A stretch of DNA of 32,000 nucleotides from Candidatus Saccharimonadota bacterium (lineage in GTDB: Bacteria > Pseudomonadota > Alphaproteobacteria > Rickettsiales > Anaplasmataceae): positions 300,001 to 332,000 of the forward strand of contig NZ_CP092368.1 in the NCBI RefSeq assembly GCF_025021925.1. The letters run 5' to 3'. How positions within the stretch are numbered: the first letter of the stretch is position 1; each line of letters opens with the position of its first letter. A program made the position numbers and the translations under genes. This document shows positions 1 to 32,000 of this stretch, in pieces. The notes below the pieces were generated by a model. The model did not search any database. It was given only the letters and a program-made list of their open reading frames with translations, and had not been told where the DNA came from.

Positions 1-419
1 TAGGATGGCAAGAAAAAAAAGAACAGTATCTCAAAATAGGAGATAGTATTATGATAAATAAATTTAGAGTAACATTAAGGAATGTTGAGTATATACAAGA
101 AAAACATTATCATGGTATTAGAGGGATATTTGATATTAAAGATTTATTAAATCACAAGATATTAGGTTATGTGACACCTGAATATAGAATCTATCTTGTA
201 GAAGGTAAGAAAAATCTTGAAAGTAGCATTTATCATAATATTATGTATGATATTTATGTCGTTATTGGAGAGATTGATCATACTAGAAATAAAATAGCAT
301 CTAAAGTATATTATAAACCAGGTATGTCTATAATATGGTGTGGCACTGCTATGATTACTTGTGGGTATTTAATTGTTACTTTTTTACCATTCAAGACACA
401 CTATAGGATAAAAACTTAA
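1..419 (+). CDS. ccmF: Cytochrome c-type biogenesis protein CcmF, C-terminal end (5'-truncated by window edge)
   Basis: Frame 3 is open from nt 3 to the TAA at 417-419, with no stop upstream of the ATG at 51, so the CDS enters from the left edge. The translation (EYRIYLVEG...DIYVVIGE...KVYYKPGMSIIWCGTAMITCGYLIV) follows the CcmF C-terminal pattern as I recall it from E. coli (ERFYPV...DLYVALGEP...VKPFVRWIWLGGLLMALGG). Confidence 0.7.
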   Translation, partial: GWQEKKEQYLKIGDSIMINKFRVTLRNVEYIQEKHYHGIRGIFDIKDLLNHKILGYVTPEYRIYLVEGKKNLESSIYHNIMYDIYVVIGEIDHTRNKIASKVYYKPGMSIIWCGTAMITCGYLIVTFLPFKTHYRIKT

Positions 420-483
420 TGAGAGAATATATCAATAAATCTTTTTAAAAAATACAATAGATAATTGTTCTATTGAGAATAAT

Positions 484-1347
484 ATGTTATTGAGATTAAA
501 ACTAGACAATCTAAATATTAAATTTAGTCAATATAAAAATATAGCTGTATTATTTAGCTCTCTGATGACTATCATGACATTGATATACTTGATATTACAA
601 GGTATAATTTTAGGTATAGAATTAACAGGTGGTATTGTAATAGAGATACAGTCATCAGATAAGAATCAAGAAATTCTTGATATATTAACGGAAAATGGAT
701 TAAAAGTACGTAGCACGCAATCAAATAATAATTTTAGTATATATTTTGCAAATACGGGACAAGAGAATAAAATTACAGAGATCAAAACTCTTTTAGAAGA
801 ATCACTAGATGATGCAATAGATTATCGTAAAATAGATTGTATTGGTCCTCAAGTAGGCAAACAGCAGTTTGCTATAGGATTAAAAGCAATCTTAGCTGCA
901 ATGATCGGAATATTTCTATATCTCTGGTTAAGATTTAATTGGAAATTTGGACTCGGAAGTATAATAGCACTTATACATGATATCTTACTATCTCTTGGTT
1001 TTATGAGTATTACTTTAATTGAATTAAACATTGCCTCGATTTCTGCATTACTGACTATTATTGGCTATTCAGTCAATAATTCAGTTGTAATATATGATAG
1101 GATACGTGAATACACTAGAATCAATCAAGATGGTAATATAGATGATCAAGTAGTAGATACAAGCATCAATACAACACTCACACGCACTATCTTTACTTCT
1201 GGTACAACTGTCATGTCTATACTTCCTTTATCATTAATGTGTACAGGTCCAGTAAGAGATTTTAGCCTAATTCTTATATTTGGTGTTTTGATTGGTGCTT
1301 ATTCTTCAATTTTTATATCTACTAATGTTATCACCCATATTCTGTAA
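484..1347 (+). CDS. secF: Protein-export membrane protein SecF
   Basis: 287-aa ORF. It has an N-terminal TM segment followed by GIELTGG, a periplasmic loop, then the multi-TM SecD/F core (IGPQVG..., LIHDILLSLGFMS, IGYSVNNSVVIYDRIRE, RTIFTSGTT), which is typical of SecF. Confidence 0.85.
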   Translation: MLLRLKLDNLNIKFSQYKNIAVLFSSLMTIMTLIYLILQGIILGIELTGGIVIEIQSSDKNQEILDILTENGLKVRSTQSNNNFSIYFANTGQENKITEIKTLLEESLDDAIDYRKIDCIGPQVGKQQFAIGLKAILAAMIGIFLYLWLRFNWKFGLGSIIALIHDILLSLGFMSITLIELNIASISALLTIIGYSVNNSVVIYDRIREYTRINQDGNIDDQVVDTSINTTLTRTIFTSGTTVMSILPLSLMCTGPVRDFSLILIFGVLIGAYSSIFISTNVITHIL

Positions 1348-1505
1348 TAAATGAAAATCATCATTTTAATATGAATACAATATAGTAATCAAATATATTA
1401 TATCAAGTGAAATTGCTGAAGTGTTGAAGAATCACAAGTATCTTATTGTTTTAATACAATATTTAAGATATCCTTCATTCTGAGCGATATTAAGATTAAT
1501 TGTAT

Positions 1506-3239
1506 ATGTCAGAAGTCAAGAACCTCATTTTGGCAGTAATCTTTTCTATTTTAATAGTTTTATGTTGGCATATCATTTACAATCACATTCTTAATAAAGA
1601 CAAGAATAGTCTGTCTCTTGAGCCATATATTCAGCAAGTTGATTCTTATAATGATATTCCTAGTATAATAGAACAGAAACGTTCTGATATTATTCAATCG
1701 ACTATAGAACATAGGGCAAAATTTATGAATGATGTGGTTAAAGGTTCAATTTATCTCAAAGGTGCAAAATTCGACGACTTAGTGTTATCACATTATCATG
1801 TAGATTCTAATCTATCTTCTACACAGGTAGAATTACTGTCTCCTGAAAAATCACAAGATGTATATTTCGCTGAATTTGGATGGATATCTCCAACTGGAAT
1901 AATCATAGTACCAGATGCTAATTCAGAATGGCAGGTTGAACAACTTACTCTAACTGATCGTATGATACATTTATTTTGGGATAATAATAACGGCCTTATA
2001 TTTAAAATGCATATTTATCTAGATGATAATTATATGTTCAAAATTGAACAGATAGTGGAAAATAATACACAGGATAAAGTGAAATTAATACCCTATGGGA
2101 GAATTTATCGTAAACGTGATGGTATTAATGATTCTTATTGGATTTCTCATGAAGGAGTATTAGGAGCATTTGAAAATAAATTAGAAGAATGGACGTATAA
2201 AGATATTACCAAAAAACATTTAATAAAAGTTAGTTCTAGTGCAAAACAGTGGTTTGGATTTGCTGATAAATATTGGCTGACAGCTATCATTCCAGAACAT
2301 GCTGATTTACTCAATGTTAGCGTGAAACATACTAATATTCATAATATCAATAAATTTCAGACGGATTTTATTCGAGTAAATCCAGAAGAAGTATTGCCTG
2401 GTAAAAATATTTCTTATATAAATCATTTTTTTGCAGGTGCAAAAAAATTAAAATTGCTAGATTTATATAAAGTGAATCTTCAAATACCTTTATTTGATAA
2501 AGCTGTAGATTTTGGTGTGCTTTACTTTATCACTAAACCAGTTTTTTTATTACTTGAATATTTCAATTATCTCTTAAAAAATTTTGGTTTAGCAATATTA
2601 CTTTTAACATTTGTGATTAAGATTATGATGTTGCCTCTCTCTAATAGATCATATATTTCGCTATTTAAAATGAGACTGCTACAACCTGAATTAACTAGAA
2701 TAAAAGAAGGCTATAAAGGAAATAATCTCAAGCAACATAAGGAAATAATGGCTTTATATAGAAAAAATAATATCAACCCTCTCTCAAGTATTTTTCCTAT
2801 GCTCATACAAATACCAGTATTCTTTTCTTTATATAAAGTCTTATTTATCACTATAGAAATGAGACATGCACCTTTCATTTTATGGATTCAGGATCTTTCT
2901 GCTCCAGATCCAACCAATATTTTTACATTTTTTGGATTACTAAATTATACTCCTCCTATTTCTATAGGTATATTACCTATAGTATTTGGCTTAACAATGA
3001 TCATTCAACAAAAAATGAGTGCACAAGAAAACATTGCTATAGACGATATACAAGTAAACATTCTCAAATTCTTACCTTATATTTCTATCTTTATTTTTTC
3101 TTCCTTTCCTGCAGGTTTAGTAATATATTGGATATTTAGTAATATTATTACTTTAATTCAACAATCATTAATACAGTTTTTTTACAGAGAACAAACGACA
3201 ACAAAATCTACAGAGAAAAATCACACACTGCTTTCTTAG
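1506..3239 (+). CDS. yidC: Membrane protein insertase YidC
   Basis: Long ORF with an N-terminal TM segment, a large periplasmic domain and the conserved C-terminal 60-kDa insertase core ([86 protein letters not shown]). The ATG at 1506 is preferred; the TTG at 1500 is the ORF-track alternative. Confidence 0.9.
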
Positions 3240-3325
3240 AGACTCAGTTAAAGAAAAAAATAAAAATTATATATGCATATATATACTCTCTTATATTCTA
3301 TAAATTGGTGATATAATAATTTAAG

Positions 3326-3775
3326 ATGATAAATGACAGATATATAAAGAAACATTTTCATGTAATGAAAAGTATTGCAAGATTTATTGCGGTACAAGTG
3401 ACCTATTCAAATCTTTTTATAGATCATGATAATAATACTATTAGAGAGTTATTAGAAATTTTTGAATACGAAAAATGTGATTTTAAATTCTTAGATAGTT
3501 TGATATTAAATATAACTAAAAGTGTTCAAGAATATGATAAATTAATAGAATCTTCTTTACATAATAGTTGGTCGTTATCTAGATTAAATCTTATTAGTTT
3601 ATCTATTCTGCGTGTTGCAATTTGTGAGTTAATGACATGTAATACACCAATTCCAGTTGTCATTAATGAATATACTGATATAGCATCTGAAATACTTGAG
3701 AAATCAAGCGAAATCGGTTTTATTAATGGTAGCTTAGAGAATATTAAAAATAAAATAAATGAACATTACAAGTAA
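3326..3775 (+). CDS. nusB: Transcription antitermination factor NusB
   Basis: The 149-aa ORF contains [15 protein letters not shown] (compare NusB ARR.AVQALY) and a C-terminal ILRVAICEL...P..VVINEY..IA motif. The true start may be the internal ATG at 3365 (MKSIAR...), which matches the usual NusB N-terminus better. Confidence 0.75.
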
Positions 3776-3834
3776 TATATTGATAGAAATACGAAGATCA
3801 TGACAAATAAAAATAAAAGTCATGTTATATTATA

Positions 3835-3892
3835 TATAGAATATAAAAAAAGCTCTTTTATATTCTATAAGATGCATGATAGAATATAAAAA
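3835..3892. repeat. X-X'-X repeat: 14-bp perfect inverted repeat plus a third direct copy, in the nusB-infA spacer
   Basis: 3835-3848 tatagaatataaaa and 3856-3869 ttttatattctata are exact reverse complements separated by the 7-nt spacer aaagctc. atagaatataaaaa recurs as a direct copy at 3879-3892 (identical to 3836-3849). Confidence 0.85.
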
Positions 3893-3921
3893 GAAAAATG
3901 GAGTGCAATTGTGCATGTAGT

Positions 3922-4185
3922 ATGATTAAAGATGAAAAATCAAAAACAATTTTTGAACTCACAGGCATAGTAGATGCTTTATTGCCTGCAGCAGAATTTA
4001 AAGTAAAGTTAGATAATGAACATGAAATAATTTGTCATGTATCTGGTAAAGTCAGAAGGAGTAAGATACGAATTATTATAGGGGATAGAGTATTAGTAGA
4101 AATTAGTATCTATGATCGCAATGCAAAAAAAGGTCGAATTATTAGAAGACTTAAAGGTACAAGTGAAAGAACAATATCTAGATAA
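3922..4185 (+). CDS. infA: Translation initiation factor IF-1
   Basis: S1-like IF-1 core: FELTGIVDALLPAAEFKVKLDNEHEIICHVSGKVRRSKIRIIIGDRVLVEISIYD..KGRIIRRL. The ATG at 3922 (MIKDEK) is preferred over the upstream in-frame ATG at 3898. Relative to E. coli IF-1 there is a C-terminal extension of about 10 aa. Confidence 0.9.
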   Translation: MIKDEKSKTIFELTGIVDALLPAAEFKVKLDNEHEIICHVSGKVRRSKIRIIIGDRVLVEISIYDRNAKKGRIIRRLKGTSERTISR

Positions 4186-4780
4186 TCTCATTCTCACTAC
4201 ATCATCAGGACGACAATGTATTATAGATTCATTAAAAAAAATCAATATTATCCCTGGTTTAGTATTATCAGTCGATATAGATACTATACCTGTAAAAGGA
4301 GAACTTCCACAAGAATTCTCAATGCGTATGGCATATAGTAAATCTCATAAGATACATAGAGATATGCCAGATCATTTTGTCTTTGGAGTTGAGACTATCA
4401 TTGCTTGTGGAAGAAGAATATTAATCCAAGCTAAAGATATTATGCAAGCAGAACAATATCTTAGATTATTATCTGGGAGAAGACATAGAATCTATACTAG
4501 TATTTGTCTATTCACTCCTAAAAAATTAAAAAAACAGCATAATAAAACTGTGATGTCAATAGTAAAATTTAAACATCTCAGTGAACAAGAAATTCAGTTT
4601 TATTTGAATTCAGGAGAGTGGAAGAATATGATAGGTGGATACGATATCTATGGATTAGCTGGGATGTTTATATTATTTATACGTGGATCTTATTCTGCAA
4701 TCTCAGGCCTACCTTTACATGAAATTTACTATTTACTTAATAACTATTTTAATATTTTGTCTGTTAAATCATTAATTTAA
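4163..4780 (+). CDS. maf: Maf-like nucleoside triphosphate pyrophosphatase
   Basis: Maf family pattern: NLILTTSSGRQ (compare LILAS.SPRR), VLSVDIDT, GVETIIACGRRILIQAKD, SGRRHRIYTSICL, GGYDIYGLAGMFI..IRGSYSAISGLPLHE. The start is uncertain. The ORF is open from the ATG at 4112 (with another ATG at 4121); the in-frame GTG at 4163 gives the usual short N-terminus and a 23-nt overlap with infA. Confidence 0.75.
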   Translation: MKEQYLDNLILTTSSGRQCIIDSLKKINIIPGLVLSVDIDTIPVKGELPQEFSMRMAYSKSHKIHRDMPDHFVFGVETIIACGRRILIQAKDIMQAEQYLRLLSGRRHRIYTSICLFTPKKLKKQHNKTVMSIVKFKHLSEQEIQFYLNSGEWKNMIGGYDIYGLAGMFILFIRGSYSAISGLPLHEIYYLLNNYFNILSVKSLI

Positions 4781-4890
4781 AGTGTGATTTTTATATCATT
4801 CTGTACAAGATATTTTTTTTATTATGTAAATTATTATAATGAAGAGCAAATCATTTTATATTGCAAGATATATAATTCAATAGATAATAT

Positions 4891-6228
4891 TTATTTTTTC
4901 CGTAATTTTAAATATCTATTACTGATATAAAACATCTCTGGATTTTTATAAGTTAATTTTAAAACTGCTAATATATTAATTAATAATAAAGCAGAAATTA
5001 AAATATCAGCAATATCCCATAGTAATTGAATTTCACTAATTGAACCCAGAGGAATAACAATAGTAAATACTATAACCCATATTTTTATATATTTATCCTT
5101 TGTAGAAATGTAATGTATGATTTGTTTTGAGCAAGCAAACCAAGTAAAAATAGTAGTAAAAGCAAAGCAGAACATTATTAACATAATGCAATAACTAATA
5201 TAAGACCAATTGATTGCTTGTTGAAAGGCAAAAATACACATATTAGTACTTTCTAAATCAGTTTGCCAAGCATCTGTAACAAGGAGGACCATTGTCGTAA
5301 TAAAAGCAATAAATGCTACTATCACAGGTGATATAATAGTAATCAAACTCTGTACAATAATAAACTTATTATTTGCTTTTTTAGGAATAATTGAAGAATG
5401 AATAATGCCTTCAAGTCCTAATCCTATATCTGTTGCAAAAATTCCTCGTAAAGTACCTACTTGTATTAATGTGCACAATTCTAGTAAAGCTCCAAAAGAT
5501 AATCCTAAATGTATACTCTTAGTAGTAAAAAAATGACTTATTATTAATTCTAGAGATGGTATAATATTTGCATGAAACTTAAATAATACAATTCCACATA
5601 ACACTAGATAGCTTATTACCATGACAGGAATCGTAGTAGAGATCAAGGTATTAATTTTTTTAAAATCTAATACTATAATAGAAGAGAAGAGAATACTCAT
5701 GGTTATCCCTCCAATAATTACTGGTATCTGTATCATTTTTAAGGGAATTGATAATGAATTGATTTGTACTAAATTACCTACAGTAAGTGCGGATAACATC
5801 ATAATTATTAAAAAAATGATTATTACTTTTTGAGAATTAAAAGCATGTGCTATGTAAGATATGGGCCCATATGTTACAGAAATATTATGATTATTTTTTA
5901 TATTCTTAATGCTTAAATAGCAGGTAGCATATTTAATAATAGAGGTAATAATAATTACGATGATCATCCATAAAATAAAACCAGGTCCTCCTGTTTTAAG
6001 CGCAATAGCAGTACCCGAGATATTTCCTACTCCTAAATTACCTCCTAAAATTGTCAATAAAGCAGCTATAGAAGAGAATTTATTCTCTATTCTTGTACAT
6101 ATTAGTAATGAAACCGCATAAGGAAATCTAAAGATTTGTAACCATTTTAGTTGAATGGATAAATAAAGACCAGTAATTAAAATAAGAAATACTGTTGGTA
6201 GTAGTAAAACAAATTTTACTATATCCAT
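4891..6228 (-). CDS. Sodium:alanine (amino acid carrier, AGCS family) symporter
   Basis: 445-aa polytopic membrane ORF with AGCS signatures (SSIAALLTILGGNLGVGNISGTAIALKTGGPGFILWM, ATDIGLGLEGIIHS). Confidence 0.8.
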   Translation of the reverse strand: MDIVKFVLLLPTVFLILITGLYLSIQLKWLQIFRFPYAVSLLICTRIENKFSSIAALLTILGGNLGVGNISGTAIALKTGGPGFILWMIIVIIITSIIKYATCYLSIKNIKNNHNISVTYGPISYIAHAFNSQKVIIIFLIIMMLSALTVGNLVQINSLSIPLKMIQIPVIIGGITMSILFSSIIVLDFKKINTLISTTIPVMVISYLVLCGIVLFKFHANIIPSLELIISHFFTTKSIHLGLSFGALLELCTLIQVGTLRGIFATDIGLGLEGIIHSSIIPKKANNKFIIVQSLITIISPVIVAFIAFITTMVLLVTDAWQTDLESTNMCIFAFQQAINWSYISYCIMLIMFCFAFTTIFTWFACSKQIIHYISTKDKYIKIWVIVFTIVIPLGSISEIQLLWDIADILISALLLINILAVLKLTYKNPEMFYISNRYLKLRKK

Positions 6229-6483
6229 TTTTCTACTTTGAGATGAAATCTATCATTCATTATACATATAAGGCGATAAATACATAATCTTAATTATACA
6301 GATATCAAATCAAAAGATATTTTTTAGTGATATGAGTATTCTCAAATCTACATCTTAATATGTTGAATACAACTGATCATGTAGCAGATCAAGAAATGAG
6401 TAATAAATAGACACAATATATTATGCTTTAATAAAGAAAGCTTAGACATTAAGTCTTGGATATTTAATAACCCGAAAGAATAT

Positions 6484-6508
6484 GGAGCAAGTATTTCATA
6501 CTTGCTCC
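6484..6508 (-). terminator. Candidate groESL terminator hairpin
   Basis: Perfect 11-bp stem (ggagcaagtat / atacttgctcc) with a 3-nt loop, 55 nt downstream of the groEL stop. On the minus-strand RNA the stem is followed by AUAUUCUUUCGGGUU, a moderate U tract, and preceded by U7. Confidence 0.4.
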
Positions 6509-6562
6509 AAAAAAATAGATAAAGATATGGAAAAAATTAATTAGAAATTATATCATTTCCTT

Positions 6563-8218
6563 TTAATATCCACCCATTCCTCCCATGCCACCGCCGGCTC
6601 CCATAGGAGAAGAGACATTCTCATCTTTAGTTGGTAAATCAACAATCATTGCTTCAGTGGTGATGAGAACACTTGCAACAGATATAGCTGTTTCGAAAGC
6701 AATACGCACTACTTTTGCTGGATCTATGACGCCTGCTGTAAACGCATTAGCATACTTCATAGCTTCAACATTATAGATAAGTTCTACATCATTTTGCTTT
6801 AATAAGTGCTCAATGATAACTGCAGATTCAAGACCAGCATTTTTTACTAAACTCTTGATAGGCGCACTAAGAACCTTCTTAATGATATTAATACCTATTT
6901 GTTCTTCTTCAGTTGCACCTTTAAGCTTATCAAGAATAGAAGATGCATATAATAGTGCAACTCCTCCACCTGGAACAATTCCCTCTTCAATAGCAGCTCT
7001 TGTTGCATGTAAAGCATCTTCAACTCTGTCTCTACGTTCTTTCACTTCCATTTCAGTTGCACCGCCAACTTTTAGTACAGCAACGCCTCCAGATAATTTA
7101 GCCAAACGCTCTCTTAGTTTTTCCTTATCATAATCAGAAGTTGAAGTATCAATTTGAGACTTAATTTGCTCAATTCTTGCTCTAACGCTTTCAGAATTAC
7201 TATTTTCACTAACAATTGTTGTATTATCTTTGTTGATTTTGACATTCTTAGCAGTACCAAGATCAGCAAGTGTAATATCTTCCATCTTGATGCCCAACTC
7301 ATCTTTTACAACATATTTAGCACCTGTTAAAGTTGCAATATCTTCAAGCATTTCTTTTCTTCTATCACCAAAGCCAGGAGCTTTGACTGCAGCCACTTTT
7401 AAACCGCCACGTAATTTATTAATAACTAAAGTACTTAATGTTTCACCTTCAATATCTTCTGCAATAATCAATAAAGGTCTACCAGATTTCATAACAGATT
7501 CAAGAAGTGGAAGTAATGGTTGAATAATGTTAAGCTTCTTTTCAGTAATTAATAGATAAGGATCATCAAGCTCTACAAGCATCTTCTCATTATTTGTAAT
7601 AAAATAAGGAGATAAATACCCTCTATCAAATTGCATTCCGGTTGTAAGCTCAACTTCAAGTTCTTTTGAGCCTTTACTTTCTTCTACAGTAATAACACCT
7701 TCCTTTCCTACTCGTTTAACAGAATCTGCTATACTATTACCTATATCTCTATCACCATTTGCAGAGATTATAGCTACTTGTGCAACTTCATCGATTTTAT
7801 CAAGTGAGATAGTGCGAGAAATTGATGCAATCTCTCTTAAAATGATTTCTTTTGCTTTTTGCATACCATTTTTAATACCAATACGTTCAGTACCAGCTGC
7901 AATCGATTTTGAAGCTTCTGTTATCATATTACTAGTAAGAATTGAGCATGTCGTTGTACCATCACCCACTTTGTCATTGCATTGTGAGCAACTTTGAGCG
8001 AATATGCTTGATATTGCACTATGTAATGGTTTTTCAGGTTTGATATTCTTCATCACCTTATAACCATCTTTTGTTATCTCTGGCGTACCATATGGTTTAC
8101 TAATAGCTACTGTTTTCCCTCTAGGACCTGCAGTGATTGCAACAGTTGAATCTACTAGTGCCGCAACTTCACGAAAACCTTCTTGTAACTGCTCACCTGA
8201 TACTACTATATTCGTCAT
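6563..8218 (-). CDS. groEL: Chaperonin GroEL (60 kDa)
   Basis: Unmistakable GroEL: [66 protein letters not shown], and a C-terminal GGMGGMGGY tail. The start is taken at [10 protein letters not shown] (ATG at 8218); the 16-codon upstream extension in the ORF track is not homologous. Confidence 0.97.
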
Positions 8219-8314
8219 TTTATCACCTCTATAATTTGTTAATAATAAATCAAAACTACAATACAAACATCAACAACGCATTATGATAATGCTTTGTTAT
8301 AATTACAAAACTTG

Positions 8315-8605
8315 CTACTTAATAATAGCAAGGATATCGGACTCTTTCATAACAATTAATTTTTCATCATTGTGTTCTATTTCAGTACCAGCCCATTGAC
8401 GGTAAAATACCTTATCACCTACCTTAACAGTTAATGGTATAATTTGACCACTAGAGTTTCTAGCTCCTTGTCCAATGACCATAACCTCTCCTTTAATAGG
8501 TTTCTTTTCAGCAGTTGCTGGAAGCATAAGACCACCCTGTTTTTCCTCAGTGATAGACTTGATTAGAACACTATCATCTAGTAATCGTAAATTTATATTT
8601 GACAT
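8315..8605 (-). CDS. groES: Co-chaperonin GroES (10 kDa)
   Basis: 96-aa ORF directly upstream of groEL (96-nt spacer) with the GroES pattern [11 protein letters not shown]...GGLMLP..A.EKP.KGEV..IG.G......G....L.VKVGDKV.Y..W.GTE. Confidence 0.95.
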
Positions 8606-8635
8606 TTAATTACCTCGTCAATTAACTACAAAACA

Positions 8636-8664
8636 ATATATGCATTTGAATATGATACTTCAAG
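8636..8664 (-). promoter_or_regulatory. Candidate sigma32 (RpoH)-type heat-shock promoter for groES-groEL
   Basis: The minus strand reads cCTTGAAg-(spacer)-CATATAT. This is CTTG followed 18 nt later by CATATAT, compared with the alphaproteobacterial RpoH consensus CTTG-N17-18-CYTATNT (one mismatch). The -10 ends 30 nt upstream of the groES ATG, and a GAGG Shine-Dalgarno sequence lies between. This is a motif match only. Confidence 0.35.
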
Positions 8665-8671
8665 GGTACAT

Positions 8672-8707
8672 AGAGATAAAATGTTATGCAGAGATAAAAT
8701 GTTATGC
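8672..8707. repeat. Perfect 18-bp tandem duplication (agagataaaatgttatgc x2)
   Basis: 8672-8689 and 8690-8707 are identical and adjacent. They lie in the divergent groES / ygfZ-like spacer, immediately upstream of the putative groES -35. Confidence 0.95.
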
Positions 8708-8781
8708 TATGAATTTAAGAGAAATCTCTATATAATTATGCTATAGATAATTGAAAAAAAATTTTGTACTATATTCCATGT

Positions 8782-9612
8782 ATGAATAGGACTATAATAT
8801 CGATATATGGGCCTGATGTTATACACTTTCTGCAAAATATTATTACTAATGATATAAATCAGTTAAAAAGCAATAAGGCTATCTATGCCTTATTGCTTAC
8901 TCCTCAGGGTAAGTATTTATATGATTTTTTTCTTATTAAATATGATGAATTCATTTACCTGGAATGTGATAAGTTATATACCCAACAAATAATCGACAAA
9001 CTCAATATACTAAAAACATATTTAAGAGTGAAGCTACAAAGCATAGATGATCTAAAAATAGGCGTGCTACTTAATACATCATCAATCACTTGTATACAAC
9101 AAGATAAAAAAATCACTCAGAAAGAGACCATTAATAGCATTATTAAATCATGTAATACCTTAATTTCATTTCAAGATCCAAGACATCTATTATTAGGCAC
9201 GAGAATAATACATCGAAATGATATACAAGCTCCTATTGCAGAATATTCACAATATGAACAGATAAGAATCCAATATGTCATTCCAGAAGGAATAAAGGAT
9301 ATGATTCAAAATGAGTCATATCCTTTGCAATATCTAATTGATAAAATACATGGTATTAGCTTTAATAAGGGATGTTACATAGGTCAAGAGGTAGTACAAC
9401 GTATGAGTAGACAAGAAATATTGAGAAAAAAAATATATCCTATTCAAGCGAATAGTATCTTACCAAATTCTGGAACTAAAATATGCTCTTTTGCTAACGA
9501 AATAGTAGGAGAATTAAGATCTAGTATAGATAATATTGGACTTGCATTACTAGATACTAGCAAGTGCGATTCACATTTATATTGTGGTCCAGTACAAATA
9601 TACTTACGATGA
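8782..9612 (+). CDS. YgfZ/GcvT-family folate-binding protein (tRNA-modifying / Fe-S cluster repair YgfZ-like)
   Basis: N-terminus MNRTIISIYGPDVIHFLQNIITNDI...YALLLTPQGKYLYDFFL and the diagnostic C-terminal ISFNKGCYIGQEVVQR (KGCY.GQE) motif. The ATG at 8782 is preferred over the TTG at 8764. Confidence 0.75.
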   Translation: MNRTIISIYGPDVIHFLQNIITNDINQLKSNKAIYALLLTPQGKYLYDFFLIKYDEFIYLECDKLYTQQIIDKLNILKTYLRVKLQSIDDLKIGVLLNTSSITCIQQDKKITQKETINSIIKSCNTLISFQDPRHLLLGTRIIHRNDIQAPIAEYSQYEQIRIQYVIPEGIKDMIQNESYPLQYLIDKIHGISFNKGCYIGQEVVQRMSRQEILRKKIYPIQANSILPNSGTKICSFANEIVGELRSSIDNIGLALLDTSKCDSHLYCGPVQIYLR

Positions 9613-9965
9613 ACTGTTCATTATCATAATCTTTATTCAATGCATTTTCAATGTCTCAATTTAAGGAAGCAATGTTTTGACATATAAAACTTTATCTCTT
9701 GGGAAGTAAGATCGTTTAGGATTTAGTACTATTAACATAGATTTAGTATTACTTAATAATTTATTCACTTATTTATACTCATCATATATATTCTCAGAAT
9801 ACTCTTTGAGATAAATATTCTTGAAACTGTTATTTTGAGCAATCTTACAGAGAATAAAAATTATTGATAGATATTCTATAGTGAAATAACATATTAATTA
9901 CTTAATCTATGATTGAATTTCAACAACTTATTTACTAATCATAGTCTTCATTTCTTCATTAAATT

Positions 9966-10002
9966 TATTTTGATCTTTGCTAATGTATTTTGATCTTTAC
10001 TA
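9966..10002. repeat. Near-perfect 17-bp direct repeat with 20-bp period
   Basis: tattttgatctttgcta (9966-9982) and tattttgatctttacta (9986-10002) match at 16 of 17 positions. They lie in the 509-bp non-coding spacer upstream of sdhA. Confidence 0.9.
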
Positions 10003-10121
10003 TTGAATAGTACAGTAGTAATGTATCACAATTTTTATGTTTGGCTTTTTAATATTGTATAGCGTTCATTGCTATGCTATGATATGATCCATCACTATAA
10101 TAATTTGTAAGATAATACATT

Positions 10122-11921
10122 ATGAATGATTCATCATATGATATCATAAATCATGAATATGATGTAGTGGTTGTAGGAGCAGGTGGTGCGGGGCTAAGAG
10201 CAACACTTGGCATTGCAGCAACTAATTTGTCAGTTGCATGTATTTCTAAGATCTTTCCTACTAGAAGTCATACAGTAGCAGCACAAGGTGGAATTAGTGC
10301 AGCATTAGGAAATATTGATGAGGATGATTGGAGATGGCATGCATATGATACAATCAAAGGTTCAGATTGGCTTGGTGATCAAGATGCAATAGAATATATG
10401 TGTAAAAATGCTTCTAAAGCTGTGATTGAACTTGAAAATTTTGGCGTTCCTTTTTCTCGTATCGAGAATGGTAAAATATATCAGCGCACCTTTGGTGGTA
10501 TGACTACTCATTTCGGATCAGGCAAATTAGCATATCGTACATGCGCAGCGGCAGATAAAACTGGACATGCTATCTTACATACACTATATCAACAGTGCCT
10601 AAAATTGAATGCTGAATTTTTTGTTGAATATTTCGTTATTGATTTAATTATGGAGAATGAAATATGTAGAGGTGTATTAGCTTGGTCTCTATGTGAAGGG
10701 ACAATACATATCTTTCGAGCACATAGAGTCATTTTAGCAACAGGTGGATATGGACGAGTGTATTTGTCTTCGACAAGTGCACATACTTGCACAGGTGATG
10801 GGAATGGGATGATTACAAGAGCTGGATTACCACTACAAGATATGGAATTTGTACAATTTCATCCTACTGGAATATATGGTGCAGGATGCTTGATTACAGA
10901 GGGATGCCGTGCTGAAGGAGGGTACTTGATTAATTCTCAAGGAGTAAAGTTTATGGAAAATTATGCTCCAAAAGTTAAAGATTTAGCATCGCGTGATGTA
11001 GTAAGTCGTGCAATTACAACTGAAATTAGGGAAGGAAGAGGTGTAGGTTTACAATATGATCATATTTATTTAACTATAGCGCATCTTGATCCAGAGGTAA
11101 TCAGAACAAGACTACCAGGCGTGATAGAAACTGCAAAGACCTTTGCTAATGTTGATGTCACAAAAGATCCTATACCAGTTGTGCCTACAGTGCATTATAA
11201 TATGGGAGGTATCCCGACAAATTATCATGGAGAAGTTATCACCTTAAGACAGAATAAAGAAACAATAATAGAAGGATTATTTTCAATTGGAGAAGCAGCA
11301 TGTGTCTCTGTTCATGGTGCAAATAGACTGGGTTCTAATTCATTGCTTGATATTATTGTTTTTGGTCGAGCATCTGCATTACGAATACAAGAAACACTAA
11401 AAACCAATACTCTTCATAAAAAATTACATTCAGATTGTACAGATTGGATTATAGATAGATTTCATAAAATGAGATTTGCTTCTGGAGATATAAAAGTATC
11501 AAAAATAAGATCTGAAATGCAAAATACAATGCAAAAATATGCATCAGTCTTTCGCGTTGATCAAGTGTTAGAACAAGGTCAAAAAGTTATCAAACATGTT
11601 GCAAAAATGATGTCTAATATTTTAATTGAAGATCGAAGTATGATATGGAATTCTGATCTCGTTGAAGCATTAGAACTATCTAATATGATACCACAAGCAG
11701 TGATTACTATGGAATGTGCTGCTAATCGTCAGGAAAGTAGAGGTGCGCATGCACGTGAAGATTTTCCTGACCGTGATGATCAGAATTGGTGTAAACATAG
11801 TCTAGCATGGATTGAAAAAATACAAGAAAATATGAGTGTAAAAATTGATTATAAAAAAGTTTCTGAGCATACACTCAGTAGTGATTTACACTTTATTGTA
11901 CCAGAAAAGAGAAGATATTAA
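10122..11921 (+). CDS. sdhA: Succinate dehydrogenase flavoprotein subunit
   Basis: 599-aa ORF with FAD-binding [14 protein letters not shown], the covalent-FAD His region [21 protein letters not shown], and the C-terminal [12 protein letters not shown]... motifs typical of SdhA. Confidence 0.95.
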
Positions 11922-11922
11922 T

Positions 11923-11960
11923 TTTCTCTCTCATCATATGGAGATGATGAAGAGAAGAAA
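11923..11960 (+). terminator. Candidate intrinsic terminator after sdhA
   Basis: The hairpin starts 2 nt after the sdhA stop. tttctctctcatcat (11923-11937) pairs with atgatgaagagaagaaa (11944-11960), giving 15 bp with two 1-nt bulges and a 6-nt loop, followed by TTTG. Confidence 0.35.
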
Positions 11961-12105
11961 TTTGCAATATATACTGAGCGATTTTTCCTAATAAATAATA
12001 GAGGCTACTATCACAAATATATATTGCTCATTTTATATAACATTTGTATATCTCAGATTACTTAGATTAAATTTTTCATTTTTAGATATCATTTTAAGAA
12101 TTCAC

Positions 12106-13449
12106 ATGCAGCACTCAATATTTCATACTTGGAATTTACTACTCTCTGGACAAAAAGCAGGTTACAGAATAGCATATATAAACGCTCGTATCATTGATCC
12201 AGACACTAAGCTTGATATTCAAGGTACACTATTAACTGAAGGAGATAAAATTATTGATTTCGGTCAGTCTTTATTTTTAGATGGGGTACCAAATAGTGTG
12301 CATGAAATCGTAGATTGTAGAGGTCTAATACTCATGCCAGGGTTGATTGATCTTCATGTACATTTTCGTGAACCAGGTCAAGAATCTAAAGAAACAATAT
12401 ATACAGGGAGTAAATCTGCAGCTAAGGGTGGTGTCACCACTGTTGTATGTCAGCCCAATACTATCCCTGCAATTGATAATGAAATAATAGCGCAATTTAT
12501 TAAATATAAAGCATTCGAGACATCTCATGTGAATATAGAATTTTATGGTAAAATTACCAATTCAAAGGGTGCTTTAACTGATATGGCATTACTAAAGAAA
12601 TCAGGAGCAGTTGGATTTACTGATGATGGTATGTCAGTAATGAACGCAATGATTATGCGACAAGCATTACTATATTCAAGTATGTTAAATCTTCCTATTG
12701 CACAACATGCAGAAGATATCAATCTATCAGCAGCAGGAGTAATAAATGAAGGTAAAATTTCTGAAGAACTAGGAGTAAAAGGCATATTAAATGCTGCAGA
12801 ATCAATAATAGTCAATAGAGATATATTACTAATGAAAGATATCAAAAACGTACATTATCATTTACTACATGTATCAACACAAGATTCTCTTGATGCTATA
12901 AAACGTGCAAAAGAGGAAGGATTGAATGTCACATGTGAAGCTACACCTCATCATTTTACTTTAAATGAAGATGTCGTTAAGATATATGGATCACTTGCAA
13001 AAATGAATCCTCCATTGCGCACTGAGCAAGATCGTATATCTATTGTTGAAGGTTTAAAATCAGGTCTAATTGATTGCATTGCAACAGATCATGCACCACA
13101 TGAAGATCATACTAAAGACCTACCACTTGAGCGTGCTGCTTTTGGTATCATAGGTCTTGAAACTTTATTACCATTAGCACTTGAACTATATTATAGTGGC
13201 AATATGAATTTATATGACGTACTTGCAAAATTAACGCATAAGCCTGCAGATATAATACGGGTACCTCGTGGTAGAATACAAAAAGATTATGTTGCTGATT
13301 TAATTATAGTAGATCTAGCCCATGAATGGGAAATCAATATTGAGTGCTTTGCTAGTAAATCAAAAAATTCTCCTTTTCAGAAACGAAGAGTAAAAGGACA
13401 TGTAGTCAAAACTATTATATCTGGAAAAACCGTATATTCATTAGAATAA
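12106..13449 (+). CDS. pyrC: Dihydroorotase
   Basis: 447-aa amidohydrolase with LMPGLIDLHVHFREPG, AAKGGVTTV, HLLHVST, CEATPHH, and DCIATDHAPH motifs of class I dihydroorotase. Confidence 0.9.
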   Translation: MQHSIFHTWNLLLSGQKAGYRIAYINARIIDPDTKLDIQGTLLTEGDKIIDFGQSLFLDGVPNSVHEIVDCRGLILMPGLIDLHVHFREPGQESKETIYTGSKSAAKGGVTTVVCQPNTIPAIDNEIIAQFIKYKAFETSHVNIEFYGKITNSKGALTDMALLKKSGAVGFTDDGMSVMNAMIMRQALLYSSMLNLPIAQHAEDINLSAAGVINEGKISEELGVKGILNAAESIIVNRDILLMKDIKNVHYHLLHVSTQDSLDAIKRAKEEGLNVTCEATPHHFTLNEDVVKIYGSLAKMNPPLRTEQDRISIVEGLKSGLIDCIATDHAPHEDHTKDLPLERAAFGIIGLETLLPLALELYYSGNMNLYDVLAKLTHKPADIIRVPRGRIQKDYVADLIIVDLAHEWEINIECFASKSKNSPFQKRRVKGHVVKTIISGKTVYSLE

Positions 13450-13486
13450 ATATTCTGTGCAATCATCATTGAAGAGATATCCTCTG

Positions 13487-14887
13487 CTAATATCCAGTTA
13501 ATGTTCTTGCTACAAATTCTTTCACCGTAGGTATATGCCCTTCATCGTAGAAAGGATCTTGTCTAAATTTATATACATTGTCTCCTGCAAACATCAATTC
13601 CTGCTCAATATTACCATTATGTATAATATTTTGTAGAGTTTTTTGTATGCAAAAACTACGTGGATCTGGCTTACATCCTGTAGTATGATTATCATGATCT
13701 TTCCAATTACTAAATAAACAATGACTTAAACATCCCATACAATTGATTTGATCCTTTCTAATTTCTGCAAATTTATTTGGTGTTAAAAAGATTACAGTGG
13801 AATCAGGAGTTCTTAATGCTTCTGAATACCCTTCTGCAATCCATTTCTTGATCATAACTTGATCTTTTGCAGTAAAATAAATCTTTCGTTTACGTGCACC
13901 AACTTGAAATTCATAGGTAAATTGTACATCTGGATTTTCTGAAAAAGATACTTGATGAGAGAGTCTCTCTTGTAATTCAATGATAAAATCATTCTTTACA
14001 GCAGATGAATAAAATCCAGTTGGACTAAATTTATTTAAAAATACATCACCTTGCTTTAAATTTAGTAACTTCTTTTTCCATTCTATAGAAATAGGACTTT
14101 CTTGTGTTAAAAGAGGACGAGTACCAAACTGAAAAGCTATTGGTCCTATTTTGATATTATTAAACCAATGCTTCCAATCTTTTAAATACCATACTCCTCC
14201 TGCCATAATAATTGGTGTATTAAAAAGACCAATCTCATTCATAAAGATTCTAAGTGCAGCAACTCGCTCAAAAGGATTCTGTGGTACTGCCGGATCTTCA
14301 TTATTACTCAATCCATTGTGGCCTCCAGCTAACCATGGATCTTCATATACAACTCCCCCTAACCATTCAGAAGTCTTATAATACGCACGTTTCCATAAAG
14401 CTCTAAATGCTCGTGCAGATGAAATAATAGGATAGTAATATACTTGATAAGTCTCTGCAATTGCTCCTAATTGATATGGCATGCCAGCACCACATGTAAT
14501 ACCATGCACTAAGTGCTTCACTTGCTGTAACGTTCTGTGAAGCACGAATTCCGCTGATCCCATTTCCCATAGTACATTCATGTGAATTCTTCCGTGACCT
14601 TTGGATATTTCATTTGCAATTCTTGCTTGACTAATTGCAGCTTGAATACTATGCTCAATTAATTCGTTATGTTTTTCATACCTTGTTCTGCCTTTATAAA
14701 TTAATGGTACAATTTCACCATTCTCATCAATCAATTTACAGTTTGCACCAGAAAATGTACCTATAGCATCTTCTGCAGCAAATGCTCCACTTGACCGACC
14801 ATCACTCACTGCGATTCCTTTTCCACCTTCAATAATAGGCCATACCTCTTTGCCAGACATCCATATTTTTTTTATCTTGTCTTTCAA
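13487..14887 (-). CDS. Nitronate monooxygenase / 2-nitropropane dioxygenase-family flavoprotein
   Basis: 466-aa ORF with a TIM-barrel flavoenzyme pattern (PIIEGGKGIAVS, ITCGAGMP, PIIMAGGV) plus a Cys-rich C-terminal segment (CMGCLSHC). The family assignment comes from motif recollection only. Confidence 0.55.
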   Translation of the reverse strand: MKDKIKKIWMSGKEVWPIIEGGKGIAVSDGRSSGAFAAEDAIGTFSGANCKLIDENGEIVPLIYKGRTRYEKHNELIEHSIQAAISQARIANEISKGHGRIHMNVLWEMGSAEFVLHRTLQQVKHLVHGITCGAGMPYQLGAIAETYQVYYYPIISSARAFRALWKRAYYKTSEWLGGVVYEDPWLAGGHNGLSNNEDPAVPQNPFERVAALRIFMNEIGLFNTPIIMAGGVWYLKDWKHWFNNIKIGPIAFQFGTRPLLTQESPISIEWKKKLLNLKQGDVFLNKFSPTGFYSSAVKNDFIIELQERLSHQVSFSENPDVQFTYEFQVGARKRKIYFTAKDQVMIKKWIAEGYSEALRTPDSTVIFLTPNKFAEIRKDQINCMGCLSHCLFSNWKDHDNHTTGCKPDPRSFCIQKTLQNIIHNGNIEQELMFAGDNVYKFRQDPFYDEGHIPTVKEFVARTLTGY

Positions 14888-15047
14888 GCGTTCCTCATAA
14901 TTTTAATATTCTATTTTACTTAGTTTACTCAAAAATCATAGATGTTTCTTTTTTTAGTACTGAGAGATTATGATCAAGTAGTATTTTTACTATTGAGTAG
15001 ATATATATGCTATATATTAGATGAATAATTTACTATATATTCATAAC

Positions 15048-15665
15048 ATGATTATAGGATTAACAGGTGGCATGGGAGTAGGAAAGACTTTTATAGCTTC
15101 TTGTTTTGCGCAGCTTGGTGCATCCGTCTTTTATGCAGATGATACTGTACATTCACTCTATAAGACAGATAAAAAAATTATAGATTATGCTAGAACATAT
15201 TTTGTTGATACTATCATAAATAATGAAATTAATAGAAATAAATTATCTCAGTACTTCTTATTATATGACGAAACTTGGAAAAGATTTCAATCTTTAGTAC
15301 ATACAACTGTACTAAATAAATTAAATGTGTTTATTGATAATATCAGTAATCAAGATAATGCTCTCATTGTATTAGATATTCCACTGTTATTAGAAACACA
15401 ATTTCATTTATATTGTAATTTAATCTTATTTGTACATGTAGATTATTCCTTACAACTGCAAAGATTGCATTCACGTCATATTAATATTAATTATCTTAAG
15501 CTTGTAAATTATCTTCAACTTCCAAGTAAAGCAAAAAGAAAGATGAGTACTTATGCTATAGATGGCAGTCTAAACAAACATCATATATTTTTTCAAGTAC
15601 AAAATATCGTACATGCACTTGACTATCAACACTATCATTTTAATTTATCAAACATAGTTCTTTAA
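15048..15665 (+). CDS. coaE: Dephospho-CoA kinase
   Basis: MIIGLTGGMGVGKT P-loop at the N-terminus, ADDTVHSLY, and LDIPLLLE, all typical of CoaE. The ATG at 15048 is preferred; the ORF is open from the ATG at 15021. Confidence 0.85.
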   Translation: MIIGLTGGMGVGKTFIASCFAQLGASVFYADDTVHSLYKTDKKIIDYARTYFVDTIINNEINRNKLSQYFLLYDETWKRFQSLVHTTVLNKLNVFIDNISNQDNALIVLDIPLLLETQFHLYCNLILFVHVDYSLQLQRLHSRHININYLKLVNYLQLPSKAKRKMSTYAIDGSLNKHHIFFQVQNIVHALDYQHYHFNLSNIVL

Positions 15666-15673
15666 GTAATGTA

Positions 15674-16843
15674 TTAATTCTCTATACGAAAACTACGAAG
15701 TTTGATTGTCTCATTTATATCTTGCGTTGCTGAAATTTCAAATTTTGACTGTGCACTTAAAAAGGATTCAATGTCACTACCAAAAAAATTATATCTCCAT
15801 CCTTTGAATACTTTATCTGTATTGCCAGAAATTGATCTACTGAGTTCATTTTTTGATACCACTAGCTTTCTTGAAATGTTATTTTCTTGACATTTACCTT
15901 CTAAAATAATTGATAAAATATCAAGTATAGATTTGTCATAACAAGTGATATGAGTCTCAGGGCTCTGAGAAGAGATTAATTCATTGTGATTAAAAATCTT
16001 CACTAATTCTAGTAAATCTTTATCTTTGATATTATGAGATGTTTTTTTGATATCATGTATAATATTATTAATATTCTCGATCTTATGTTCAATGAAACCT
16101 CTTAATATTGCATGATTAATGATCTTATTACGATTGATATTATATCTCTGTGCCAAGGTTTCTTGCCATTCGATTACAGACTTAATTAGTAATGCATATT
16201 TGGAGTTATCTACATAAAGACATTTAAGTCTCTTCCACGCGTGCTTTGGATGATACATGTACTGATTTATATCACTTAATGATTCCATTTCTTCTTGAAA
16301 CCATATTATTCTATTATTTTGTACAAGTTTATTAAATAAAATTTGATATAAATGATATAGATAGATTACATCATTGAGAGCATAATCTAATTGATCTTGA
16401 GATAAAGGACGTTGTAACCAATTAGAATGTTTAGCTTTGATTTTATCTAGAGATATTCCTTGATATTCTTTAACTATTTGTGAATAACCAACAAATTCAT
16501 AGTAATAATCACAAAACATAGCTGCAATTTGTGTATCAAAAATAGGGCGTGGAATACATTTAAAGATAGTGAATAAAGATTCAATATCTTGTCTACAGCT
16601 ATGAAATACTTTTGTAATGTTCTGCGATAACATTAGCATCTTAATAGCAGATAAGTCAATAGTATGTGCTAATGCATCTACAATAAAACTTTTCGTTCCA
16701 AAAGAAATCTGTATTAGAGATAATATTGGATAATAAGTGATATTATTCCTAATAAATTCTGTGTCTATTGCTATGAATTTATTATTTTGAGATATCAATT
16801 CCTGACAAATGTTTTCTAATGCTGCAGTTGTGTTGATAATCAT
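15674..16843 (-). CDS. rnd: Ribonuclease D
   Basis: 389-aa ORF with DEDDy 3'-5' exonuclease motifs (IAIDTEF, KVFHSCRQDIE, YALNDVIYL) followed by an HRDC-like region. Confidence 0.85.
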   Translation of the reverse strand: MIINTTAALENICQELISQNNKFIAIDTEFIRNNITYYPILSLIQISFGTKSFIVDALAHTIDLSAIKMLMLSQNITKVFHSCRQDIESLFTIFKCIPRPIFDTQIAAMFCDYYYEFVGYSQIVKEYQGISLDKIKAKHSNWLQRPLSQDQLDYALNDVIYLYHLYQILFNKLVQNNRIIWFQEEMESLSDINQYMYHPKHAWKRLKCLYVDNSKYALLIKSVIEWQETLAQRYNINRNKIINHAILRGFIEHKIENINNIIHDIKKTSHNIKDKDLLELVKIFNHNELISSQSPETHITCYDKSILDILSIILEGKCQENNISRKLVVSKNELSRSISGNTDKVFKGWRYNFFGSDIESFLSAQSKFEISATQDINETIKLRSFRIEN

Positions 16844-17161
16844 AATATTGTGAAGTATCGTAAAAAGTACTTAAATCTTGCATAATTAGACAAACTCTCT
16901 TTGAATATATAGTTACGAAATTATATCTTCAATGTCAATGCCTGATTTTTTCTCTCATATAATGCTTCGCCTTCAATCTACATCATTAATTCTATTTTTT
17001 TTATGTTATGCATATGATTTAACTTAAATCTATAGATGATGTATTCTTAATAGATTGTATTCTTGCCTTATAGATCAGATCTATTTATCATGATACTTTA
17101 AATTTAAAATTAATAATTTATAGCTTAAATAATCATAATGCTTTAATATGTATTAAAAATA

Positions 17162-18487
17162 ATGTTTACAAGATTTGCTCCCAGTCCTACAGGTCGCCTG
17201 CATGTTGGCAACATACGTACTGCTTTAGTATGTTGGATGTATGCACGAAGTCAAAAAGGAAAATTTTTACTGAGAATTGATGATACTGATCCTCAGCGCT
17301 CACATGTACAATATATAGATCATATAATACAAGACTTAAAGTGGATTGGTATCAATTGGGATGAGAGCTTTAAACAATCAGAACGCTTTCAGAGATATAA
17401 CGAGATATTTTTACATCTAATACAAAGGGGATATATTTATGCATGCTATGACACAAGAGAAGAATTAGAGAAAAAAAGAAAATTGCAATTACAAAATAAC
17501 AAGCCACCTATATATGATAGACAAGGACTACTGCTCATCGAACAAGAAAAAATTGATTATGAATCTTCAGGAAGAAGGCCACATTTTAGATTTAAGTTAG
17601 ATCATAATGAAATGATCACTTGGAATGATCAAATTAAAGGTAAGATCAATATTGCAGTAAAAAACATCAGTGATCCTATCATCAAAAGAGAAAATGGAAT
17701 GTATACATATACTTTACCTTCTATAATAGATGATCTTGATTTCAAGATAACACATATAGTACGAGGAGAGGATCATATAACAAATACTGCGATTCAAATA
17801 CAAATCATTAAGATATTAAATACTAAGATTCCTATATTTGCTCATCTGCCATTAATGCATTTTAATACAAATAAAATGTCTAAAAGATATGGTAGTATAG
17901 ATTTGCAATCTATCATAGATAAAGAAATTGAACCTATGGCATTAATGAGTTATTTAATGCAGCTTGGTACATCTCACACAATATACCCTCATTTTAATAT
18001 TCAATCTTTAATAGAATTATTTAATATACACAAATTTAGTGTTGCTCCTGTGCAATTTCACTTATCTGAAATATATAAAATAAATAGTAAAATACTTAAA
18101 AACACACCATTTGCAGAAATAAAAGAACGTTTAAGTTATATTGGAATTCATTCTCAACAATTTTGGGATCTTGTAAAAGATAATATCACAAAAGTGTCAG
18201 AAGCCAAGATATGGTGGAATATTTGTACATCAAAGATTACTCCTATTATACTTGATAGCAAGATTATAAATGTTGCTCTTGAGACTCTACCTCAAGATGA
18301 GTTTTCTCATAAGATTCTCTTAGAATGGGTAGATAGTATTCAGCAAATTACTCACGTAACAAGAAAAAAAATCTTTATGCATTTGCGTGTAGCCTTAACA
18401 GGTTTAAAGATAGGTCCAGAACTTGCACAGTTATTAACTTTTATAGGCAAAAAGAAAATCATCACAAGATTAAAATATCATCAATAA
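17162..18487 (+). CDS. gltX: Glutamate--tRNA ligase
   Basis: Class I aaRS with [19 protein letters not shown] (HIGH-type motif), LRIDDTD, and KMSKR. The 441-aa length is typical of the short Rickettsiales GltX. Confidence 0.93.
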
Positions 18488-18695
18488 ATACAATATCAAC
18501 ATTCGAAATATTTATATGTATTAAAATCACAGAAATATTTGATTGTTCACATATATTGAAATATCATACTTATTTAATAATTTTAAGATATGCATCTTAT
18601 AATATAATATCAAAAAAATTTTCTTTAAGAATCTATTATTGACATCCTTGATTATATATCAAAGATATTATTGACATATCAATGTAGATTTTATA

Positions 18696-18724
18696 TTGAC
18701 TATTACAATAAATTATACTATAAA
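18696..18724 (+). promoter_or_regulatory. Candidate sigma70 promoter for the rpsL operon
   Basis: TTGACT (18696-18701), a 17-nt spacer, then TATAAA (18719-18724), 42 nt upstream of the rpsL ATG. It is the third of three closely spaced TTGAC(A/T) motifs. This is a motif match only. Confidence 0.4.
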
Positions 18725-18765
18725 GTACTCACTTAGCTATATTTAATGAGTGTGTCTATAAAAAT

Positions 18766-19140
18766 ATGCCAACTATAAATCAGCTAGTACGTCAGGGAAG
18801 AAAGAGTGTAACTTATAACAATAAGGTACCAGCTTTAGGAAAAGGATGTCCTCAAAAAAGAGGTGTGTGCACTAAAGTGTATACCACTACCCCTAGAAAA
18901 CCTAATTCAGCATTACGTAAAGTGGCAAGAGTAAGAATTACTGGATATGGCGAGGTGACGGCATATATTCCGGGAGAAGGGCATAATTTACAAGAACACT
19001 CTGTAGTCTTGATACGCGGGGGAAGAGTAAAAGATTTACCAGGTGTTCGTTATCATATAATAAGAGGTGCACTTGATCTACGTGGTGTGCAGAATAGAAA
19101 GAAAGCTCGTTCAAAATATGGTGTCAAACAATCTAATTAA
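18766..19140 (+). CDS. rpsL: 30S ribosomal protein S12
   Basis: MPTINQLVR...[29 protein letters not shown]...[28 protein letters not shown] is near-invariant S12 sequence. Confidence 0.97.
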
Positions 19141-19146
19141 AAATAT

Positions 19147-19629
19147 ATGAGTCGTAAAAATAAAGCAAAAAAAAGAGAAATTAATCCTGATGCCCGTTAT
19201 GGTAGTATTTTACTCATGCGTTTTATTAATACGATTATGAAATGTGGTGAAAAATCTATTGCAGAAAGAATTACTTATCATGCATTAGCATTAGCTGAGA
19301 AAAAAATAGGTTCAGGAAGTGCAATATCTATTTTTGAAACAGCTGTTACAAATGTAACACCTGCTGTAGAAGTGCGTTCCAGGCGTATTGGAGGCACAAC
19401 TTATCAAGTACCTGTTGAAGTACGCAGAGATAGAGCGATCTCTTTAGCTTTAAGATGGATTGCAAAATCAGCTACTACTATTCGTAAAAAGAATGGACAA
19501 AGTTCAGCTTATTGCTTGTACTCTGAAATTATAGATGCATATAATAAACGTGGAGGTGCATTCAAGATACGTGAAGATAAATATAAAATGGCTGAAGCTA
19601 ACAAAGCTTTTTCTCACTTTCGTTTTTAA
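19147..19629 (+). CDS. rpsG: 30S ribosomal protein S7
   Basis: 160-aa ORF 6 nt after rpsL with S7 motifs: [39 protein letters not shown], and [10 protein letters not shown]. Confidence 0.97.
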
Positions 19630-19652
19630 TAATAAGCCAGTTGAATGATGTT

Positions 19653-21725
19653 ATGGAACTAAAAATATCTCAATACAGAAATATAGGCATTATGGCCCAT
19701 ATAGATGCTGGTAAAACCACTACAACAGAACGCATCTTATTCTATACTGGTAAGCAGAATAGAATAGGCGAAGTACATGATGGCACTACTTCAATGGATT
19801 GGATGGAACAAGAAAAAGAGCGTGGAATTACCATCACATCTGCTGCAACTACATGTTTTTGGAATGATCATAGAATTAATATCATTGATACTCCAGGTCA
19901 CGTAGATTTTACTATTGAAGTAGAAAGATCTTTAAGAATATTAGATGGTGCAATTGCAATCTTTGATGGAGTTGCGGGAGTGGAGCCTCAATCTGAAACG
20001 GTATGGCAGCAAGCTGATAAATATCAAGTACCTCGTATATGCTTTATCAATAAAATGGATAGAATAGGTGCAGATTTTCACAGATGTGTCAGAATGATCA
20101 AGACAAAATTAGGCGCTACACCTTTAATCCTACAGCTTCCAATAGGAAATGAGAAAGAATTCAAGGGTGTGATTGATCTTTTATCTATGCAAGCTATTCT
20201 TTGGAAAGAAGAAACTTTAGGTGCCCAATTCTTTTTTGAAAATATTCCTGCTCATCTTATTGATATAGCACAAGAATATCGGAATCTTTTATTAGATTCT
20301 GCAGCTGAATTGGATGATGAGGCAATAAAGACATATTTTCAATACAATGATCTCTCAATAGAGTTATTAAAGTCATGCATAAGACAAGGAGTGATTAAAG
20401 GAAAATTTGTTCCTGTATTGTGTGGTTCATCCTTTAAAAACAAAGGAGTACAACCTCTCTTAGATGCCGTAGTAGATTTTTTACCTTCTCCAATTGATAC
20501 AAAAAGCATTATTGGTATTCATCCTAAGGAATTAAATAAAAAAATTGAAATTCAACCTTCTGAAAAAGAAAATTTTGTTGCTTTAGCTTTTAAAGTCATG
20601 ACAGATAAGTTTGTCGGTAATTTAACATTTATTCGCATTTATTCTGGTTATTTAAAATCTAAGTCCATTATTTTAAATGCCACACGAAATATCACTGAAA
20701 ATATTGGCAGAATGTTATTAATGCATGCCAATAATAGAGAAGATATAAGTACAGCAAAAGCTGGTGATATCATAGCATTAGTAGGACTGAAAAACACAAT
20801 GACTGGTGATACTTTATGTATCTCTGATTTTCCTATATTATTAGAGAGAATAGACTGTCCCGAACCTGTCATTGAACTGGCTGTAGAACCTAAGAATAAT
20901 TCAGATCAAGAAAAATTAGGTATTGCTTTACATAGATTAGTAGCAGAAGATCCATCTCTCAGATTATCAGTAAATGAAGAAAGTGGTCAGACTATATTAA
21001 AGGGAATGGGTGAATTACATCTTGAAATTATTACTGATAGAATAAAACGTGAATTTAATGTGGATGTATATACTGGTGCACCACAAGTAGCATATCGTGA
21101 GACTATTACTAAAGCCATAGAGATTGATTATACTCATAAAAAACAATCAGGTGGTGCGGGACAATTTGCTAAGATAAAAATAAAATTTGAGCCTCTTGAA
21201 TCTGGAACAGGATTTCAATTTGAGAGTAAAATTGTAGGAGGAGCCATTCCAAAAGAATATATTCCTGGTGTACAAAATGGTTTAGAAATGATAAAAGAAG
21301 GTGGGATTGTTTCTGGTTTTCCACTAATTGATTTTAAAGCTACGTTAATTGATGGAGCATTTCATGAAGTGGATTCTAGTCCTTTAGCTTTTGAACTTGC
21401 TGCTAAAGGAGCTTTTAAAGAAATGGCATTTAAAGCTATTCCAAAGATCTTAGAACCAATCATGAAGCTTGAAATTATTACCCCTGAAGAATATATGGGT
21501 GATATCATAGGAGATATAAATAGTAGAAGAGGTCAGATTTCAAGCATAGAATCACGTAATAATAGTACTATTATACTTGCTTCAGCACCTCTTGCTAATA
21601 TGTTTGGATATATCAATATATTACGATCTATATCTCAAGGTAGAGCTCAATATAGCATGCATTTTTCTTGTTATGAACAAGTTCCACAACATATTTTTGA
21701 TGAATTAAAATTAAAGTATAATTAG
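19653..21725 (+). CDS. fusA: Elongation factor G
   Basis: [54 protein letters not shown], and GELHLEI. The ATG at 19653 ([10 protein letters not shown]) is preferred over the TTG at 19641. Confidence 0.97.
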
Positions 21726-21743
21726 AAATTATCACAGGAGATT

Positions 21744-22916
21744 ATGACAAAAGTAGTAGAAGCATTTGGTAGACCACATATAAATGTAGGTACAATAGGA
21801 CATGTCGATCATGGAAAAACAACATTAACGGCAGCGATTACAAAGCACTATGGAAAGTTTGTAGCATATGATCAAATAGATAAAGCTCCTGAAGAAAGAA
21901 AAAGAGGGATCACAATCGCAACTGCACATGTAGAATATCAAACAGATAATAGACATTACGCTCATGTTGATTGTCCTGGACATGCTGATTACGTAAAGAA
22001 TATGATAGTAGGTGCTGCACAAATGGATGCTGCAATATTAGTAGTATCAGGAGTGGATGGTCCTATGCCTCAAACGAGAGAGCATATTCTACTTGCAAAA
22101 CAGGTCGGAGTAGGATATGTCGTAGTATATATCAATAAAGCTGATATCGCTGATCCTGATATGATTGATTTAGTAGAGATGGAGATTAGGGAATTATTAA
22201 GTAAATATGGATTTCCTGGAGATGATGTCCCAGTAATTGTAGGCTCAGCGTTACAAGCACTAGAAGACGTAGAGAATAAATATGGCAAAGAATCAATAGA
22301 TCACTTAATGACAAAATTAGATGCATATGTTCCTGTTCCACCACGCGCAGTAGAATTACCATTTTTATTACCAATTGAAGATGTGTTTTCGATTTCTGGA
22401 CGTGGTACAGTAGTAACTGGTAGAATAGAAAGAGGTGAAATAAAACCTGGTGAAGAAATAGAGATTATAGGGCTCAAAAGTACACAAAAAACAATATGTA
22501 CTGGTGTGGAAATGTTCAAGAAATTATTAGATAAAGGTAGCGCTGGTCTGAATGTAGGGATATTATTAAGAGGAATCAAGCGAGAAGAGGTAGAAAGAGG
22601 ACAAGTATTAGCAAAACCCGGTACAATAACTCCACATAAGAAATTTAAGGCAGAAGTTTATATATTAAAAAAAGAAGAAGGGGGAAGACATACACCATTT
22701 TTTGCAAACTATCAACCTCAATTTTATTTGAGAACCACTGATGTCACTGGTAGCATAAAATTACTATCAGGTAAAGAGATGGTGATGCCAGGGGATAATT
22801 TAGGTATAGAAGTAGAATTACAGGTACCTATAGCAATGGATCAAGGATTACGCTTTGCAATAAGAGAAGGAGGAAGAACCATTGGTTCTGGTATTGTTTC
22901 TGAGATATTGGAGTAA
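21744..22916 (+). CDS. tuf: Elongation factor Tu
   Basis: [35 protein letters not shown], and [14 protein letters not shown]; 390 aa. Confidence 0.97.
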
Positions 22917-22937
22917 GAGGTGAGTTATAAAAAGCAT

Positions 22938-23010
22938 GGGAGTGTAGCTCAATTGGTAGAGTACTGGTCTCCAAAACCAGAGATTGTAGGTTCAAGTCCT
23001 ATCGCTCCTG
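22938..23010 (+). tRNA. trnW: tRNA-Trp (anticodon CCA)
   Basis: A 73-nt cloverleaf folded by hand: acceptor GGGAGTG/CGCTCCT (G1-U72 and U6-G67 wobbles), D arm GCTC-AATTGGTA-GAGT, anticodon arm CTGGT-CTCCAAA-ACCAG, T arm GTAGG-TTCAAGT-CCTAT, discriminator G. The 3' CCA is not encoded. It forms a local GC-rich island in the canonical tuf-trnW-secE position. Confidence 0.9.
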
Positions 23011-23030
23011 CATTATTGGTATCATACTAA

Positions 23031-23231
23031 ATGTTAAAAAGTTTTTACGTTTTTCTATATGAAATACGACAAGAAATGAAAAAGATAGTTTGGATCAAAA
23101 AACAAGAAGTTTTCTCTTCTTTATTGATGGTAATAATGATTATATTATGTTTCTCAACTTTCTTTTATTTTATAGATTTTTTATCTCTGTATATCATTAA
23201 GGCTTTATTTGGAATTGTTTATGGAAAATGA
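23031..23231 (+). CDS. secE: Preprotein translocase subunit SecE
   Basis: 66-aa single-TM ORF with EIRQEMKKIVWIKKQEV (compare SecE E.R.ELKKV.WP.R.E), in the conserved position ahead of nusG. Confidence 0.85.
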   Translation: MLKSFYVFLYEIRQEMKKIVWIKKQEVFSSLLMVIMIILCFSTFFYFIDFLSLYIIKALFGIVYGK

Positions 23232-24033
23232 ATATAAATGGTATGTCATTAAAGTAAATTATGGATGTGAACATAAAATTCAAGAATTGATAGATAGTAC
23301 GATATATTTTAAGGAAGTCTTTATTCCTTTTTCCTATCATATTACACATGCTATACAAGAACAATGTAATGCATACATACATATGAATTTATGTGATGAG
23401 AGTACAAAAATTTTAAGTCAGTATCATGTGGGTGATTTCACAGTGATATCAGAGAGTGAAATTCATCTTATACGTCAGGACTATAATAAAAATAAATGGT
23501 ATATTTTAAGAGTAGCTGCTAATTATGAAGAGAAGGTACGAAGACATATTTTAGAGAATACAACAAGATTAAGAATTAATCAGTATTTTAAGGAAGTATT
23601 TATTCCATATGATGAAATAAATGATTCTCAAACTAAATATAAAAAAAACCCTACACGCAAAAAGTGTTTTCCTGGTTATGTGTTTTTATATATCAATTTA
23701 TGTGATGAAGTATTAAATTTTATCAACAGCATACCAAAATCTCTTAAAGTATATGGATTTTTAAAAAATGGTCATGTGCCAAAAATCATTTCAGAAGATG
23801 AGATCTATTTAGTATGTCGTGCACTACGTAGCGCTCAAGAAGCAAAAAAATTAAGTTTTGGTTACGAAAAAGGCGAAAAGATCAAGATTAAAGAAGGTCT
23901 TTTTCAAAATTTTACTGGTAAAGTAGAGATGATAAATGAGGAAAAGAAAACTATGAATGTAGAAGTCTCAATTCTAGGCAAGCCTACATTAATAGAACTT
24001 GATTTATCTGAAGTAGACAAGATAGAGGATTAA
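23221..24033 (+). CDS. nusG: Transcription termination/antitermination factor NusG, elongated by an in-frame duplicated NGN-like domain
   Basis: The C-terminal two thirds is a standard NGN (KWYILRV...YFKEVFIP...FPGYVFLYINL...ISEDEIYLV) plus KOW (FGYEKGEKIKIKEGLFQNFTGKVEMINEEKKTMNVEVSILGKPTLIELDLSEVDKI). The first 86 or so codons repeat the NGN landmarks (KWYVIKV...YFKEVFIP...YIHMNLCDE...SESEIHLI). The ATG at 23221 overlaps the secE stop by 11 nt; the TTG at 23209 is the ORF-track alternative. Confidence 0.85.
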   Translation: MENEYKWYVIKVNYGCEHKIQELIDSTIYFKEVFIPFSYHITHAIQEQCNAYIHMNLCDESTKILSQYHVGDFTVISESEIHLIRQDYNKNKWYILRVAANYEEKVRRHILENTTRLRINQYFKEVFIPYDEINDSQTKYKKNPTRKKCFPGYVFLYINLCDEVLNFINSIPKSLKVYGFLKNGHVPKIISEDEIYLVCRALRSAQEAKKLSFGYEKGEKIKIKEGLFQNFTGKVEMINEEKKTMNVEVSILGKPTLIELDLSEVDKIED

Positions 24034-24037
24034 TACA

Positions 24038-24478
24038 ATGAGTGTTATAATTGCAAAGATTAATTTATTAATAGAAGCGGGTAAAGCAATTCCAGGTCCT
24101 AAGATTGCATCAGTACTTGGTCCAAGAGGTATTCCTATCCCTAAATTCTGCGCAACCTTTAATAAGGTTACAATGTCTAATCATACTAGTTATAAAGTAG
24201 GTGATTTAGTGACAGTACATATTTTTATAAAAGATGATCGATCATATGATTTTACTATCAGCGGTCCACCTGTCTCTTATTTACTCAAGCGAGATGCTAA
24301 TCTTAGTAAAAGTTCTAGCACTCCTGGTAAGGAATTAGTAGCTAAATTGCAAATGTCCACTATAATTAAGATAGCAAAATATAAAATGACTGATATGAAA
24401 GTTAATAATGAAAAATCAGCAGTAAAAATGGTAATAGGTACTGCTAAATCTATGGGTATAGAAGTTGTGGAAGACTAA
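24038..24478 (+). CDS. rplK: 50S ribosomal protein L11
   Basis: [36 protein letters not shown]... and C-terminal [16 protein letters not shown]; begins 4 nt after nusG. Confidence 0.95.
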
Positions 24479-24482
24479 ATTT

Positions 24483-25133
24483 ATGAACAAACATGGTAAT
24501 CTGATTAAAGATCTAGAACAAATTTTAGAATCATCATCAGCAAAGTTTATAGAATCTATTGATGTTGCAGTGAATTTACGTGTAGATACTCGTAAAACTG
24601 AAGAGCAAATACGTGGGACAGTAATTTTACCTAAAGGTATTGGTACAGCAATTAAAATTGCTGTATTTATTGACAAAGAGCATATAATAGAAGCTCAGAC
24701 ATCTGGTGCTGATATTGTTGGATCAGAAGATTTAGTAGAAGAAATAAAAAGGGGGAAAAAATTGGATGTTGATTGGTGCGTGACTACTCCTGATTTTATC
24801 AGACATATTACTCCTATTGCAAAAATATTAGGTGCTAAAGGTATTATGCCTAATCCTCAATTCAATACTGTAACTTCTGATGTGATCTCTACAATTAATA
24901 CTATTAAATCAGGTCAAATAAAATTTAGAACTGATAAAAATGGTATTATCCATGGCAAAATAGGTAATGCTAGTTTTGATACTAAAGATTTACTAGAGAA
25001 TTTACTGGCTTTGATTAAAGCAATTAAAGAAAAAAAACCTAATACCATAAAAGGTATATTCTTTAGAAGTATTTTTTTAAATACAACTATGGGGAAATCT
25101 TTAAAACTCAGTAAAATAGAAGATCTCATTTGA
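24483..25133 (+). CDS. rplA: 50S ribosomal protein L1
   Basis: [46 protein letters not shown], and [15 protein letters not shown]. The ATG at 24483 lies 4 nt after the rplK stop and is preferred over the TTG at 24465. Confidence 0.95.
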
Positions 25134-25149
25134 TGGAGGAGTAATAGAT

Positions 25150-25680
25150 ATGAAGCGTAAAAATAAAGAAACATTAATACAAGCTATAGTCGATGTACTA
25201 ATAGCTAATGATTTTATTCTATTAATCAATTTTCATGGTATTAATGCTCATAATACATTACGCTTGCGAAATAGTATTAAAGATCTTGCAACTGGAGGCA
25301 TGCTAGTAGTAAAAAATACTTTAGCACGATTAGCTTTAGAGAGAACTAGTAGATTTCCTTATTTATTAGATAGATTTTCTGGTCCAGTGGCTATCATTCA
25401 TTCTAATAACTTAGTAGAAGTCACAAAATTAATAGTAAATTTTATTAACACTGATGTAAATCAAAAAAATCTTTCTATCATCTGCGGAGCTTATTTAAAT
25501 CGCTTGCTTACAGCAGAAGACGTTGAGAAACTAGCTAAGTTACCTACTCTAAACGATTTACGTATCAAAATCATGTGTTTGCTATCCTATAGTATTGCTA
25601 CTAGATTGGTAGCATGTCTTAGCTTGCCGTATATGCGTCTTATGAGGGTGTTAGATAATTATATACATTCTAAAAAGTAA
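25150..25680 (+). CDS. rplJ: 50S ribosomal protein L10
   Basis: 176-aa ORF between rplA and rplL with the L10 pattern (LRLRNSIKDLATGGMLVVKNTLARLAL...GPVAI), preceded by a GGAGG Shine-Dalgarno sequence. Confidence 0.9.
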   Translation: MKRKNKETLIQAIVDVLIANDFILLINFHGINAHNTLRLRNSIKDLATGGMLVVKNTLARLALERTSRFPYLLDRFSGPVAIIHSNNLVEVTKLIVNFINTDVNQKNLSIICGAYLNRLLTAEDVEKLAKLPTLNDLRIKIMCLLSYSIATRLVACLSLPYMRLMRVLDNYIHSKK

Positions 25681-25692
25681 ATTTGTTATTAA

Positions 25693-26112
<420 letters not shown>

Positions 26113-26169
26113 GGATTTTAATATCTATGACTTTATTCGTGATATGAATTTTAGTGTTTTTTTATATAG

Positions 26170-32000
<5,831 letters not shown>

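Follow-up and report, generated by a model that had tools for sequence, protein, structure and literature searches.

Architecture of the nusG gene

The nusG gene studied here lies in a 32-kb stretch of DNA (the window) from wHow (Wolbachia endosymbiont of Howardula sp.), and it carries a degenerate in-frame tandem duplication of its NGN-coding segment, giving a protein of NGN'-NGN-KOW layout. This architecture was proposed in the original prediction, and it is borne out by BLASTP, shuffled-sequence controls, hhalign and the predicted fold; none of the outcomes named at the outset as refuting it was observed. The nusG ORF (23221..24033, + strand) encodes 270 residues, and the wHow NusG protein in NCBI is 100% identical to this product. 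The features of the locus are listed below.

23031..23231, + strand: secE, 66 aa (ORF list; Pfam SecE on the orthologous upstream gene in related loci)
23221..24033, + strand: nusG coding sequence, 270 aa plus stop, NGN'-NGN-KOW (TIGR00922; identity to NCBI NusG)
23221..23490, + strand: NGN', aa 1–90, additional copy of the NGN, trimmed and acidic (BLASTP, PF02357, hhalign, AF2, Foldseek, charge)
23305..23327, + strand: YFKEVFIP-coding motif of NGN' (partner 23584–23606)
23378..23399, + strand: (H)MNLCDE-coding motif of NGN' (partner 23687–23708)
23491..23847, + strand: canonical NGN, aa 91–209, with β-hairpin and CFPGY motif (PF02357, AF2, Foldseek, FPGY, charge)
23584..23606, + strand: YFKEVFIP-coding motif of the canonical NGN (partner 23305–23327)
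23687..23708, + strand: (Y)INLCDE-coding motif of the canonical NGN (partner 23378–23399)
23848..24030, + strand: linker and probable KOW domain, aa 210–270 (Pfam KOW, TIGR00922, AF2)
23869..23952, + strand: Pfam KOW motif, aa 217–244 (16.5 bits, below the cut-off)

The operon is of the order tuf - tRNA-Trp - secE - nusG - rplKAJL - rpoB, and the secE-nusG-rplK order is common to this locus, Ehrlichia, Neoehrlichia and related MAGs. As noted originally, the nusG ATG at 23221 overlaps secE; the overlap comprises the last 11 nt of secE. A like arrangement is present in Ehrlichia, Neoehrlichia and one related MAG, and the overlap is ancestral by the comparison of these loci.

The C-terminal two-thirds of the protein is an ordinary NusG. 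Residues 93–268 match positions 1–172 of the TIGR00922 nusG equivalog profile, with a score of 174.3 bits against the cut-off of 135.7 bits. The KOW region scores 16.5 bits with Pfam KOW, below the cut-off of 22.3 bits; it is covered by the TIGR00922 alignment and forms a five-strand barrel in the AF2 model. When the full-length model was used in Foldseek, the matches (NusG) were confined to the canonical NGN-KOW part. Wolbachia NusG sequences have been public for years, under the simple annotation "NusG".

NGN' is related to the canonical NGN in sequence and predicted fold

In BLASTP, residues 1–90 align with residues 91–270 with an E-value of 2e-9 and 29% identity. The Smith-Waterman score is 97, compared to 28.6 ± 4.8 for 2000 shuffles (z = 14). 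The PF02357 model matches the protein twice, as the original prediction anticipated: at 56.6 bits over the canonical NGN (aa 92–195) and, with residues 1–90 alone, at 23.0 bits (cut-off 22.2 bits), the latter match covering profile positions 2–39 only. At E < 0.01, PF02357 is matched by 17 of the 22 Wolbachia NGN' segments. The hhalign comparison between the NGN' profile and a profile of non-Wolbachia NGNs gave a probability of 98.4% over 87 of 90 columns.

The AF2 model of residues 1–90 has a pLDDT of 82.8 and a pTM of 0.74; the predicted element order is β-α-β-β-α-β-α, identical to that of the canonical NGN. When the isolated NGN' model was compared with the PDB by Foldseek, the top two matches were NusG NGNs, with TM-scores of 0.64 (6xav_L) and 0.62, although the E-values are marginal (0.017–0.03) and other ferredoxin-like folds follow close behind. 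In the AF2 model, the helix of residues 78–90 passes directly into the strand of residues 92–98 (pLDDT 88–92). The length of the NGN'-NGN junction is equal in all but one of 23 aligned full-length Wolbachia sequences. Taken together, the alignments and the model indicate that NGN' is a homologue of the canonical NGN with an NGN-like predicted fold.

The similarity is also visible in the DNA. All of the repeats quoted in the original prediction are present, and the 258-nt spacing is found for the pair 23227–23256 and 23485–23514. The YFKEVFIP-coding motifs (23305–23327 and 23584–23606) are identical at 22 of 23 nt, and the (H)MNLCDE- and (Y)INLCDE-coding motifs (23378–23399 and 23687–23708) at 20 of 22 nt. 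The 23-nt motif occurs at these two sites only in the window, whereas the number expected from 100 shuffles is 0. The two copies nevertheless keep their own synonymous codons across 29 genomes; for example, most NGN' copies use CCT where most NGNs have CCA (or CCG), and GTA/GTG stands against GTT. The DNA identity can therefore not be ascribed to recent duplication or gene conversion. The similarity stems from conserved peptide motifs and, because the copy-specific codons are common to many genomes, the duplication is old and no gene conversion has followed it.

Distribution and origin of NGN'

All Wolbachia NusGs found in the homology search are 272–284 aa in size and were matched with full coverage. 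The extension and the conserved ATG, with its overlap of secE, are present in 28 further Wolbachia genome loci, including those of the divergent wPpe and wTex, and no internal stop was found in any of the 29 Wolbachia sequences. Different from Wolbachia, the NusGs of Ehrlichia (179 aa), Anaplasma (186 aa) and Neoehrlichia (185 aa) are of the single-NGN type and lack the extension, which is thus Wolbachia-wide in this comparison of orthologues. The conserved ATG, the open frame and a dN/dS below 1 (see below) are in line with the earlier claim that the whole 270-aa protein is probably made; we infer its translation from this conservation.

With the NGN' profile, only seven matches were obtained among 1.84 billion representative proteins: Wolbachia NusGs, P0066 and P0067 (two NusGs from related MAGs) and the Neoehrlichia NusG. 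The profile scores 35–65 bits on Anaplasmataceae NGNs, Wolbachia's own included, and no more than 24 bits on the NGNs of other Alphaproteobacteria. In a neighbour-joining bootstrap tree built on ∼93 shared columns, NGN' is monophyletic (100%) and is placed inside the Anaplasmataceae NGNs (100%); within the family, the grouping of NGN' with the Wolbachia NGN has 34% bootstrap. Since NGN' is nested in the Anaplasmataceae NGNs, it arose through tandem duplication within the gene, at a time before the divergence of the sampled Wolbachia. The profile scores and the tree exclude a foreign origin and a fusion with one of the specialised paralogues (RfaH, LoaP or UpxY), together with the paralogue models, all of which remain far under their cut-offs (LoaP 86.6 versus 125, UpxY 70.9 versus 100 and RfaH 30.5 versus 144.5).

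The wHow genome is 553 kb in size, and its content has been reported to be a subset of that of other Wolbachia (PMC9515626); NGN' is kept even there. In the same genome paper, nusG is not mentioned (PMC9515626). In the literature on Wolbachia and Anaplasmataceae NusG and on NGN duplication, we found no description of a double-NGN NusG.

Selection and divergence of NGN'

The dN/dS of NGN' is 0.20 in the Wolbachia comparison and reaches 0.44 in closer, less saturated pairs. For the NGN or KOW, the value is ∼0.1; that of NGN' is 2–4 times as high, and non-synonymous change in NGN' is 2–4 times faster than in the NGN. A dN/dS comparison of the extra domain had been suggested originally, and by these values NGN' is under purifying selection, weaker than that on the NGN or KOW. 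Ten residues of NGN' are invariant in the Wolbachia alignment; the invariant W7, Y8, L23, Y29, F30, Y52, M55, C58 and L65 belong mostly to the hydrophobic core and are common to the NGN. Several polar residues (E4, K6, E17, K31, D59, E60 and S61) are conserved as well. With its conserved residues being largely core ones common to the NGN, the pattern fits selection for foldability alone.

Compared to most Wolbachia NusGs, that of wHow is 8 aa shorter and those of wPpe and wTex are 10 aa shorter, through in-frame erosion. NGN' is reduced by ∼20–25 residues: the hairpin, a portion of helix 1 together with the adjoining loop and, for wHow, also the strand matching 'YGFLK'. In place of the β-hairpin between strands 2 and 3, whose absence from the first copy was noted originally and is seen in the alignments, NGN' has a short, variable, low-pLDDT loop at residues 36–47. 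In RfaH and NusG, the NGN β-hairpin touches the β gate loop. Depending on the alignment, F65-P66-G67-Y68 of E. coli NusG falls into an insertion relative to NGN' or is aligned to E-x-C-E/N; the canonical NGN retains FPGY. The F65L and Y68H substitutions of E. coli NusG reduce its binding to the elongation complex (PMC5314768). The two domains also differ in charge. In wHow, NGN' has a net charge of −7 and a pI of 5.2, whereas the canonical NGN has a net charge of +9; the ranges are −3 to −10 for NGN' and +1 to +9 for NGNs, and the reversal is observed in 17 of 17 sequences.

Relation to the fused rpoBC

The rpoB frame remains open for 1943 codons up to the window end, so that rpoBC is fused, as originally proposed. 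Fused rpoBC has been reported for the Wolbachia RNA polymerase (PMC7483510). The suggested connection between this fusion and the second NGN is weakened: one related MAG (locus L030) combines a fused rpoBC of 2769 aa with an ordinary, 181-aa single-NGN NusG. Strict coupling of NGN' to the fused rpoBC is excluded by this pair, and the fusion thus does not need NGN'. In Ehrlichia and Neoehrlichia, rpoB and rpoC are separate and NusG has a single NGN. In Helicobacter, too, rpoBC is fused and NusG has the usual length. P0067, encoded by an Anaplasmataceae MAG, is 329 aa in size and has ankyrin repeats at its N-terminus; it is known from one contig only (locus L032). N-terminal additions to NusG take two forms within the fused-rpoBC lineage: Wolbachia has NGN', and P0067 has ankyrin repeats.

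Possible roles of NGN'

An intragenic tandem duplication of the NGN-coding segment took place in nusG of the lineage that led to Wolbachia. The ancestral start codon and the 11-nt secE overlap stayed with the upstream copy, NGN', whereas the downstream copy retains the β-hairpin, the FPGY patch and the basic surface, followed by the usual KOW region. NGN' is still NGN-like in its predicted fold, having lost the hairpin and the FPGY residues and become acidic. The second NGN and the KOW would perform the canonical work, with the NGN contacting the β' clamp helices and the β gate loop and the KOW binding Rho or S10. NGN' may be attached rigidly, and most likely it would tune the engagement of the elongation complex by the basic NGN next to it. 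One possible route is charge-complementary packing of NGN' on the NGN, through masking or autoinhibition; the alternative is an additional contact between NGN' and RNA polymerase beside the NGN site. We regard this reading as a whole, namely duplication followed by use of NGN' as a rigid accessory module, as about evenly balanced between right and wrong. An accessory or regulatory module is the more likely status of NGN', with a folded relic being possible. In its more specific form, NGN' would be a genus-specific regulatory module within a transcription factor that is essential and universal. It would be a pseudo-NGN of acidic character, either packing on the basic face that the NGN turns to DNA and RNAP or competing with it; sigma70 region 1.1, likewise acidic, or RfaH autoinhibition would be the parallel. 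The specific form is rather improbable in our judgement. If it were true, NusG loading onto the fused-subunit RNA polymerase would be gated in a way known from no other bacterium, and such a Wolbachia-specific trait in an essential protein would be of interest for anti-filarial targeting.

It is somewhat less probable than the accessory role, and still a serious possibility, that NGN' is a folded but functionally inert relic, with selection acting only to maintain an open frame, foldability and solubility. As the bearer of the start codon and of the secE translational coupling of an essential gene, such a relic would be hard to lose, and it would have to stay foldable and soluble because NusG would otherwise be poisoned. 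The raised dN/dS of NGN' (2–4 times that of NGN/KOW, up to 0.44 in the less saturated pairs), the core character of most invariant residues, common to the NGN, and the in-frame erosion in wHow (8 aa) and in wPpe and wTex (10 aa) are all consistent with a relic, and solubility alone would also favour an acidic surface. However, the domain is kept in 29 of 29 genomes over the deep Wolbachia divergence, the 553-kb genome included. In-frame deletions evidently happen, yet no sampled lineage has removed it. The fixed junction length, the conservation of the polar residues (E4 to S61) and the consistency of the charge reversal (17 of 17) also speak against an inert relic.

That NGN' serves as a second RNA-polymerase-binding module, on the clamp helices or at another site and perhaps adapted to the fused β-β', was attractive in view of its NGN homology and NGN-like predicted fold, of the fused rpoBC of Wolbachia (PMC7483510) and of the two different NusG N-terminal additions in the fused-rpoBC lineage. 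We nevertheless consider it quite improbable. NGN' has neither the hairpin nor an equivalent of the FPGY patch, the mutation of which weakens elongation-complex binding (PMC5314768); it is acidic, in contrast to the basic NGNs, so a second clamp binder, as the original prediction implied, is unlikely; and the related MAG with the 2769-aa rpoBC manages with its 181-aa NusG. Far less probable than any of these is an artefact or an untranslated remnant, that is, an assembly or annotation error or an internal start at one of the in-frame GTGs at 23428 and 23443. The same architecture, with the conserved ATG and without stops, is shared by 28 independently assembled genomes; upstream of the GTGs, the peptide motifs are strongly conserved and dN/dS is below 1; both GTGs lie inside NGN' (residues 70 and 75), where a start would give a non-canonical N-terminus; and the 11-nt secE/nusG overlap is ancestral.

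A cis-duplicated NGN fixed genus-wide is an unusual change to a core transcription factor, and it persists in a 553-kb genome. If NGN' is functional, it offers a natural experiment in tuning the NGN-polymerase interaction; an inert NGN' would illustrate plainly how a duplicated domain can be retained through its place at the beginning of an essential gene. Wolbachia is targeted in anti-filarial therapy and underlies mosquito-control programmes, so that a part of an essential protein confined to this genus is also of practical interest.

Comparison with known systems

Residues 91–270 correspond to a complete housekeeping NusG (TIGR00922, ∼180 aa; E. coli, Ehrlichia, Anaplasma) with a score above the cut-off, and they share its gene order, FPGY and hairpin and probably its KOW. 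Different from the Wolbachia protein, the housekeeping NusGs have no additional 90-aa NGN-derived domain in front. Among the matches listed, no single-NGN NusG exceeds 200 aa; of the non-Wolbachia NusGs encountered, only the ankyrin fusion P0067 (329 aa) does. P0067 shares with Wolbachia NusG the operon position and the presence of an N-terminal extension, and it comes from a relative in which rpoBC also appears to be fused; its added part, however, consists of ankyrin repeats and is not an NGN copy.

RfaH, LoaP and UpxY also resulted from NusG duplication followed by divergence, including altered exposure of the NGN. The KOW of RfaH autoinhibits the NGN site. These proteins are encoded by separate NGN-KOW genes, whereas the Wolbachia duplicate comprises the NGN only and lies in cis on the housekeeping NusG. 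The likeness to Spt4-Spt5 and the acidic Spt5 N-terminus is positional and speculative: archaeal and eukaryotic homologues carry, beside the NGN, either another small module or an acidic stretch at the N-terminus (PMC7819879), but Spt4, a zinc-finger protein, has no sequence or fold relationship to NGN'.

The closest parallel for a role as accessory domain is domain II of Thermotoga maritima and Aquifex aeolicus NusG, which likewise is one globular domain added to a housekeeping NusG. Domain II interrupts the NGN at the hairpin region and does not derive from an NGN; the Wolbachia extra domain, by contrast, is N-terminal and paralogous to the NGN. On Aquifex NusG, the full-length model gives a poor superposition (TM 0.34–0.39). 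Thermotoga domain II has been reported to aid recruitment and to stabilise the NusG-RNAP complex (PMC7819879), and it is in role, rather than in ancestry, that NGN' would resemble it.

Residues 1–90 of NusG form an NGN-like domain

The ORF 23221–24033 of the window encodes a 270-residue protein with 100% identity to NusG from the Wolbachia endosymbiont of Howardula sp. (wHow; 553,558-bp contig). The wHow genome has been described as the smallest in Wolbachia and as a subset of the others (PMC9515626). The gene order is fusA, tuf, tRNA-Trp, secE, nusG, rplK, rplA, rplJ, rplL and rpoB, with the following features around nusG:

22938–23011, tRNA-Trp (CCA), between tuf and secE
23221–23231, overlap of the secE stop and the nusG start, 11 nt

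The placement of tRNA-Trp between tuf and secE is ordinary and is seen in many bacteria.

The original prediction was that nusG carries a degenerate, in-frame tandem duplication of its NGN domain (NGN′-NGN-KOW); among the checks named with it were an NGN-model search, structure prediction, orthologue comparison and dN/dS analysis of the extra domain. In the 270-residue protein, NGN′ comprises residues 1–90 (23221–23490), the canonical NGN residues 91–209, and the linker and KOW domain (KOW region) residues 210–270. The DNA repeats quoted in the prediction are all present in the window:

23227 and 23485, repeat pair 1, spacing 258 nt
23305 and 23584, repeat pair 2, 22 of 23 nt identical
23378 and 23687, repeat pair 3, 20 of 22 nt identical

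The 23-nt motif has only two sites in the window (23305 and 23584), against a chance expectation of none. Residues 1–90 match the following NGN with a BLASTP E-value of 2e-9 and a Smith–Waterman score of 97, compared to 28.6 ± 4.8 for 2000 shuffles. Pfam model PF02357 (NusG) matches the protein in two stretches; on residues 1–90 alone, it scores 23.0 bits (cut-off 22.2), covering only the first 39 profile positions. TIGR00922, the nusG equivalog model, scores 174.3 bits over residues 93–268; therefore, a complete NusG is contained in the last 180 residues, to which the first 90 are an addition. The profile built from 22 N-terminal segments of Wolbachia NusG (alignment A2) matched the profile of 133 non-Wolbachia NGNs with 98.4% probability (E 4.4e-15, 87 of 90 columns). 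Against PDB sequences, its best matches were the E. coli NusG NGN chains, with positions 5–94 aligned.

AlphaFold2 gave confident models for both the full-length protein (pLDDT 82.4) and residues 1–90 alone (pLDDT 82.8, pTM 0.74), in which NGN′ and the following NGN have a common β-α-β-β-α-β-α order. With the isolated NGN′ model, Foldseek placed NusG NGN on top (6xav_L, TM 0.64; 6gov_G, TM 0.62), with marginal E-values (0.017–0.03) and other small α/β folds close behind. By sequence and predicted fold, residues 1–90 represent a whole NGN-like domain; the homology itself rests on the sequence evidence, with which the fold result is consistent.

NGN′ is present in all Wolbachia NusGs found

All Wolbachia NusGs retrieved are 272–284 residues in length and cover the entire query. 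Searching one genome for each GTDB species yielded 28 Wolbachia loci, spanning symbionts of filarial nematodes, arthropods and the plant nematode Pratylenchus (wPpe), plus wTex. In 28 of 28, an ATG is located at the matching place, just ahead of the secE stop, and none of these nusG genes has an internal stop codon. Outside Wolbachia, NusG is 179 residues in Ehrlichia, 186 in Anaplasma and 185 in Neoehrlichia. A full HMMER search of 1.84 billion representative proteins with the NGN′ profile matched only seven proteins: Wolbachia NusGs (including the divergent, partial P0065), the single NGN of P0066 and P0067 (NusGs from related MAGs) and the Neoehrlichia NusG. From the loci, the search and the relatives' lengths, NGN′ therefore occurs in all Wolbachia NusGs found and nowhere else in our searches.

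P0065 (WP_333023550.1, partial, 267 residues, labelled Wolbachia) is a double-NGN NusG of very divergent sequence. The hairpin region of its canonical NGN has a far larger insertion, with ∼25 extra residues ahead of PGY, so the hairpin loop is still changing inside Wolbachia. Three public-database "proteins" attributed to hosts, P0042 (Ceratitis capitata), P0043 (Callosobruchus chinensis) and P0051 (Dictyocaulus viviparus), are Wolbachia tuf/nusG/rplK fragments that probably reflect lateral transfer to the host genome or contamination; P0043 contains a complete NGN′ (146 bits).

The duplication is old

The NGN′ profile scores 65 bits on P0066, 35–52 on the canonical NGN of Wolbachia itself, 43–49 on Ehrlichia, 39–49 on Anaplasma, 38 on Neoehrlichia and at most 24 on other alphaproteobacterial NGNs. 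The NGN′ sequences form one clade in the NJ tree (100% bootstrap), located inside the Anaplasmataceae NGNs (100%); their grouping with the Wolbachia NGN has 34% bootstrap. Because NGN′ immediately precedes the canonical NGN and shares its reading frame, it is most simply explained by an intragenic tandem duplication that predates the divergence of the sampled Wolbachia; together with the BLASTP and profile–profile matches, this bears out the predicted duplication. The 11-nt secE/nusG overlap is also present in Ehrlichia, Neoehrlichia and the related MAG L030, which suggests conserved translational coupling older than the duplication.

The YFKEVFIP and LCDE motifs keep copy-specific synonymous codons across 29 genomes (for example, CCT versus CCA, and GTA/GTG versus GTT), and thus the two copies evolved independently. 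The DNA identity is therefore no sign of a recent duplication; the resemblance of the copies comes from conservation of the peptide motifs and an AT-biased codon choice.

NGN′ is trimmed and acidic

Compared to the adjacent NGN, NGN′ has lost approximately seven residues at the end of helix 1 and its loop; as predicted from the sequence, it also lacks the β-hairpin. In wHow, eight additional residues are gone, equivalent to the 'YGFLK' strand in a normal NGN (missing segment 'PGFCSxES', alignment A1). NGN′ is 90 residues in wHow, 88 in wPpe and wTex, and 95–98 in most Wolbachia; that of wHow, the shortest but two, fits the extreme genome reduction of the strain. NGN′ is acidic throughout (17 of 17 Wolbachia; net charge −3 to −10, pI 4.4–5.6), whereas both the NGN next to it and those of relatives are basic (+1 to +9). 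The NGN′-NGN junction is tight in the AlphaFold2 model, helix 78–90 running into strand 92–98 (pLDDT 88–92), and 22 of the 23 aligned full-length Wolbachia sequences have a junction of the same length.

Across 163 genome pairs, NGN′ has a dN/dS of 0.20 (synonymous distance near saturation), compared to 0.10 in NGN and 0.09 in the KOW region; 23 closer pairs give 0.44, 0.115 and 0.078, respectively. The mean pairwise amino-acid identities are 60%, 80% and 79%. Ten NGN′ residues are invariant in A2 (W7, Y8, L23, Y29, F30, Y52, M55, C58, S61 and L65), and another ten reach at least 90% conservation. NGN′ is under constraint, clearly weaker than that on the rest of NusG.

NGN′ and the fused rpoBC

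The original prediction had also pointed to the fused β-β′ polymerase. Starting at ∼26170, the rpoB frame runs uninterrupted for 1943 codons up to the end of the window (32000), so rpoBC is fused here, as known for Wolbachia and Helicobacteraceae (PMC7483510); in Ehrlichia and Neoehrlichia, rpoB and rpoC are separate. MAG L030 (GCA_031546805.1), of a related lineage, combines a fused RpoBC with an ordinary single-NGN NusG of 181 residues; the fusion thus does not require NGN′. Its sister MAG L032 (72% identity over six proteins) encodes P0067, with N-terminal ankyrin repeats (Ank_2, 28.1 bits; Ank_4, 30.2 bits; both above cut-off) followed by NGN and KOW, at the housekeeping position secE-nusG-rplKAJL-rpoB.

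L030:3122–4980, fused rpoBC region, product of 2769 residues
L032:3180–4169, ankyrin-NusG P0067, 329 residues, Anaplasmataceae MAG (Logan SRR23946949)

With NGN′ in Wolbachia and ankyrin repeats in L032, NusG has grown N-terminally twice among the sampled fused-rpoBC lineages, a sample too small for any conclusion.

Putative function of NGN′

Wolbachia nusG carries an old, genus-wide, in-frame NGN duplication, the upstream copy being kept as a folded, trimmed and acidic domain. Contacts of NGN domains with the clamp helices and gate loop have been reported (PMC7819879), and the F65L and Y68H substitutions reportedly lower NusG binding to the elongation complex (PMC5314768). In the HMM alignment, the E. 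coli FPGY (F65–Y68) is part of a stretch inserted with respect to NGN′, and it lies opposite E-x-C-E/N in the profile–profile alignment; the second NGN retains CFPGY and the hairpin. The canonical NusG work would be done by the second NGN and KOW. Judged from sequence and model, NGN′ is probably not a second clamp binder; most likely, it acts as an accessory or regulatory module, rigidly attached to NGN.

As the main alternative, NGN′ would be an inert relic, kept open and foldable only since the start codon of an essential gene lies there. Its dN/dS, higher than that of NGN and the KOW region, and its mostly core-type conservation would agree with such a relic; however, NGN′ is universally retained in spite of in-frame erosion, polar positions are conserved and the charge reversal is consistent, all of which speak against a relic.

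In 8 million full texts, we found no description of a double-NGN NusG and no remark on how long Wolbachia NusG is; NusG is given only as single-copy in a review of Wolbachia transcription factors (PMC7397232). The NGN′-NGN-KOW architecture is real and unusual, and its function is putative; a review of NusG diversity cites Thermotoga domain II as its example of domain addition (PMC7819879).
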